A stretch of DNA of 64,000 bases, taken from NCBI GenBank assembly GCA_017853715.1, contig JAFMIZ010000001.1, positions 14,679 through 78,678 of the forward strand, written 5' to 3'. Below are positions 1 to 64,000 of this stretch, one piece after another. A program made the translations under genes and the position numbers. The stretch is from Pedosphaera sp. (GTDB taxonomy: Bacteria; Verrucomicrobiota; Verrucomicrobiia; Limisphaerales; DSYF01). The first letter of the stretch is position 1, and each line of letters starts with the position of its first letter. The notes below the pieces were generated by a model. The model ran no database searches and was not told the origin of the DNA. It was given only the letters and a program-made list of their open reading frames with translations.

Positions 1-507
1 GATCAGATCGTTCGCTATGAGACGCAGGGAACCACTACGCTGGGCGCAGTCCTGCTGACCAATGACACCGACGTGGATGGCGACCTGTTGAGCATGACGG
101 AAGTCTCCAACGCCACACCGCTTGGGGCGACCCTCCAATTCACCAATGGAGTCGTCAGTTATCAGCCTCCTCCTGGTGACGCCAATGTAGGCAGCCTCGA
201 ATACATCATCATCGACAGCCAAGGCGGCTCGGCCACTGGCTTGGTTTCGGTAGCGGTCGCCCCGGACCCGCCGGGCACGGACGAGCTCAACATCACAGCC
301 AGCCCCGGACCGTCGATTCATCTCACGCTCACCGGACAGCCCGATTTTATATACACCTTCCAATTCACGGACGCGCTGCAGCCCTTCGGATGGCAAAACT
401 GGCTGGTTACCAATGCCAGCGCCGGTGGCGAAGTCACCGTGACGGATGAAACAGCTGCCGGCCCCACGAACCGGTTTTATCGCACCATTCGCGGCATCGC
501 CCCTTAA
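1..507 (+). CDS. C-terminal part of a large cadherin-like / Ig-like repeat surface protein (5' end outside window)
   Basis: Frame 1 is open from base 1 to the TAA at 505-507. The translation carries a bacterial cadherin-like repeat signature: LLTNDTDVDGDLL ... VSYQPPPG ... GSLEYIIIDSQGG ... VSVAV. Confidence 0.6.
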   Translation, partial: DQIVRYETQGTTTLGAVLLTNDTDVDGDLLSMTEVSNATPLGATLQFTNGVVSYQPPPGDANVGSLEYIIIDSQGGSATGLVSVAVAPDPPGTDELNITASPGPSIHLTLTGQPDFIYTFQFTDALQPFGWQNWLVTNASAGGEVTVTDETAAGPTNRFYRTIRGIAP

Positions 508-816
508 GTCAATTCCTCCTGCCGGAAAGCTCCCGCAAGCGGGTCGTTGGTGCCGCAAGATCCCCAAACGCTTTGTCGGCTGCCCCTATGCAAAAAGGCG
601 GCGCCGCTGCACGCCGCCCTTCCTTGAGCATGGGCTGAGGCACAAAGACATTCTAGACATCTGCTAATCCTTAACCGGAGGCCGGTCTCCGACCCGTCCC
701 CGACTCGCGACAGTCCATCAACATTCCGGGGCCGGGACCGGCGCTCCAATTGCAGCTACACTCGTCCTAAATGCCCAGCCCCTATACCTCTTTTGGTGAT
801 TAGCGGCTAAACAGCC

Positions 817-3411
817 TCACTCAAACCACAACTCTCCGCCTTGCGCCACAGTCTTCACCGTGTCGCCTGGCTTGATCTCGCCGTTGAGCAACTTCGTCGC
901 GAGCGGATTGAGCAGCACATCCTGGATCGCCCGCTTGAGTGGACGGGCGCCGAATTGCGGGTCGTAACCCTGCTTCGCAACCAGCTTCTTCGCTTCGGGC
1001 GTCAGTTCCAGCGTCACCTTCTGCTCGGCCAGCCGTTTGACCACCGTCCTGAGCTGCACGTCCACAATCTCCCCGATCTGCGCTTCGCTCAGGCTGTGGA
1101 AGATGATGATGTCATCCACGCGATTCAGAAACTCCGGACGGAAATGTGTCTTCAGCTCCATCTTCACCACGCGTTCCAATTCCGCCTCATCCTTCAACGA
1201 GGCCGGACCCTTGGCATAGAATTCCTGGATGATCGGCGACCCGATATTGCTCGTCATGATGACGATGGCGTTCTTGAAATCCACCGTCCTCCCCTGCCCG
1301 TCCGTCAATCGCCCGTCGTCCAGCACCTGCAACAGCACGTTGAACACGTCGTGATGCGCCTTCTCGATCTCGTCGAACAACACCACGCTGTAAGGCCGCC
1401 GCCGCACCGCCTCGCTCAATTGCCCGCCCTCCTCATAACCTACGTAGCCGGGCGGCGCGCCCACGAGGCGCGACACCGCATGCTTCTCCATGTATTCCGA
1501 CATATCGATGCGCACCATCGCGTTCTCGTCGTCGAACAAAAACTCCGCCAACGCCCGCGCTGTTTCGGTTTTGCCGACGCCGGTGGGTCCGAGGAAAATG
1601 AATGAGCCGATCGGGCGATTTGGATCCTGCAAACCACTGCGCGAACGCCGCACCGCGTTGGCCACAGCCGCAATCGCCTCCTGCTGACCGATGACACGCT
1701 TCTGCAACTGCGCCTCGATCTGCACCAGCTTCTCGCGTTCGCCCTGCAACATCTTCGACACCGGTATGCCCGTCCACGCCGCCACCACCTCGGCGATCTC
1801 CTCCTCCGCCACCTCCTCATGCAGCAAACGGTTGTCACTCGGCTTCTCCTTCAGCAACTTCTCCGCGGCCGCCAGCTTCCGCTGCAAGTCCGGGATCTTG
1901 CCGTATTGGATCTGGGCCGCCGCATTCAGGTCGCCATGACGTTGCACCTTCTCCAACTCCGACTTCGCCTCCTCCAGCTGGCCGTTGATGATGCCCACCG
2001 CATTGATGGACGCCTTTTCGTTCTGCCACTGCGCCTTCATCGCCGTGGACTTCTCCTTCAAGTCCGCCAGCTCGCGTTCCAGCCTCGTCAAACGCTCCCT
2101 CGATGCCGCGTCTTTCTCGCGCTTCAACGCATTCTGCTCGATCTCCAACTGCATGATCTGCCGCTCTAGCTGGTCGATCTCCGTCGGCATGGAATCCAAC
2201 TCCATGCGCAAGCGCGACGCCGCCTCGTCCACCAGGTCGATGGCCTTGTCCGGCAGGAAACGTTCAGTGATATAACGATTCGAAAGTGTGGCCGCCGCGA
2301 CGAGCGCATTGTCCTGAATCCGCACACCGTGATGCACTTCGTAACGCTCCTTGAGTCCGCGCAGGATGGCAATCGTCGCCTCCACGCTCGGTTCGGTCAC
2401 CTGCACCGGTTGGAACCGCCGCTCCAACGCCGGGTCCTTCTCGATGTATTTGCGATACTCATCCAGCGTGGTGGCGCCCACGCAACGCAACTCGCCCCGC
2501 GCCAGCTGCGGCTTGAGCATGTTGCCCGCGTCCACCGCGCCCTCGGCCTTGCCCGCGCCGACAATCGTGTGCAGCTCGTCAATGAACAGGATGATCTTCC
2601 CCTCGCTTGACGTCACCTCCTTGAGGAACGCCTTCAGGCGATCCTCGAATTCCCCACGATATTTCGCGCCGGCGATCATGGACCCGATATCCATCGCCAC
2701 CAACCGCTTGTTCTTGAGCGACTCCGGCACGTCCCCGCTGACAATGCGCCGCGCCAGCCCCTCGGCAATGGCCGTCTTGCCCACGCCCGGCTCGCCGATG
2801 AGGACCGGATTATTCTTCGTGCGCCGCGACAAGACCTGCATCACGCGCCGGATCTCGTCGTCGCGCCCGATCACCGGATCAATTTTGCCCTGCCGCGCCA
2901 ACGCCGTGAGATCCCTGCCGTATTTCTCCAACGCTTGAAACTTGTCCTCCGGATTCTGGTCGGTGACGCGTTGATTGCCGCGCAACTCCACCAGCGCCTT
3001 CATCAAGGCCTCGCGACTCAGTCCCGCCGAAGACAACGTTTTTTTAAGCGACCCGCCCGCCGTCTCCACGATGCCCAGCAACAGATGCTCCGTGCTGATA
3101 TAGTCATCCTTGAGCTTGCGTGCCTCGGACTCGGCCGCGTCGAGCGCCTTGCGCAACGACTGACCCACGAACGACTCCGCGCCGCCCTGAACTTTATGGC
3201 GCCGGGCCAGTTCCTGGTTGAGGTCTGCGGTGAGTTTGGGGGTGGGCACGCCGAGCTTCTCCAGCAACTCCGGCACGAGACTCTCCGGCTGCTGGGTCAA
3301 CGCCAGCAGCAGATGCTCGCAATCCAGTTCCTGATGCGAGAGTTCGCGCGCAATGTTCTGCGCCGCCTGCAACGCCTCCTGCGCCTTGATAGTCAACCGA
3401 TCCATTTGCAT
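817..3411 (-). CDS. clpB: ATP-dependent disaggregase ClpB
   Basis: Two AAA+ modules with Walker [10 protein letters not shown] and GPTGVGKTE, a long coiled-coil middle domain, and N-terminal Clp repeats ([17 protein letters not shown]). The conserved N-terminus begins [14 protein letters not shown], so I prefer the ATG at 3411 over the ORF-track start at 3459. Confidence 0.95.
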
Positions 3412-3509
3412 AACACTTGAATTTAATTTAACCGCAGATGGACGCAAATGAACCGACATCCAGCCCCTTCCCCGCCCATCATCGGTAGGGACGCCACGCT
3501 GCGGCGTTC

Positions 3510-3539
3510 ACATGGGTTCAATCAGCAATCAACTTTCAA
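3510..3539 (-). promoter_or_regulatory. Speculative sigma-32-like heat-shock promoter upstream of clpB
   Basis: On the minus strand, TTGAAA (3539-3534), a 17-nt spacer, then CCCATGT (3516-3510), about 100 nt upstream of the clpB ATG. It resembles CTTGAAA-N13-15-CCCCATNT, but the spacer is long and the consensus comes from Proteobacteria. Confidence 0.2.
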
Positions 3540-3977
3540 CCATCAACTAGTTAACACGCACCATGCCAACGAAGACGAAGTGAAATAGCCCGGAATTGCG
3601 TGTTTCTCCCGCAAAGTGTGCCATCACCTGCGCCAATGAGTGTGCCACGCCATTGGAGAGTGGAACAAGTTGCCTCATGAAAGGCTCCCAAATCGTGAGG
3701 TGATAGCGTCAGCCGTTCGAAACCCTGCTCCTCCCATCTCGGAGTGGGTCTTTTGCTCTCAAAGGAGTTGTGTGCGTCAGGTTGAGCAAATGGTTTCATG
3801 GTGGCCACGAGGTAAAACGAGGCGGCACGGACGGCCTAGCGGGCCATCCATACCCGCCGTTTCAACCAGCGCCCCGCCCGTGCTTGGGAGCCTTTTGCTA
3901 CGCAGAATTCTGGTTCATCAAGGAATTCCGGGGGATGTTTCGGGAGGATGAAGTTGCCGCGGACGGGACGACGGGGT

Positions 3978-4548
3978 GGTAAAAGCGGTAAAGCCCTGAA
4001 GAATCCACCCCCGAATCGACAGGAAGCTAAACGTGTTCCTATTTGACTAATATGGAGCTACTTACAAACAAGAAATCCACCACCAGAGCCCTCCAGTGGC
4101 TTTACTTTTCCTTTACCTTTGCTTTACCGAATTTCGATTTCTCGGCGGGTCACCCGGTGATGTCACCCTTTGACACTTTAAACCCCTGAACGGTAGCCGC
4201 CAGCGTGAGCCAGCTCTGGCTTTTCCCCGCGTTCAGGTGGAGCGGACTCACGTCCGCTGGACCAGGTCACCTGCTGACGTGACCCTTTGATACCACTTTC
4301 TGCGGCACACACGGTATCACACGCTGCACTTTACCTTTGCTTTACCGCCCTGCGAATTGCCGGAATCGCTGCTGTCTCTGCGGGCCACCGGGCGGGACGG
4401 TGGCAGCGCCACAGGCGAAGGTAACGACAGGCGGGACGCCGGGGCCCCTCAGACCCACGAACTGAGAAGCCTTCCCTACCCTGCAGGCAAGAGGCTTTAC
4501 CTTTGCTTTACCTTTTCTTTACCCATTTCCGATTTCTCGGCGGTCAAT
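3978..4548. repeat. Cluster of 11-bp-phased CTTTACC heptamer arrays with associated conserved boxes, in a gene-free region
   Basis: The exact 18-mer CTTTACCTTTGCTTTACC occurs at 4111-4128, 4329-4346 and 4495-4512. Heptamer starts are 4100/4111/4122, 4329/4340 and 4495/4506/4517, all at an 11-bp period. An inverted pair GGTAAAAGCGGTAAAG lies at 3978-3993. A shared box TTTC(C)GATTTCTCGGCGG(G)TCA lies at 4131-4152 and 4525-4546. Related inverted-repeat boxes lie at 4148-4176 and 4265-4293. Confidence 0.85.
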
Positions 4549-5357
4549 GTGCGTTTTGACGGGTTTTGGCGGGGGATGCCTCGGGTGCACGGAAACGACA
4601 TCCCGGTATTTTCGGACCACGTCTCACTGCCCAAGCCCGCACCGCGACCGGAGACTCGTGCTCCGATGCTCGACTGGCTCAACCCACCCCACCGGCAAAT
4701 CCACCCCCATCACCCAAACTTCAAGTTGAGAAACTGAACGTGAATTTAAAGTAGTTTCAAACCCGGAGGATGACAAGTCCCGGGCCTCTCGGAATTCCGG
4801 GAGGAACCAAAATTCCCTTTCCGCCTACTTTATTGCTGAACAGAGCAACCAACCCAATAGACAGGTCGCCGGGAAAAATGTGCCGACGAACTGAACGAAC
4901 GTCTGCGCTTGGAACTCGTGGATGAATTAACCGCGCAGCAATGAGATGGCGCCGGCAAGGACGATGATGGCTGCGCTCCTTTGGCTGCCTCGGCAAGCGG
5001 CCCTGAACGGGCCAATCCCATAACCTGCAATCTGTCCAACAGCCTCGGTGGCGGTTGGCTTGCATCCGACATTATCCATAAGCGTAGGCGCCTCTCTATG
5101 ATCTGGCAGGAATCGCTTCGTCATGGCGAATCAAGGCTCCGTAACATGCGCCCCGGTATGCTCCGAACGCGTCAACGTCCTCAGGATAAGAGGCGCACCA
5201 GAATGGCTGGTTGAGTAAAAGAAGGGCTAAGACGCCCAACCCGAGCATTGCCTACAAGCGGAAGGCACGCGCAGGGTCCCAATGAAGAAAATGAACCGTA
5301 GCAGCCCGAAAGTGCGCCTTTGAAGAATGCGGATCTGGAGTGCTAACGCCTAACCGC

Positions 5358-6713
<1,356 letters not shown>

Positions 6714-6750
6714 GCGGCTTGAATCAGGTTGGATTTATCGCCCACCATGC

Positions 6751-7803
6751 TTATACGCGGACCACGGACCGGGTGCGAATCGAATCTTCTTCCGCCTCGC
6801 AAATCTCCAGCGCCGTGACGCCATCCCGCGCCGTGACTACCTCGGGGCGACGGCCGGTCAGCACGCAATCCAAGATGTAACTGATCTCGTCACCGTAGCC
6901 GTCGGAACTGCCCAACGGCAAGGAACGGGTCGGTTGACCGGGCTTGGTGACCTGCAGGGCGTTCTCCCCACGACTCAAATCGAAGTCCACCGTGGCGCGT
7001 TCGCAATGAACCGTGTAGCTCATGTTGAATCCGCTGGCCAACAGCCAGCTGCCCTCGGCGGAAACCGCGGGCCCACCGCCAACAAACTGATACTGCGCCA
7101 CGACGTGATTGATGGAGCCGCGCTCGTCGATGACCCCGGAGGCGTAAACAGTCTCAGGGCGCCCGAAAATGAAGTTCACAAAGTCAACGTCGTGAATGTG
7201 GAGGTCGAACAACGCGCCGCCAGCGTCCGCCTGTGAACCATAGCTCCCGTTTCGGCTCCACTTCGGCATCGCGGAGACGCGTCGGAACCCTGCGGCCAAG
7301 ACCCGCCCGTAAGTCTCCAGACTCACGACCTGTCGCAACCACGCCCAACCCGGCCAGAAGCGCATGCACATGGCAGGCATCAACATGCCCGGCGAGCGTT
7401 CGGCAACCTCCAACACTTTGCGGGCCGCCGCCGAGGTCCGGGCCAGCGGCTTTTCACACAACACGTGCTTGCCCGCCTCCAACGCAGCAATGACCTGCTC
7501 GGGATGGACTGCGGTGGGCGTGCAAAGATCCACCAGTCGAACTGCGGGGTCCTCAAGGACGGCATCCAGTTGGTCACACACCCGCACCTCCGGTCCAAGG
7601 CGGATTTCATTTGCTTGCTGGATGTTGCCGTTCACGCCAGCGAGCACCCCATTGACCGGCTTGCGCATGGCATCGCACACCATGGAGACGCGGGCCTGCG
7701 GATTGTCGAGATAGGCGCGGAGGTGGGTGGCTCCCATGAAACCAAGTCCGACCACGGCGACGTTGACGGGCTCAAACCCGTTTTGTTTCAGATGTTTTTT
7801 CAT
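6751..7803 (-). CDS. Gfo/Idh/MocA family NAD(P)-dependent oxidoreductase
   Basis: N-terminal Rossmann motif VAVVGLGFMGATH and the family EKP motif (HVLCEKPLA). 350 aa. Confidence 0.85.
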   Translation of the reverse strand: MKKHLKQNGFEPVNVAVVGLGFMGATHLRAYLDNPQARVSMVCDAMRKPVNGVLAGVNGNIQQANEIRLGPEVRVCDQLDAVLEDPAVRLVDLCTPTAVHPEQVIAALEAGKHVLCEKPLARTSAAARKVLEVAERSPGMLMPAMCMRFWPGWAWLRQVVSLETYGRVLAAGFRRVSAMPKWSRNGSYGSQADAGGALFDLHIHDVDFVNFIFGRPETVYASGVIDERGSINHVVAQYQFVGGGPAVSAEGSWLLASGFNMSYTVHCERATVDFDLSRGENALQVTKPGQPTRSLPLGSSDGYGDEISYILDCVLTGRRPEVVTARDGVTALEICEAEEDSIRTRSVVRV

Positions 7804-7813
7804 CTTTAGTCGG

Positions 7814-8686
7814 TCAGATAAAAGTTCGCTCCACCACCGCCCGTGCCGCCCGGATATCCGCCACCCGCCTATCGCCTGCCTCGCGTTCGATGGCGAGGTT
7901 CACGTTGAAAATGACCTGGCGAAACGTGGCGAAGAAGGCGCGCCATTCCACTTCACCCGTGCCGACCACCACCTCTTCACCCCAGGTGCCAGGAACCTTG
8001 GTGCGACGCGCATCCTTGATGTGGACCTGCCTAATCCAAGGCGCGAGCGTTTGCAAGGCTTTCACCGGATCTCCCTTGTCGTAAAGAATCATGTTGGCGG
8101 GATCGAAGTTCACCCCAATGTTCGGGTGATTGAGCTTGCGCAACAAGTCAGCCAAGGCGGGCGCGGTTTCCTGCCCCGTTTCCAGGCCCAGCAGGATGTT
8201 GTGCACCATGAAGATGTCGGACACTTCATCGAGCCGCTGCAACAGCTTGCTGAACATCGGGTCCGATTCCTCGGTGGGCAGGAACCCGGCATGAAAGGTG
8301 ACCAGCTTGAGTCCGATTTTCTTCGCAAGCACGGCGGCGGCGCGTATGTTCTTCAAATTCTGCTCCCAGGTGGAGTCGGGAGCGATGCCGCCGGTCGACC
8401 TGATGGACTCCAGCGTGGAGTAATCTTCCCCGACACAGCGAAACATGCCGGTGACGATGGTGACACCAGCATCCCGCAACATCGCTGGAGTGTCGCCCCA
8501 AACTTTGGGGTCGTCGCGCAAGGGGTCGAGTTCCAGTTGCACCCGGTTGATACCGGTGGCCTGCAGCCTGGCAATCAAGTCGTGCGGGTCCGTGGCCTGC
8601 AAAGACCAGGAGCAGACGGCGAGATTCGGCATGCTCTGGGGCTGTGTCATGGGGGAAAACTCACAGAAAAGCGGGTCTGCCGCCAT
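7814..8686 (-). CDS. Sugar phosphate isomerase/epimerase (xylose isomerase-like TIM barrel) family protein
   Basis: 290-aa ORF with typical family blocks: VTFHAGF, LGLETGQE, NIGVNFDPANMILY, VHIKDA. The start could instead be the Met at 8650 (MTQPQS). Confidence 0.8.
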   Translation of the reverse strand: MAADPLFCEFSPMTQPQSMPNLAVCSWSLQATDPHDLIARLQATGINRVQLELDPLRDDPKVWGDTPAMLRDAGVTIVTGMFRCVGEDYSTLESIRSTGGIAPDSTWEQNLKNIRAAAVLAKKIGLKLVTFHAGFLPTEESDPMFSKLLQRLDEVSDIFMVHNILLGLETGQETAPALADLLRKLNHPNIGVNFDPANMILYDKGDPVKALQTLAPWIRQVHIKDARRTKVPGTWGEEVVVGTGEVEWRAFFATFRQVIFNVNLAIEREAGDRRVADIRAARAVVERTFI

Positions 8687-8704
8687 CCATTTTCGCGCCT
8701 TGAA

Positions 8705-9478
8705 TCAGTCACGCTGCCACTCAGGTTTGTTGGAAAACACCCACCGATAATATTCAGTCCGCTGCAATTGGCTCGCCGCTGCTTCGTCCAAAAAGACTTT
8801 CACGGTGGGATGCAACTGCAGGATGGAGGCCGGGCAGATCGCGGTAAGGGGGCCTTCCACCGCTTGGGCGACGGCTTTCGCCTTTTGCTCACCAAACGCA
8901 AGCAGAACAATTTGCTTCGCATCCATGATGGTGCCGATGCCCATCGTGATGACGTGATACGGGACCGCGCCTTCGCTGCCAAAAAAGCGGGAATTATCGC
9001 GACGCGTCTGCTGAGTCAGCGTCTTTATGCGAGTCCGCGAAGCGAGCGAGGAGGTAGGCTCGTTGAATCCGATGTGCCCATCCGTGCCGACACCCAGAAC
9101 CTGCAAATCAATTCCCCCGGCTTTCTTGATCTCCTTTTCATAACGGGCACAAAACTTCGGCACGTCCTTGGCCATTCCGTCAGGGATGTGGATGTTTTCG
9201 GGATCAATCTTCAAATGACGGAACAAGTTTTCCCGCATGAAGCTGTGGTAGGACTGCGGATGGTCCGGGGCCAATCCCACGTATTCGTCCAAATTGAAGG
9301 TAGTCACTTGACCCCATTCGAGTTTGAGACCGATGAGAGCACGATACAGCAGCAACGGCGTGCTGCCGGTGGCTAGCCCGAGGACTGAGTCCGGTTTGTC
9401 GCGAAGTTGCCGAGCAATCACTCGCGCGGCCACCGAGGTGGCGACTTCAGGCGTGGGTTGAATGATAATTTCCATCAA
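8705..9478 (-). CDS. nagB: Glucosamine-6-phosphate deaminase
   Basis: 257 aa with blocks GLATGSTPLLLY, FNLDEYVGL and GVGTDGHIGFNEP. The start overlaps the stop of the upstream PIG-L gene by 4 nt (ATGA). Confidence 0.9.
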   Translation of the reverse strand: MMEIIIQPTPEVATSVAARVIARQLRDKPDSVLGLATGSTPLLLYRALIGLKLEWGQVTTFNLDEYVGLAPDHPQSYHSFMRENLFRHLKIDPENIHIPDGMAKDVPKFCARYEKEIKKAGGIDLQVLGVGTDGHIGFNEPTSSLASRTRIKTLTQQTRRDNSRFFGSEGAVPYHVITMGIGTIMDAKQIVLLAFGEQKAKAVAQAVEGPLTAICPASILQLHPTVKVFLDEAAASQLQRTEYYRWVFSNKPEWQRD

Positions 9479-10332
9479 ACTCTCCCCAAACGCGCCGCCA
9501 GCTTGCCGCGCACGTCCGAATTGAATTGCTCCACGTAATCGCAGACATACCCGACAATGTCTCGCGATTCGTTGACCACCAGCGGGGTAAGGTCCATGCC
9601 AAAAATGATGCGCTCGGCCTGATCGCTGGCGTGAGACTCGAAGAAGGTCGCATTGGCCGCGCGGCGTCCCAAGGTGGCCAAGTCATAGCGCTTACCGCCC
9701 GCGATCTGTGAATCAAAGATTCCATTCAAAGCCGCCGCCAAATTGTCACGGCCACTCACATTCATGACCACCTTGGCGGCGTCCGCCAGCCAGTCAAGGT
9801 CACGCCAAACCTCGCAACCGATCACCCTTCCGGGCCGCTGCTCCGGAGGCATTTCACGCAAAGCCTGCAGCGAGGCCACCACCACTCCGATGTGCGTTTC
9901 GTGCTTGTCCGCCGGATTGTGGGTGTAAACCACCTGCGGTTGGGTGGCAGCCAGGATTTGGGCGAGGTCACTCTTCAACGCAACGTCAGTCGGACTCTTG
10001 ACGATGCTGCTGGGGTGATCCAACTGAATCATCACGCCGTATTGTCCGACGATTGCCGCGGCATCCTGTTCCTCACGCCGAACGCCCATCATCTGATCGT
10101 CGGTAAAATCTTTGTAGGGACCGGTGCGGGAACTGCCCGCCCCGTTGGTGCAGGTGACCCCGCCGAACCAACGATCGGGACGCTGGTAACACTCCAGAAT
10201 GCCGTGGAAGGCCATGAACTCCAGGTCGTCCTGATGCGCACCTATGCCCAAGTGCGTGACGCGTGCCAGCGCTTCCGTTTCCGGCGCTTGGTCGGGAACG
10301 AACAGACGGGCATTGGGTTGACGAAACTTCAT
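9475..10332 (-). CDS. PIG-L / LmbE family deacetylase (putative N-acetyl-amino-sugar deacetylase)
   Basis: 285 aa. Carries the LmbE-type metal-site motif GIGAHQDDLEF and a downstream HNPADKHETH. Translationally coupled to nagB. Confidence 0.8.
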   Translation of the reverse strand: MKFRQPNARLFVPDQAPETEALARVTHLGIGAHQDDLEFMAFHGILECYQRPDRWFGGVTCTNGAGSSRTGPYKDFTDDQMMGVRREEQDAAAIVGQYGVMIQLDHPSSIVKSPTDVALKSDLAQILAATQPQVVYTHNPADKHETHIGVVVASLQALREMPPEQRPGRVIGCEVWRDLDWLADAAKVVMNVSGRDNLAAALNGIFDSQIAGGKRYDLATLGRRAANATFFESHASDQAERIIFGMDLTPLVVNESRDIVGYVCDYVEQFNSDVRGKLAARLGRV

Positions 10333-10335
10333 GGC

Positions 10336-11790
10336 TCAATGAGGGACTTGAGGCAAACTGGCGGCGGCAACGGCCTGACCCACACGACGGCTCTTTTCAT
10401 CCGGCACTTCCAGTTTAAGCCGACGCGCAACTTCCGGGAATTCAGCCTGCAATACTTTGCGGGCCCGTGCCAGCAACAGATCACCCCCCTGCCCGGTGGT
10501 CACCCGGCCGAGCAACAAAACGTTCTGGCAGTCATAAAACTCCAGATAGTAAGGCAGCGAGTAGCCCAGATACACGCCGATGGTTTCATAAATCTTCGCC
10601 GCCCGGGTGTCGCCCTTCTTCATCAAGTCTTGGACGGCTTTCAACCGTTCGGGCAGGCCCATTTCAGGGGGCACACCGATCTTGGCAGCGGGTAGCAGCT
10701 TGTTGACGGCCTGTTGCGAGAAATACATGGCGCCAACCCCGCGGTCTTTTGACCACTCATCCGGCGGAGCTTTGGGATTGTAGTCCACCGGCGCGAAAGC
10801 GAGTTCGTTCAACCAGCCCCGAATGCAGCCTTGCCGGTCAATAAAACCAGCTGCCTCGCTCGAACCCATCGCGATGCCAAGCATGCCTTTGCGGCGCAGA
10901 GACAACGCGCCCGCCAGCGCTGTGACGTCGCCATCGTTCATCACAACCATGGGGACGTTCCAAAGCTTTTGCAGGCGTTTGAAAAGTTTGGCCGCTTCAG
11001 CATAACGCTGACGCGGAATCGCCCGCAGCAGCGAGGCTATGCGGATTTCATTATCCACGATTACGCCCGCTGAACTGCCGCCGATGGCGTCGACGCGCGG
11101 CAAATGTGCCGCGGCCCGATGCAACGCGGAGGCGACATGATGAAAGTGATAATCAGGGTCGGATTTTGACTTTGGATCCCAAGGCACTTCTTCCGTGAAA
11201 ACGGCCTCACCATCAATGACCGCTGCGACCTTGTAATCGCTCGCCCCCAAATCGAAGCCAATCCGACACCCACGCAGATGGCCGCCCGCCGATTGGTCTG
11301 GCTCGCGTGCAGCGGGAACCTTGCCCGCGTTGCAGACGACCACGCGGAACGGCTGGGCGTAAGCCCGAGTCATCATGTCCACGTCGAAGGCGCGCTTGCC
11401 GCGTGTTGAGTATTGTCCCTTGAGGAAGTCACCGATGGCTCGCGGACCCCCGACATAGAGTTTCCAGCCACCCCGCGCCCAGAGGAGAAATTTCACCAGC
11501 CGCTCAACGTAACGTAACGTCTGCGGTCCCCCGTTACGATCCACCGTCGTTTCACAGCGCGACACCAATCCGTTTTCGCGCTCCAATCCAAGCACCAGCG
11601 GCACACCTCGTCCGGAGACTTTGACGTCGGCGATATATTGCCGATTCCAAAGGACAGGCGGCAAGAAGCCGGGATCGAGCGGAGCGAAGATTTGAGAAGT
11701 TTTTGCCACGGTTGCCAAATGCATTGGGTTTACACTCGCACGGATGTTCGACCTCTTGGGGGGCGAATCAAAGCCAAAAGATGTCACCAT
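10336..11790 (-). CDS. ROK / PpgK-like sugar kinase with an N-terminal extension of about 180 aa
   Basis: The C-terminal two thirds carry ASKHA-fold kinase blocks: GFDLGASDYKVAAV, IGGSSAGVIV, VVMNDGDVTALAGAL, GIAMGSSEAAGF. The N-terminal part is unassigned and the exact start is uncertain. Confidence 0.65.
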   Translation of the reverse strand: MVTSFGFDSPPKRSNIRASVNPMHLATVAKTSQIFAPLDPGFLPPVLWNRQYIADVKVSGRGVPLVLGLERENGLVSRCETTVDRNGGPQTLRYVERLVKFLLWARGGWKLYVGGPRAIGDFLKGQYSTRGKRAFDVDMMTRAYAQPFRVVVCNAGKVPAAREPDQSAGGHLRGCRIGFDLGASDYKVAAVIDGEAVFTEEVPWDPKSKSDPDYHFHHVASALHRAAAHLPRVDAIGGSSAGVIVDNEIRIASLLRAIPRQRYAEAAKLFKRLQKLWNVPMVVMNDGDVTALAGALSLRRKGMLGIAMGSSEAAGFIDRQGCIRGWLNELAFAPVDYNPKAPPDEWSKDRGVGAMYFSQQAVNKLLPAAKIGVPPEMGLPERLKAVQDLMKKGDTRAAKIYETIGVYLGYSLPYYLEFYDCQNVLLLGRVTTGQGGDLLLARARKVLQAEFPEVARRLKLEVPDEKSRRVGQAVAAASLPQVPH

Positions 11791-11868
11791 TCTTGGGATT
11801 TTGTAACATGCCCGTTTCTATCATTTTGCCGCTTGCGTTCGCGCGGTAATTGCCCGATTGCTGCAGCC

Positions 11869-12909
11869 ATGAAGCTCAAGCTCAGCGCGCTCGACCTGCA
11901 CCTGATCAACCCTTGGAAGATTGCCAGCTCTAAAGGCTCCAGCACTCACACCGTCGTCATTTTCGAGCTGGCCGACAAAGATGGGGTGAAAGCGATTGGC
12001 GAGGCCGCCCCTGCCAGCACGTATCAGGAGACCGCCCACGCCGTCATCCAGTTTTGCACCGGGCTGGACACAACGCGCCTTTCGTTTGCGGACGTTCCTG
12101 GTTCGATGGCTTGGGTGAATTCCTTGCCGGGCATCCCGGCGGCGGCACGTTGCGGATTAAATCTCGCGCTGCTGGACGGCGCAGCGAAACGAGCGGGCGT
12201 TCCGGTGTATGATCATTTGAAACTCGGTTTTCGCGAACAGCAGCACGTCACCTCATTCAGCATCGGCATAGACACACCGGAAATCGTCCGCGCCAAAGTA
12301 TTGGCGGCAGCCAGCTATCCCGTGCTCAAGCTGAAGGTGGGCGATCCGCGCGACCACGAGAATTTTGCCGCGCTTCGCTCCGTTGCTCCGAACAAGCCCG
12401 TGCGGGTGGATGCCAATGAAGGGTGGAAAACCAAAGAGTACGCACTCGAGATGTTGGAAGACCTCGCTCACGACGGCCACATCCAGTTCGTGGAGCAACC
12501 CATGCCACGCAACACACCGCCGGCAGATCTGATCTGGTTGAAAGAACGCACTCCCTTGCCCCTCTACGCCGACGAATCCTGCCACGCTGTGCGCGACATC
12601 CCCCATTGCGCCGAATGCTTTCACGGTGTGAATGTAAAGCTCATGAAGACCGGCGGCCTCAGCATGGCCTGCGACACCCTGCAAGCGGCACGCAAAGCGG
12701 GCTTGATGACGATGGTCGGCTGCATGATTGAGACTGGCCTACTCATCAGCGCCGCCGCCCACCTCGCGGAGCTGGCCGACCATCTGGACATTGACGGAAA
12801 CCTGCTGGTCAACAATGACCCCTTTGCGGGCGTGACTGCGGAGCGCGGAATACTTTCCTTTGGCTCAGCGCTGGAGAAAACCGGATTACGAGTCAGCCCG
12901 AGAGGCTGA
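11869..12909 (+). CDS. Dipeptide epimerase (L-Ala-D/L-Glu epimerase-like), enolase superfamily
   Basis: KxK motif (VLKLKVG), metal ligands in VDANEGW / VEQP / ADES, and the second catalytic Lys in VKLMKTGG. I prefer the ATG at 11869 (MKLKLSALDLHLINPWK). The ORF-track start at 11638 would overlap the divergent ROK gene. Confidence 0.8.
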   Translation: MKLKLSALDLHLINPWKIASSKGSSTHTVVIFELADKDGVKAIGEAAPASTYQETAHAVIQFCTGLDTTRLSFADVPGSMAWVNSLPGIPAAARCGLNLALLDGAAKRAGVPVYDHLKLGFREQQHVTSFSIGIDTPEIVRAKVLAAASYPVLKLKVGDPRDHENFAALRSVAPNKPVRVDANEGWKTKEYALEMLEDLAHDGHIQFVEQPMPRNTPPADLIWLKERTPLPLYADESCHAVRDIPHCAECFHGVNVKLMKTGGLSMACDTLQAARKAGLMTMVGCMIETGLLISAAAHLAELADHLDIDGNLLVNNDPFAGVTAERGILSFGSALEKTGLRVSPRG

Positions 12910-13737
12910 TGACCACTACAAATTCTCGGGGAACAATCGGCGCGTGCGACTCGTCCGTGCCGCGAAAGAAACTCTCAAGGTATTTGGACTGGTTGACGAA
13001 CGCAGCATGACCATCCGCATGCACGATATTCCACCCTCCGTTCCGTGGTTGTCGCCGGGGTCTGGATAATTCTCATTCTTGCGGGTGGAATCTGCAGCGT
13101 TCCTGTCATCTGCATCGTAAATCACCAAGGTGCCTGAGGGTCTGGGCGCGCGCCCGAGCATATTGAGAGTTCTAAAATTGGTATTGTTCAACAGCTATGT
13201 CCACGACGCCACGCTGCGCTCCGTCTTGAGAGTCACGGCACCATAGTATCCAGCAACTTCGTGACTGTGGTCGTCTTGACCAATCTTTCCTGCAGCATTG
13301 TCAACCAAGTCGGCGACGAACGATTTGCTGGCGGCATTGATACGGTCGGGGCAGTTGGGAACACCTGATGTATTTGGTCCGCCGAGCGTATAGGGGCATA
13401 CGTAAGTATGCCGGACAACCAGGGAAATTGATTGCACTCAGCCGCGCCTCATTCTTGGTGGCGGGACAAACGAATGCTCTGAGCGCGGGCAAGTAATTTG
13501 GATACAAGCAGTTGATCTCATCATCCGTATATGCACCGGTAAGGGCCGCCGCGCATCATCCACGGCAAACATCAGGCTGCCCAGCCCCATCCGCCGACCA
13601 TTTTTCAGACATTGGATCTGTTTGGCTTTAACCTTGGCCCGTCCCAGTGCGGGAAGCAGCAGCGCTGCAAGAATGGCGATGGCAACCAGCAACTCAATGA
13701 GGGTGAAACCTGAACAGCGTGTTCACGACTTTTTCAT
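12893..13737 (-). pseudogene. Decayed prepilin-type (DUF1559 / H-X9-DG-like) pseudopilin gene
   Basis: ATG AAA AAG TCG then an in-frame TGA at 13725-13723, followed in frame by [26 protein letters not shown] (prepilin N-methylation motif). The remaining homologous pieces lie in different frames: [16 protein letters not shown]; YVCPYTLGGPNTSG; NHGTEGG then NIVHADGHAAFV. Confidence 0.8.
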
Positions 13738-13821
13738 CCGGCGCCAAAGCCCCAACACACGACCCCCTGCCTGCAACTGGCTTTCGGCAGCCATCAAAGG
13801 GGATGAAATCCACAGGCCAAC

Positions 13822-15267
13822 TCAGCGCTTCGGCTGATACAGATCCAAATATCGATTCGCCGTCTGGTCCCAGGAAAAATCCGCGGCCATGGCGTTGACC
13901 CGGAATTGATGGAAGGCCTGCGGTGCCGCATACAGCGCCAGCGCCTTGCGGATGGCGTGAGCCAATGCCGCCGGGCTGTACTCACTGAACTTGATGCCGG
14001 TGGCGTCCTGCGTGTTTTCCTGCGCATCAATGACCGAATCATCCAAGCCACCCACCGCGCGCACAACAGGGATGGTTCCGTAGCGCAAACTGTATAGCTG
14101 ATTCAATCCGCACGGCTCGAAACGCGAGGGCATCAAGTAAAAATCACAGGCCGCCTCGATGCGATGCGACAACGCGTGGTTGTAACCGATGCGGACGCCA
14201 ACCTTGCCGGGATGTTTCTTCTCCAGATGGTGCAACGCCCGCTCGTAGCGCTGTTCGCCGCTTCCAAGCACGACGAACTGCATTTCGTTGTGCGCGAGCA
14301 TCTCGTCGAGCGCTGGCACAAGCAGATCAAGCCCTTTCTGCTCCGCCAACCGCGTGATCGTGCCGAACAGCGGAACGCGAGCCTTTACCGGCAGCCCTAT
14401 CTCTTTGAGCAACTCTCGCTTAACCAGTTCTTTGGCCTCCAACGTCGTCGCGGTGTAGCGCACGGGCAGATGCACATCGGCCGCCGGATTCCACTCCTCG
14501 TAATCCACGCCGTTCAAGACGCCGTGCAGCACCTTGATGCGCTCGCGCAACAAGCCATCCAGCCCGCAGCCAAATTCCTCGGTCGTGATCTCCCGCGCGT
14601 AGCGCGGACTCACCGTGGTGATGACATCCGATGCCGCGATGCCGGCCTTAAGACAATCCATTGCGCCGTAAAACTCCGCCGTCCGAATGTTGAACTGCTG
14701 CCAAGGAATGTTGGTGAGTTGAAACGCATTCGCGGCAAACGTCCCCTGATAGGCGAGATTGTGGATTGTCAACATGACCGGCGGGGGGCTCCGCCAGCCC
14801 GACGCGTGCTGCTCCTGTCGCAAGAGCAGCGGCACCATGCCGACCTGCCAGTCGTGAACGTGAATGACCTCAGGCTGCCACGGTAAATACCGTGCCAGAT
14901 GCACAACCGCCTTAGAAAAAAAAATGAAACGCTCGGCGTTGTCGCCGTAGTCAGAGCCACCCTCGCTGTAGATGCCCTGACGGTTGAAGAACTCCGGCTG
15001 CCCGACGAAATACAGCGTCAGCCCCGGCATGGGTTCCTGCACCCAAAGCTCCCCGCTCACGCGCCGCTTACCCAACTGCACGGACATGTGCCAGTCCGCT
15101 CGCCGCACGTCACTATGCTTCTCGCGGATGCCGCGATACAGCGGCGTCACGATCCCGACGTTATGCCCCTTTTTCGCCAGTGTCTTCGCCAACCCTGCGA
15201 CCATGTCACCGAGGCCACCCGTTTTGGAATACGGATGCACTTCGCTGCTGGCCATCAGGACTCTCAT
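13822..15267 (-). CDS. glgA: Glycogen synthase
   Basis: N-terminal MRVLMASSEVHPYSKTGGLGDMV (the KTGGL motif). 481 aa, GT5 architecture. Confidence 0.93.
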   Translation of the reverse strand: MRVLMASSEVHPYSKTGGLGDMVAGLAKTLAKKGHNVGIVTPLYRGIREKHSDVRRADWHMSVQLGKRRVSGELWVQEPMPGLTLYFVGQPEFFNRQGIYSEGGSDYGDNAERFIFFSKAVVHLARYLPWQPEVIHVHDWQVGMVPLLLRQEQHASGWRSPPPVMLTIHNLAYQGTFAANAFQLTNIPWQQFNIRTAEFYGAMDCLKAGIAASDVITTVSPRYAREITTEEFGCGLDGLLRERIKVLHGVLNGVDYEEWNPAADVHLPVRYTATTLEAKELVKRELLKEIGLPVKARVPLFGTITRLAEQKGLDLLVPALDEMLAHNEMQFVVLGSGEQRYERALHHLEKKHPGKVGVRIGYNHALSHRIEAACDFYLMPSRFEPCGLNQLYSLRYGTIPVVRAVGGLDDSVIDAQENTQDATGIKFSEYSPAALAHAIRKALALYAAPQAFHQFRVNAMAADFSWDQTANRYLDLYQPKR

Positions 15268-15345
15268 TTCAAGAAGCTGTGCCGCGGGGCGGGAAAGCCC
15301 ATGGGATTCCGGGCGTTCAATATTAGCTGTGAATGTCTCCAGCCG

Positions 15346-16647
15346 TCACGGCGTGATCCGTTCCGTCTTCAGATACGGCCGCAAAGGTTCCGGCACCAAG
15401 ACACTGCCATCGGCCTGCTGATGCGTCTCCACCAGGGCAACGAACAAGCGCGCGAGCGCCGTGCCGCTGCCGTTGAGGATGTGGGGGAACTTATTCTGTC
15501 CGTCGGCATCTTTGAAGCGCAGATTCATCCGACGCGCCTGGAAATCTTCACAGTTCGAGCAGCTGGATACCTCGAGATAACTCCCCTGCCCCGGGGCCCA
15601 GACTTCGATGTCATAGGTCTTCGCGCTGCCAAAACCCATGTCGCCGGTGCACAATGAGATGACGCGGTAATGCAATCCCATAAGTTGCAGGATGCGCTCG
15701 GCATTGGCGACCATCCTCTCCAGTTCATCATAACCCGCCTCAGGTTTGACGACTTTGATCAGCTCCACCTTGTCGAACTGATGCACACGAATCATCCCGC
15801 GCGTGCCAACGCCCGCCGCGCCCGCTTCGCCCCGGAAGCACGGAGTGTATGCGCAATATTGAATCGGCAGCTGCTCCACCTTCAGCAACTCCTCGCGATG
15901 GATGTTCGCCACCGGAGTCTCCGCCGTGGGAATCAGGTAAAGCTTGCCCAGATTCGCGGCCACGTCGCCTTCCGCCACGCCGTAGTATTGATCCTTGAAC
16001 TTCGGGAACTGGCCCACGCCGACGAGACATTGCTCGCCCACCATGAAGGGCGGTGACACTTCGGTGTACCCATGTTCGGTCGAGTGCAGATCGAGCATGA
16101 ACTGAATCAACGCACGCTCCAACTTGGCACCCCAGTTCGTGTAGAGCAGGAACCCGCTGCCGGAAAGCTTTGTGGCGCGGGCGAAATCCACCAGCTTCAG
16201 ACTCTCGCAGAGTTCAACATGCGACTTGGGTTGGAAGGTGTAATCAGGCTTCTCGCCATGAACGCGCACTTCCGGATTGTCCTCCGCCGACTTGCCCAGC
16301 GGGACCGATCCATGCGGCAGGTTCGGCAGACGCAGCATCAACGCATCCCGGCCGGACTCCGCGTCGACCGCCTGCTTGTCCAGCGCCGCAATCTTGTCGC
16401 CCAGATTCTTGGTCTCCGCCTTCATGGCGTTGGCCTCGTCGAGCTTCTTCTGCCCCAGCAAGGCGCCAATCTCCCTGGAGACCTTGTTGCGCAGCGCCTT
16501 GAGCGATTCCACCTCAGCCAACGCCTTCCGACGATGCTCATCGAGGGCGAGGATCTCATTGATATGGGCTTCATCGCCTCCGTGCCGGGTGGCGAGGCGT
16601 TCTTTGACAAACTCAGGCTGCTTCCGAATCACTGCGATGTCGAGCAT
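15346..16647 (-). CDS. serS: Seryl-tRNA synthetase
   Basis: N-terminal coiled-coil arm (MLDIAVIRKQPEFVKERL...). Class II core blocks FRGEAGAAGVGTRGMIRVHQFDKVE and GSGTALARL. 433 aa. Confidence 0.95.
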   Translation of the reverse strand: MLDIAVIRKQPEFVKERLATRHGGDEAHINEILALDEHRRKALAEVESLKALRNKVSREIGALLGQKKLDEANAMKAETKNLGDKIAALDKQAVDAESGRDALMLRLPNLPHGSVPLGKSAEDNPEVRVHGEKPDYTFQPKSHVELCESLKLVDFARATKLSGSGFLLYTNWGAKLERALIQFMLDLHSTEHGYTEVSPPFMVGEQCLVGVGQFPKFKDQYYGVAEGDVAANLGKLYLIPTAETPVANIHREELLKVEQLPIQYCAYTPCFRGEAGAAGVGTRGMIRVHQFDKVELIKVVKPEAGYDELERMVANAERILQLMGLHYRVISLCTGDMGFGSAKTYDIEVWAPGQGSYLEVSSCSNCEDFQARRMNLRFKDADGQNKFPHILNGSGTALARLFVALVETHQQADGSVLVPEPLRPYLKTERITP

Positions 16648-16757
16648 CGGCAGAGTATGGGAAAGGCGAACGGCAGCGGCAAGCAGGCAACGTAACCGGT
16701 TCCAAAGCTAATTATTTTGACGGACACCGCACTTAATGTTTCCTTACACACCCAAAT

Positions 16758-17780
16758 ATGCCCAAGTCATTGGTCACCGGCGCTGCCGGATTCATCGGGT
16801 CACACGTTTGCGACGAACTGCTCCAGATGGGCCATAAGGTTGTGGCCATGGATGATCTTTCCGGCGGCTTCCTCGAACACGTGCCGAAGCGTTGCTCGTT
16901 CGTGAAGGGGCGCGTCGAAAACAGGGCGCTGGTGGCCCAACTATTCAAGCAGCACAAGTTCGACTACGTGTTTCATCTGGCGGCCTATGCCGCCGAGGGC
17001 TTGAGCCATTTCATCAAGACGTTCAATTACACCAACAACCTCATCGGCAGCGTGAACCTCATCAACGCCGCTGTGAACACCGGCACGGTGAAGTGTTTCG
17101 TGTTCACCTCCTCCATCGCTGTATATGGCCGCAATCAGTTGCCCATGACCGAGGACGCCACGCCGCAGCCGGAAGATCCTTACGGCATCGCCAAATACGC
17201 GGTGGAACTGGACCTCAAGGAAGCGCACGAGATGTTCGGGCTGGACTACGTCGTGTTCCGGCCGCACAACGTGTACGGCGAGCGCCAGAACCTGAGCGAT
17301 CCCTATCGCAACGTCATCGGGATCTTCATGAACCGCCTCCGCAACGGCCAACCGATGACGGTTTTCGGCGACGGGCAACAAACCCGTGCGTTCAGTTACA
17401 TCAGCGACGTGGCCCCGATCATCGCGCGCAGCATCGAACGTCCGAAGGCTTACAACCAGGTCTTCAACGTCGGCGCCGACGAACCCCATTCAGTGATCAA
17501 ACTGGCGCATGCCGTGGCTGAGTGCATGGGTTGCCCGCCGAATGTGGTTCACCTCGAGGCCCGCAACGAAGTGGTGAATGCCTATTCATCGCACGAAAAG
17601 GCGGCGAAGCACTTCGGCGACCTGCTGAAGAACGTTTCGCTGGAGGAGGGCTTGAGCCGCATGTCCGAATGGGCGCGCACGGCGAAGCTTCGCAAAGCCA
17701 AGCCGTTCCAAGGCATCGAGGTTTACAAGAACCTTCCACCGTCCTGGGCTAAGATGGACAAGCGCAAGGCCAAGAAGTAG
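16758..17780 (+). CDS. NAD-dependent epimerase/dehydratase (UDP-sugar 4-epimerase-like SDR)
   Basis: Rossmann motif TGAAGFIGSH and an extended-SDR catalytic YxxxK (YGIAKYAVE). 340 aa. Confidence 0.85.
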   Translation: MPKSLVTGAAGFIGSHVCDELLQMGHKVVAMDDLSGGFLEHVPKRCSFVKGRVENRALVAQLFKQHKFDYVFHLAAYAAEGLSHFIKTFNYTNNLIGSVNLINAAVNTGTVKCFVFTSSIAVYGRNQLPMTEDATPQPEDPYGIAKYAVELDLKEAHEMFGLDYVVFRPHNVYGERQNLSDPYRNVIGIFMNRLRNGQPMTVFGDGQQTRAFSYISDVAPIIARSIERPKAYNQVFNVGADEPHSVIKLAHAVAECMGCPPNVVHLEARNEVVNAYSSHEKAAKHFGDLLKNVSLEEGLSRMSEWARTAKLRKAKPFQGIEVYKNLPPSWAKMDKRKAKK

Positions 17781-17838
17781 GCCGAGAATCATTTTGACAA
17801 TCGCGGGCAGATTCCTAAAGTGTCGTCCGCTTTCGGAT

Positions 17839-17914
17839 GGGGTCGTAGCTCAGTTGGTAGAGCACCACAATGGCATTGTGGGGGTCAGGAGTTCGAATCT
17901 CCTCGGCTCCACCA
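17839..17914 (+). tRNA. tRNA-Ala (anticodon GGC), CCA encoded
   Basis: Hand-folded cloverleaf. Acceptor GGGGTCG/CGGCTCC with the G3:U70 alanine identity pair; D arm GCTC-AGTTGGTA-GAGC; anticodon arm CCACA-ATGGCAT-TGTGG (GGC); T arm AGGAG-TTCGAAT-CTCCT; 3' ACCA. Confidence 0.9.
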
Positions 17915-18020
17915 TCCTTCAATTTCGGTCTGCCCAGCCGTTACGAACGTCACTTCAGGCTAGACCTGCCATGGTGTGGATTTGCCAGCCGTTGCCGACA
18001 ACTTCCTTATTCCTTAGACT

Positions 18021-18440
18021 ATGGCGATGGACACTTTGCCAAACAATGCCGAGCGGTTTGAGCAATACGCCAAGCGCCTGGCGCACTTGGGCGTGCAGGA
18101 GTCGGATATCGAGGAGTCATTTGTCCGCTCGGGTGGCCATGGCGGCCAGAACGTCAACAAAGTATCCACCTGTGTGATGCTGCTGCACCGACCGACGGGC
18201 ATTCAAGTCAAGTGCCAGCAGTCCCGTCATCAGGGGAAAAATCGCCTGCTCGCGCGGGCGCTACTGCTGGACAAACTGGAGCAGCGATTCCGCGCTGAAA
18301 CTGCCGCCCGCCGCGCGGATGCGGAAAAAATGAAGCGTCAGAAGCGCCGCCCCAGCCTCGCCGCACGCCGACGCAATGTGGAAGCGAAGCGATTCCACGC
18401 CGCCAAGAAGGCAGGTCGTCGGAGCACGCGGGACGATTAA
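18021..18440 (+). CDS. GGQ-domain peptidyl-tRNA hydrolase (ArfB / RF-1-domain family) with a basic C-terminal tail
   Basis: [17 protein letters not shown] motif followed by a Lys/Arg-rich tail. 139 aa. Confidence 0.75.
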
Positions 18441-18598
18441 CGGCGCTGCTCAAAATCGCTCGCCTTGAATCTGGAGAGATTTGAGATCCGCTCGAGAACG
18501 CGCCGGATCGTAGCCGGCGCCCCTCACACGCAAGTCGTATTGCCCCCTTCGGCATTGCGCGGACTCACGGGTTTCTCTAGTTTCACCGAATTCGAAGC

Positions 18599-19471
18599 AT
18601 GAAGATTTATATTGATGGGAGTTACTACAGCGAACAGGACGCCAAGGTGTCCGTGTTCGACCATGGCCTGCTTTACGGCGATGGCATTTTTGAGGGAATC
18701 CGCATTTACCACGGCCGCGTCTTCAAATTGAAGGAGCATATCGACCGGTTGTTCGCCTCGGCCAAAGCGATTTTGCTGAACATGCCGATGACTCACGCCG
18801 AGCTGATGAAGGCCACGGTGGACACGTGCCGCGAAAACGGTCTCAAGGACGGCTACATCCGCCTGCTCGTGACCCGCGGCGTGGGCAACCTGGGCCTGAA
18901 CCCCAACAAGTGCAAAAAGGCGTCCGTGATCATCATCGCGGACAAGATCCAGCTTTACCCGAAGGAGTATTACGACAACGGGCTGCAAATCGTCACGGTG
19001 CCCACCACGCGCAATCTGCACAGCGCGTTGAATCCAGCAATCAAGTCGTTGAACTACTTGAACAACATTCTCGCCAAGATCGAAGCCAACAACGCCGGCT
19101 GCGAAGAGGCCATCATGTTAAATTCCGAAGGTTACGTGGCCGAATGCACAGGCGACAACGTATTCATCCTCAAGAACGGAGAAATGTTCACCCCGCCACT
19201 CTCCGCGGGCGCACTATACGGCATCACCCGCAACACAGTCATTGACCTTGCGCGTGCGGCTGGAATCAAGGCATCTGAGCCAAATCTCACACGCTACGAC
19301 CTCTTCAATGCGGATGAGTGTTTTCTGACCGGCACCGGTGCGGAAATCGTTCCGGTGGTGAAGATTGACGGGCGCGTCATTGGCGACGGCAAGCCCGGCA
19401 AGATCACCCGGATGCTGGAAGAAGCTTACCACTCCTTGACGAAAGTCAGCGGCGAACCGATATACCAGTAG
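18599..19471 (+). CDS. ilvE: Branched-chain amino acid aminotransferase (class IV)
   Basis: VSVFDHGLLYGDGIFEGIR, RLLVTRG and the fold-type IV architecture. 290 aa. Confidence 0.9.
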   Translation: MKIYIDGSYYSEQDAKVSVFDHGLLYGDGIFEGIRIYHGRVFKLKEHIDRLFASAKAILLNMPMTHAELMKATVDTCRENGLKDGYIRLLVTRGVGNLGLNPNKCKKASVIIIADKIQLYPKEYYDNGLQIVTVPTTRNLHSALNPAIKSLNYLNNILAKIEANNAGCEEAIMLNSEGYVAECTGDNVFILKNGEMFTPPLSAGALYGITRNTVIDLARAAGIKASEPNLTRYDLFNADECFLTGTGAEIVPVVKIDGRVIGDGKPGKITRMLEEAYHSLTKVSGEPIYQ

Positions 19472-19475
19472 CGAC

Positions 19476-19985
19476 ATGCTCTGCTGCGTTTGCAAAGAAA
19501 AAGAGGCCACGGTCCACCTGACCCAGATTGTGGGGGACAAGATGCAGAAGGTGGATTTGTGCAAACTATGCGCCGAAAAGAAGGGCGTCAACGACCCGAC
19601 CGGCTTTTCGCTGGCCGACCTGCTGTTGGGCTTGGGTGCGTCGCAAGAAATGGAGCAAGCCAGCGGCGGCGCGGATTTGAAGTGCCCGCACTGCGGCTTC
19701 ACGCAAGCGGACTTCAAGAAAACCGGCCGGCTCGGTTGCGGGGCTTGCTACGAGGTGTTTGGCGAAGGCTTGGAATCCTTGTTGAAGTCCATGCACAAGG
19801 GCACGCGGCATGTCGGCAAGACCCCGGCGGCCCGGCAGAAATCCCGGGTGGCGCGCCAGAAGCTAGAAGCGCTGCAGCAGCAGCTCTCCAAGGCCATTGA
19901 AACCGAGGACTTCGAGCGCGCTGCCGAATTGCGCGACGAACTCAAGCGCCTGCAAGGCCGCTCGGGCCAGACCACCAACGCCTGA
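19476..19985 (+). CDS. mcsA: McsA-like zinc-finger / UVR-domain protein (activator of protein arginine kinase)
   Basis: Two Cys-pair zinc-finger units (CCVCKEKEA...CKLCA; CPHCGF...CGACY) and a C-terminal UVR motif (EDFERAAELRDELKRL). Lies 4 nt after ilvE and 3 nt before mcsB. Confidence 0.8.
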   Translation: MLCCVCKEKEATVHLTQIVGDKMQKVDLCKLCAEKKGVNDPTGFSLADLLLGLGASQEMEQASGGADLKCPHCGFTQADFKKTGRLGCGACYEVFGEGLESLLKSMHKGTRHVGKTPAARQKSRVARQKLEALQQQLSKAIETEDFERAAELRDELKRLQGRSGQTTNA

Positions 19986-19988
19986 GCC

Positions 19989-21068
19989 ATGAACATCCAC
20001 GAGTTTTTGACGCCGCCCGCGGAAATGGCCAAACGCAAGGGCCCGCATGACCGGATTGTCATGTCCAGCCGCGTCCGCCTGGCTCGCAATATCGTGGGGG
20101 TGGCCTTCCCGGGCACCGCCAAAAAGCCTGAGCGCGTTGAGGCGTTGAATTCCATCCAACCAGCCATCCAACATCTCTCCAAAATGGCGGACTCATTCGC
20201 CGCTTCGATGGAGGAGTTCACTGCGCTGGACAAACAGATTTTAGTGGAGCGCCATTTGATCAGCCGCGAACACGCCGCCCGCGGCGCTGGCAGCGGCCTT
20301 GTCTTGAACCACGACGAAACCCTCTGCGTGATGATCAACGAGGAAGATCATTTGCGGATGCAGTCGCTCCTGCCCGGACTGCAGATCCGTCAGGCTTGGG
20401 AGGAAATTGACGCTCTCGATTCCGAACTCGAGAACCAGCTCGAATACGCCTTCAGCGATGAACTGGGTTATTTGACCGCCTGCCCGACCAATCTCGGCAC
20501 CGGCATCCGCGTCAGTGCGATGCTTCATCTCCCAGGCCTCGTTTTGGACGAGCAAATCAACCCCATCATCCAATCGGTGAACAAGCTCGGCCTGGCCGTG
20601 CGCGGACTTTACGGCGAAGGCACCGAAGCTCTGGGGAACGTGTTCCAAGTTTCCAATCAAATGACCTTGGGCGAGGCGGAGACGACCATTGTCGAGCGGC
20701 TCGAAAAGGTGGTGGCGCAGATCATTGAGCACGAGGAAAACGCGCGCGCCCGACTGACCGAGAAGCGGCCCAAACGGAAGATGCTGCTCAACCATATCGG
20801 CCGCGCTTACGGCATCCTAGCCAACGCCCACAGCATCTCGTCCAAGGAGACAATGAACCTGCTTTCCTTGATGCGCCTGGGCCTGGATCTCGGTTTCTTC
20901 CCCGGAGCCGGCGCGCCCTTGGTGGACGAGCTGTTCATTGTGACCCAGCCAGGCCATCTGCAAAAGCTGCACACCGAAAAGCTCTCCACCGAGGAGCGGG
21001 ACTTCCTCCGCGCCGACATGCTGCGCGAGCAGTTGCGCAACGTGAAACGGCCGGTGACGGAGAGTTGA
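19989..21068 (+). CDS. mcsB: Protein arginine kinase (ATP:guanido phosphotransferase)
   Basis: 359 aa. Phosphagen-kinase catalytic blocks NEEDHLR, CPTNLGTGIR, GLYGEG. Confidence 0.85.
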   Translation: MNIHEFLTPPAEMAKRKGPHDRIVMSSRVRLARNIVGVAFPGTAKKPERVEALNSIQPAIQHLSKMADSFAASMEEFTALDKQILVERHLISREHAARGAGSGLVLNHDETLCVMINEEDHLRMQSLLPGLQIRQAWEEIDALDSELENQLEYAFSDELGYLTACPTNLGTGIRVSAMLHLPGLVLDEQINPIIQSVNKLGLAVRGLYGEGTEALGNVFQVSNQMTLGEAETTIVERLEKVVAQIIEHEENARARLTEKRPKRKMLLNHIGRAYGILANAHSISSKETMNLLSLMRLGLDLGFFPGAGAPLVDELFIVTQPGHLQKLHTEKLSTEERDFLRADMLREQLRNVKRPVTES

Positions 21069-21283
21069 GCGGAGAGTTTAGTGATGGCCTGGCTGTCGCT
21101 TTAGCAGCACGCTGCGTCCAGACTTGCGACAATCCCCCGCAGGATCTGCCAATTTCCCCGTGTTCTACCGGCGCCATTCCGGAGGTGGGCCCTGGCGCAA
21201 ATCCTGCAAACAATCTCGTGCCCGCGCGCTAGACAAAGACCTTTCTCTAACGCATTTTGGCATCAGATATGAGCGACGAAGCC

Positions 21284-23758
21284 ATGAGCAATTTCACTCC
21301 GCGTGCCCAGCAAGTCCTTGCCCTAGCACGAAAGGAAGCCGACCGCTTCAACCACAACTTCGTGGGCACCGAGCATTTATTGCTGGGCCTCATCAAGTTG
21401 GGCCAGGGCGTCGCCGTCAACGTCCTGCAGAAAATGGGCCTCGACCTTGAGACCGTCCGGATGGAAGTCGAGAAGCAGGTGGGCACCGGCCCCGACCAGA
21501 AGGTCATGGGCAACATCCCCTACACGCCCCGCGTGAAGAAGGTGCTCGCCCTGGCCCAACGCGAAGCCAAGGCGCTCAACCACACCTACGTCGGCACCGA
21601 ACACATCTTGCTCGGCCTGCTCCGCGAGGGTGACGGTGTAGCCGCCCGCGTGCTCAAGAGCCTCGACGTGGACATCGAACTTTGCCGTCAGGAGATCCTG
21701 AAAGAACTCGACCCCAATTTCGCCGCGCAGGAAGAACAAGAGCCCTCCGAAAAACCTGCTGCAGGGGAGAAAAAAGGCGACACCAAGACGCCCGCGCTCA
21801 AAGCCTTTGGCCGTGACCTCACCGAGATCGCTCGGAAGGCCGAAATGGACCCCGTCATCGGGCGCAAGAACGAGATCGAGCGCGTCATCCAAATCCTCTG
21901 CCGCCGCACCAAGAACAACCCCGTGTTGCTCGGTGAAGCTGGCGTCGGCAAGACCGCCATCGTCGAAGGCCTCGCCCAGGAAATCGCGCAAGGCAACGTA
22001 CCGGAGATCCTCCGCGACAAGCGCGTGATCACCTTGGACCTCGCCCTGATGGTTGCCGGCACCAAGTATCGCGGCCAATTCGAGGAACGCATCAAGGCCG
22101 TGATGGACGAAATCCGTCGCGCCAAGAACGTCATTCTCTTCATCGATGAACTGCACACCATCGTGGGTGCTGGTTCTGCGGAAGGCACCATGGACGCCTC
22201 GAACATCATCAAGCCCGCACTCAGCCGCGGCGAGATGCAGTGCGTTGGCGCGACCACCCTCAACGAGTATCGCAAATACATCGAGAAAGATGCCGCCCTG
22301 GAACGACGTTTCCAATCGGTGAAAGTGGAGCCGCCGTCGATCGACGAGGCGATTCTGATCTTGAAGGGTCTTGCCCCCAAATATGAGGACCATCACAAGG
22401 TGGACTTCACCAGCGAGGCCATTGAATCGGCTGTGAAACTTTCTGACCGTTACATCACCGATCGCTACCTCCCGGATAAGGCCATAGACCTCATGGACGA
22501 GGCTGGTTCCCGCGCGCGCATCAGCACGATGACCCGCCCGCCGGAGATGAAGGCATTGGAATTGGACATCGAGGAGACCAAGGTCAAGAAAGAGCAGGCC
22601 ATCAAGAGCCAGGACTTTGAAGGTGCCGCCGCCATGCGCGACAAAGAGAAGCAGGCGAAGGACAAGCTGGAAAAGGTTCTTGCCGAGTGGCGCAGCAATC
22701 GCGAGGAGAAGCGCGTCGTCGTCAACGAAGACGACATCCTGACGGTCGTTTCCAAGTGGACCGGCATCCCACTCAAGCGCATGGAGCGCGACGAGGCCCA
22801 ACGCCTACTGGCCATCGAAGAGGAGATGGCGAAAGTCGTCATCGGCCAGCGCGAGGCCGTTTCAAAACTTTGCAAAGCGCTGCGCCGCTCCCGCGCGGAC
22901 CTCAAGGATCCCAAGCGTCCCATCGGCACGTTTGCGTTGCTCGGGCCGACTGGCGTGGGCAAAACCCTCCTCGCGAAGACCCTCGCGGAACAGATGTTCG
23001 GGGATGCCAAGGCTCTTATCCAACTCGACATGAGCGAATACATGGAGAAGTTCAACGTCTCCCGCTTGGTCGGTTCACCTCCCGGCTATGTCGGCTACGA
23101 GGAAGGCGGGCAGTTGACCGAAGCCGTCCGCCGCCGCCCCTACTCCGTCGTGCTGTTCGACGAAATCGAGAAGGCGCACCCCGACGTGTGGAACATGCTC
23201 CTGCAAATCCTAGAGGAGGGCAAACTCACGGACAGTGTTGGCCGCGTGGTCAGCTTCCGCAATACGATCATCCTGTTGACTTCCAATGTTGGCTCTGGCG
23301 ACGGTCGCCGGACGACAGCCATGGGATTTGGCACGGCCAGTGATGAGCAGACGAACGATAAGTCCCGCGAGGACATTCTCGAGTCGGCCAAGAAAACGTT
23401 CCGCCCGGAATTCCTCAACCGCCTCGACGACATCGTGGTCTTCCGTTCGCTGACCAAGCCCGACTTGGTGGAGATTCTAGAACTCGAAGTGGCCAAGGTG
23501 GTGCAGCGTCTCAAGCACAAGCGCCTCACGCTCAAGCTCACCGAGCAGGCAAAGGACTTCCTGGTCCAACACGGTTTCGATCCGCAATACGGTGCGCGCC
23601 CCATGCGCCGCTCCGTGGAGCGTTATCTCGAAGATCCGCTGGCGGAGGAACTCCTGCGGGGTCACCTGCATGAAGGGGAACCCATCGTGGTCACACCCGA
23701 AGGCGACAAACTCACCTTCTCTCAAAACCAAGCCGCCGAAGGCGCGCTGTCAAGTTAG
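21284..23758 (+). CDS. clpC: ATP-dependent Clp protease ATPase subunit ClpC
   Basis: Two Clp_N repeats ([20 protein letters not shown]), Walker [10 protein letters not shown] and GPTGVGKTL, and a short UVR-like linker. Start ambiguous: ATG at 21284 ([12 protein letters not shown]) preferred; 21269 or the TTG at 21257 are possible. Confidence 0.93.
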
Positions 23759-23876
23759 CACCGATTTGGAATTACCAAGCGCCGGGCAGCACCCCGACGC
23801 TTTCCATTTTTGCGCTGGCAGCGAGCGTTTGAAGTTTTCCGCTTGGGCGATTGGTTGGCTTCGTTATCTTGCCCGC

Positions 23877-24758
23877 GTGCGTTGGAACAAAGTCAGCATC
23901 ATCGGTGTAGGCTTGTTGGGCGGGTCGCTCGGTCAGGCGCTCATTGCGCGCGGACTTGCCAGGCAGGTCGTCGGTTGTGTGCGCCGCAAGGCCACCCTTA
24001 CCCAAGCCAAACGTGCCCGCGCCGTGCATACCGCGACGTTGGACTTCGCAGCAGGCGTCGCCGAAGCCGACCTCATTGTCCTATGCACCCCGATCGCCCA
24101 GATGCGGCACACGCTTCAACAGCTGCTGCCGCACCTGAAGGAAGGCGCCATAGTCACTGACGTGGGCAGCGTCAAAAGCTCCGTCGTTCACGAGCTGGAA
24201 ATCCTGGCCGCTGAAGCAGGCGCACATTTCGTGGGCAGCCATCCCATGGCTGGCTCGGATAAAATGGGCGTCAAAGCCGCACGGCCGAGCCTCTATGAAG
24301 GTGCCGTTTGCGTGGTGACCCCGACAAAGCGGACGAATCGCAGGGCCGCCCGCGCCGTAGAGCAGGTTTGGAAATCGGTGGGAGCTCGCACTATCAGGCT
24401 TTCTCCCGAAGCACATGACCAGTTGGTCGCTCGTTCCAGTCATTTGCCACACTTGCTTGCGGCGCTGCTGGTGAACCACACGCTCGGAAAGGGCATCGCC
24501 AGGCAGCCGCTGCTCTGCGCCACCGGTTTCCGTGACACTACGCGCATCGCCTCCGGCTCGCCGGAGATGTGGCGCGACATCGCCATAGCCAACCGGGCGA
24601 ATCTAGCCCGCACGTTGGGAGAATTTACCCGGGAGTTGCGCGCGCTCCAGAAGCTCATTCAGCAAGGTAACGAACAGGCGCTCACGAAATTCTTCGAACA
24701 GGCCAAGGCACTGCGTGATGGCTGGTGCAACAAGGCGGGCTACGCCTCGCCGGAATAA
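23877..24758 (+). CDS. tyrA: Prephenate (arogenate) dehydrogenase
   Basis: Rossmann motif VSIIGVGLLGGSLG and the block GSHPMAGS. The ORF-track start at 23592 overlaps clpC. I propose the GTG at 23877, but the start is uncertain. Confidence 0.8.
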   Translation: MRWNKVSIIGVGLLGGSLGQALIARGLARQVVGCVRRKATLTQAKRARAVHTATLDFAAGVAEADLIVLCTPIAQMRHTLQQLLPHLKEGAIVTDVGSVKSSVVHELEILAAEAGAHFVGSHPMAGSDKMGVKAARPSLYEGAVCVVTPTKRTNRRAARAVEQVWKSVGARTIRLSPEAHDQLVARSSHLPHLLAALLVNHTLGKGIARQPLLCATGFRDTTRIASGSPEMWRDIAIANRANLARTLGEFTRELRALQKLIQQGNEQALTKFFEQAKALRDGWCNKAGYASPE

Positions 24759-24764
24759 CCTGCC

Positions 24765-26024
24765 ATGGCGTTACCCGACTTGATCGAAATCGTCCCGCTG
24801 ACTGGCCCGGTGCATGCCGAGATCACCGTGCCCGGATCCAAGAGCATCACCAATCGCGCTCTGATTTTAGCTGCGTTGGCCAAGGGAGAGACAACTCTCC
24901 GCGGGGCATTGTGGAGCGAGGACACCGAAGTCATGACCGCCGCCCTCCGCGACCTCGGATTCGAAATCGCCGTCAAAGCCGACCCACAAGAGGCCTGCAA
25001 CCGAACCATCCATGTTCGCAGCCCGGGTGGAAAGATTCCGCGCGGGGGCACAGCCCACAAGCCACTCGACCTATTCGTCGGCAACGCGGGCACCGCTGCG
25101 CGATTCCTCGCGGCAATGGTCTGCCTGAGCGACGGCGTGTATCGCTTGCACGGGGTCCCACGCATGCACGAACGCCCGCAAGCCGCGCTCTTCGCTGCGC
25201 TGAGAGAGCTGGGCTACCGCATTGATTCACCCAACAACAAACTGCCCGCCGTCATTCACGGGCAAATGCAAAACGCAGAACACGAAACACGGCATTGCAA
25301 GGTTTGCGTCTCGGAGAGTTCGCAGTTTGCCTCGGCGCTGCTACTTGGCGCAGAACTCGGTGGCTGGGCCATTGAAGTCACCGGCGCCAACGCGGACGAG
25401 CTGCCCTACGTCGAGATGACTCGCGAGCTGATCAAGGTGTTTCCCAGGTTTGGTGGTGAATTCCAGATTGAGCCGGATGCGTCGAGCGGGAGTTACTTTT
25501 GGGCGGCTGGCCTGCCTGTTTCCAATTGGCCGACCTCAGGCTGGCAGATTGACGCTCATTTCCCAAAGTTTCTGGTGCTGCCGGAACAGGTTTCACGCGA
25601 ACGTGATTTGGGCGACAGCATCATGACTGCGATCACCGTCGCATCATTTGCCAACCACCCGATTCAATTCACCGGCCTTGGTCGTCTTCGCGTGCAAGAG
25701 TGCGAACGCGTCGTCGCGTTGCGCACTGAACTCACCCGGTGCGGAGCGAAGGTGGCAGAACAGGGCGACACGCTGACAATCCATCCCTCACCGTTGCACG
25801 GTGCGGAGATTGAGACCTACAACGACCATCGTATGGCGATGTGCTTTGCCGTTTTGGGCCTCAAGGTGCCGGGCATCCAGTTGCGCAAACCGTCCTGCGT
25901 AAAGAAGACGTTCCCCAACTTTTTCCAAAAACTGGCCGCCGCACCGCCCCACGGCCTCGGAGCGACTATTCTCGACGCCAGCACCCGGGAGCCGATCGAA
26001 CACCACGATTTGTTCGCGGGTTAA
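24765..26024 (+). CDS. aroA: 3-phosphoshikimate 1-carboxyvinyltransferase (EPSP synthase)
   Basis: VPGSKSITNRALILAALA, LFVGNAGTAARFL, NDHRMAM. 419 aa. Confidence 0.93.
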   Translation: MALPDLIEIVPLTGPVHAEITVPGSKSITNRALILAALAKGETTLRGALWSEDTEVMTAALRDLGFEIAVKADPQEACNRTIHVRSPGGKIPRGGTAHKPLDLFVGNAGTAARFLAAMVCLSDGVYRLHGVPRMHERPQAALFAALRELGYRIDSPNNKLPAVIHGQMQNAEHETRHCKVCVSESSQFASALLLGAELGGWAIEVTGANADELPYVEMTRELIKVFPRFGGEFQIEPDASSGSYFWAAGLPVSNWPTSGWQIDAHFPKFLVLPEQVSRERDLGDSIMTAITVASFANHPIQFTGLGRLRVQECERVVALRTELTRCGAKVAEQGDTLTIHPSPLHGAEIETYNDHRMAMCFAVLGLKVPGIQLRKPSCVKKTFPNFFQKLAAAPPHGLGATILDASTREPIEHHDLFAG

Positions 26025-26106
26025 CCCTTGAAATTCCATTTTCTCAAGCTCGCATTGCAGCGGAGGAATCCCTAGATTCTGACGAGTCGAAACGACCGAA
26101 CCGACC

Positions 26107-26784
26107 GTGGAACCCAATACCAGCACATCTCCAATCGTCATTGCCATGGATGGCACCAGCGCCAGCGGCAAAAGCACCAACGCCAAGCTGATAGCCAAGA
26201 CGTTGGACTACGTTTACGTGGATACCGGCGCCATGTATCGCACCTTGGCGTGGTATTGCCTCAAGCAAAACGTGGACGTTAACAACCCCAAGGCCGTCGC
26301 CACAGCCTGTCGCAAGTGGAAGACCCTGCTCATCTGCAACGACGGCGACATCAAGGCCGTCCGCCTGCTCGTGGATAATCATTATCCCGAAAAAGAAATA
26401 AGGACCAAGGAAACTGCCGCCGCCGTGCCCCACGTCGCCGCCGTGCCGAAGGTGCGCGATTGGATGAAGAAAAAGCAACGCGAGTGCATCCAGTTCGGCA
26501 ACCTCGTCATGGAAGGCCGCGACATCGGCACGAACGTTTTCCCAGAGACGGACTTCAAGTTTTACCTGGACGCCCATCTGGAGGAACGCACCAAACGTCG
26601 CCAGGCCGATGGCGTGCAGGAAGATCTCGCTGCCCGCGACCAACGCGACAGCCAACGTGCCGCCGCACCGCTGATGATTGCCCTCGGTGCGCGCATCATC
26701 AACAACTCGGGTGAAACCCCCCAGCAAACCAGCGAACGCATCATTGGCATGGTGCGCGAGATCATGACGTCAGCCCGGCGGTGA
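26107..26784 (+). CDS. cmk: Cytidylate kinase
   Basis: P-loop IAMDGTSASGKST and the DTGAMYR block. GTG start as in the ORF track. Confidence 0.88.
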   Translation: MEPNTSTSPIVIAMDGTSASGKSTNAKLIAKTLDYVYVDTGAMYRTLAWYCLKQNVDVNNPKAVATACRKWKTLLICNDGDIKAVRLLVDNHYPEKEIRTKETAAAVPHVAAVPKVRDWMKKKQRECIQFGNLVMEGRDIGTNVFPETDFKFYLDAHLEERTKRRQADGVQEDLAARDQRDSQRAAAPLMIALGARIINNSGETPQQTSERIIGMVREIMTSARR

Positions 26785-26788
26785 GCGA

Positions 26789-27442
26789 ATGAACTTCTCC
26801 TACTTCATAGGCTGGAGTTTGTTTCGAATCATTTACGCAATCTATTTCCGGTGGCGCGTGTTCCATCCCGAGCGCGTGCCGAAGACCGGTCCTGTCATTC
26901 TGGCGTCCAATCACCTCAGCTTCCTTGACCCGCCGCTGGTCGGATCTGGCTTGGACCGCGGCATCAACTATCTCGCCCGCAAGACCCTGTTCCGTTATCC
27001 GGGTATAGGCGCGCTGCTGCGCTCTTGGAACGCAGTGCCTGTGGACCGCGACGGCGGCAGCGCGGCAGGATTGAAAGAAATCCTCGACCGCCTGAAACGC
27101 GGCGGCGCCATCATCATGTTTCCGGAAGGCACGCGCTCCAGCAACGGACAGCTGCAACCCGGCCGCTCCGGCATCGGCTTGGCCATCATCAAGTCGGATG
27201 CCCCCGTGATTCCCGTGCGCGTCTTCGGCACGTTCGAAGCCTACGGCAAAGGCGTGAAACTCCCCCGTCCTCACCGCGTGCAGGTGAAGTATGGCCAGCC
27301 CATGTATTTCTCCAAGCTGCGCGACGAGGCCAAAACCTGCTCCAAGGATAGACTGAAGGAAATCTATCAGGAAGTGGCCAACGACCTGATGGCTGAAATC
27401 GCCAAACTGCAACCTTGTTGGGACAAGGCGCAATTTCCCTGA
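26789..27442 (+). CDS. plsC: 1-acyl-sn-glycerol-3-phosphate acyltransferase
   Basis: Acyltransferase motifs NHLSFLD (HX4D) and FPEGTRS. 217 aa. Confidence 0.88.
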   Translation: MNFSYFIGWSLFRIIYAIYFRWRVFHPERVPKTGPVILASNHLSFLDPPLVGSGLDRGINYLARKTLFRYPGIGALLRSWNAVPVDRDGGSAAGLKEILDRLKRGGAIIMFPEGTRSSNGQLQPGRSGIGLAIIKSDAPVIPVRVFGTFEAYGKGVKLPRPHRVQVKYGQPMYFSKLRDEAKTCSKDRLKEIYQEVANDLMAEIAKLQPCWDKAQFP

Positions 27443-27532
27443 GAACGCAATGGCGGGTTTTGCATGACGGTATCATCGTGGCGAAAAGGCCCACCATCGA
27501 ATTGACGGCCAATTGTTCGCCAAAGGCTGATC

Positions 27533-29409
27533 ATGCTAAATCCCGCTCACACCTCCCGAACCCTGCTGCGCCCGCTGGCCGCGCGTTTTCCCAACGTTGA
27601 CGCGGCATGGCTGAGATCGTCTGCATCACCGCTGTTTCAACGCTGCCCAAGAGAATAATTCACGTCATTAGCGACATCCACGGCGAGGACCAGTAATTGC
27701 GCCATATGATCAACAACGCATCCGGTTCCTTGCGTCCGCTCGTCCAGAAAATGTTTTCGGACAAGATGCAAGATTTCCTCATTCTGATCTTTTATCCACC
27801 TGAAGTCACGCGACGGTTGGATCGGGAAACCCGCAGGGAAAATCAGATGCAGCCCTATGCCGCGAGCACGCTGACCAACATCTTCAGCCTCACCCGCGTA
27901 CTGTCGACCCGCTACAGCCTAAAACGGGCGTTCACCGTCTTTCCTGCTGAATATCGCGAGCTGCTTTCCGAAATGTTGCAGGTCCCCACCAACGGACGGC
28001 AGAACGAGTTTCTCGTCACCATTGTCGAAGAACTCGTCCGCCGCGGACGCATCTGGTGGTTGATCCACATCACGGGCAGGCTGGCGTGCAATCTCGCCAT
28101 TTACGAATTGATCATCGCCGGTCACTGCTGGGATCGCGGCCCCGCGGTGACCGGGTGGTGGACTACATTCGTCAGCAGCCCAACGTGTTCTTCATTTGGG
28201 CAATCACGATGCCGCATGGCTGGGTGCTGCGCTCGGGCACGACGCGTTGATCTGCAACGTGCTGCGCGTGTCGTTACGCTATCGCCGCATGGCCCAGGTG
28301 GACGAACGCTACAGCATACCTTGGACGCCGTTGGAGCACCTGACCCGCGCCGCCTATGCCGACGATTCCGCCATGCATTTCATGCCCAAATCTTACGGCA
28401 TGCGCCCCAACGAAATTGTCGCCCGGATGCAAAAGGCGGCTGCAATCATGCAGTTCAAACTCAAAGGCCAGATGCTCGCGCGCCATCAGGAATGGCAGAT
28501 GGAGTATCGTCGCTTGCTGCACCGAATCGATCATGCCAAGGGCCGCATCGAGGTGGACAGCGTCAGCTATGAACTGCGCGACAAGTCGCTGCCCACCATC
28601 CACCCTGCCGCCCCTACCAATTGTCAGCGGAGGAGGAACTTTTTGCGGCGGTTGCGCGGCTCTTTTCTCAGCAACCAGAAGCTCAACGACCACATGCGCT
28701 ATCTGGTCGGGCACGGCTCCATGTATTTGATCCGGGACAACCACCTCATTTTCCACGGGTGCGTGCCCGTTGACGAGCTGGAGAAGCTGCTCGTATGCGT
28801 GGTCGAAAACCCGAGGGAAGATGACCTGGACGAGCTGTGGCATCTCTGGAGCGGCCCCTGCTCTCAGTTGTTTGGCAAAGACCGCATCGCAACTTTCGAG
28901 CGTGATTTCATCGCCGATAAAACACCGCATCATCAGACCAAAAACCCCTACTTCGCCCTGATCAATGAGGCGAATTTCTGCGACAAGGTCCTGGAAGAAT
29001 TCGGGGTGGAGGCGCAGGGACTCATTGTCAACGGGCATGTGCCCGTTAAAACGAAAAGGGAGAATCACCGCTGAAGCGCAGCAGAAAAGCGATCACCATT
29101 AATAGCGCCTTCTCGGAGGCTTACGGAGATCACGGCTACACGCTCGTGATGGAAGCGGACCGCACGTGCCTGGCTTTGCTCCATCACTTCGACTCCGTGG
29201 AGGCTGCCATCCGTGATGCCGTGGACATCATCCCAAGCGTCACCGACGTGCGCGTCTGGGATAAGCCACGACGAACCTCTGACACGGAAAGAGGCATGGA
29301 ACTCCGCACGCGAATCAAATTGCTTGAACGTCTGATCGAGGCCTACCTGAGCAACGATCTGCGTCGAGACGCGCCGGACGAAAATTGGCGTCCGGATTCA
29401 TTGCCTTGA
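27533..29409 (+). pseudogene. fbp: Decayed class 3 (Firmicute-type Fbp) fructose-1,6-bisphosphatase
   Basis: Homologous along its whole length to class 3 FBPase, but it needs frames 2>1>3>2>1. There is an in-frame TAA at 27694-27696 inside HVISDIHGEDQ*LRH. One-nt losses occur in C/G runs near 28150 and 28198 (DRGP..., FIWGNHD). There is a further shift near 29080-29100. The metal-site block is degraded to GHCWDRGP. Confidence 0.85.
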
Positions 29410-29419
29410 CCGCAATCGG

Positions 29420-30586
29420 CTATCGCAATGCCATCTGCCGCGCCCAAGTGTCCGCCGCCAGAATCTGCTCCAAGGTCGGGTGCTCGACCACGGAATGCGC
29501 GTCCATTGTGAGCCGAACCGTTTCGGTGATTTGCGGGAAGTTGATCTTGCCGGTCACGAAGGCATCCACGGCCACTTCGTTGGCGGCGTTGAACACGGCG
29601 GGCATCGTGCCACACGCTTCTCCGGCCCTGCGCGCCAGCTCGATGGATGGAAAACGCTCTGAGTCCGGCTCCTCAAACGTCAATGAGCCGATCGCCGTGA
29701 AGTTGGTTTGCACCCGCTCACTCACCGCGCGCTCGGGATAGGTCAGCGCGTATTGAATCGGCAGGCACATGTCCGGCGTGGAAAGCTGGGCAATGAGAGA
29801 ACCATCCACAAACTCGACCATAGAATGCAGGATGCTCTGTGGATGGACCAGCACACCGACGCGCGCCATCTCGACGTCAAACAGCCAGCGCGCCTCGATC
29901 ATCTCGAGCCCTTTGTTGAAGAGCGTGGCCGAATCAATGGTGATCTTGCGACCCATCACCCACGAAGGATGCCTGAGAGCGCGTTCCACGGTGATTTCAC
30001 CGAAGCGTTCCTTGGGCCAGTCCGCTTTGCTGCGGAAGGGGCCACCGCTAGCGGTCAGCCAGAGCTTGCGCACCGACGCGGAGGGCTTGCCGTCGAGACA
30101 TTGAAAGATCGCCGAGTGCTCGCTATCCACCGCCAGCACTCGCACGCCATACTTGCGGGCTTCGCTCATCACAATCTCACCCGCCATGACGAGAATCTCC
30201 TTGGAGGCCACGGCAATGTCCTTGCCTGCACGGATCGCTGCCAGCGCGGGCTGCAGCCCCGCCGTGCCTACAATGGCAATCAGCACGATGTCAGCGGCGG
30301 GCATCGTGGCGAGCTTCAATAAGCCATCCTGGCCAGAATGAACCTCCACGGCAGTGCCCAAGGCATCTGCCAGCTCCTTTGCCCTGGCGGGATGGTTGAC
30401 GGAAATCATCGCTGGCTGAAACTTCCGCGTTTGCTCAAGCAGCAACTCGGCGTTACCCCCTGCCGCCAACCCAACGAGTCGGATCTTGTCGGGCAAATCC
30501 TCCGCCACCTTGACGGTGGAAGTACCGATAGAACCGGTGGAGCCAAGGACGACGACGTTTTTCATTTCAAGTTTGCGATTAGCCAT
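29420..30586 (-). CDS. dxr: 1-deoxy-D-xylulose 5-phosphate reductoisomerase
   Basis: VVVLGSTGSIGTST NADPH motif plus LAVDSEHSAIFQCL and NKGLE blocks. The start is either 30586 or the Met at 30565 (MKNVVVLG). Confidence 0.93.
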   Translation of the reverse strand: MANRKLEMKNVVVLGSTGSIGTSTVKVAEDLPDKIRLVGLAAGGNAELLLEQTRKFQPAMISVNHPARAKELADALGTAVEVHSGQDGLLKLATMPAADIVLIAIVGTAGLQPALAAIRAGKDIAVASKEILVMAGEIVMSEARKYGVRVLAVDSEHSAIFQCLDGKPSASVRKLWLTASGGPFRSKADWPKERFGEITVERALRHPSWVMGRKITIDSATLFNKGLEMIEARWLFDVEMARVGVLVHPQSILHSMVEFVDGSLIAQLSTPDMCLPIQYALTYPERAVSERVQTNFTAIGSLTFEEPDSERFPSIELARRAGEACGTMPAVFNAANEVAVDAFVTGKINFPQITETVRLTMDAHSVVEHPTLEQILAADTWARQMALR

Positions 30587-30598
30587 TCACGCCGCTGG

Positions 30599-31522
30599 TC
30601 AACTGGGCAGCACAAACCGCATGTAAAGATACATGAGCGGCGCATTGAACAGCAGACTATCAAGCAGATCCAGAATTCCACCGATGCCCGGGAACAGTCT
30701 GCCCGAGTCCTTGAGCCCAGCCTCACGTTTGAAGAGGGACTCGATTAAATCGCCCACCACCGCGCTCGCGCTGAGAATGACGCCGAGGATGACTGCGTGC
30801 AGCGTGCTCATGCCCGGCATATGAGATCCCGCCAAGTGAACAAAGATGACGCTCGCCACGGTGGAAACGACGATCGCGCCACCAAACCCCTCCCATGTCT
30901 TGCCGGGGCTGATGCGCGGAATCATTTTGTGCCTCCCGATCAACGACCCTACGGCATACGCCCCCATATCGCTGAACTTGGTCACCAGAATAAAATAGAG
31001 CACGAAGAATGTTCCGTCGCCGGCCGGCAGCAAGGGGAAATAGTTGATCTTCGTAATGAAGTTCAACAACCACGGCACATACATCAAACCGAACAATGTC
31101 GTGGAAATGGCCAGTATGCCGGCGGTGTTGCTCTTGGAAACGAATTGACGCACGCACAACCCCAGCACGAACAGGATGAGGAAACCCGTTTCAAAGTCAT
31201 TCGCGTCCGCAGGTGACTGGTGCAATCCCAGTCTGTCCGTGCAATGCAGGAAAGTGCCGACCATGAGAAGCACGCCGCCCGCAATGCCCCACCCTTTGAA
31301 GCAAACGAGGTCCCGCCTCCGCGCCATATCGTAGAATTCAATCAACCCCGCTGTCGCCAGCAGCACCATGATAGCGAGAAATACATAGTCGGAGATCAAC
31401 CGGTTGCCGGAGAAAAGTCCGCCCAGCACCACCGCCCATAGGAGCAGGGAACTGCCGAGTCGCCGGAAGAAAGTCTGCGACTTGCTCAGCGGCACTGGCG
31501 CGGAAACGGTTGCGTCTGGCAT
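30599..31522 (-). CDS. cdsA: Phosphatidate cytidylyltransferase
   Basis: Polytopic membrane protein with the CdsA signature SDMGAYAVGSLIGRHKMIPRISPGKTWEG. Confidence 0.9.
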   Translation of the reverse strand: MPDATVSAPVPLSKSQTFFRRLGSSLLLWAVVLGGLFSGNRLISDYVFLAIMVLLATAGLIEFYDMARRRDLVCFKGWGIAGGVLLMVGTFLHCTDRLGLHQSPADANDFETGFLILFVLGLCVRQFVSKSNTAGILAISTTLFGLMYVPWLLNFITKINYFPLLPAGDGTFFVLYFILVTKFSDMGAYAVGSLIGRHKMIPRISPGKTWEGFGGAIVVSTVASVIFVHLAGSHMPGMSTLHAVILGVILSASAVVGDLIESLFKREAGLKDSGRLFPGIGGILDLLDSLLFNAPLMYLYMRFVLPS

Positions 31523-31705
31523 CAGCGGAAGTGTGGAAAAACGTCCTGAGGGCGGCGAGAAGTTTTAGCTGCGAATTTCACAAATTCTCACCAATTGAAA
31601 CAAGGGGCATTCACGGCAATCAGCGAAATCAGCGCCACTCCCTTGGGGGGAATTTTGAACACCCGGCTGGCCTGTTTGTCTGTTTGCTGTTAACGTTTTG
31701 CATAC

Positions 31706-32695
<990 letters not shown>

Positions 32696-32762
32696 TGAAG
32701 CAGGCGTGAACAACCAAGGTGTGCGGCCGTAACAGGTCACACACACGTTCAAATCACAAACG

Positions 32763-33680
32763 ATGATCCCCCGCGAGATACTCAAAAAGATTCGGCAGAT
32801 CGAGATTCGCACGAACCGCATCGTGACCGAAATGCTCGCGGGCCAATATCATTCCGTCTTCAAGGGCCAGGGCATGAATTTCGACGAGGTGCGCGAATAC
32901 CAACCGGGGGACGAGGTGCGGTCGATTGATTGGAACGTAACCGCGCGGATGAACCATCCGTTCGTGAAAAAGTTTGTCGAGGAACGCGAACTTACGCTCA
33001 TGCTGGTGGTGGACGTCAGCGGTTCAGGCCGCTTCGGCTCCCAAGCGCAGTCCAAGCGTGAGCTCGCCGCCGAGATCGCCTCGGTGCTCGCCTTCTCCGC
33101 CATCCGCAACAACGACAAGGCAGGCCTCGTTCTCTTCAGCGACGAAGTGGAGAAGTTCATCCCCCCCCGGAAAGGCCGCAAGCACGTGCTCCGCCTCATC
33201 CGCGAGGTGTTGTTCTTCGAGCCCCGGCGGCGCGGGACAGATCTACCGGGCGCGTTGGACTTCGCGAACCGGATGCTCGCGCATAAAGCCATCATGGTAT
33301 TGGTCTCAGACTTCCTTTCGACCTCGGCTGCCACCCCAACGGCATCGGAGAAGCGCGGTTTCCAAACCGCCATCAAACAGGCCAACCGCCGCCATGATTT
33401 GGTAGCGGTGCAGGTGGCCGATCGATTTGAACTGGAACTCCCGGACTTAGGCCGGCTGGTTTTAGAAGATGCGGAGTCGGGTGAGGTGGTTGAAATCAAC
33501 AGCGGCAACGATGCCACACGCAACGCTTTTGCCCTGCGTCAGTGGAAAAGCCAGGAGGAATTGGCCCGCATGTTCCGCTCCGCCAACGTCGATGCCATCC
33601 AGTTGCGAACCGATGAACCTTATGGTGCGGCACTCGGACGATTTTTTGAGACCCGGGAAAGGCGGAGGCTGCGAGGATGA
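32763..33680 (+). CDS. DUF58 domain protein (MoxR-associated, VWA-like)
   Basis: G(Q)GMNFDEVREYQPGDEVRSIDWNVTAR block followed by LVVDVSGS. Sits in the canonical position after MoxR. Confidence 0.88.
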   Translation: MIPREILKKIRQIEIRTNRIVTEMLAGQYHSVFKGQGMNFDEVREYQPGDEVRSIDWNVTARMNHPFVKKFVEERELTLMLVVDVSGSGRFGSQAQSKRELAAEIASVLAFSAIRNNDKAGLVLFSDEVEKFIPPRKGRKHVLRLIREVLFFEPRRRGTDLPGALDFANRMLAHKAIMVLVSDFLSTSAATPTASEKRGFQTAIKQANRRHDLVAVQVADRFELELPDLGRLVLEDAESGEVVEINSGNDATRNAFALRQWKSQEELARMFRSANVDAIQLRTDEPYGAALGRFFETRERRRLRG

Positions 33681-33848
33681 GTGTGGAATTGCCCTTAGAC
33701 GTCCACCATCACCCATTGGCAGGGACGGCGCGCTGCGCCGCCCACGCCACTGAACGGAGCGTCAGGTGGCGCAGCGAGGCAAATGGGCAACATCACACCC
33801 AATTCCGTCGCCTAACGCTGCGCCCGGCGACGGGGTCAACGCGGCGCG

Positions 33849-34457
33849 ATGTCCCTGCCCCAGCTAGCTGACATGGCTGCAACCGCAACAACGCATCCGA
33901 CCAGCACGACGACCAACGTCGTGCTTGATGGTTTGCGCGACATCAAGGGTCCGGTCCCAATCCCAACGGGCTGGGAATGGCTTTGGTGGACCCTTGGCGC
34001 ACTGTTGCTCATTGCGCTGCTGCTGGGTCTGGCAAGGTTGATCTTTCAGCGGCGCAAGTTTGTCGCTGCGCCCCCCACCATCCCCGCGCATATCGTCGCC
34101 AAGCAGCGACTGGCCGATGCACTGGCGTTGATCAGTGAACCCAAGCCATTCGTCACTGCCGTTTCCGACACACTGCGCTGGTATCTCGAGCAGCGGTTCA
34201 GCTTTCACGCGCCGGAGCGCACCACCGAGGAATTCCTGCGTGAGTTGAACAAGACCGAACTGCTTTCGCGCGATCAGAAGGAGAGCTTGGGCGAATTCCT
34301 GCAACGCTGCGACCTCGTCAAGTTTGCGAAGCATGAACCTGCCGAGGAGGAGCTGCGTCACCTGCATCGGGCCGCACTGCAGCTCATCGAGGAAACTGAG
34401 CCACAGCCGGAGCCCGACGCGAAGGCCAGGCAACCTGAAAATCCCCGTCGCCCATGA
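33849..34457 (+). CDS. DUF4381-like membrane protein of the Bat/MoxR operon
   Basis: Single TM (WEWLWWTLGALLLIALLLGLARLIF) followed by a helical domain. Its stop overlaps the batA start (ATGA). The start could be 33849 or 33873. Confidence 0.7.
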   Translation: MSLPQLADMAATATTHPTSTTTNVVLDGLRDIKGPVPIPTGWEWLWWTLGALLLIALLLGLARLIFQRRKFVAAPPTIPAHIVAKQRLADALALISEPKPFVTAVSDTLRWYLEQRFSFHAPERTTEEFLRELNKTELLSRDQKESLGEFLQRCDLVKFAKHEPAEEELRHLHRAALQLIEETEPQPEPDAKARQPENPRRP

Positions 34458-35452
34458 TTTTCACCTTTGCCTATCCCTATCTCCTTTTGCTGCTGCTCCT
34501 GCTGCCGGCGCTCGCGTGGCTCAAGGGCAAACAGGGACGACCCGCGGCATTCATGTATTCCTCCACGCAACTTGTCGCTGGTGTATCCAGCAAGACCCGC
34601 TCGCGCGCAGGCAAGTTTCTGGCCGCGCTGCGCTGGCTGGCGTTGATCATGTTCATTATCGCACTCGCGCAACCACGTTTCACCCGCAGCGAAGCGACCA
34701 TTCGCGCCAGCGGCGTGGATATCGTCGTGGCCATCGATCTGTCCGGAAGCATGGAGTCGGAGGACTTCGAACTGAGCGGCGAACGAGTCAACCGACTGAC
34801 GATGGCCAAGAGCGTGTTGAAGAAGTTCGTGGAGAAGCGGCCTAACGACCGAATCGGGCTCGTTGCATTCGCCGGCAAAGCCTACATCGCCTGCCCTCTG
34901 ACGCTGGACCACGATTTCCTGGAGCAGAACATTGACCGTTTGATGCTTCACCAGATCGAAGACGGCACCGCGATTGGATCCGGGCTCAGTGGCGCGGCCA
35001 ACCGGCTAAGAGATTTGAAGGCCAAGAGCAAGATCGTCATCCTGATGACCGACGGTCAGAACAACGCGGGCAAGATTTCGCCGCTGACGGCTGCCGAAGC
35101 TGCAAAGGCACTGGGTGTGAAGGTTTATACCATCGGGATTGGCACGCGCGGCCAGGCCCCGATGCCGGTGAATGTTTTCGGGCAAAAGCGTTATCAGATG
35201 GTGCAAGTGGACATCGATGAGGAAACCTTGACCAAGATCGCCACGGAAACCGGCGGAAAATATTACCGTGCCGATAATGCCGAGCGGTTCAAGGACATTT
35301 ACGACGAGATAGATCAGCTGGAGAAAACCGAAGTGGACGTGAAGAAATTCACCGAGCATCGCGAACTGTTCCAAATCGTCGTCGCCTTCGGATTGGCAGT
35401 ATTGCTGGCCGAACTGGGGTTGAAACACACCGTGATGAGGAGGCTGCCATGA
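34454..35452 (+). CDS. batA: VWA-domain membrane protein BatA
   Basis: N-terminal TM, VWA MIDAS block VVAIDLSGSM, and a C-terminal TM. 332 aa. There are 4-nt overlaps with both neighbours. Confidence 0.88.
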   Translation: MIFTFAYPYLLLLLLLLPALAWLKGKQGRPAAFMYSSTQLVAGVSSKTRSRAGKFLAALRWLALIMFIIALAQPRFTRSEATIRASGVDIVVAIDLSGSMESEDFELSGERVNRLTMAKSVLKKFVEKRPNDRIGLVAFAGKAYIACPLTLDHDFLEQNIDRLMLHQIEDGTAIGSGLSGAANRLRDLKAKSKIVILMTDGQNNAGKISPLTAAEAAKALGVKVYTIGIGTRGQAPMPVNVFGQKRYQMVQVDIDEETLTKIATETGGKYYRADNAERFKDIYDEIDQLEKTEVDVKKFTEHRELFQIVVAFGLAVLLAELGLKHTVMRRLP

Positions 35453-37116
35453 GATTCGCCAACCCGCATCTGCTTTGGTTGCTGCTGGTGATTCTGCCCG
35501 CGTTGCTGGCATTCCTTTGGTGGGCGACCCGAAAGCGCCAGAAGTTGCTGATGAAATTCATCCAGGCGCGATTGCTGCCCGACCTGACGGTGGGCATTTC
35601 GCCCGCACGGGAGCAATGGCGAATCGTACTGATATTTTGCGCGGTTGCAGGACTACTTGTTGCCCTGGCACGCCCACAATGGGGCTTTTCGTGGCAAGAG
35701 GCCAAGCAGAAGGGATTGGATGTTATCGTGGCGATCGACACGTCAAAATCCATGCTGGCGGAGGACGTCGCGCCCAACCGGCTGACGCGAGCCAAGCTGG
35801 CGGCGATTGACCTGATGCAGACCGCAAAGTCTGACCGGCTCGGTTTAGTGGCGTTCGCGGGAGGCGCGTTTCTCCAATGTCCATTGACCATTGACGATGC
35901 CGCCTTCCGCCAGAGTGTGGAGATCCTGGACGTGGATACCCTGCCTCAGGGCGGGACTTCGTTGGCGGAGGCGATTGCCACGGCACAATCCGCTTTCAAG
36001 CAAGGCGATGGCTACAAAGTGCTCGTGCTATTCACTGATGGCGAAGACCACGACTCCAACGCAGTTGAAGCAGCACGCAAAGCCTCGGAAGCTGGGATGC
36101 GTATCTTCACCATCGGCATCGGCTCGCCGGAGGGTGAACTGCTGCGCGTTCGCGATGCCAAGGGCCGCGTGGATTACGTCCGGGATGATGCCGGCAACGT
36201 GGTCAAATCCCGGTTGAACGAGGAAATACTCAAGCAGGTCGCCGCGGCAGGAAATGGATTCTACTTGCCCATGCGCGGAGCCAAGGTGGTCGAGACGCTC
36301 TACAAGAACGGTCTGGAGCCTCTGCCCAAGTCAGAGTCCGACGCCAAGCTCTACAAACGCTATCACGAGCGCTACCACTGGCCGCTGGCCGTGGCGCTAG
36401 TGCTGCTGGCGATAGAGGTATTGTTGCCCAATCGGGCCAAGCAGAAGCCAACTCCCCAGGCTAAGGCACCACAAAGCGCAACGGCGGCAACCGCTGCGCT
36501 TTTGCTGGCTTTACTCCTGCCCGCAACGGCACAGGCCTCGCCCCGCTCTGCGATGAAAGAGTATCGCTCGGGAAAATTCGTCGAGGCGCAGAAAGAGTTT
36601 GAGCGGCTTGCCGAGGCTGACAAGAAGAGCGACCTGCGGCTGGCGTTCAACGCAGGCACAGCAGCGTATCAGGCCACGAACCACGGCATTGCCATCAGCC
36701 ATTTCAACAAGGTGCTGGCGTCGCAGGAGGTGAAACTCCAGCAAGCCGCCTGTTTCAACCTCGGCAACTGCAATTTTCGACTCGGTCAGGAGGCGGAGGA
36801 CATCGACGGAATGGAAGCGAAGTGGAAAACCGCGCTGAAGTTTTTTGAGAACGCCACCAAGATGGATCCCGCCGACCAGGACGCCGCGCATAACTATGCG
36901 TTCACGCAGCGTTGCATCGAGCAGATCGCCGCACTGCGTGAAGCGGCCCGACAGGCTAAGGCCGCCGCAGATTCCGCCGCGAGACAGCGTCAGTATCATC
37001 AGGCGCTCCAGATCATGGAGCAGTTGTTACAGAATAATCCCACAGCCAAGCCGTTTGAGGACTTCGTCAAGAAACTGAAGGAGATTGATGACATCGCCAC
37101 GCCACAAAATCCATAA
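35449..37116 (+). CDS. batB: VWA-domain protein BatB fused to a C-terminal TPR (BatC-like) region
   Basis: VWA MIDAS block IVAIDTSKSM, a central TM, then TPR-like helices (AFNAGTAAYQATNHGIAISHFNKVL...). 555 aa. Confidence 0.85.
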   Translation: MRFANPHLLWLLLVILPALLAFLWWATRKRQKLLMKFIQARLLPDLTVGISPAREQWRIVLIFCAVAGLLVALARPQWGFSWQEAKQKGLDVIVAIDTSKSMLAEDVAPNRLTRAKLAAIDLMQTAKSDRLGLVAFAGGAFLQCPLTIDDAAFRQSVEILDVDTLPQGGTSLAEAIATAQSAFKQGDGYKVLVLFTDGEDHDSNAVEAARKASEAGMRIFTIGIGSPEGELLRVRDAKGRVDYVRDDAGNVVKSRLNEEILKQVAAAGNGFYLPMRGAKVVETLYKNGLEPLPKSESDAKLYKRYHERYHWPLAVALVLLAIEVLLPNRAKQKPTPQAKAPQSATAATAALLLALLLPATAQASPRSAMKEYRSGKFVEAQKEFERLAEADKKSDLRLAFNAGTAAYQATNHGIAISHFNKVLASQEVKLQQAACFNLGNCNFRLGQEAEDIDGMEAKWKTALKFFENATKMDPADQDAAHNYAFTQRCIEQIAALREAARQAKAAADSAARQRQYHQALQIMEQLLQNNPTAKPFEDFVKKLKEIDDIATPQNP

Positions 37117-37648
37117 GCGATTCGCGTTCCTGCTGATCTCGATGCTGATCAGCAGTGCGTCAGCCTTCGACATGACCAAGTCGGCGGATGACTATTTCCA
37201 CGGCGGGGCGATGTACTATCTCTCGAACAACATTCCGGCTGCCCTTGGCGTGGTTACAAACGGACTCAATCAGTATCCCGACAGTGAAAAGCTCCAAAAG
37301 TTGGAAGCCCTGTTGAAGCAACAACAGCAGAATCAACAGGAGCAGCAACAGCAAGATCAGCAAAAGGAGCAGCAGGACCAACCACAGCAGAACCAAGATC
37401 AGCAAAACCAGCAACAGCAGCCGGACCCACAGAAGGAACAACCGCCAAAGGACCAGTCAGCCCAGCAGAACTCCGGCAAGCCAGAAGAGCAACAGAATGC
37501 CCAAGCCCAGCAAAGTGCCGCCGAGCAGCAACAGGAAATGACTCCTGAACAAGCCTTACGGCTGCTGGACTCGACCAAGGGTGAGGAAGCCGTGCTGCCC
37601 ATCCAAAAGGCGCAGCCGCCTGCGAACCGCCCCTTCAAGGACTGGTGA
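37085..37648 (+). CDS. Secreted Gln-rich low-complexity protein (BatC-tail-like), last gene of the Bat-like operon
   Basis: Signal peptide (FAFLLISMLISSASA), one TPR-like helix pair, a stretch of about 70 aa rich in Q/E/N/D, and a conserved-looking end LRLLDSTKGEE...PFKDW. Overlaps batB by 32 nt. Confidence 0.6.
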   Translation: MMTSPRHKIHKRFAFLLISMLISSASAFDMTKSADDYFHGGAMYYLSNNIPAALGVVTNGLNQYPDSEKLQKLEALLKQQQQNQQEQQQQDQQKEQQDQPQQNQDQQNQQQQPDPQKEQPPKDQSAQQNSGKPEEQQNAQAQQSAAEQQQEMTPEQALRLLDSTKGEEAVLPIQKAQPPANRPFKDW

Positions 37649-37674
37649 GCAACAACACATTTTGACAAAGCAAA

Positions 37675-37697
37675 AGGGCAGGCTTAACGCCTGCCCT
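37675..37697 (-). terminator. Intrinsic terminator between the Bat-like operon and rplI (mainly serves rplI)
   Basis: Perfect 9-bp stem AGGGCAGGC / GCCTGCCCT with a 5-nt loop. The minus-strand RNA follows with TTTGCTTTG. A short T run also follows on the plus strand. Confidence 0.7.
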
Positions 37698-37721
37698 CAC
37701 TGCCTTTAAGGACCGAAAAAA

Positions 37722-38270
37722 CTACTCAGCTTTGGCCGTGCGCGGCTTGCGAGCACGACGGTCACCTTTGGCATCAACCTTCTTGGCTTCGGGCTCGGGA
37801 GCGGGCGGGAGAGGATTGCTGCTCTCGACCTTGACCTTGAGCGTGCCCTTCACGTCCGCATGGAGGTTGAGCTCCACTTCATGTTCGCCCAGCGCCTTGA
37901 GACCGTGGTCGGTGTGAATCTTCCGCTTATCAAGAACGATGTCGAACTGGTGCTTCAGTTCGTCCGCGATCATGCCGTTGGTGACATGTCCGAACATCTT
38001 GCCGTCCTCACCGGTCTTGACCTTGATGACGAGCACCAGCTTCTGGAGGCTCTTGGAAAGCTCGGTCATGGTGTTGAGCTCATGCGCCTCGCGCTCGGCA
38101 CGACGCTGACGGAGCGATTCGAGACGGCGCTTGTTGCCAGCGCTCACCGGAATCGCCAGCCCTTGCGGAATGAGATAGTTGCGCGCGTAACCTGCCGCCA
38201 CCTTCACCTGGTCAGACTCGCCACCGAGCCCAACGATGTTCTGAACGAGAATAACTTCTGTCTTGGCCAT
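37722..38270 (-). CDS. rplI: 50S ribosomal protein L9 with a C-terminal basic extension
   Basis: MAKTEVILVQNIVGLGGESDQVKVAAGYARNYLIPQGLA. 182 aa. Confidence 0.92.
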   Translation of the reverse strand: MAKTEVILVQNIVGLGGESDQVKVAAGYARNYLIPQGLAIPVSAGNKRRLESLRQRRAEREAHELNTMTELSKSLQKLVLVIKVKTGEDGKMFGHVTNGMIADELKHQFDIVLDKRKIHTDHGLKALGEHEVELNLHADVKGTLKVKVESSNPLPPAPEPEAKKVDAKGDRRARKPRTAKAE

Positions 38271-38310
38271 AAACTTAAATCTTAGTCGTTAAATTGAATT
38301 CACACTGTCA

Positions 38311-38769
38311 TCAAAACGGAACGTCGTCGCTCTCTGGAGGAGCGTCGCCTTCAAGCGGTTCACCCGCTGGAGCTGCTGCCGCCGGGCGTTGACGGGCCGC
38401 AGGAGCAGGAGCTCCACCTCCCTCACCCCCACCTTGAGCGCTGCCGAGGAACTGCACCGTCTCAGCGACCACGCCGAGCTTGCTGCGTTTCTGACCGGTT
38501 TGCTTGTCATCCCACTGGTCGAGACGGAGACGGCCCTCGATCATGATCGGACGGCCCTTGCGCATGTATTGACCGACGTTTTCTGCCGTGCGGCCGAAGA
38601 CATCCACGTCAATAAAAGTCACTTCCTCCTTCTTCTCACCGCTCTCGTTGGTCCAGACGCGGTTGACCGCGATGCCGATTTTCGCAATGGCCGTGCCCTT
38701 GGGCGTGTAGCGCAATTCAGGATCGCGCGTCAGATTCCCAATCAGGATGACTTTGTTGAAGCTGGCCAT
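38311..38769 (-). CDS. ssb: Single-stranded DNA-binding protein
   Basis: OB-fold N-terminus NKVILIGNLTRDPELRYTPKG, a Gly/Pro/Ala-rich linker, and the acidic tip DDVPF. Confidence 0.92.
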   Translation of the reverse strand: MASFNKVILIGNLTRDPELRYTPKGTAIAKIGIAVNRVWTNESGEKKEEVTFIDVDVFGRTAENVGQYMRKGRPIMIEGRLRLDQWDDKQTGQKRSKLGVVAETVQFLGSAQGGGEGGGAPAPAARQRPAAAAPAGEPLEGDAPPESDDVPF

Positions 38770-38784
38770 GGCCCTGGCTCTCCT

Positions 38785-39093
38785 TTACTTCGCCGCCGCA
38801 GGAGCGGTAGCTTCGGTGAACAGCGCGCGAAACACGTCCTCGTTCAACGCGAAATGGCTCTGGAGCTTGCGGAGGGTTTCGGAGCCGGCTTCAAAAATGA
38901 AGTTCACGTAGAACCCCTCTTTGAGCTTGTTGTCATCCGCCTGACGCGAGAAGGTGCGCTTCTCCATCTTCTGGACGGTTTCGACTTTGGCGCCCAGCGA
39001 GGAGATCTCAGCCTTGAGCTTGTCAACGATGTCGCTGACGCCCTCTTCCTTGCCGGCGGTATTCAGAATAAACAGACCTTCGTAACGTTTCAC
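38785..39093 (-). CDS. rpsF: 30S ribosomal protein S6
   Basis: MKRYEGLFILNT ... GFYVNFIFEA. 102 aa. Lies upstream of ssb, as in the common S6 operon. Confidence 0.88.
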   Translation of the reverse strand: MKRYEGLFILNTAGKEEGVSDIVDKLKAEISSLGAKVETVQKMEKRTFSRQADDNKLKEGFYVNFIFEAGSETLRKLQSHFALNEDVFRALFTEATAPAAAK

Positions 39094-39701
39094 TGCGCTT
39101 TTCCTTCGTTGTTGGAACCGGCAACGGTTCCGTTAAATTTGTTCATCGCCTTGCTGATGCCTTCAGCTACCCAGCATTCCATCTGGTCGGCGACCCGTCT
39201 CAAAACTTCATCCAAGGTTTCAGCCTCATCGGCTGAAAACTTTCCCAGCACGTGGCCAGTGATTTCCCGGCGCTCATCTTTCCGTCCGATTCCAATCCGC
39301 AATCGCGGGAACATCCTCGTGCCCAGATGCTGCTCGATGGACTCCAATCCATGATGCCCACCCGTGCCACCGTGAGGCCGCATCCGCACTTCCCCCAGCG
39401 GCAAATCCGCATCATCCACCACCACCAGACAGGATTCAGGCGTGACCCGGTAAAACTTGGCCAGCGCTCCGACTGCTTCCCCGCTGGCGTTCATGAACGT
39501 CTGCGGCTTGCAGAGCAAGACATCGCCGTGCTTGCCCCCACTCCAGCGAGCGACTTCGGACTCAAACTTCCGATCGCCCTTCCAACTGGCTCCGACCCGT
39601 GTCGCCAATTGCTCCACCGCAAGAAAGCCTGCGTTGTGACGCGTGGCGGCGTATTCCCTGCCGGGATTCCCCAATCCCACGATGATTCGGAGACTGTCCA
39701 T
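39090..39701 (-). CDS. pth: Peptidyl-tRNA hydrolase
   Basis: LRIIVGLGNPGREYAATRHNAGF and GGHHGL(E)SI blocks. The Met at 39701 (MDSLRIIVGLGNPG) is preferred over the ORF-track start at 39743. The stop overlaps the rpsF start. Confidence 0.9.
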   Translation of the reverse strand: MDSLRIIVGLGNPGREYAATRHNAGFLAVEQLATRVGASWKGDRKFESEVARWSGGKHGDVLLCKPQTFMNASGEAVGALAKFYRVTPESCLVVVDDADLPLGEVRMRPHGGTGGHHGLESIEQHLGTRMFPRLRIGIGRKDERREITGHVLGKFSADEAETLDEVLRRVADQMECWVAEGISKAMNKFNGTVAGSNNEGKAQ

Positions 39702-39751
39702 CGGCGGGGAAACGGCCAGCTGGGTTTTGAACCCACTGGCCAATCACAAAA

Positions 39752-40474
39752 CTATTTCTTCTTTTCGGCTGCCGGGGCGGCCTTGGCCGGAGCGGCACCC
39801 TTCGCAGGGGCTGCCGTGGCAGCTGCCTCGTCCTTCTTTTCCTTGATCATGGCGACGTCGCCAGCAGCAGGTGCTGCAGCGTCCGCGGCCGGGGCAGGTT
39901 CTTCTTCCTTACGCGGCAGCGAGCAGGCAACCACAACGACATTCTTGTTGCCAACGACCTCGACGCCCGCAGGCAGAGGGAGTTCCCCCAAATGAATGGC
40001 GCGATCCACTTCGAGGCTGGAAACATCCACGAAGAGTTGCTCAGGCAAATCCTTCGGGAGAGCACGCACCTTGACCTTGAACATGACGTGCTCGAGCACG
40101 CCACCGCCGTTTTTCACACCAGCAGCTTCACCGGTGGTTTCGACGGGAACAGAGATGGTCACCTGCTCGGTTTCAGAGACTTCGTGGAAATCGATATGAA
40201 GAACCTTGCCGCTCAACGGATGGTGTTGAACTTCCTGCACGAGGGCGAGGCGCTTGGGCTTCGCGTCATCCTTGACCGTGAGGTCAACCAGCAGGTTTTC
40301 AGAGACGTGATGATGGAACATGTTTTCCAGTTCCTTCGCGTCCACCTGGAGGCTTTGAGGTTGCGCCTGCCGTCCGTAGATGACGGCGGGGATGCGGCCA
40401 GTGGCACGCAGTTGCTTGTTCGCGTTACGGCGGGTTTCAGCCCGCACCGAGGCATTAAGTGCTACAGATTTCAT
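39752..40474 (-). CDS. rplY: 50S ribosomal protein L25 / general stress protein Ctc, with an Ala/Lys-rich C-terminal tail
   Basis: RATGRIPAVIYG block, a two-domain Ctc form, 240 aa. Confidence 0.88.
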   Translation of the reverse strand: MKSVALNASVRAETRRNANKQLRATGRIPAVIYGRQAQPQSLQVDAKELENMFHHHVSENLLVDLTVKDDAKPKRLALVQEVQHHPLSGKVLHIDFHEVSETEQVTISVPVETTGEAAGVKNGGGVLEHVMFKVKVRALPKDLPEQLFVDVSSLEVDRAIHLGELPLPAGVEVVGNKNVVVVACSLPRKEEEPAPAADAAAPAAGDVAMIKEKKDEAAATAAPAKGAAPAKAAPAAEKKK

Positions 40475-40508
40475 TGTTTCAGCAATTCAAATACTCACCG
40501 TCTACCGC

Positions 40509-41453
40509 CTATGCGGGACGTCCATCTTTGAAAGCGAACAGCGAATTTACCGACTCATTGCGGTGAATACGCGTTATGGCTTCGCCCAACAAACCCGCCA
40601 CGGAAATCGTGGTTAGGTTTACCCCGTCAATTCGAGGGCGGAGTACGGTATCAGTGGTTATCAGTTCGTCAATGACTGATTTCTTCAATCTTTCGATGCC
40701 GATCGGGCTTAATACCGCATGCGAAACGCAGGCCAGAATCTTCTTGGCACCCTGCTTCTTGAGGAAATTCGAGGCGCTTACAAGCGTGCCGCACGTCTCC
40801 GTCAGATCGTCCACCAGCAAGCAGTTCTTGCCCGCGACATCGCCAATCAGGGCAACCGCCTCCACTTCCGTGGCGCTTTTGCGGGATTTGGCGACAATGG
40901 CCAGCCCACAATCCAGAAACTGCGAATAGGCATGGGCCATCTTGAGCCCACCGACGTCCGGACTGACAACCACAAGGTCAGGAATCTTCTTCCGCTTCAA
41001 ATAGCGGTAAATCTCGGGCGACGCGTAAAGGTGATCCACGGGGATGTCAAAAAAGCCCTGAATCTGCTGCGCGTGCAGGTCCATCGTCAGCACGCGATTT
41101 GTGCCAGCCGCCACGAGGAGATTCGCCACCAGCTTGGCGGTGATGGGCACACGCGGACGATCTTTGCGGTCCTGACGCGCGTAGCCGTAGAACGGCAGCA
41201 CGGCCGTGATGCGCTTAGCGCTGGCACGGCGCAACGCATCAATCATGATGAACAGCTCCATCAAATTGTGGTTGGTCGGGGGCGATGTGGGCTGAATCAC
41301 ATAAACGTCCTCCCCGCGGACATTCTCATCAATCTTGATGAATGTCTCGCCATCGGGAAACGGTTCAATGGTGCATTTGCCCAGAGGGACGCCGACTTTT
41401 TTGCAAATGGCCGTGGCCAATGGCTTATTTGCGGTGCCGCTGAAAATTTTCAC
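40509..41453 (-). CDS. prs: Ribose-phosphate pyrophosphokinase
   Basis: MKIFSGTAN..., VLPFYGYARQDRK, DLHAQQIQGFF, and the PRPP-binding loop VDDLTETCGT. Confidence 0.94.
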   Translation of the reverse strand: MKIFSGTANKPLATAICKKVGVPLGKCTIEPFPDGETFIKIDENVRGEDVYVIQPTSPPTNHNLMELFIMIDALRRASAKRITAVLPFYGYARQDRKDRPRVPITAKLVANLLVAAGTNRVLTMDLHAQQIQGFFDIPVDHLYASPEIYRYLKRKKIPDLVVVSPDVGGLKMAHAYSQFLDCGLAIVAKSRKSATEVEAVALIGDVAGKNCLLVDDLTETCGTLVSASNFLKKQGAKKILACVSHAVLSPIGIERLKKSVIDELITTDTVLRPRIDGVNLTTISVAGLLGEAITRIHRNESVNSLFAFKDGRPA

Positions 41454-41471
41454 TTAGTTGCCGCTTTGGGT

Positions 41472-41512
41472 TAAAAATAAAAAGGCTACCGAAACATGGT
41501 GGACTGTTTCGG
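41472..41512 (-). terminator. Probable intrinsic terminator after mnmA
   Basis: 8-bp stem CCGAAACA / TGTTTCGG (41489-41512). On the minus-strand RNA it is followed, after 5 nt, by TTTTTATTTTT. The spacer between stem and U tract lowers confidence. Confidence 0.45.
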
Positions 41513-41570
41513 ACTGACTCTAACAATCGGACTTTGCGTCGCAAGTTGAAACCCGCCCGGGCGCGATATT

Positions 41571-42653
41571 TCAGCGCCCAATCCATCCGCCACCGACCAC
41601 CAAGTCATCCTGATAGAACACACACGCCTGCCCCGGAGTGATGGCGCGTTGCGGTTCATGCAGCTTGACGGTGGCAGAGCCGTTGGGGCCGGGAGTCACG
41701 GTGGCCATCGTGCCGTGATGGTTATAACGAATTTTCGCCATCGCCTCAAAACTGGCAGGCGGCTCCTCGAACGGAATCCAGTTACAACGCTCGACCCCAA
41801 ACTCATCCCGGTCCAATGCCGAATCGTCCCCCACAATCACCCGGTTATTGGCGGCATCCAACTCGATAACATAAAGCGGCTTGGGCGAAGTGAGGCCCAA
41901 CCCCTTGCGCTGACCGATGGTGTAGAACTCGATCCCGTCGTGCTTGCCCAGCACCCGACCATGCAGGTCAACAATGTCGCCCTGGTGTTTCTGGACCAAA
42001 TTTGCCTGCTGCAGAAACCGTCCGTAGTCCTTGTCCGGCACGAAACAGATCTCCATGCTCTCGTCCTTGTCGGCGGTTTTCAGTCCGCAGTGGCGCGCGG
42101 TCTCGCGGGTATCGCTCTTGGTCAGTTCACCCAGCGGGAACAACGTCTTTGCGAGTTGCTCCTGCTTGAGTGAAAAAAGAAAATAACTTTGGTCCTTCCG
42201 CTGATCGCGACCACGCTTGAGCAGGTAGCGACCGTCCTCGCGTCGCTCGACCCGGGCAAAATGGCCGGTGGCAATCTTCTCCGCGCCGAGCTGTTTCGCA
42301 CGATTGATGAGGGTGCCGAACTTCAGCCGCTCGTTGCACATCACGCAAGGGTTCGGCGTGCGGCCGGCTTTGTATTCCTCGGCGAAGTAATTGATGACCT
42401 GCTTCTGGAAATCTTCCGCCTCGTCCACGAGGTAATAAGGAATGTTCAGCTTGTGGGAGACGGAACGGGCATCGGACACCGCCTGGGGCCCGCAACACTT
42501 ATCCTCCGCCCGAGACACACAATCCTGCGGCCAGAGCTTGAGCGTGATGCCGATGACCTCATAACCCTGCTCCTGCAAAAGCGCCGCCGAAGCGGAGGAA
42601 TCCACTCCACCGCTCATGCCAACCACCACCCGCTCTTTTTTCGGCTCAATCAC
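41571..42653 (-). CDS. mnmA: tRNA 2-thiouridine(34) synthase MnmA
   Basis: PP-loop VVVGMSGGVDSS and the CNERLKF block. I prefer the GTG at 42653 (VIEPKKERVVVGMSGG) because the gltD terminator hairpin lies inside the longer ORF-track version (start 42737). Confidence 0.88.
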   Translation of the reverse strand: MIEPKKERVVVGMSGGVDSSASAALLQEQGYEVIGITLKLWPQDCVSRAEDKCCGPQAVSDARSVSHKLNIPYYLVDEAEDFQKQVINYFAEEYKAGRTPNPCVMCNERLKFGTLINRAKQLGAEKIATGHFARVERREDGRYLLKRGRDQRKDQSYFLFSLKQEQLAKTLFPLGELTKSDTRETARHCGLKTADKDESMEICFVPDKDYGRFLQQANLVQKHQGDIVDLHGRVLGKHDGIEFYTIGQRKGLGLTSPKPLYVIELDAANNRVIVGDDSALDRDEFGVERCNWIPFEEPPASFEAMAKIRYNHHGTMATVTPGPNGSATVKLHEPQRAITPGQACVFYQDDLVVGGGWIGR

Positions 42654-42683
42654 AGGTCCAAATACTACTTCAAAAATCCCACG

Positions 42684-42720
42684 CCACCAAAAGCAAAGCG
42701 CGGGCGTCGCCGCCCGCGCT
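42684..42720 (-). terminator. Intrinsic terminator after gltD
   Basis: Perfect 10-bp stem AGCGCGGGCG / CGCCCGCGCT with a GCGA loop (42697-42720). The minus-strand RNA then reads TTGCTTTTGG. Confidence 0.7.
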
Positions 42721-42738
42721 CCCAGAATTACAATCACA

Positions 42739-44223
<1,485 letters not shown>

Positions 44224-44264
44224 GACTCAATTTCTTTCGGGGTCCAAATCTCTAATTGTTAAGC

Positions 44265-47200
44265 CTAGCTGCCGCCCACGCGTTTCTTGTCGGTGGAGTT
44301 TTCCTCGAAGGCGCGCGCCAGTGCATCGTCGCCGGTCAATCCATCGGCCTTCGCCTTCTTGATGGCCGTGATCACGCGCTTGTAGTCCGCCGGCATCACC
44401 TTGATGAACTTGGGCAGGAACTTATCCCACGACTTCAAGATGGTTGCCGCGCGGGTGCTCTTGGTATTGATGGCGTGGTTTTCGACCATCGCCTTGAGCG
44501 TCGCCACGTCTTCGTCGTCGAGCTTTTCCAAGCCGACCATTTCCTTGTTGCACTTGGTCGGGAAGTCGCCCTTCTCGTCGAGGATGTAAGCCACACCACC
44601 GGACATACCGGCGGCGAAATTTCGGCCAGTGGGTCCCAGCACCACGACGATACCACCCGTCATGTATTCGCAACCGTGGTCGCCGATGGCTTCCACGACA
44701 GCTTTCACTCCGGAGTTGCGGACGCCAAAGCGTTCGCCGGCCATGCCGCGGATGAACACTTCACCGTTGGTTGCGCCGTACAACGAAACGTTGCCCACGA
44801 TCATGTTCTCTTCCGGCACGAACGTTGCGCCCTCGGCAGGATAGAGGATGAGCTTGCCACCGCTCAGACCCTTGCCGAAATAATCGTTCGCATCGCCCTC
44901 GAGTTTGAAGGTCATTCCCTTGGGCATGAACGCACCGAAGCTCTGACCTGCGCTGCCCTTGAAGGTGATTTCAATCGTGTCCTCGGGCAGGCCTTCGGGT
45001 CCGTGCCTCTTGGTGACTTCGCTGCCCGTGATGGTGCCGACGACGCGGTTCACGTTACGCACGGGCAATGTGGCGCGAACCTTTTCCTTACGCTCAATCG
45101 CCGGCTGGCAGATCTCCAGAAGCTGCGTCATGTCGAGCGACTTCTCGATGCCATGATCCTGCGGCATCTGGCAGTAGAGACCGACCTCCGGACCCGCCTC
45201 GGGCCGGTAGAGAATGTTGCTGAAGTCCAACCCCTTGGCCTTCCAATGCTCAATCGCCTTGCGCGGCTCGAGCTTGTCCACGCGTCCGACCATCTCGGGG
45301 ATCGAGCGGAAGCCAAGCTGGGCCATCAACTCACGAACTTCCTGCGCGATGAACTTCATGAAGTTGACCGTGTGCGCCGGATCGCCCGTGAACTTCTTGC
45401 GGAGTTCCGGGTCCTGCGTCGCCACGCCCACCGGGCAGGTGTTCAGGTGACAAACGCGCATCATGATGCAACCCAACGTCACCAGCGGCGCGGTGGCAAA
45501 GCCGAATTCCTCGGCGCCCAGCAGCGCGGCAATGACCACGTCGCGTCCAGTCTTCAACTGACCGTCCGTCTCCACGGCGATGCGCGAGCGAAGATTGTTC
45601 AATACGAGCGTCTGGTGCGTTTCCGCCAAACCCAGTTCCCAAGGCAAACCGGCATGCTTGATGGAGGTCTGCGGCGAAGCGCCAGTGCCGCCATCGAAGC
45701 CCGAGATCAACACGACGTCGGCGTGCGCCTTGGAAACGCCTGCAGCGATCGTGCCCACGCCCACCTCGGCAACCAGCTTGACACTGATGCGCGCATCGCG
45801 GTTGGCATTCTTCAAGTCGTGAATCAACTCTGCCAAGTCCTCGATCGAGTAAATGTCATGGTGCGGCGGCGGGGAAATGAGTCCCACGCCGGGCGTTGAG
45901 TGACGCACTTTGGCGACCCAAGGATACACCTTTTTCCCGGGCAATTGACCGCCTTCGCCAGGCTTTGCGCCTTGCGCCATCTTGATCTGGAGTTCCTTGG
46001 CATTGACCAGATAATGGCTGGTGACGCCAAAGCGACCGGAAGCCACCTGCTTGATGGCGGAGTTCTTCGAGTCGCCCTGCTCATTGGTCCAAGTGTAGCG
46101 TTCGGGATCTTCGCCACCTTCGCCGGTGTTCGACTTGCCGCCAACGCGGTTCATCGCAATGGCCAGCGCCTCGTGCGCCTCCTTAGAGATAGAGCCGTAG
46201 CTCATCGCGCCGGACTTGAAGCGCTTGAGGATGCTTTCAACCGACTCGACTTCTTCGACCGGAACCGACTTGGCGGGCTTGAAATCAAGCAAGCCACGCA
46301 GGGTGCAGAGATTCTTGCTCTGCTCATTGACCGCTGCAGAGTAGTCCTTGAACGCCGCGTAATCTGCACTGCGCACGGCCTTTTGGAGCTTGTGCACCGT
46401 GTCCGGATTGAACAGGTGATACTCGCCGTCGCGGCGCCATTGATAATTACCACCCACTTCGAGCGTCTCACCGTTGACCTGCCGGTCGGGGAAGGCGTGG
46501 CGATGGCGGACCTCCACTTCCTTGGTGATCTCATCCATGCCGATGCCTTCGATACGCGAGGGCGTCCAAGTGAAATACTTGTCGATCACGGAGCCATTGA
46601 TGCCGACCGCTTCGAAGATTTGTGCGCCACGATATGACTGAATCGTCGAGATACCCATCTTGGAAGCGACCTTGATCACCCCTTTCACAGCGGCCTTCAC
46701 GAAATGTTTGCACGCCGTCTTGTGATCCAAATCCTTCAACATGCCCTGACGGATCATGTCATCGAGCGTCTCAAACGCGAGATAAGGATTGATCGCACCG
46801 CAGCCGTAGCCGATGAGCAGAGCAAAGTGCTGTACCTCGCGAGGTTCGCCGGATTCCAGCACCAAGCCCACGCGCGTGCGCGAGCCTTCGCGGATCAAAT
46901 GATGGTGCAAACCGCTCACAGCCAACAGCGCCGGAATTGGTGCGTTCTTCGCATCAATCCCCCGATCGGAGAGCACAAGGATGTTGATACCCTCTTTGAT
47001 GGCTTTGCTGGCCGCTTTGAAAAGGTCGGCCATCGCCTTCTCAAGCCCCTTGGCTCCCTTGTCCACGTTGTAGAGGATGGGCAGCGTGATGGACTTGTAA
47101 CCGGGCTGGTCAACATGCTTGAGCTTCGCGAACTCCTCGTTCGTGAGGATGGGCGACTTCAACTCAATCAAGTGACAGCTCTCGGGCACCGGATTCAGCA

Positions 47201-48926
47201 GGTTCTTTTCCGTGCCGATGGTCGTGATGGCGCTGGTGACAATCTCCTCGCGGATACAGTCGATCGGCGGGTTGGTCACCTGTGCGAACAGCTGCTTGAA
47301 GTAGTTGTAGAGCGGTTGGGGTTTGTTGCTCAACACGGCCAGCGGAGTGTCGGTTCCCATGGAACCCACTGCTTCCACGCCGTCCCGGGCCATGGGCACC
47401 ATGAGCATGCGCAAATCTTCAAACGTGTAACCAAACGCCTGCTGGCGTTGCAGCACCGTTTCATGGTCAGGCTCAGGCAACTTGCCCGCGTCTGGCAACC
47501 TGGCCAGTTGGATCAGGTGCTGGTTCAGCCACTCACGATACGGATTGGCCTTGGCCATGGAGTCCTTGATCTCCTCGTCGGCCACGATGCGGCCCTGTTC
47601 CATATCAATATAGAACATGCGGCCCGGTTGGAGGCGCCCCTTGTGCGCGATGTTCTCAGGCTTCACGTCCAGAACACCAACTTCGGAAGCCATGATGACA
47701 TAATCATCCTTCGTCACGTAATAACGCGACGGGCGGAGACCGTTACGATCCAAGGAGGCACCAATGCTCACCCCGTCGGTGAACGCGATGCACGCCGGAC
47801 CGTCCCACGGTTCCATCAGGCAGGAATGATATTCGTAGAACGCCTTGCGGTCGTCGCTCATGGACTCGTGGTTCGACCACGGCTCGGGAATCATCATGGC
47901 CATGGCGTGCGGCAGGGAGCGCCCCCCGAGCACCAGCAATTCGAGCACATTGTCGAACACCGCCGAGTCACTGCCGTTTGGGTCAACGATGGGCAGGATC
48001 TTCTTCACGTCATCGCCGAACAGATCGGTCTCGAACAACGACTCACGCGCGTGCATCCAGTTGATGTTGCCGCGAAGCGTGTTGATCTCGCCGTTGTGCG
48101 CGATGTAGCGATACGGATGCGAACGCGCCCAGCTCGGGAAGGTGTTCGTGCTGAAACGGGAATGCACCAACGCCAGCGCAGTCGTCATCTTCGGATTGTT
48201 CAGATCCGGGAAGTATTGGCCGACCTGCTCGGTGAGCAACATGCCTTTGTAGACCAGCGTCCGGCTCGACATGCTGCACACGTACCAGTACTGCGCACCC
48301 GGCAGCGTGGAGCAGCGGATCTCATTGAAGGACCGCTTGCGGGCAACGTAGAGACGCCGCTCAAAAGTGAGCACCGCATCCATCCCCTCGCCTTTGCCGA
48401 CAAATGCCTGACGCACGAAAGGTTCAGCGGCCTTCGCCGTCTCCCCGAGTGAACTGTTATCGGTGGGCACTGTGCGCCAGCCGAGGAAATCCAGCCCCTC
48501 AGAGATGACCAGCTTCTCAAAAATCTTTTCTAGGTTGCGTCGCTCCTGGGTGTCCTGCGGCAGATAAACCATTGCCACGCCGTATTGCCCCAAGGCCGGC
48601 AGCTTGATTCCAGCCTCGGCGGCCACTTCGACCAGAAAGTCGTGCGGCGTCTGTATGAGGATGCCAGCGCCGTCGCCGGTGTTCACTTCACAACCACAGG
48701 CGCCACGATGATCGAGGTTGCGGAGAATCTGGAGCCCTTGCTGGACGAGGTCGTGAGATTTCTTGCCCTTGATGTGGGCGACGAAGCCTACGCCGCATGC
48801 GTCCTTCTCGAACTGCGGATCATACAAACCCTGCTTGGGCGGCAGGTCCAGTTGCGGACTGCCTGGCTGTGTTTGGTTCTGTCTGGTCATACTCGTAACT
48901 AAGATCTGGTTGTCCCTAATCCCCAA
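44265..48926 (-). CDS. gltB: Glutamate synthase large subunit
   Basis: 1553 aa. N-terminal amidotransferase nucleophile in the CGVGF context, FMN/3Fe-4S central domains, and the C-terminal GXGXG beta-helix domain. The start may be the later Met (MTRQNQ). Confidence 0.95.
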
Positions 48927-49226
48927 AAGCGGCGCACTACGCTTACAACCGCTCCGGCATGGCTGTCAGTGCCTGACTTACAACACCGAAACCGGCAGAC
49001 TTCACCCCATCTGTTGCACGAAAGGAATCGTTCACGGCACTTTGATTTAGTCTGCGCCACAATGGTCTGCTTGACCGTGGGTTAACCGGCCAAGCGCCAG
49101 AGCGGCGCATATCAAACATGTGACAAGCCGCGGTGTCATCAAAAAACTTGGCCCAGAGCGCGAGCAAGTTTCATGGCCAAAGTTAGGCAGCTTGCTGCAC
49201 TTTCGGCGATGGATTAGTTTCGCCCC

Positions 49227-49964
49227 ATGATTACCCGTCGTGAAGCCATCCGAACTACTGCCATCCTCACCGCAACCGCCATTGTGCTTCCGGTGGCGGT
49301 AGCGCAGCCGCAAGCCACCGCAGCCAAGCCGTCCGAACCATTCGAAGTGCCTCCCCTGCCCTACGCTTACGACGCTTTGGAGCCGCACATTGACGCGCGC
49401 ACCATGGAAATCCACCACGGCCGACACCACGCCGGCTACGTGACGAACCTGAACAAGGCCGTTGCCACCTTGGATTGGAGCGGCCCGATGACTTTGGAAA
49501 AGCTGTTCGACTCCGTGAGCAAGCTGCCCGAGGCTCAAGCGACGGCAATTCGCAACAACGGCGGCGGCCACTACAACCACTCCCTCTTCTGGCCAATGAT
49601 GAGCAAGACCGGCGGCGGCGAACCCGATGCCGAGCTGGCCAAGGCGATCGATGCCACCTTCGGCAGCTTTGCAACCTTCAAAGAGACGTTCAGCAAAGCC
49701 GCCGCCACCCGCTTCGGCAGTGGTTGGGCATGGCTGGTCCTCAATGCTGGAAAGCTGGAGGTGGTTTCAACCGCCAACCAAGATTCACCCCTCATGGGCA
49801 AAGCGATCGCCGGATGTGACGGAACGCCCCTGCTCGGTCTGGACGTCTGGGAACATGCCTACTATCTCAAATACCAGAATAAGCGGGCTGACTACATCGG
49901 TGCCTGGTGGAACGTGGTGAACTGGGACTTCGTCACCGAGCGCTACTTGAAAGCAAAAGGCTGA
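49227..49964 (+). CDS. Fe/Mn-family superoxide dismutase with a twin-arginine-like signal peptide
   Basis: N-terminus [26 protein letters not shown] followed by the mature SOD ([28 protein letters not shown]). Confidence 0.9.
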
Positions 49965-50078
49965 CTCTAATTTCAATAGAGCCGGCTCGTGGGCTCGCGC
50001 CTCAAATTACCAAGACACCTGCCTTGCGGCTGCGCGGTTGCCCTTTGTCGGATTCTCCCGCAACATGGGGTAGCTATT

Positions 50079-50585
50079 ATGAGTTTGGACAAGAAAGGCA
50101 AAAGACGCGAAGCCCGGGAACGGGCGGTGCAGTTCCTTTTCCAGCACGAAATGAACACGCCGGAGAATCTCGACCAGACGCTGGAGGAATTCTGGATCAC
50201 CCAGCGCGCGAACACCCACGCTGAGAGACAGGAAAGCCCAACTTGGGGTGAAAAGCAGGAACTGCCCCCCCCCACGACCGACGAGGCTTCCGTCCAACTC
50301 TTCGCCGACCCGCTCATTCGCGGTGTGCTGGAACATCGCGATAAGATCGACGCAGAAATCCAGAAGCACGCCAAGAACTGGTCGCTGCATCGCATGGCCG
50401 CCGTGGACCGCAACGTCCTGCGCCTCGCCACCTTTGAAATGCTGTTCCGCGAGGACATCCCGCCCATCGTGAGCATCAACGAGGCCGTGGACATCGCGAA
50501 GAAGTTCTCCACGCACGACAGCGGCAAATTCGTCAACGGCATCCTCGATCAGGTCCGCAAGGAATTGATGCGCCCGCTCCGCTGA
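50079..50585 (+). CDS. nusB: Transcription antitermination factor NusB
   Basis: RREARERAVQFLFQ and INEAVDIAKKFSTHDSGKFVNGILD blocks. The ATG at 50079 is preferred over the ORF-track start at 49989. Contains an insert of about 25 aa relative to short NusB proteins. Confidence 0.85.
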   Translation: MSLDKKGKRREARERAVQFLFQHEMNTPENLDQTLEEFWITQRANTHAERQESPTWGEKQELPPPTTDEASVQLFADPLIRGVLEHRDKIDAEIQKHAKNWSLHRMAAVDRNVLRLATFEMLFREDIPPIVSINEAVDIAKKFSTHDSGKFVNGILDQVRKELMRPLR

Positions 50586-50586
50586 G

Positions 50587-51438
50587 ATGTTTGCCGACCT
50601 GCACCTGCACTCCCTTTTCTCCGACGGCACCTTCACGCCCGAGGAGATTGTCGCGCACGGCAAGCGACTGGGCTTTGGGGCCCTCGCCCTGACCGACCAC
50701 GACACCATCGAAGGCTGCGAGCATATGGCTGCCGCCTGCGCCGCCGAACGGATCGATTTCATTCCGGGCAGCGAACTGACCGCCGAGTTTGCCGACCATG
50801 AACTGCACATCCTCGGTTTCTACCTGAACACGCAGTATCCGCGCTTGCTCAGCGAGATGGCACGGTTTCAGGAAGTGCGTCAGCAACGCATTCGCGATAT
50901 GGTGGCCCGCATCAACGAACTCGGCGTGCCTTTGAGTGTGGATTCCGTCTTTGCCCTCGCCAACTGCCGTTCCCCGGGCCGACCACACATTGCTCGTGCG
51001 CTGGTGAAGGAAGATTTTTGCAGCAGTCTCGACGAAGCCTTTGAACGATTCCTCAAAAAGCACCGGCCTGCTTGGGTGCCCAAAGCCAAGATGTCAGCGC
51101 TCGAGGCGATCGAACTTATTCACGAGGCTGGCGGCTTGGCCGTGATGGCGCATCCGGGCTTGAACAAGTGCGACGAGGTGATCCCTGAATTGGTGAAGTC
51201 TGGTCTGGACGGCATCGAGTGTTACCACACCAAACACAGCAGCACCACCGCCGCGCACTATCTTAACATCGCCAAGCAATACGGCCTGCTCGTCACGGGC
51301 GGTTCGGATTGCCATGGACTCAGCAAAGGCAAGCCCCTCATCGGCGGCATCAAGCTCCCCATCCATTACGTCCACAAAATGCAGAAGGCGCGGGAGAAGC
51401 GTCTAGCCTCAGGCGATTCAACCAGTCGTAAATCGTAA
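50587..51438 (+). CDS. PHP-domain phosphoesterase (TrpH/YciV-like)
   Basis: MFADLHLHSLFSDGT and LALTDHDT PHP metal-site motifs. 283 aa. Confidence 0.85.
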   Translation: MFADLHLHSLFSDGTFTPEEIVAHGKRLGFGALALTDHDTIEGCEHMAAACAAERIDFIPGSELTAEFADHELHILGFYLNTQYPRLLSEMARFQEVRQQRIRDMVARINELGVPLSVDSVFALANCRSPGRPHIARALVKEDFCSSLDEAFERFLKKHRPAWVPKAKMSALEAIELIHEAGGLAVMAHPGLNKCDEVIPELVKSGLDGIECYHTKHSSTTAAHYLNIAKQYGLLVTGGSDCHGLSKGKPLIGGIKLPIHYVHKMQKAREKRLASGDSTSRKS

Positions 51439-51455
51439 ATCGGACATCGCAAATC
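51426..51455. repeat. Degenerate AAATCGN heptamer array (4 units), copy A
   Basis: TCGT AAATCGT AAATCGG ACATCGC AAATCTT. Spans the PHP gene stop and the spacer before ftsY. It matches about 25 of 28 positions of the array inside gluQ (55244-55283), including the same ACATCGC variant unit. Confidence 0.75.
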
Positions 51456-51460
51456 TTCAC

Positions 51461-52372
51461 ATGGGACTGTTCGACAAATTCAAAGCCGCGCTGACCAAGA
51501 CGCACGACAAGCTCACGCACGAGATCAAGCGCATCGTCACCCGCTCGCCCAAGCTCGATGCTGCCACGTTGGAAGAGATCGAAATCGCCCTCATTGGTGC
51601 CGACCTCGGCCTCGAAATGACCCGGCAAATCGTCACGGCGGTCAAGAAAGCCTACGAATCGCAAGGCAGCAGCGGACTTGATGTGCTGGCGATAGCAAAA
51701 CGCGAAGTGGAACAAAACCTCGCCGTCAAGGAACCGGGGCTGCGTCAAGCCGCCTCCAAACCGACCATCGTTTCGATTGTCGGCGTCAACGGCACCGGCA
51801 AAACCACCACGTCTGCCAAGCTGGCCAATCTCATTCAGACGCAAGGCAAGACCGCCCTGCTAGCCGCTTGCGACACCTTTCGCGCCGCGGCCATTGAGCA
51901 ACTGAAACTCTGGGGCACGCGCTTGAACGTGGAAGTCATCGCCGGCGCCTACCACGCCGACCCTGCCGCCGTCGCTCACGACGCCGTCAAAGCGGGCCAA
52001 TCACGTCAGGTGGATTACGTGTTCATCGACACGGCCGGCCGGCTCCACACCAAGCACAATCTGATGCAGGAATTGCAGAAGGTGCATCGCGTCATCGGCA
52101 AGCAACTCGACGGCGCGCCGCACGAAGTGTTGTTGGTGCTGGATGCGACGACCGGGATGAATGCGCTGACTCAAGCCCGCGAATTCAACAAAGCCGTCCC
52201 ACTTTCTGGTCTGATCGTGACCAAGCTCGACGGCACCAGCAAAGGCGGCATGGTGGTGGCCATTCAGAAGGAACTCGGCATCCCGATCAAATTCGTCGGC
52301 CTCGGCGAAAAAGCGGATGACTTGCAGCCCTTTGACCCGAAGCAGTTCGCAGAAGCGTTGTTCGAAGAATGA
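51461..52372 (+). CDS. ftsY: Signal recognition particle receptor FtsY (short form, NG domain only)
   Basis: GVNGTGKTTT, DTAGRLH and TKLDGT(S)KGG GTPase motifs. 303 aa. Confidence 0.93.
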   Translation: MGLFDKFKAALTKTHDKLTHEIKRIVTRSPKLDAATLEEIEIALIGADLGLEMTRQIVTAVKKAYESQGSSGLDVLAIAKREVEQNLAVKEPGLRQAASKPTIVSIVGVNGTGKTTTSAKLANLIQTQGKTALLAACDTFRAAAIEQLKLWGTRLNVEVIAGAYHADPAAVAHDAVKAGQSRQVDYVFIDTAGRLHTKHNLMQELQKVHRVIGKQLDGAPHEVLLVLDATTGMNALTQAREFNKAVPLSGLIVTKLDGTSKGGMVVAIQKELGIPIKFVGLGEKADDLQPFDPKQFAEALFEE

Positions 52373-53286
52373 ATCAACGAAGATTCATTCTCAACTTCCT
52401 CATTCCTATTGCAGCGCTGCTGGCGATCGGCTGTGCCTCATGCGTCGGTTCAACCAACAGTTTTTCGGCCTACGAGCGCCCGGTGATGACTTGGGTGCCG
52501 CGCTACGCTGCCAACAATTCCCAGCAACGATTATCGGAGACTTACTCCGGAATCGGGATGAAGGACGCGCTCACCCATGTGGGACTGCAATTCTGGACAC
52601 CGACGAACAAAGGCGGCCTCATCCGGACCGGTAAGGGCGCAACTACCAGCGACGCTGTAATCAAATCCTTTCGTGATTGGTGCCGAACCAACAGCGTCCG
52701 TGTTTTGCTCTGCGTTTACCAAATCGGCGACTGCGAGCTGGCGCTCTCTGCCTTCAAGGATAATTGCGGCACCTTCATCGAATCACTTCTAACCGAGGTC
52801 AACCGACATGACTTGGACGGCGTGGACATATACTTCGAAGGCCGCGGACGACTCAACGAGGACAAAGAAGGCTTTCGGCCATTTCATCCGCCAGCGGGCG
52901 ACAAGATTACACAAAGACAACCGGCACCTCACCGTGGATTCCTATGCCTACGTTTGGAACGCCCCCAATCAAACTTGGTGGCCCAATCTCTTCCCGCACG
53001 TGGACGGCTTGACCACGATGGGCTATGAGCAGACCGGTTTCCGAGACACAATTGGCGGGCTACGCATCCCAAAAGAAGGCCGCCGGAGAGTTCGCCAGCA
53101 AACTCATGATCGGATTACCCTTGCATAAGGGCGAGTGGCGAGGCACTAGTCTGGACGAGCATTTGAAGTGGTCGTATCGGATGGAGAAGTAGCGTGGCTT
53201 TCTGGGACGCTCAGCTGAAATCCGCGAATTGGCGCAAACCAGATGTCTGGAAATCGCTGCAAACAGTTAAATCAACGCCTGAGTAG
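52369..53286 (+). pseudogene. Decayed GH18-like (chitinase-fold) lipoprotein gene
   Basis: Lipobox LLAIGC. The GH18 catalytic block is degraded to LDGVDIYFEG (expected DGxDxDxE). Homologous segments continue in other frames: AFGHFIRQ...LTVDSYAYVWNAPNQTWW...MGYEQTG; KLMIGLPLHKGEWRGTSLDEHLKW; VAFWDAQLKSANW. That implies at least 3 frame changes. Confidence 0.7.
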
Positions 53287-53380
53287 GTTTGACACCCGCA
53301 TTGGCGCTCAAAAACGCTACCAAACTGCTAGGGACCAATCTTCGTTTGCCAGCTGTTTGCACCTCTCCCATCTTGTCCCG

Positions 53381-54799
53381 ATGAAAATGCCAAGCAAGCG
53401 CTTCGACTTTGATGTTGCGGTCATTGGGGCAGGCAGCGGCGGATTCGCAGCCGCTCGCACCGCGGCTGCTGCCGGACTCAAGACTGTGGTCATCGAGGGC
53501 GGACGTGAGGTTGGCGGGCTATGCATACTCCGGGGCTGCATGCCATCCAAAGCGCTCCTATACGCCGCCGAAATGCGACATCTCGCCCGCATGGGTAAAA
53601 CCTGGGGCCTGCGGATTCCAAAGGCAGATTTCAATTTCAAGCAGGTGATGGCCCGCAAAGATCACATGATCGAGGACTTTGCCAGCTATCGCCGCAAGCA
53701 ACTGGCGAATGCTAAATTCCAATTCATCCGCGCCAATGCCTGGTTTGAAGATAAATACACACTTAAGCTTTTCCCCCTAAAGGGAGCATCCAAATCCACG
53801 CCGGCCTCAATTAGAGCGAGCCACTTCGTCATCGCCACCGGCTCCGTCGTCTCCACGCCGCCCCTGCCTCAATTGGCAAACGCTGGCTACATGACCAGCG
53901 ACCACGCGCTTACTCGAAAGAATCTTCCCAAGTCACTCATCGTCCTGGGAGGAGGAGCCATCGCGTGCGAACTCGCCCAGTTCTTTGCGCGATTCGATGT
54001 AAAAGTCACGATGATCCAACGCAGCCCGCACATCTTGAAGGAATTCGATGGAGACGCTGCCGAGGTGGTTGAAAAAGTTCTCCGTCGCGAGGGCATCCAA
54101 CTCTACACCGGCACGCAACTTCTCGACGCCTCTCAGACACCCAAAGGCAAGTCCGTCACCTTTGACCACAGCGGCAAGAAAGTGGGCGTGCAAGCGGAGG
54201 AGATTCTTTTCTGCCTCGGACGCCAGCCCAACACCGCCCGCCTCGGCTTGGGAGACATCGGCGTCAAAATGGACGGCCCACGCATCATCGCCAACGACCA
54301 GATGCAAACGAGCGTGCCGCACATTTATGCCGCGGGGGATTGCACCGGACCGCATGAGATTGTCCACATCGCCATCCAGCAGGGAGAGATCGCCGCCAAG
54401 AACATCGCCAAACCCAAAGAACGTCTAAAAACCGACTACCGTCTGCTCACCAGCGTCGTGTTCACCGACCCGCAGGTAGCCTATGTAGGACTGACCGAGA
54501 AGGAAGCCAAGGCCCGCAAGATCCCTTACCTCGCCGCCAGCTACCCATTCAACGACCACGGCAAATCCCTCATCATGGAAGCACTTGATGGCTTCGTGAA
54601 ACTATTGGCGAACCCCAAGAACGGCAAAATCATCGGCGGCAGCTGCGTGGGCCCATTGGCCGGCGAACTCATTCACGAAATCACCGCCGCCATGGCCAAG
54701 CGCATGACTGTGCACGAACTCGCCGTCCTGCCGCACTACCACCCCACCCTCGCCGAGATTTGGACCTACCCTGCCGAGGAATTGGCGGACCAAATCTAA
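53381..54799 (+). CDS. Pyridine nucleotide-disulfide oxidoreductase of the dihydrolipoyl dehydrogenase / mercuric reductase-like family
   Basis: FAD motif VAVIGAGSGG, redox-active CILRGCMPSK, NAD motif VLGGGAIACE, and the dimerisation block HYHPTLAE. The ATG at 53381 is preferred over the ORF-track start at 53243. Confidence 0.85.
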   Translation: MKMPSKRFDFDVAVIGAGSGGFAAARTAAAAGLKTVVIEGGREVGGLCILRGCMPSKALLYAAEMRHLARMGKTWGLRIPKADFNFKQVMARKDHMIEDFASYRRKQLANAKFQFIRANAWFEDKYTLKLFPLKGASKSTPASIRASHFVIATGSVVSTPPLPQLANAGYMTSDHALTRKNLPKSLIVLGGGAIACELAQFFARFDVKVTMIQRSPHILKEFDGDAAEVVEKVLRREGIQLYTGTQLLDASQTPKGKSVTFDHSGKKVGVQAEEILFCLGRQPNTARLGLGDIGVKMDGPRIIANDQMQTSVPHIYAAGDCTGPHEIVHIAIQQGEIAAKNIAKPKERLKTDYRLLTSVVFTDPQVAYVGLTEKEAKARKIPYLAASYPFNDHGKSLIMEALDGFVKLLANPKNGKIIGGSCVGPLAGELIHEITAAMAKRMTVHELAVLPHYHPTLAEIWTYPAEELADQI

Positions 54800-54818
54800 C
54801 CAGCAGACGCGCCACCCC

Positions 54819-55667
54819 ATGACGGAACACGCCACACGGAACTCGGCTCCCTATCGCGGCCGCATCGCGCCGTCGCCGACGGGGTATTTGCACCTCGGCC
54901 ATGCCCGGACGTTTGGGATGGCACAACAACGAGCGCTCGAACACGGCGGCAGTGTCATTCTGCGCAATGACGATCTCGACCGCGACCGCTGCAAGCCGGA
55001 CTTCGTGCAGGCGATGTATGAAGACCTGCGCTGGTTTGGTTTCGATTGGTCCGAAGGCCCGGACTGCGGCGGCCCGTTTGCGCCCTACAATCAAAGTGAA
55101 CGCATGGCACATTACTGGGCGATGCTGACGAAGTTGATTGAGTTGGGCGCGATCTATCCCTGCACCTGTTCCCGCAAGGACATCCAAGCCGCCGCCACCG
55201 CCCCGCACGCCGCTGATGACGAATCGATCTACCCCGGAACTTGTCGTAGAAATCGCAAATCTGACATCGCAAATCGTAAATCGAGCTGGCGTTTCCACGT
55301 CCCCGATGGCGATATTATTTCCTTCACTGACGCCAACCTCGGCCTGCAGCAGTTCATCGCCGGCAAAGACTTTGGCGACTTCTTGGTGTGGCGGCATGAC
55401 GATGTTCCCGCCTACCAACTCGCCTGCGTCGCTGATGATGCCGCCATGCAGATCACCGAAGTCGTGCGCGGCGCCGACCTGCTCGTTTCCACCGCGCGGC
55501 AACTACTCCTTTACCGTGCGCTCAATCTGCCTGCACCAAGTTTTTACCACTGCCCCCTGATGACGGATGGACAAGGCATTCGCCTGGCCAAACGCCATGA
55601 CGCCCTCAGTCTCCAACGCATGCGCGACGAAGGGCGCAGCCCCGAAGAGATTCGCACAGGCTGGTAA
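54819..55667 (+). CDS. gluQ: Glutamyl-Q tRNA(Asp) synthetase (truncated GluRS paralog)
   Basis: HIGH-type motif RIAPSPTGYLHLGHARTF and VVRGADLL. Only 282 aa, with no anticodon-binding domain. Confidence 0.85.
   Translation: MTEHATRNSAPYRGRIAPSPTGYLHLGHARTFGMAQQRALEHGGSVILRNDDLDRDRCKPDFVQAMYEDLRWFGFDWSEGPDCGGPFAPYNQSERMAHYWAMLTKLIELGAIYPCTCSRKDIQAAATAPHAADDESIYPGTCRRNRKSDIANRKSSWRFHVPDGDIISFTDANLGLQQFIAGKDFGDFLVWRHDDVPAYQLACVADDAAMQITEVVRGADLLVSTARQLLLYRALNLPAPSFYHCPLMTDGQGIRLAKRHDALSLQRMRDEGRSPEEIRTGW
55244..55283. repeat. Degenerate AAATCGN heptamer array (5 units), copy B, inside the gluQ coding sequence
   Basis: TCGTAG AAATCGC AAATCTG ACATCGC AAATCGT AAATCGA. Translated in frame as RRNRKSDIANRKSS in a variable loop of GluQRS. 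Confidence 0.75.
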
Positions 55668-55762
55668 TACCCATTCTGAACTCGATATTTACCGCGGAGA
55701 CGCAAAGCGCAGAGTGGAGAACGATTTTCGTCTCCCTGCACCTCTGCTTGTCCGCAGTTAAG

Positions 55763-57258
55763 CCCCTGCAATTCCTGATTAGCTGAGTTCCAAATCCACC
55801 CCCCAGCCGTTGCGAATGAGGTGAAAGCTTGCAAAAGATGGTGAATTATTTTCTGCGCGTTTTGTCTGAAACGCATGGCTGCCATCACCAAGAAGACACC
55901 CGCCTCAAGCTCCAGTTCGTCGCCAACACCGACCATTCCATCCACGCCGGACTCGTCGTCGTCGAGGCCATGGCTCGCCGCTTCGACCTCTGGCGCAAGC
56001 TGGGCAAGCTCGCTTGCCTGGATCTCCGCAAGGACAAGAAACGCGGCTTCGGCCCGGAGGTCATCGTCGGCCAGTTGATTTATGCCCTCTGCTCCGGCGG
56101 CGGCTGCCTCTCCGACAGCGAGGCGCTCAATGATGATCCGCTGGCACGCGAACTCTTCGGCGTGGGCAAATTCGCCGACCAGTCCCAGGTCGGCGAATGG
56201 TTGCGCGAACAATCCGGCGAAAGTGTCGCGGCGCTGCGCCAGTTGCTACACCAGTTCGTGGCGTGGGTGTGGCAGCAGGCCGAACCCCGGCGACAGCCCC
56301 AAGGATGTGAGCGATCAACTCCTGCCCATGCTCGAACGCAATTGTTTCCTCTGGAAGGAAAAGGCAGCGCACTTCTACGCCGACAGCAGGAGCAGCCCGG
56401 GCGTTTACCTGAAGGCCATCGCCGCCGTGGCTGGCACTACACCGTGAGCTACAACAAGTGGACCGGCCCGCTGGAACGCACCGCGCAAGAGCTCCCCGCG
56501 CTGAGTTGGAAGGAGAACGGCAACGCGCACCACGCCTTTCTGCGTCATCAGCCCGAGGGCCGGACCGGGGCGCAGTTGTTTGCGGTGAGCCGGCGACGGG
56601 ACGGTCTCTTCGACCACTACGGTTTCATCGCCTGCTACGACGGGCAGACCGATGCGGCGCGCGTGGGCGAGCGACATCACCTCAAAGGCGACAAGGAGCA
56701 GTTGTTCAGAGAAGTGCTGAATGGGCTGGACCCGCACCGTTCGCCGCGCTCGGCGCTGATCGCCAACCAGATCTATTATCTCATCGCGGCCCTGGCCTAC
56801 GACCTGATGGTGCCATCAAGTTGCTGGACTTGAATGACGACTGCCAGGGCTGGCGGATCAAGACGCTGATGAAGAAGCTGGTGATGTTGCCGGGGCGGAT
56901 GGGGCGGCGCTCGCGGCAATGGGTGGCGCGGGTGCTGGTGCCCGGCGCGTGGTTGTGCTGGTGACAGCGGTGGGCGCAACGCGTGTGGCCGATGAACGGA
57001 CCGGGACGTCCCCGGCTCGTCGCCGCCAGCGGCTGACGCCCCGACTGAACCGATTGCGAGCCCGCTCCGTCCCGCAGAGACCGGACGCGGCGGAGCCTTG
57101 CCTTCCAGCCCGCGTGCCCCCCGGAAAAATGCTGTCCTTCGGCGCAGTGGGCAGCCCTCGCACCCCGCAAGAGACAATCTTCCCTGACACTCCTGCTGAC
57201 GCCTTCCGTTCCACACCTTCAAACCGTCAACCCCATTCTCATCGTAATCATTGAGGGG
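55763..57258 (+). mobile_element. Degraded IS1380-family (DDE_Tnp_1_4-type) insertion sequence
   Basis: The transposase N-terminal pattern (LKLQF...HAGLVVVEAM...LSDSEALNDDPLAREL...FADQSQVGEWL) and C-terminal pattern (HHLKGDKEQLF...IANQIYYLIAALAYDLM, KLLDLNDDCQGWRIKTLMKKLVMLPGRM) are split over at least 3 frames, and the central catalytic region is mostly missing. Possible imperfect terminal inverted repeats CCCCTGCAAT...GATTA (55763) and TAATC...ATTGAGGGG (57258). The boundaries are tentative. Confidence 0.6.
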
Positions 57259-57310
57259 AGATCACGCATTTCCGACTTGAACAAACCGCAGGCGTGCCGT
57301 TTTTGGGCGC

Positions 57311-58102
57311 ATGAACGAGTGGTTATCGGTCATCATTCTTGGAATAATCGAAGGAATCACTGAATTCCTCCCCATATCCTCCACGGGCCACCTGCTTTTG
57401 GCCGGACAATTCATGCCCCGCCGGAGCGAATTATTTGTGGTCGTCATTCAATCGGGAGCGGTTTTGGCAGTCATCCCCCTGTTTTGGGACCGCTTCCATC
57501 AATTCCTCTTCAGATGGCGGGAGCCAGCGACCCGCAATTACCTGGCTAAAATACTCGCGGCATTCTTCCTCACGGGCGTGGGTGGTATGGTCCTCAAGAA
57601 AGCCGGACTTGAACTACCCGAAACCGTTTGGCCCATTGCCATCGCGCTGATAGCCGGGGGCATCGCGTTCTTGTGGATCGAGGCAAAGCTGCGTGGAAGG
57701 GCATTGAAGGGAGACGTCACTTGGACCATGGCGCTGGCGGTGGGTGCTGCGCAACTGGTGGCTGGGGCATTTCCGGGAACCTCGCGGTCCGGTGCATGCA
57801 TCCTGCTGTTACTGCTGCTGGGATTAAATCGCCCGCTCGCGACAGAGTTTGCGTTTCTGGTGGGTATCCCGACGATGCTGGCTGCGGGCGGCTATGAAAT
57901 CATCAAGGCCCTGGGCCAAGCCGGAGCTGATGCAGCACCCGAAAACTGGTCGCTGGTTGGCTTGGGATTTGCCAGTTCCGCCATCGTTTCATTCATGGCG
58001 GTAAAGTGGCTGCTACGCTACATCCAGACGCACACCTTCATTGTATTCGGCTGGTATCGGATCGCGCTGGGATTGCTGGTGCTGCTGCTCGCTTTACGTT
58101 GA
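57311..58102 (+). CDS. uppP: Undecaprenyl-diphosphate phosphatase
   Basis: IILGIIEGITEFLPISSTGHL and PGTSRSG motifs. 263 aa, polytopic. Confidence 0.93.
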   Translation: MNEWLSVIILGIIEGITEFLPISSTGHLLLAGQFMPRRSELFVVVIQSGAVLAVIPLFWDRFHQFLFRWREPATRNYLAKILAAFFLTGVGGMVLKKAGLELPETVWPIAIALIAGGIAFLWIEAKLRGRALKGDVTWTMALAVGAAQLVAGAFPGTSRSGACILLLLLLGLNRPLATEFAFLVGIPTMLAAGGYEIIKALGQAGADAAPENWSLVGLGFASSAIVSFMAVKWLLRYIQTHTFIVFGWYRIALGLLVLLLALR

Positions 58103-58104
58103 GG

Positions 58105-58650
58105 TCAACGCGAACCATCGGGGATGACGATCGTTTGCCCCACTTTCATGCTGTTCGCCTTCAAGCCGGGGTTGGCCTTCAATACATCTTCAACGGTCAC
58201 ATCCACCTTTTCCCGGCGGTACGCCGCCACAATCGCGGACAACGTGTCGCCCGATTGAACGGTGTATTTGAAACCTGATGCGGCGGGGGCCGATGGTTGG
58301 GCGGAGGGCACGGGCGCAGCCGCCACCGCCTTCGACGCCTTTTTGATCTCCGACAAAATCAACTCCCGGTCCGCCTCGCGTTTGCGATCCACTTCCTTGA
58401 GGCTGTCAGCCAAAGCCTTCAGATCATCCGCACCGGCATAATTGCCTTGAGGCTTGGCCATTTGGAGCCGCAGCTCCTGCATCTCCTTCAAGGCATCCGC
58501 CAGGCGCTTTTGCAATTCCACGTTGGCCGTTTGCAGGGCAGTGAGCTCGGACCGGAGGCGGTCAATCTGCTCCTGAGTGGCAGCATCCTGTGCCCGCAAG
58601 ACCGGTGTGAAGGTGACCAGCAACAGACCAACCAGAAAAAAGCGTTTCAT
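58105..58650 (-). CDS. Secreted coiled-coil protein with a C-terminal LysM domain
   Basis: Signal peptide MKRFFLVGLLLVTFTPVLRA, a heptad-rich middle region, and LysM (YTVQSGDTLSAIVAAY...VGQTIVIP). The Met at 58650 is preferred over the ORF-track start at 58770. Confidence 0.85.
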   Translation of the reverse strand: MKRFFLVGLLLVTFTPVLRAQDAATQEQIDRLRSELTALQTANVELQKRLADALKEMQELRLQMAKPQGNYAGADDLKALADSLKEVDRKREADRELILSEIKKASKAVAAAPVPSAQPSAPAASGFKYTVQSGDTLSAIVAAYRREKVDVTVEDVLKANPGLKANSMKVGQTIVIPDGSR

Positions 58651-58726
58651 GCCGCGACAATAGAAACGAGCGGGAAATCCCGCAAGTGTTGTGTGGCAGG
58701 AGTTACCCACACTCACGCAACATCCG

Positions 58727-60061
58727 TCAGGCGGTAGGTGCCGGGGCAATGAAGAGCTCCGAGCCATCAAGATGGCTCAAGATCATGTCAACCGTGCGGA
58801 GGATGGCCCCTTGGTTCTGTTGCACCACGGCGAGGGCATTGCGCCCGAGTTCCGTCCGGCGCCCTTCGTCGCCCAGCAGCAGCGCAAACGCCTGTTCCAA
58901 TTCTTCACCATTCTTCACCTGACAGGCTCCGCCTTGGGCCACGAATTGGGCGGCAATGTCCGCGAAGTTTTGCATATTCGGGCCGAACACCATCGGTTTG
59001 GCCAGCGCACCCGGTTCGATGGGGTTTTGCCCCCCCACGGCGGTGATGCTTTTGCCGACAAAAATCAACGTAGCCTGAGCATAAAAATAACGAAGTTCGC
59101 CAGTAGTATCCACCAACAGGCAATGCAATGAACCGGCGGGGTGTCGCGTGCGAGGCGTCATCTCGCTACGATAGGCAAGATCAACCCCGAGTTGCTGGAG
59201 TTCGCGTCCGACCTCACGCGCCCGCTCGAAATGACGGGGAACCAGCACGAGAAACAAATCGGGGAAGCGCTTGCGCAACCGCTGGCAGATGCCGGCCAGC
59301 AAAACCTCCTCGCCCGCATGCGTGCTTCCCGCCACGAGAACCGGGGCGCCAGCGGGCACGCCACATTGGGCCAGGAGCCCGGGCACATCCAATCGCCGCG
59401 TCTGGTCTACCTTGGCCGCGTCAAACTTGAGGCTGCCGACGACATGGATGGCCTCCGGACGGCAGCCTAATTCGCGCAATCGCGCCGCATCCGCCTCGTT
59501 TTGGGCTCCCACCGCCGTAAACGACGCAAACAATTGCCGGAACAAAAAGCCATAACGCTGGTAACCGCGAAACGAGCGCTCCGACAGGCGCGCGTTCACG
59601 AGGAAAACCGGGGTTCCCCGATCGCGCAGGCGCCAGATGAAGTTCGGCCAAATTTCCGCCTCGACTAAAATCACCGCATCCGGCCCGATCGTATTCAGGG
59701 ACCGGGCAACGCAGCGCCAGCGATCGATCGGGTAATAGAACTTACCGATGTGGGGGGGGAGGCGTTTTTGCAACTCGCCCATGCCGGTCGTGGTCGTGGT
59801 GGACACCATGATCTTGACGTTGGGCAGGCGCGGCTCGAGGGCGCGGATCAGTTGAGTGCAGACGTTGACTTCACCGACGCTGACCGCGTGCAGCCAAAGC
59901 ACGTGGCGATTGGAGAGCGATTGCTTGGTTTTGGCGTCAAAACTTCCGAAACGCTGGCCGAAGCCCTGGGTCCAATTGCCACGGCGCCGCATCCGCATGA
60001 AGTAATACGGAGCGGCCAGCCAGAACAATATCGTGAAGAGAATGTTGTAAACCGTGCGCAC
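58727..60061 (-). CDS. waaA: 3-deoxy-D-manno-octulosonic acid (Kdo) transferase
   Basis: N-terminal TM (VYNILFTILFWLAAPYYF), WLHAVSVGEV motif, GT-B fold, about 444 aa. The GTG at 60061 is proposed as the start, because the ORF-track extension to 60538 overlaps the upstream permease gene in another frame. Confidence 0.85.
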   Translation of the reverse strand: MRTVYNILFTILFWLAAPYYFMRMRRRGNWTQGFGQRFGSFDAKTKQSLSNRHVLWLHAVSVGEVNVCTQLIRALEPRLPNVKIMVSTTTTTGMGELQKRLPPHIGKFYYPIDRWRCVARSLNTIGPDAVILVEAEIWPNFIWRLRDRGTPVFLVNARLSERSFRGYQRYGFLFRQLFASFTAVGAQNEADAARLRELGCRPEAIHVVGSLKFDAAKVDQTRRLDVPGLLAQCGVPAGAPVLVAGSTHAGEEVLLAGICQRLRKRFPDLFLVLVPRHFERAREVGRELQQLGVDLAYRSEMTPRTRHPAGSLHCLLVDTTGELRYFYAQATLIFVGKSITAVGGQNPIEPGALAKPMVFGPNMQNFADIAAQFVAQGGACQVKNGEELEQAFALLLGDEGRRTELGRNALAVVQQNQGAILRTVDMILSHLDGSELFIAPAPTA

Positions 60062-60135
60062 AATGTCCCAATCCTGGGGTGATTTTGGGCGAGGACGGGT
60101 TCCCGGAAAAGGAAAAAGCCCTGCGCCGATCCAAA

Positions 60136-61380
60136 TCAGCGGCGAAAGAATAAGAGCCACACAATCAATAGCATTGGGAGCATGACCGGCAGCGTGAATC
60201 GCAGGACATAACCGAGGAAGGTAGGCGTGCGGACCTTTTGATGATCCGCAATGGCTTTGACCATGAAATTGGGGCCATTGCCAATGTAGGTGTTGGCCCC
60301 AAAAAACACGGCACCCACGCTTATGGCCACCAACAAGGAGCCAAATTCGGGCGTCTGGACCATGGATGCCAAGACGGCCGGGTTGCTGGCCCCCTCGCCC
60401 GCCGAGGCACTCAGGAAACTTAGATAGGTCGGCGCATTGTCGAGGACACTGGAGAGCGTGCCGCTCCCCCAGTAAAACAAGGCCGGAGAAAACCCGCCCA
60501 GTTTCCCGGAATAATGAGCCGCATTGTTTTGCAGCCAATCAAGAGCAGGCATCATGGTGCAGAATATCCCGATAAACAAAATGGCCACCTCTTGTATCGG
60601 GTGAAAGGTGAAGTGATTAGCCTCGTGGATATCCTTGCGAGTGGTAAACCATGAGCCCGCGGCGGCGGCCAACATCAGAGCCTCACGAACGAATATCGGC
60701 TGGCTGATGAACACAGCCACCAAAATCACCGCGAGAAAGCCGACATTGCCCATTCCCCGGAATTTGAATTGGTCCGGCGACTCAGCCACCTCCCGCACGG
60801 CCTTCGGAGCGCGCAGATAATTGCGCCGATCAACGACATAAAACATCAGGAGCAAAACGCCGATGCCCGTCACCCACATCGGCCAGCAATGTTCCGCCAC
60901 CCACCAAAACGGGACCCCCTTCAGATACCCCAGGAACAAGGGCGGATCGCCAATCGGAGTGAGACAGCCGCCCACATTGGAGACCACGAAAATGAAAAAC
61001 ACAATGTGGTGCGCCGTGATACGATACTTGTTCATCCGAATCCACGGACGGATCAGCAGCATGGATGCGCCTGTGGTGCCGAGAAAATTTGCGAGCACAG
61101 CTCCCAACAAGAGGAACCGAACATTTTCAAACGGAGTCGCCTCCCCTTTGACGGTGATATGAATGCCCCCGGAGACCACAAACAAGGAACCGATCAAAAC
61201 AATGAAGCTGACGTATTCATGCGCCACGTGAAGCACGCGTTCATGAGCGTGGAGACCAAACAAGTAGTAAACCAGCGTGATCGCGCCGAGGGCCAAGGCC
61301 ACTTTGGGATAATGCCTACCCCAAGCCTCGGCGTTTACCAATGGCCCCAAAGCAATAGCCCGAAGGGGATCATCATCCAC
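60136..61380 (-). CDS. ArsB/NhaD-superfamily ion transporter (annotated-type: sodium:proton antiporter / citrate-transporter-like)
   Basis: 414-aa polytopic membrane ORF with blocks GATGASMLLIRP, GGCLTPIGDPPLFLGY and GANTYIGNGPNFMV. GTG start as given in the track; the exact start is uncertain. Confidence 0.7.
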   Translation of the reverse strand: MDDDPLRAIALGPLVNAEAWGRHYPKVALALGAITLVYYLFGLHAHERVLHVAHEYVSFIVLIGSLFVVSGGIHITVKGEATPFENVRFLLLGAVLANFLGTTGASMLLIRPWIRMNKYRITAHHIVFFIFVVSNVGGCLTPIGDPPLFLGYLKGVPFWWVAEHCWPMWVTGIGVLLLMFYVVDRRNYLRAPKAVREVAESPDQFKFRGMGNVGFLAVILVAVFISQPIFVREALMLAAAAGSWFTTRKDIHEANHFTFHPIQEVAILFIGIFCTMMPALDWLQNNAAHYSGKLGGFSPALFYWGSGTLSSVLDNAPTYLSFLSASAGEGASNPAVLASMVQTPEFGSLLVAISVGAVFFGANTYIGNGPNFMVKAIADHQKVRTPTFLGYVLRFTLPVMLPMLLIVWLLFFRR

Positions 61381-61667
61381 GGGCTGGGGTTCAATAAATG
61401 ATCCTCCATGCGCCGCGGAAGCTAGGAACGCGCTTTATCCTGGTCAAACTGAATCCAGCTGAGGCTGGCAATAAAGGCGTAACCCTCCCCCCTCCGCGGA
61501 ATCAAAACGCCATCAAGGCGGAAGGAAGAGGGCTTAATCGCTGAAAGCAGACGGCTACCTGTCACTGGCAAGACCAGGGCAACCGTCTGCAAGAGTGGAC
61601 GTGGGCGCCCACGACTGGAGACGGTGGCCCAAGGAATGAATCGTGATGGCGATGAATCGACCGGTTT

Positions 61668-62000
61668 TCATGCGGCAATCAATTCACGCGTTTCAGCCAA
61701 GATCGCCGCCTGACGACGAGCCCGTCGCTTGGCCATCGCCACCTTCTCCTCGAACAACGCCGGGAAGAACAGCAAAGGATACGCCGTCGCCCAAACCAGG
61801 CCCGCCGCTTCATTGGCGGCCCGTCTGAGTTCGATTCCAAGCGTCGCCGTTTCCGCATTGGCCAATCGCTCCCGGAGCAACCGCTGGTTCAGCCGCTCGA
61901 ACTCGTTTTCCAAGACGGCCCGGAACGGCGCGGGCGGCAGGGGATTCACCTCGAACCGGGTTTCCGGTCCGAACACGGTAGGGACTCTATTTGCATTCAT
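61668..62000 (-). CDS. Hypothetical protein (110 aa), no family recognised
   Basis: Clean ORF with protein-like composition (helical, LNQRLLRERLANAE...VWATAYPLLFFPALFEEKVAMAKRRARRQAA). Preceded by a structured leader that carries a terminator. Confidence 0.55.
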   Translation of the reverse strand: MNANRVPTVFGPETRFEVNPLPPAPFRAVLENEFERLNQRLLRERLANAETATLGIELRRAANEAAGLVWATAYPLLFFPALFEEKVAMAKRRARRQAAILAETRELIAA

Positions 62001-62044
62001 GTTCTATGCTTTCTTTTTCGCCGTGGCTTCTGCCGCGTCGCTCA

Positions 62045-62078
62045 ACAAAAAACCCGCGATTGTTTCTCAATCGCGGGT
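62045..62078 (-). terminator. Intrinsic terminator located 45 nt upstream of the 110-aa gene start (leader terminator)
   Basis: Minus-strand RNA reads ACCCGCGATT-GAGAAAC-AATCGCGGGT (a perfect 10-bp stem, 62078-62052) followed by TTTTTG. Confidence 0.75.
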
Positions 62079-62140
62079 TTTCTGTGAAATCGTTGTTACT
62101 TCGTTTTAGGTATCCAAACCTACTTCACCAGAAAACCCGC
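62045..62140 (-). promoter_or_regulatory. Candidate terminator/antiterminator expression platform (riboswitch or attenuator, class unknown)
   Basis: GCGGGTTTTCTG (RNA from 62140-62129) is perfectly complementary over 12 nt to CAGAAAACCCGC (62084-62073). That second segment includes the 5' arm of the terminator, so the two helices are mutually exclusive. Confidence 0.5.
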
Positions 62141-62329
62141 CACCGCACTGCCAACGAGACGTAATAAACGTCGCGCGATGGGTGAGCGCGGAGCACTTGA
62201 TTGTCTGGACCATGTTCTTCATTTCAACGCGGCCATTAAACACCATCAAAGTGCCTTTGTCAAACCGACCGCTCCGTTTGCATTTTTCGTGCCTTCCCCT
62301 GCATTCCAAGTTCAAATGAACGGCAACAA

Positions 62330-64000
62330 ATGAGTAAAATCGTCGGCATAGATTTGGGCACCACCAACTCACTGGTGGCCACAGTGGATTCTGGCATCCC
62401 GCTGGTTCTCGCGGACGCAGGCGGCAAACGCCTGACTCCATCAGTCGTGCATCTATCGAAACCCGGAGAGAAGCCGCTGGTTGGACTCCCGGCCAGCCGC
62501 CTGCGAGCCCTAAGACCTTCGGAGACAGTTTACTCAGTGAAGCGCTTCATCGGCCGCCGCGCCAATGAACTGACCGACACGGACGCGGATGTCCCCTACC
62601 CGCTTAGCCGCAGCGGCTCTGGCCCGGCGACGATTGACCTGCATGGCCATTCTTGGACACCGGAAGAAATCTCCGCTGAAGTCCTGAAGAAGCTCAGAGC
62701 GGATGCCGAATCCAGTTTAGGTGAATCCGTGACCCGCGCAGTCATCACCGTGCCCGCCTACTTCAACGACGCCCAACGCAACGCCACCAAGCGCGCGGGC
62801 GAACTGGCCGGCTTCACCGTCGAACGCATCATCAACGAACCCACCGCCGCCGCGCTCGCCTACGGCTTGGACAAGCTGAAGGAGAAATCGAAGATCGCCG
62901 TTTACGATCTTGGCGGTGGCACATTCGACCTTTCGATCCTGGAACTCAACGAGGCCGTGTTCCAGGTGATCGCCACGCACGGCAACACCCGACTGGGCGG
63001 CGACGACATTGATCGCGCGGTGACCGAACACCTCGCCAGCCAGGTCGAACAACAATCCGGCAAAGTGCTTCGGCATACCGGCACCCGGCAGGCAAGCCCC
63101 GAACAACTCATCGTCTGGTCCAAGCTTCGCGAAGCCGCTGAACAAGCAAAGATCAAGCTCTCGACGGAAAACGAGACCGACATCGCCCTGCCCTTCCTGC
63201 TGCCCGATTACAGCCTCAGTTATCGCCTCACCCGGGACGAACTGGAACGCATCGCCCGCCCCATCGTCCTGCGAACGCGCGAGCACTGCCTGCGTTCACT
63301 TGCCGATGCGGGGCTCGAAGCCCGCGACCTTGACCAAGTGATTTTGGTGGGCGGCCAAACGCGCATGCCCCTCGTGCGCCAACTGGTGGCAGAATGGTTT
63401 GGGTGCGCTGAGTTCGAGGAAACACGCGGCGGCCTTCGGCTGGGAACGGAATATCACGAAGCCGGCGGCCCATTACTCAACACGGGCGTAAACCCCGATG
63501 AAGCGGTTGCGCTCGGCGCCGCCATCCAAGCTGCCATCCTCTCCGGCGACTTGCGCAACGTGCTGCTGCTCGACGTGACACCGCTGTCCCTGGGATTGGA
63601 AACGTTTGGCGGCTTAATGAATGTGATCATCCCGCGCAACACCACCATTCCGGTAAAGGCGGGCGAAATGTTCACCACCGCCGTGGATAACCAACGGGAC
63701 ATGCTCATCCATGTGCTCCAAGGCGAACGCGAGCGCGCGAAGGACAATTGGAGCCTGGGCAAGTTCACGCTGGAGTTCGGACCAGCGCCTCGCGGGGTGC
63801 CGCGTGTCGGCGTGCAATTCGAGATTGATGCCAACGGAATCCTCAACGTGCTCGCCCGCGACACGCGCACGGGCAAGGAGAAAATCGTCCCGATGAAATC
63901 CGCCGTGGACGTGGACGACGAAGCCGTGACCCGCATGGTGGAGGAGTCTGTGGAACACGCCTTCGCTGACCTTGCGACCCGCCGCTGGGTGGAGGCGAAG
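62330..64000 (+). CDS. Hsp70-family chaperone (HscA/DnaK-like), 3' end outside the window
   Basis: Not in the ORF track because there is no stop in the window. The ATG at 62330 opens a 557-codon frame: [77 protein letters not shown]. Confidence 0.9.

Follow-up and report, generated by a model that had tools for sequence, protein, structure and literature searches.

The window, a 64-kb stretch of DNA, contains a region of about 1.95 kb without coding signal between clpB and a gene for a nucleoside:H+ symporter (positions 3412-5357), which upholds the long gene-free stretch described in an earlier note on this DNA. The note had placed its boundary at 3460. The region does adjoin clpB, but the boundary moves to 3412, because clpB most likely begins at ATG 3411 (MQMDRLTIK...); the database homologue begins two codons downstream. 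The rarity of such gaps was confirmed in part. This is the sole long, truly non-coding stretch of the window, but larger gaps were also listed at 12685-13821 and 52373-53242, which according to the crude gene call underlying this listing hold frameshifted or low-scoring genes. For nearly all open reading frames in the gap the per-codon log-likelihood was about 0 or below (median long ORF, 0.18), the single exception being a gene-like frame of 33 codons (0.19). A Pfam search with seven of the gap ORFs returned no match, and tblastn of the helix-turn-helix (HTH) protein described below, of its partner protein and of their neighbours found no remnant in the gap. Codon scores, Pfam and tblastn are all negative for a decayed protein gene spanning the repeats, which the note had considered. 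The features of the region are collected in Table 1.

Table 1. Features of the gap between clpB and the symporter gene (positions in the window; the minus strand is the clpB strand).
Feature	Position	Strand	Description
Putative clpB promoter/leader block, 280 bp	3412-3690	-	aligned by eye with L119/L120, L121 and L122
Terminator-like hairpin	3824-3854	-	13 pairs, then T-run; consensus scan; stable in folds
Inverted-repeat left arm, 26 nt	3905-3930	.	holds the GGAATTCC palindrome
Reversed unit pair GGTAAAA-GC-GGTAAAG	3978-3993	+	9-bp period; opposite to the three modules
Module 1	4095-4154	-	units 4100-4106 (CTTTACT), 4111-4117 and 4122-4128
Module 1, spacer box, 19 bp	4129-4147
Module 1, degenerate inverted unit	4148-4154		GGTCACC
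Hairpin-rich spacer	4148-4319	.	two GGTCACC..CTTTGAYAC boxes; stem-loops 4186-4238, 4241-4258 and about 4288-4319
Module 2, degenerate	4329-4363	-	units 4329-4335 and 4340-4346; spacer-box remnant
Module 3	4490-4548	-	units at 4495, 4506 and 4517
Module 3, spacer box, 18 bp	4524-4541
Module 3, degenerate inverted unit	4542-4548		GGTCAAT (clpB strand ATTGACC)
GTTTTGACGG, two copies	4553-4573	.	10-bp period; GnCAAAAC on clpB strand; second phased word family
Inverted-repeat right arm, 26 nt	4790-4815	.	pairs with 3905-3930
Terminator-like hairpins, two	5293-5307, 5224-5242	-	consensus scan; just past symporter stop codon
Nucleoside:H+ symporter gene			across the gap from clpB, stop at gap edge; Pfam PF03825

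The heptamer CTTTACC (GGTAAAG on the clpB strand) had been noticed in three arrays with an exact 11-bp period. All positions were confirmed but 4100, which reads CTTTACT with one mismatch; exact copies start at 4111/4122, 4329/4340 and 4495/4506/4517. Seven of the ten CTTTACC copies of the window fall in the gap, and no other 7-mer of the 64 kb recurs three times with a period of exactly 11 bp. Tandem Repeats Finder detected period 11 at 4100-4128 and 4494-4523. The 18-mer CTTTACCTTTGCTTTACC, said to be the same in all three arrays, occurs exactly three times, and five times if up to three mismatches are allowed, against 0.00 expected from 100 shuffles. The phased arrays are not explained by chance.

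Each array is part of a larger module. Arrays 1 and 3, said to share a box, form part of a 54-nt direct repeat (4095-4148 and 4490-4543, 87% identical), module 2 is in register with module 1 (80% identical), and the two related GGTCACC..CTTTGAYAC boxes at 4148-4176 and 4265-4293 were found again at 83% identity. Read on the clpB strand, the window arrays consist of a degenerate inverted unit, a spacer of 18 or 19 bp, and two to three copies of GGTAAAG followed by four A-rich bases. Modules 1 and 2 include degenerate units, and the inverted unit is degenerate in all three. The three modules have the same orientation and are accompanied by one reversed remnant; this pair, reported at 3978-3993, is present and oppositely oriented, but its period is not 11 bp and its first unit is imperfect. 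Arrays of the second word family, GACAAAA/GCCAAAA, are longer at the related loci L006, L028, L045, L093, L097, L102 and L103. In related loci GnCAAAAC-type arrays usually lie on the gene side of the modules, whereas in the window they lie on the opposite side of module 3.

The part of the gap next to clpB was compared with the clpB loci of three relatives (L119, L121 and L122; L120 duplicates L119), whose ClpB proteins are 88-92% identical. The aligned block contains CTTGTTCCAC, three TGGCACA-type boxes (3648-3616), GTTGATGGTTGAAAGTTGAT words and a leader before the start codon, and also TGGCATGG-N4-TGTT at about 3568-3553. Upstream of clpB the relatives share this proximal block only, with nothing conserved farther upstream; gene order there differs in every relative examined, and no arrays were found near clpB in L119, L121 or L122, nor in the duplicate L120. 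From this alignment the block appears to be clpB's own promoter and leader, outside the repeat mosaic. The arrays are not needed by clpB, because its promoter block lies closer and is conserved without them. The gap is best explained as this conserved promoter/leader joined to a mosaic of short repeat modules that is specific to the lineage. Between the two sits the hairpin at 3824-3854, which may act as a terminator.

Several stem-loops had been described between the arrays. They are real, the one at 4241-4258 as given and the other at 4186-4238, one base off the original 4185-4237. Segment 4145-4294 folds as a single strand with z = -3.2, and none of 200 shuffles was as stable. It was considered whether the region encodes one or more small RNAs, with the repeats as RNA motifs such as a protein-titrating GGUAAAG. 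Such a gene could account for a long non-coding stretch with several stable hairpins, the terminator-like hairpin on the clpB strand and the fold of 751 nt of the minus strand (z = -2.1). However, the plus strand (z = -1.1) and a candidate transcript of 288 nt (z = -0.7) are less striking, and the arrays themselves are unstructured (z between -0.4 and -1.3). An 11-bp period, moreover, belongs to the DNA helix and not to RNA. A permissive Rfam scan of 3300-5500 gave no match at E ≤ 1, against the suggestion of a structured small RNA in the earlier note, and a scan of the whole window at gathering scores found only a tRNA-Ala at 17839. We regard a small RNA gene as very unlikely.

A promoter scan of the gap turned up a single weak candidate site, which is no excess over shuffled sequence, and manual inspection of both strands in and beside the modules revealed no sigma-70 promoter with canonical spacing. 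A MerR-type long-spacer promoter (TTGACC/TTTACC, 19-20 bp, TAAAGA) was considered and dropped, as the linked HTH protein has no similarity to MerR.

The window's own module copies were found at the clpB gap alone within the 64 kb. To follow the motif into other genomes, as the earlier note had proposed, the 18-mer was used in a scan of species-representative genomes, which returned at least 114 loci, and the motif turned out to be a dispersed family in related Verrucomicrobiae genomes. Among the matches listed, about 35 are loci of Verrucomicrobia metagenome-assembled genomes (MAGs), five of these 35 being labelled otherwise yet carrying the same element; single MAGs contribute at least 11, at least 5, at least 4 and at least 4 of the matches listed. 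The full architecture is common to these Verrucomicrobia loci: on the clpB strand, an inverted unit CTTTACC, 17 to 19 bp, and two to four copies of GGTAAAG plus four A-rich bp. One subfamily has the AAATTTCGATTT-type spacer of the window, and a sister element combines GGTCAAG units with a CTTGACC inverted unit. The modules lie between genes and hardly differ from copy to copy within a genome. In MAG CAWHCL01 a unit of some 120 bp recurs almost unchanged in 10 copies from 9 loci, one of them extracted twice, while the flanks are unrelated; it comprises, in order, the inverted unit, two units, a core of 45 bp, some 12 variable bases and two further units. The same unit is carried by L132 from a different sample, and other MAGs have core variants of their own. 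Since the motif is present elsewhere, the absence of the region at the relatives' clpB, which the earlier note had listed among signs of simple junk, does not lead to that conclusion. We found no description of the module family in the literature on the motif and on verrucomicrobial repeats.

The window's own subtype is distributed differently. A metagenome scan for CTTTACC-N6-CGATTTCTCGGCGG returned the window locus only, from two other samples, so that in the scanned metagenomes this subtype is confined to the clpB-gap locus and is non-dispersed. All other copies of the locus are 99-100% identical.

Among the matches listed, the nearest gene in the GGTAAAG direction is co-oriented with the module in 26 of 31 cases (p = 2e-4), in a test that used a home-made gene caller and included near-duplicate loci (L032/L078; L006/L020/L054). 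Downstream genes 1-3 are co-oriented in 83-88%, upstream genes 1-3 in only 42-60%; a downstream bias with random upstream orientation argues for placement at operon heads and against a plain replication-strand effect. The downstream gene mostly starts 220-800 bp from the module, which is long for a classical activator site. Neighbours of the modules are smpB, nuoA, dapA, kdsA, pyrD, glyS, tuf, gyrB, rnpA, pgk and rplB.

The layout is that of a phased array of the protein-binding type, in agreement with the earlier note, which had named OmpR/PhoB-type regulators as possible ligands. The arrays would then be Pho-box-like sites switching on clpB or a non-coding transcript. Their layout matches that of PhoB and SphR boxes exactly, with a tandem core of 7-8 bp, an A/T-rich linker of 3-4 bp, an 11-bp period and two to three copies. 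The SphR core of cyanobacteria, CTTAACCT (PMC1906773), differs from CTTTACCT at one position, and at two Firmicutes loci of the 18-mer scan (L105 and L107) CTTTACC arrays directly follow genes for OmpR-type regulators. Nevertheless, a Pho box stands in place of the -35 element and points at the gene it regulates, whereas here the CTTTACC strand, read 5' to 3', runs toward gene ends, both in the window and for most of the family, and no -10 element was found at the expected distance after the arrays. The neighbouring genes are unrelated housekeeping genes with no pst or pho gene among them, the modules include an inverted unit, and copies within a genome have in common the 45-bp non-repeat core, and are therefore unlike operators that evolved independently. 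Further, arrays are absent at the relatives' clpB, and a search of the window with a PhoB query sequence found no PhoB-like gene. An OmpR/PhoB promoter box is accordingly judged improbable.

A different protein was found to be linked to the modules. Among 13 loci fetched, of which about 10 are independent, a module lies 19-110 nt past the stop codon, on the same strand, of a gene for a conserved 136-aa protein, in which an N-terminal HTH is combined with a long coiled coil and an acidic tail that is likewise conserved. The gene is followed by an array at six of six such loci found by the motif (L032, L062, L078, L084, L086 and L111), and all loci fetched by the protein only carry an array as well (L129, L130, L131, L132/133/134 and L138). 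As a control, about 68 kb of non-redundant DNA around the relatives' clpB (L119, L121 and L122) and the other 62 kb of the window were found to contain no arrays. Residues K31-Q42, the predicted recognition helix, do not vary among 32 homologues, just as the GGTAAAG unit does not vary across genomes. By this linkage the 136-aa protein is the best candidate for a binder of the GGTAAAG modules. Since tblastn found no HTH gene in the 64 kb, the window modules are orphan copies.

The HTH gene is part of a two-gene, 1.7-kb cassette with the order putative TTGACA-N17-TAAGTT promoter, HTH gene, GGTAAAG module and a gene for a 260-aa protein, which is all-helical with an arginine-rich N-terminus and has no known relatives. 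The cassette is present in at least two copies per genome and precedes the core operons pgk-tpi, tuf-secE-nusG-rplK, rnpA-yidC, gyrB and rplB. Its boundaries are sharp, and neither inverted repeats nor a target duplication were found at its ends. AlphaFold models of the two linked proteins reached pLDDT values of 77.5 and 72, that of the 136-aa protein consisting of the HTH and a long helix. For both proteins, Foldseek against the PDB returned nothing below E = 0.8, PDB sequence profiles and PADLOC gave no match, and NCBIfam, Pfam and PHROGs gave sub-threshold HTH or IS3-type matches only; the HTH protein has no significant sequence or fold match among characterised DNA-binding families. In its N-terminal HTH followed by long helices it resembles IS3 OrfA and phage small terminases, and its gene adjoins a putative site, much as small terminases, which form coiled-coil oligomers, recognise a pac site near their gene. 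Small terminases are among the top Foldseek rows (non-significant), and the match to an IS3 transposase N-terminus has an E-value of 0.024 (non-significant). Unlike at IS3 and terminase loci, its gene has neither a catalytic transposase ORF nor a gene for a large terminase beside it.

In plasmid Rep-iteron origins, direct repeats in phase are accompanied by an inverted copy of the operator, and R1 parC, the site of ParR, has ten 11-bp repeats. The modules are alike in having short phased direct repeats and an inverted copy, and a plasmid or phage could have left them behind, either as the iterons of its integrated origin or as a partition site resembling a centromere. A viral scan for the triple array returned four unrelated iteron-like arrays, among them GGTAAAG x3 arrays on phage contigs L123 and L124, and distant homologues of the HTH protein are encoded on four small Firmicutes plasmids, in one case beside a gene for a ParA-type ATPase; the neighbours of these homologues and nearby tandem repeats were uninformative. 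Against this, no rep, par, integrase or other mobile-element genes were found in or beside the gap, 3900-4820 had no DNA match among plasmids, and the HTH protein had no match among phages. Iteron systems occupy one locus per replicon beside rep or par, whereas the modules are scattered over many operon heads and lack a partner ATPase or Rep protein; a single origin or centromere does not fit the dozen copies spread over the chromosomes of related genomes. The note had proposed a GC-skew plot as a check on an origin-proximal location. Run over the window, cumulative skew falls monotonically with no turning point, only one DnaA-box-like 9-mer (within one mismatch) rather than a cluster lies in the gap, and its GC content of 51-63% is not that of an AT-rich unwinding element. 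These results do not support a chromosomal replication origin. A replicon remnant is extremely improbable.

The arms of the inverted repeat bracket the whole array-bearing segment, and 3905-4815 could be a single MITE-like element of 911 bp with the arrays as internal transposase-binding sites. The arms match at 22 of 26 positions, which none of 60 shuffles reached (best 20), although the palindrome present in both inflates this match. The array-bearing region is absent at the relatives' clpB, the HTH protein is weakly similar to the HTH/leucine-zipper part of IS3 OrfA, and the gap is fragile in assemblies, as contigs of other samples end inside it at 4752-4758, 4695 and 4389. These breaks, however, lie away from the repeat arms. 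The flanks at 3905 and 4815 differ, no target-site duplication being seen, and the window holds no further copy of the bracketed segment; the metagenome scan, made with one internal array-box pattern and thus not covering the arms or the 911-bp element, returned the window locus only. What repeats in related genomes is the module of about 120 bp and not a 900-bp element bounded by inverted repeats. A single MITE-like element is unlikely. Of the decayed mobile element suggested earlier, a link with mobile or repetitive DNA is retained as likely.

It was also considered whether the repeats are inert leftovers, dead copies that survived by chance at a symporter-clpB rearrangement junction. The differing synteny upstream of clpB, the degenerate direct and inverted units, the restriction of the module subtype to this locus in the metagenome scan, and the varying or broken gap in assemblies of other samples are consistent with such an origin. 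On the other hand, the 18-mer is identical in all three arrays, and modules 1 and 3 are still 87% identical along 54 nt that take in the spacer box, which points to constraint or to a recent duplication, and in other genomes the family follows strong rules of orientation and position. To this explanation we assign a low probability.

We favour, with about even confidence, the reading that the arrays are protein-binding and belong to an undescribed interspersed, promoter-side repeat family specific to Verrucomicrobiae, of which the window holds orphan copies. In related genomes the modules probably spread by duplication or mobilisation, because the copies of one genome hardly differ and precede unrelated operons in a fixed orientation. 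Each module would serve as a binding array. With an 11-bp period its GGTAAAG units follow one another on the same side of the helix, so that a sequence-specific protein could bind them cooperatively and assemble into a higher-order complex, and a subunit in the opposite orientation would occupy the inverted unit, some 2.4 helical turns off. By analogy with iteron systems, we propose cooperative binding by the small protein encoded beside the array. The modules may influence transcription; they would either be tolerated or serve at the head of operons, as boundaries or as activating elements from upstream, and the window copies would have been acquired in the source lineage. A more specific scheme is possible but tentative, namely an undescribed protein-repeat system in which the module of the 1.7-kb cassette seeded dozens of orientation-fixed operon-head copies, the window holding orphan sites. 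Such a system could be a new kind of mobile element without a recognisable transposase, or could act as a clade-wide upstream activator of housekeeping operons, comparable to Fis sites at stable-RNA operons.

If this is true, a repeat family and a dedicated, uncharacterised DNA-binding protein shape the promoter-side intergenic DNA of a soil and freshwater clade that is common though uncultured. The 7-bp site at 11-bp period and the 136-aa protein would form a testable pair, and a handle on how repeats spread and whether bacteria other than the model Proteobacteria recruit them into operon control. Little follows for the window itself, clpB being independent of the arrays. The modules can be mistaken for regulon motifs or origins, and they break short-read assemblies, as is seen from the short HTH-gene contigs (most below 3 kb) and the contig ends inside the gap.

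Two known classes of interspersed sequences are similar to the family. Putative mobile promoters are conserved upstream sequences of 50-100 nt before non-homologous genes (PMC3488235), the working criteria being a length of at least 50 nt and ≥80% identity among copies that precede non-homologous genes of a single genome. The 120-bp module of CAWHCL01 falls within this definition, with more than 80% identity, non-homologous genes and a fixed orientation. Unlike in mobile promoters, a promoter consensus was not found in the modules, and the link with the HTH gene lies outside the concept, which is silent on mechanism. REPs and BIMEs are alike in being high-copy, intergenic and concerted within a genome, and in the tie between a protein gene and the repeat, which for the modules holds in the related MAGs. 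However, REPs are imperfect palindromes of 20-40 bp with a GTAG or CGTC tag that are recognised as single-strand hairpins, whereas the modules are phased direct repeats without hairpin potential and the window arrays carry neither tag. BIMEs lie mainly at the 3' ends of genes, and the modules at the 5' ends of operons. In the REPtron concept, REP repeats are combined with a RAYT transposase gene that is tied to the copy (PMC3733652); the 136-aa protein differs from RAYT in that an HUH/Y1 domain is absent. REP hairpins of the GTAG type and genes for Y1 transposases are likewise present in the genomes examined here.

The gene-free stretch upstream of clpB described in the earlier note is real, but its bounds shift to 3412-5357, with the clpB start most likely at the ATG at 3411. 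The claim that such a gap is exceptional in the window needed some care, as a simple gene call returned two more long gaps, but these hold frameshifted or low-scoring genes. Nearly every ORF in the gap had a per-codon score of about zero or below, as expected for non-coding sequence, compared to a median of 0.18 for long ORFs; the exception was one 33-codon ORF scoring 0.19. No Pfam domains were detected in the gap ORFs and no tRNA was found in the gap. A structured small RNA, one of the options raised earlier, is not supported, as Rfam gave no match in the gap even at E <= 1; RNA folding was unremarkable on the minus strand (3810-4560, z = -2.1) and the plus strand (z = -1.1) as well as for a candidate transcript running from 4099 to 3812 (z = -0.7). 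The option of a replication origin was likewise dropped, since cumulative GC skew declines steadily across the window and a cluster of DnaA boxes is absent.

When both strands were read, the phased CTTTACC arrays were recovered, but the unit at 4100, which had been counted as the first exact unit of array 1, is CTTTACT. The 18-mer CTTTACCTTTGCTTTACC was confirmed as identical in all three arrays (3 exact occurrences), and allowing up to 3 mismatches raises the count to 5, against 0.00 expected from shuffles. Tandem Repeats Finder returned a period of 11 at 4100-4128 and 4494-4523; CTTTACC is the sole 7-mer with three copies spaced by exactly 11 bp in the whole 64 kb, and seven of the ten CTTTACC copies of the window fall in the gap. 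Arrays 1 and 3 belong to a direct repeat of 54 nt (87% identical), which array 2 continues in shortened form (80% identical). The paired GGTCACC..CTTTGAYAC boxes (83% identical) and the stem-loops between the arrays are also present, and 4145-4294 folds more stably than 200 of 200 shuffles (z = -3.2), while no hairpin potential was detected by the fold test in the arrays themselves. The reversed unit pair exists too, but its period is 9 bp and not 11. A 26-nt inverted repeat, matched at 22 of 26 positions and equaled by none of 60 shuffles, bounds the segment 3905-4815; a target duplication is absent there.

Coordinates of the features in the window and in fetched loci (L numbers)
Feature	Sequence	Position	Details
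Shared clpB block	window	3412-3690	CTTGTTCCAC element; three TGGCACA boxes at ~13-bp spacing; TGGCAYGG-N4-TGTT element; GTTGATGG words; CCGTGTTCATC-type leader
CTTG(T/C)TCCAC and TGGCACA boxes	window	3553-3690	clpB strand; block also includes TGGCA(C/T)GG-N4-TGTT
Same boxes in relatives	L119	~9700-9950	
Same boxes in relatives	L121	~9640-9800	
Same boxes in relatives	L122	~9700-9960	
Terminator-like hairpin	window	3824-3854	clpB strand; between arrays and clpB block
Reversed unit pair	window	3978-3993	
CTTTACC array 1	window	4111/4122	unit starts
CTTTACC array 2	window	4329/4340	unit starts
CTTTACC array 3	window	4495/4506/4517	unit starts
Second phased array family	window	4553-4573	two-unit version
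Next-longest gap 1	window	12685-13821	3' end of enolase-superfamily gene; prepilin-type gene, possibly disrupted or merely low-scoring
Next-longest gap 2	window	52373-53242	one gene reading through three frames, probably a frameshifted pseudogene
Cassette copy	L129	5678-7393	promoter, HTH gene, GGTAAAG module, 260-aa protein gene
Cassette copy	L138	4118-5769	promoter, HTH gene, GGTAAAG module, 260-aa protein gene
Y1-transposase genes	L129	803-1744; 3433-4374	PF01797; 313 aa each
Cas9-like gene	L138	498-3830	1,110 aa; HNH_4 and RuvC_III matches
GTAG-tagged REP-like hairpins	L122	~9200-9290	

On the best-supported reading, the arrays represent orphan copies of a module that is interspersed and sits on the promoter side of genes. 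A scan for CTTTACCTTTKCTTTACC in one genome per species, which followed the earlier proposal to look for the 18-mer in related genomes, matched at least 114 loci and showed that the arrays belong to a dispersed family; among the matches listed, about 35 loci are from Verrucomicrobia MAGs. Of those ~35, five carry another taxon label yet the same element, which we infer to be mis-binning. Among the matches listed, single MAGs hold at least 11 (CAWHCL01), 5 (CAIQEI01) or 4 loci (CAIXBQ01 and CAYUGC01). In the GGTAAAG orientation, corresponding to the clpB strand of the window, the common architecture is an inverted CTTTACC unit, 17-19 bp, and GGTAAAG units parted by 4 A-rich bases. The window modules match this architecture except that their inverted units are degenerate (GGTGACC and ATTGACC on the clpB strand), and their AAATTTCGATTT-type spacer recurs in five loci (L014, L010, L096, L086 and L111). 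In CAWHCL01 the unit spans ~120 bp and consists of an inverted unit, two units, a 45-bp core (TTTTGAGTGCTCTATCAACCACTTACGACGATT), ~12 variable GC-rich bases and two further units; it is nearly invariant in 10 copies at 9 loci whose flanks are unrelated, and distinct core variants occur in other MAGs. As non-repeat sequence is common to the copies within a genome, the modules would have spread by duplication or mobilization rather than evolved independently as operators. A sister element in the same MAG (L045, L051, L011) combines GGTCAAG units with a CTTGACC inverted unit and retains the 45-bp core; inverted and direct units are thus altered in step.

Two other repeat types were observed in these genomes. 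Phased arrays of G(T/C)GACAAAA / GCCAAAA with a 10-11 bp period and 3-5 units were seen in nine loci (L006, L020, L028, L045, L090, L093, L097, L102, L103), usually 100-250 bp downstream of the GGTAAAG modules on the gene side. GTAG-tagged REP-like hairpins (GTAGCAGCCGACGTAAGGAGGCTC ... GAGCCTCCTTACGTCGGCTGCTAC) occur in L122 and L006 and directly upstream of modules in L029, L077, L082 and L090; they are a separate repeat family coexisting with the modules.

To place the modules relative to genes, a home-made codon-based gene call was applied to 35 loci, with crude calls and some near-duplicate loci among them. In 26 of 31 cases (p = 2e-4), the nearest downstream gene in the GGTAAAG direction was co-oriented with the module; most gene starts lay at a distance of 220-800 bp. 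Co-orientation amounted to 83-88% for downstream genes 1-3 and only 42-60% for upstream genes 1-3. Since an effect of the replication strand would skew both sides alike, this argues that the modules mark the heads of transcription units, pointing inward. Genes downstream of modules have housekeeping roles and are not related to one another (smpB, nuoA, dapA, kdsA, pyrD, glyS and a recC-like gene). The window agrees with this pattern, as its modules face clpB, module 1 at 689 bp.

At six loci found by motif, the module is preceded on its own strand by a conserved ORF of ~136 aa, which ends 19-41 nt away. Its family comprises 832 members (74-99% identity), mostly on very short contigs. In every locus fetched by the protein only (L129, L130, L131, L132, L138; L133 and L134 are the same locus as L132), arrays of GGTAAAG were found 35-110 nt past the stop codon, those of L131 being GGTATGG variants, whereas none occurred in the control DNA, made up of ~68 kb of non-redundant loci and the other 62 kb of the window. 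The protein gives a weak HTH_23 signal, and its structure is predicted to comprise a three-helix HTH, a 40-residue helix, a further helix and a disordered tail; the tail is conserved (EIPADEYHEQVQDW) and the putative recognition helix is invariant. Neither fold nor sequence comparison found a significant relative; the closest matches, none of them significant, were to small terminases and to the OrfA portion of IS3 transposases. Distant homologues (28-34% identity) reside on four small Firmicutes plasmids, and none were found in phages.

At most loci the module is followed by an all-helical protein of ~260 aa with an arginine-rich N-terminus, for which no known relatives were found. HTH gene, module and partner gene form a cassette, present twice in one 610-kb contig with 88% identity over 1,719 bp, one copy preceding pgk-tpi-secG and the other tRNA-tuf-secE-nusG-rplKAJL; elsewhere cassettes precede rnpA-yidC, gyrB-gyrA, rplB and following genes, and glyS. 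The cassette ends are sharp, with a promoter-like site (TTGACA-N17-TAAGTT) on the left and the partner stop codon on the right, and without inverted repeats or target duplication. The window contains neither HTH nor partner gene nor a remnant of either. The phased units of a module would together form a protein-binding array, with the HTH/coiled-coil protein as the leading candidate binder. The HTH gene of L138 is frameshifted close to its 3' end, and a Cas9-like gene lies directly upstream of that cassette, and in L129 two Y1-transposase genes lie within a few kb of one.

The geometry of the arrays had been fairly described as that of winged-helix regulator boxes, and its closest textbook match is the Pho box of the cyanobacterial PhoB-type regulator SphR, three copies of CTTAACCT with a 3-bp linker (PMC1906773), but tests for the functional hallmarks of such boxes, promoter placement and a coherent regulon, were negative. 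A search with a PhoB sequence as query found no PhoB-like gene in the window. In two Lachnospiraceae/Oscillospiraceae MAG loci (L105, L107), CTTTACC arrays with ~11-bp spacing directly follow what appear by eye to be OmpR-type regulator C-termini, and in L107 and a further such MAG locus (L089) arrays precede an apparent transporter gene; these would be ordinary regulator-box use of the heptamer. In MAG CAWHCL01 the modules fit what is operationally defined as a putative mobile promoter (PMC3488235), and the family, like REPtrons, ties a repeat to a dedicated gene (PMC3733652), but its anatomy and its protein set it apart from both; no description of it was found in the searchable literature. 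At operon heads the module could serve as an activator site or boundary element or be purely selfish DNA, and in the window the arrays might have an effect on clpB.

ClpB homologues at 84-92% identity carry Verrucomicrobiae annotation. In the relatives compared (L119/L120, one locus, 92%; L121, 91%; L122, 88%), clpB is preceded by different genes in each case, and only the proximal ~280 bp are common to them and the window. None has CTTTACC arrays within 10 kb of clpB, so that, judged by this comparison, the arrays are not part of the conserved clpB control region. The CTTG(T/C)TCCAC and TGGCACA boxes precede clpB in four lineages, and 55-60 nt past the latter sits TGGCA(C/T)GG-N4-TGTT, which resembles a sigma-54 -24 element with the canonical -12 GC missing; the conserved block may be the clade's clpB heat-shock control region. 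Words with a 9-10 bp period (ATCCGTGTTCATCTGTGTCCATCCGTGGTT, TTAGCGTTCATTAGCG, TTCGTGAAATTCGTG, GCGTTCTTTGCGTTC) at 3412-3470, without an Rfam match for this window copy, also occur directly upstream of the clpB ATG in L119-L122 and at many module loci; such words fill leaders and intergenic regions in these Verrucomicrobiae, frequently with a terminal GGTTAAAAA.

In metagenomes, matches to the exact subtype CTTTACC-N6-CGATTTCTCGGCGG were confined to this locus (99+% identity), and no second copy exists within the window. The gap is spanned only by the window and L002. Contigs from other samples with an identical symporter gene end at 4752-4758 (L001, L003, L004) and those arriving from clpB at 4695 (L135/L128) and 4389 (L127), none of these breaks coinciding with the arms of the 26-nt inverted repeat. 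Five other assemblies of the same population break here, from both sides, which suggests either that strains differ within the gap by an insertion, deletion or rearrangement, or that repeats interrupted the assembly there.

Follow-up and report, generated by a model that had tools for sequence, protein, structure and literature searches.

The closest described counterparts of the leader analyzed here are transcription attenuators that depend on a translated leader. In the trp, his, thr, leu and pheA leaders of Proteobacteria (RF00513, RF00514, RF00506, RF00512), four RNA segments pair alternatively as 1:2, as 2:3 (the antiterminator) or as 3:4 (the terminator, with its U run). A second group is formed by antibiotic-responsive leader-peptide attenuators, such as Bacillus subtilis yxjB/tlrB with tylosin (PMC6851288) and the erm, cat and related leaders (PMC5418344), where a ribosome stalled in the leader moves the RNA from the terminator to the antiterminator. 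Conditional terminators, including transcriptional riboswitches, have been catalogued by PASIFIC-type prediction (PMC5314783). The mechanism of attenuation itself is not new; in the literature, no report was found of such an element in Verrucomicrobia.

A first-pass annotation of the window (the whole 64-kb stretch of DNA that was analyzed) had proposed a "riboswitch or attenuator" in the leader of a gene for a 110-aa protein. For comparison, 93 homologous loci with 88 unique leaders were compiled, which fall into the clade of the window and a larger, distant clade. The leader is probably a ribosome-mediated (leader-peptide) transcription attenuator of the trp/his type and not a ligand-binding riboswitch, and the best reading of the aligned sequences would be a new, undescribed family of leader-peptide attenuators that has no regulatory codon run. 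The attenuator half of the earlier proposal is thus favored, and the riboswitch half is opposed by an overlapping conserved frame of 33-38 codons.

The conserved unit and the gene behind it

Upstream of the 110-aa gene, 91 of the 93 homologous loci carry a unit made up of TTGACA, an ATG, a small ORF, a hairpin and a U run (Table 1). The loci with this unit span 50-92% identity of the 110-aa protein, the small ORF always precedes the 110-aa gene and the hairpin is near-invariant (CCCGCGAUUG-loop-CAAUCGCGGG, then the U run). The terminator/antiterminator platform seen in the window is therefore conserved in about 90 related Verrucomicrobiota loci.

Table 1. Positions of the leader elements and of the regulated gene in the window
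Feature	Positions	Strand	Remarks
-35 box TTGACA, predicted leader promoter	62258..62263	-	
Putative -10 hexamer TTTAAT	62235..62240	-	17 nt past the -35 box, 12 nt before the ATG
Leader small ORF, 38 codons + TAA, MKNMVQTIKCSALTHRATFITSRWQCGGGFSGEVGLDT	62106..62222	-	homologous ORF in relatives; previously unannotated
Segment A, CCAGACAAUC, codons 5-8	62199..62208	-	predicted anti-antiterminator, partner B; from the MFE fold (window leader) and RNAalifold (window clade)
Internal hairpin H1, GACGU-UUAUU-ACGUC	62158..62172	-	inside the A:B-closed domain
Segment B, 5' strand of the antiterminator, core GCGGGUUUUCUG (62140-62129)	62128..62146	-	within small-ORF codons 26-32
Hairpin UAGGU-UUGGAU-ACCUA	62107..62122	-	contains the small-ORF stop codon
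Segment C, 5' arm of the terminator, ACAGAAAACCCGCGAUUG	62068..62085	-	partner B or D
Terminator loop AGAAA	62067-62063	-	
Segment D, 3' arm of the terminator, CAAUCGCGGGUUUUUUGU	62045..62062	-	pairs with C
U run	62052-62047	-	
Second, weaker hairpin	62019..62040	-	between the terminator and the ribosome-binding site of the 110-aa gene
Regulated gene, 110-aa conserved hypothetical protein, three helices	61668..62000	-	

The 110-aa gene represents a genuine orphan family that is conserved in Verrucomicrobiota (Limisphaerales-type MAGs), with 496 homologues found and normal codon-position selection. Its product was modeled by AF2 with a pLDDT of 87; no match was obtained in Pfam, NCBIfam or PADLOC, and neither a sequence match (profile search) nor a fold match (AF2 and Foldseek) in the PDB. 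A downstream transporter had been put forward as a further regulated gene of the ArsB/NhaD type. It is a permease but belongs to CitMHS_2 (PF16980, E = 1.7e-138) and not specifically to ArsB/NhaD. Only 10 of 90 loci have this permease behind the 110-aa gene, and in many a convergent gene comes next; the regulated unit is therefore the 110-aa gene alone. The protein of unknown family thus stays on the list of regulated genes and the permease leaves it, together with the idea of an ion ligand that had rested on it. The Hsp70 neighbor (ATG at 62330) is confined to the window clade, again 10 of 90 loci, and a functional tie to either neighbor as a core feature was rejected on these counts.

The TTGACA box occurs in 89 of 91 loci, and in 82 of those 89 its end is separated from the small-ORF ATG by 35-39 nt. 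The putative -10 hexamer reads TNTAAT in the window clade and TTTCTT in the distant one; its second position in the window is not the canonical A, for which reason a consensus promoter scan missed it. With the transcription start predicted from these boxes, the 5' UTR of the small ORF would measure about 5-9 nt. Upstream there is in every case a divergently oriented gene, for Hsp70 in the window clade and for a Ser/Thr kinase in the distant one, and the hairpin lies 15-72 nt before the ATG across loci, so that the 110-aa gene has to be read through the terminator; no other source of its transcription appears in the sequence.

The terminator and its competing strands

In the window, the terminator consists of two 18-nt arms that are 94% complementary across a 5-nt loop and contain a perfect 10-bp core (CCCGCGATTG/CAATCGCGGG). 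UUUUUUGUU stands directly 3' of the hairpin in the minus-strand RNA, and 45 nt separate the hairpin end from the ATG of the 110-aa ORF (62000). The isolated hairpin has a free energy of -27.9 kcal/mol, its pattern occurs once in the 64-kb window versus 0.01 expected, and the fold of the 330-nt spacer reaches z = -3.9. The repeats, the 10-bp stem, the U run and the 45-nt distance reported at first pass were all recovered in place and lie far beyond chance. Compensatory changes occur in 6 of 14 C:D pairs among the 88 leaders; the core stem pairs are identical in 86-88 of 88, which is unusually invariant for a terminator. A genome-wide REP-like repeat terminator was ruled out, the hairpin occurring once in 64 kb and once per locus, as was a terminator belonging to an upstream convergent gene, the upstream genes being divergent in both clades. 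The second, weaker hairpin is found in about 8 of 10 window-clade leaders with differing sequences; distant-clade leaders may have it or lack it.

Conserved in sequence and built as a perfect 10-bp inverted repeat with 5-nt spacing, the palindrome could also serve as a DNA operator for a dimeric transcription factor, without acting as an RNA element. This is extremely unlikely: the palindrome stands about 140 nt downstream of the promoter and, like a terminator, has an A run on one side and a U run on the other. Its loop varies from 4 to 7 nt among loci, the G-U wobble variants GATTGCC/GGCAGTC retain RNA pairing but break the DNA symmetry, and covariation of B and A with the palindrome makes sense for RNA only.

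Segment C has a further complement upstream. On the plus strand, AAAACCCGC occurs at 62049-62057 and at 62132-62140 and GCGGGTTTT at 62073-62081, and the core of B is an exact copy of 12 nt from segment D. The alternative helix that had been described as perfect, 12 bp long and exclusive with the terminator is fully confirmed (62129-62140 with 62073-62084, 100% complementary). When the 5' arm of the terminator is paired with the leader upstream of it, the best duplex has -27.4 kcal/mol versus -12.9 for shuffles (z = -6.6, 0/100 as good), and its position is near-constant across the leaders of both clades. At most 5 of 100 shuffles are as good in 64 of the 88 leaders, with z down to -8.6 in the window clade. 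Segment B differs between the clades (GGCAUCGUGGG in the distant one), each version copying a different part of D. The distant-clade B columns are 89.6% paired with C over all 88 leaders versus 32-44% in slid controls, and 95% paired when the distant clade is taken alone.

Both helices had been singled out for a covariation check: C:D covaries, and B:C is conserved and complementary in the 88 leaders but carries no informative covariation, because both of its strands are nearly invariant. The support for B:C is thus of another kind than covariation, made up of conservation, complementarity and the register shift between clades. The invariance of the stem and a regulated protein that has no known function might suggest protein-dependent antitermination or autoregulation, in which the choice between terminator and antiterminator is made by an RNA-binding protein (perhaps the 110-aa product) attached to the hairpin or to B. 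The invariance is, however, already accounted for by a triple constraint on C, which has two partners, B and D, the first of them being coding sequence as well. Repeated binding motifs like those of TRAP, PyrR or BglG systems are absent, and the conserved reading frame would be left unexplained. We regard this mechanism as very unlikely.

The switch had been described as having three segments. It has four, since B has a further partner in an upstream segment A (62208-62199), with covariation of this pairing in the larger clade. The A:B helix is predicted for either clade; the distant-clade A is ACCACG (codons 3-4) and shows AU-to-GC covariation against B, pair 22-131 changing from AU to GC in 5 leaders in step with B. 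A structure composed of A:B, P0, H1 and the terminator is 89.7% paired versus 34-45% when slid, and has 17 double-change pairs versus 8.6 +/- 1.8 in shuffles (0/500 as high). H1 itself varies in a compensatory manner (GAUGU/ACAUC in L088, CGUCG/CGACG in L090, GACGUG/CACGUC in L084) and in its distant-clade equivalent pair 66-85 is CG in 31 and AU in 31 sequences. Covariation thus supports A:B, P0, H1 and C:D. RNAalifold on the whole alignment found the terminator alone, and the other helices were obtained by per-clade folding and single-sequence voting. The UAGGU-UUGGAU-ACCUA hairpin is retained in the window clade with variable sequence. The "hairpin-rich" 150 nt noted at first pass therefore do contain real hairpins (GACGU and UAGGU), yet they coincide with a conserved small ORF and do not form a free-standing aptamer. 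A 2-bp contact between the H1 loop and a downstream GGCAG, suggested by a C/W codon swap (columns 78/99), was too inconsistent to be kept.

The pairings A:B, B:C (antiterminator) and C:D (terminator) exclude one another. In stepwise folding, A:B forms before C is made, B:C when C but not D is present, and the terminator once D is present. Equilibrium folding with ribosome masks gives the terminator every time, and the decision must therefore be kinetic. The layout, with A:B as P1 and B:C as antiterminator, also looks like that of a riboswitch.

The small ORF as a probable leader peptide

A homologous ORF of 33-38 codons is present in 90 of 91 loci; in L088-L092 it carries no gene call. Its ATG column is invariant, and the frame is open in 87 of the 88 unique leaders, versus stops in the +1 frame of all 88. 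All 11 distinct gap patterns within the ORF are multiples of 3; gaps behind the stop measure 1-10 nt. The stop falls in columns 145-147 in 87 of 88 leaders, where TAA, TGA and TAG interchange (36, 35 and 5, respectively, in the 76 distant-clade leaders counted). The small ORF is thus maintained as a reading frame, and its frame-preserving evolution is an indirect sign that it may be translated. Codon-position entropies are 0.78/0.95/0.97 for the small ORF versus 0.64/0.59/1.16 for the 110-aa gene of the same loci, and the peptide accordingly is not under normal protein-type selection, which fits a leader peptide.

Across the leader alignment, no amino acid was found to be repeated or enriched in the small-ORF peptide, and it has no run of codons for one amino acid. 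A regulatory codon run defines the amino-acid subclass of attenuators and not the mechanism. In several loci the single Trp of the peptide gives way to C, G, E or H. A peptide of the TnaC or SecM type, sensing Trp or causing arrest, had been considered because this Trp stands about 14 residues from the C-terminus and a GIVG motif is present; it was ruled out by the Trp replacements, by GIVG being the antiterminator strand and by the lack of protein-type selection. A recognizable Shine-Dalgarno sequence before the small ORF was not found either; together with the very short 5' UTR, this means that ribosomes would have to initiate with very little RNA in front of the start codon.

Promoter, ORF and strong terminator together resemble a complete gene, and a promoter-like match (TTCACA-N18-AACAAT, 62088-62059) overlaps the window terminator. 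The small ORF might accordingly be an independent small-protein or small-RNA gene with a constitutive terminator, the 110-aa gene being expressed by leaky read-through or from a cryptic promoter. Against this, the peptide is free of protein-type selection and matches no family, the promoter-like match has no conserved counterpart in the distant clade, which reads GTCAAT at this hexamer, the 110-aa gene always follows the small ORF, and a conserved B:C and a covarying A:B would be purposeless. Such an arrangement appears improbable.

In a new riboswitch class, the A:B-closed domain with P0 and H1 would be the aptamer and its ligand would stabilize A:B, so that B is kept away from C and the terminator can form; the ORF would be incidental or a second control layer. 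A closing helix whose 3' strand is the antiterminator strand, followed by a terminator, is indeed the usual riboswitch layout, and the internal helices covary. No known family matches: Rfam gave no hits at gathering thresholds for 8 loci, and an E-value scan with Rfam 15 (window 61000-63000 and L015 2700-3010) returned no riboswitch family. This agrees with the earlier failure to match the leader to any known riboswitch; no Rfam family covers it, and the only hits are sub-threshold ones to leader families. However, indels that only preserve the frame, an invariant ATG at a fixed promoter distance and a fixed column of interchanging stop codons are not expected of an untranslated aptamer. The conserved sequence consists mostly of the helix strands A, B and P0, with the long unpaired columns 25-51 only moderately conserved; indels of 3-9 nt fall within the putative aptamer, and A, B and the internal hairpin differ between clades, which is unusual for a ligand pocket. 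We therefore consider a riboswitch unlikely.

A proposed attenuator and its known relatives

Leader-peptide attenuation, our preferred reading, is consistent with the arrangement of the parts. A short ORF stands at the putative transcript start, upstream of a structural gene, and a GC-rich hairpin with a U run lies between the two. The antiterminator shares a strand with the terminator and has its other strand in the leader ORF, where an upstream segment, A, sequesters it (1:2 helix). Transcription from the TTGACA promoter would give an RNA with a very short 5' UTR, followed by the 38-codon small ORF, with A in its early and B in its late codons, then C as the 5' arm of the terminator and D as its 3' arm with the U run. 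With no ribosome, or with a ribosome at the end of the small ORF, B would be held by A or covered by the ribosome; C would then pair with D and the polymerase would terminate about 45 nt before the 110-aa gene. A ribosome delayed between A and B while C is transcribed would prevent A from holding B, whereupon B would pair with C, no terminator would form and the 110-aa gene would be transcribed. Window-clade B ends 20 nt upstream of the stop codon and would thus not be covered by a terminating ribosome, so that the "off" state in this clade would depend on A:B re-forming behind the ribosome. Translation, termination and the direction of the response, ON by a slowed ribosome, are inferred.

Since there is no single-codon run and the peptide is poorly conserved, a general slowdown of elongation (starvation or a ribosome inhibitor) is the likeliest input, over shortage of one amino acid; with the codon run absent and a function of the 110-aa protein lacking, this assignment is a guess. 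A hybrid is also conceivable, if distinctly improbable, in which the A:B-closed three-helix domain is a ligand-binding aptamer inside a translated small ORF, a small molecule and the ribosome position jointly deciding termination of an orphan helical family confined to Limisphaerales. In a milder form, the unit would be a general translation-stress or antibiotic sensor and the 110-aa protein a novel stress factor with a link to the ribosome.

Verrucomicrobiota have few known cis-regulatory RNAs. The comparative support for this leader is strong (88 distinct leaders, with conservation of the frame, covarying helices and an antiterminator kept in two registers), and with it a small ORF that had lacked annotation comes to light in at least 90 genomes and metagenome contigs. 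If attenuation holds true, it would extend the trp type beyond amino-acid operons in Verrucomicrobiota, with no codon run and an almost leaderless ORF, and the 110-aa orphan would be a protein made when translation is disturbed, which provides a handle for finding its function.

Among known systems, the classical amino-acid attenuators share with this leader the promoter-proximal leader ORF, the four segments with their three alternative helices and the antiterminator strand in the terminal part of the leader ORF. The leader element has no Rfam family of its own, and its weak matches to leader families, driven by terminator and antiterminator, stay far below the gathering thresholds given in brackets: 29.7 (49) for His_leader, 26.4 (55) for Thr_leader, 18.2 (41) for Trp_leader, 18.6 (50) for Leu_leader and 19.2 (55) for rnk_pseudo. 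Unlike the classical cases, the leader contains no single-amino-acid codon run, has a very short 5' UTR without Shine-Dalgarno sequence, regulates a 110-aa orphan instead of a biosynthetic operon and belongs to the phylum Verrucomicrobiota. By analogy, it may be likened to the antibiotic-responsive attenuators in its short leader ORF without codon run and its single downstream gene, and a stalled ribosome would likewise shift the RNA toward the antiterminator. Those leaders govern known resistance genes, which encode rRNA methyltransferases, ABC-F proteins or efflux pumps, and some depend on a particular motif in the nascent peptide, whereas here the product is an orphan and the peptide is poorly conserved. 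With conditional terminators the leader has in common the mutually exclusive terminator and antiterminator and an upstream helix that sequesters the antiterminator strand; unlike in the catalogued examples, the upstream domain, which matches no known aptamer, is here a conserved and probably translated reading frame.

Terminator and downstream gene

The first-pass annotation had proposed a riboswitch or attenuator in the minus-strand RNA of 62001-62330, and the hairpin and alternative helix on which it was based were found exactly as described. The hairpin has a perfect 10-bp core (CCCGCGAUUG/CAAUCGCGGG); UUUUUUGUU comes after it, and it stops 45 nt short of the ATG (62000) of a 110-aa ORF. 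Chance does not explain these structures: 64 kb contain the hairpin pattern a single time (0.01 expected), the spacer folds with z = -3.9 and the antiterminator duplex reaches z = -6.6 against shuffles.

Features of the leader and its downstream gene (bare coordinates refer to the window)
Feature	Position	Strand	Details
Terminator hairpin	62085-62068 and 62062-62045	minus-strand RNA	18-nt arms, loop AGAAA
Alternative helix	62140-62129 with 62084-62073	minus-strand RNA	perfect 12 bp
Small ORF	62222-62106	minus	MKNMVQTIKCSALTHRATFITSRWQCGGGFSGEVGLDT
Segment A, window clade	62208-62199	minus	CCAGACAAUC
Segment B, window clade	62146-62128	minus	GCGGUGGCGGGUUUUCUGG
Segments C and D	terminator arms	minus	hairpin
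Segment A, distant clade			ACCACG, codons 3-4
Segment B, distant clade			GGCAUCGUGGG, codons G-I/V-V-G, ends 10 nt before stop
110-aa ORF	61668-62000	minus	homologues, conserved start

The 110-aa ORF is a real gene, with 496 homologues at E <= 1e-3 (those with an organism name all from Verrucomicrobiota), a start conserved among them and a normal protein pattern of codon-position entropy (0.40/0.33/0.93) in the window clade, the close relatives with a divergent Hsp70. Searches with its product gave no family match in Pfam or NCBIfam, no match in PADLOC, and nothing similar in the PDB by either fold or sequence; the AF2 model (pLDDT 87) has a disordered N-terminus followed by three helices. The hairpin lies 15-72 nt from the ATG in the different loci and no other gene is located upstream on the minus strand, so the 110-aa gene must be transcribed through the terminator. 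It is also the only regulated gene, because the downstream permease (CitMHS_2) follows it in only 10/90 loci, the Hsp70 is restricted to the window clade and the next gene in distant loci is often a convergent murA. The ion ligand suggested by the permease is not supported. In distant loci (n = 53) a Ser/Thr kinase of 332 aa with a zinc ribbon at its N-terminus (CxxC...CxxC) occupies the divergent position, encoded on the opposite strand some 100-190 nt upstream of the small ORF (among L001-L080). Its place is taken in the window clade by an Hsp70 paralogue, whose score of 645.4 is just under the DnaK equivalog cut-off of 648.

The loci compared came from genomes (80, with 50-66% protein identity) and metagenomes (12, with 77-92% except for one at 57%). 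The same hairpin precedes the 110-aa gene in 91 of 93 loci, the window counted, and compensatory stem changes occur in L051 and L052 (CCCACG/CGUGGG), L083 (GACC/GGUC) and L089 and L031 (GACUG/CAGUC). A second hairpin between the terminator and the ribosome-binding site of the 110-aa gene (62019-62040, minus) is also found in L081-L084 and L088-L090, where the sequence varies by locus and the pairing is kept; it is missing in many distant-clade loci.

A small reading frame in the leader

The first-pass annotation overlooked a small ORF of 33-38 codons upstream of the terminator, which is also absent from the gene calls of public assemblies. TTGACA precedes it in 89/91 loci, 35-39 nt from the invariant ATG in 82 of these 89, and its stop codon lies 19-29 nt ahead of the hairpin core. 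In an alignment of 88 distinct leaders (A2), the stop occupies the identical three columns in 87, and TAA (36), TGA (35) and TAG (5) are all used among the 76 leaders counted from the distant clade, the larger of the two clades. Within the ORF, every one of the 11 distinct gap patterns is a multiple of three, and gaps past its stop have lengths of 1-10. The frame is open in 87/88 leaders, with stops in the +1 frame of all 88 and the +2 frame of 39. Codon-position entropy of 0.78/0.95/0.97, versus 0.64/0.59/1.16 for the 110-aa gene of the same genomes, indicates a peptide without protein-type selection, whose sole Trp is substituted in several loci. Conservation of the frame but not of the peptide is characteristic of regulatory leader ORFs.

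A 1-nt frameshift is confined to L027 (2757-2866), with an earlier TGA and the peptide ...WQRTSVFLASWE; the small ORF of L070 is one codon shorter. A sigma-54-type -24/-12 motif (62281-62297, minus AGGCACGAAAAATGCAA) is directed at the small ORF and recurs about 56-60 nt upstream of its ATG in L083, L088, L089 and L090; a perfect GGCACG-N4-TTGC is present in four window-clade loci and none of the distant clade. On the plus strand this site reads TTGCAT...CCCCTGCAT and could instead be part of a sigma-32-like heat-shock promoter for the divergent Hsp70 gene. Two sigma-70-like matches on the minus strand (9/12 each) overlap the terminator 5' arm (62059-62088) and the small-ORF start (62200-62227); neither match is kept in the distant clade.

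Alternative structures of the leader RNA

Four segments form an anti-antiterminator (A:B), an antiterminator (B:C) and the terminator (C:D). For the window clade, RNAalifold predicts A:B in the leader before C, B:C once C is present without D, and A:B with C:D in the full leader, consistent with single-sequence folds of the window. A vote over single-sequence MFE folds returned the same three states for the distant clade, where B is a copy of the upper part of D extended by GAAAU/AUUUC. The 'off' structure (A:B, its internal helices P0 and H1, and the terminator) is paired to 89.7% versus 34-45% in slid controls, with 17 double-change pairs versus 8.6 +/- 1.8 in shuffles (0/500). At H1 pair 66-85, CG and AU each account for 31 sequences; A:B pair 22-131, AU in 54 and GC in 5, tracks a U-to-C change in B that strengthens B:C too.

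The terminator shows double changes in 6/14 stem pairs; B:C is paired to 89.6% (32-44% slid), though the near-invariance of both its strands leaves almost no covariation. The near-invariance of the terminator stem is explained by C pairing with both B and D, and by B also being coding. Independent support for B:C comes from the different B segments that do the same job in the two clades.

In L086 (Ga0302321_100462217), the stretch between the direct repeats GCGGGTTTTCTG, which are segments B and D, is absent some 60-100 nt ahead of the 110-aa gene, removing C and the terminator; this is either a natural recombination variant with constitutive read-through or an assembly artefact. Distant-clade leaders (e.g. 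L006, L012, L028, L030, L035, L072, L087) swap Cys and Trp codons at A2 columns 78 and 99 (GCMAIW versus GWMAIC, TGC...TGG versus TGG...TGC). The swap resembles an exchange of C-G for G-C linking the H1 loop to a downstream GGCAG, but the adjacent pair is inconsistent and this tertiary contact is an unproven candidate.

A new riboswitch closed by A:B would have the same topology, but it leaves the frame-preserving indels, fixed start and interchangeable stop codons unexplained. A permissive Rfam scan gave no match above threshold, and the sub-threshold matches were only to His, Thr, Leu and Trp leader families. If the small ORF were instead a separate gene with a constitutive terminator, the conserved alternative pairings and the unselected peptide would not be accounted for. 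Neither protein-mediated antitermination nor a DNA operator, though possible, has specific support. The switch of the first-pass annotation and its term 'attenuator' are retained; the aptamer search and the ligand are not.

Proposed attenuation mechanism

Equilibrium folding always favours the terminator, hence the choice must be kinetic. If the leader works like the trp and his attenuators, a ribosome slowed between A and B would keep A off B, leaving B free to capture C and polymerase to read through. A ribosome at the ORF end would cover B in the distant clade, whereas in the window clade A:B would re-form behind it; in both cases C:D would form and transcription stop, as it would without translation, when A:B stays intact. 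This ribosome-position logic, including its direction (slow ribosome to read-through), is inferred from these analogues. As the ORF has no single-codon run, a broad slow-down of elongation, through starvation or ribosome inhibitors, is a more likely input than shortage of one amino acid.

Comparative sequence data point to a previously undescribed family within a familiar type of regulator, found upstream of an orphan gene in Limisphaerales-type Verrucomicrobiota. The leader has its nearest functional analogues in antibiotic-responsive leader peptides (PMC6851288; review PMC5418344).
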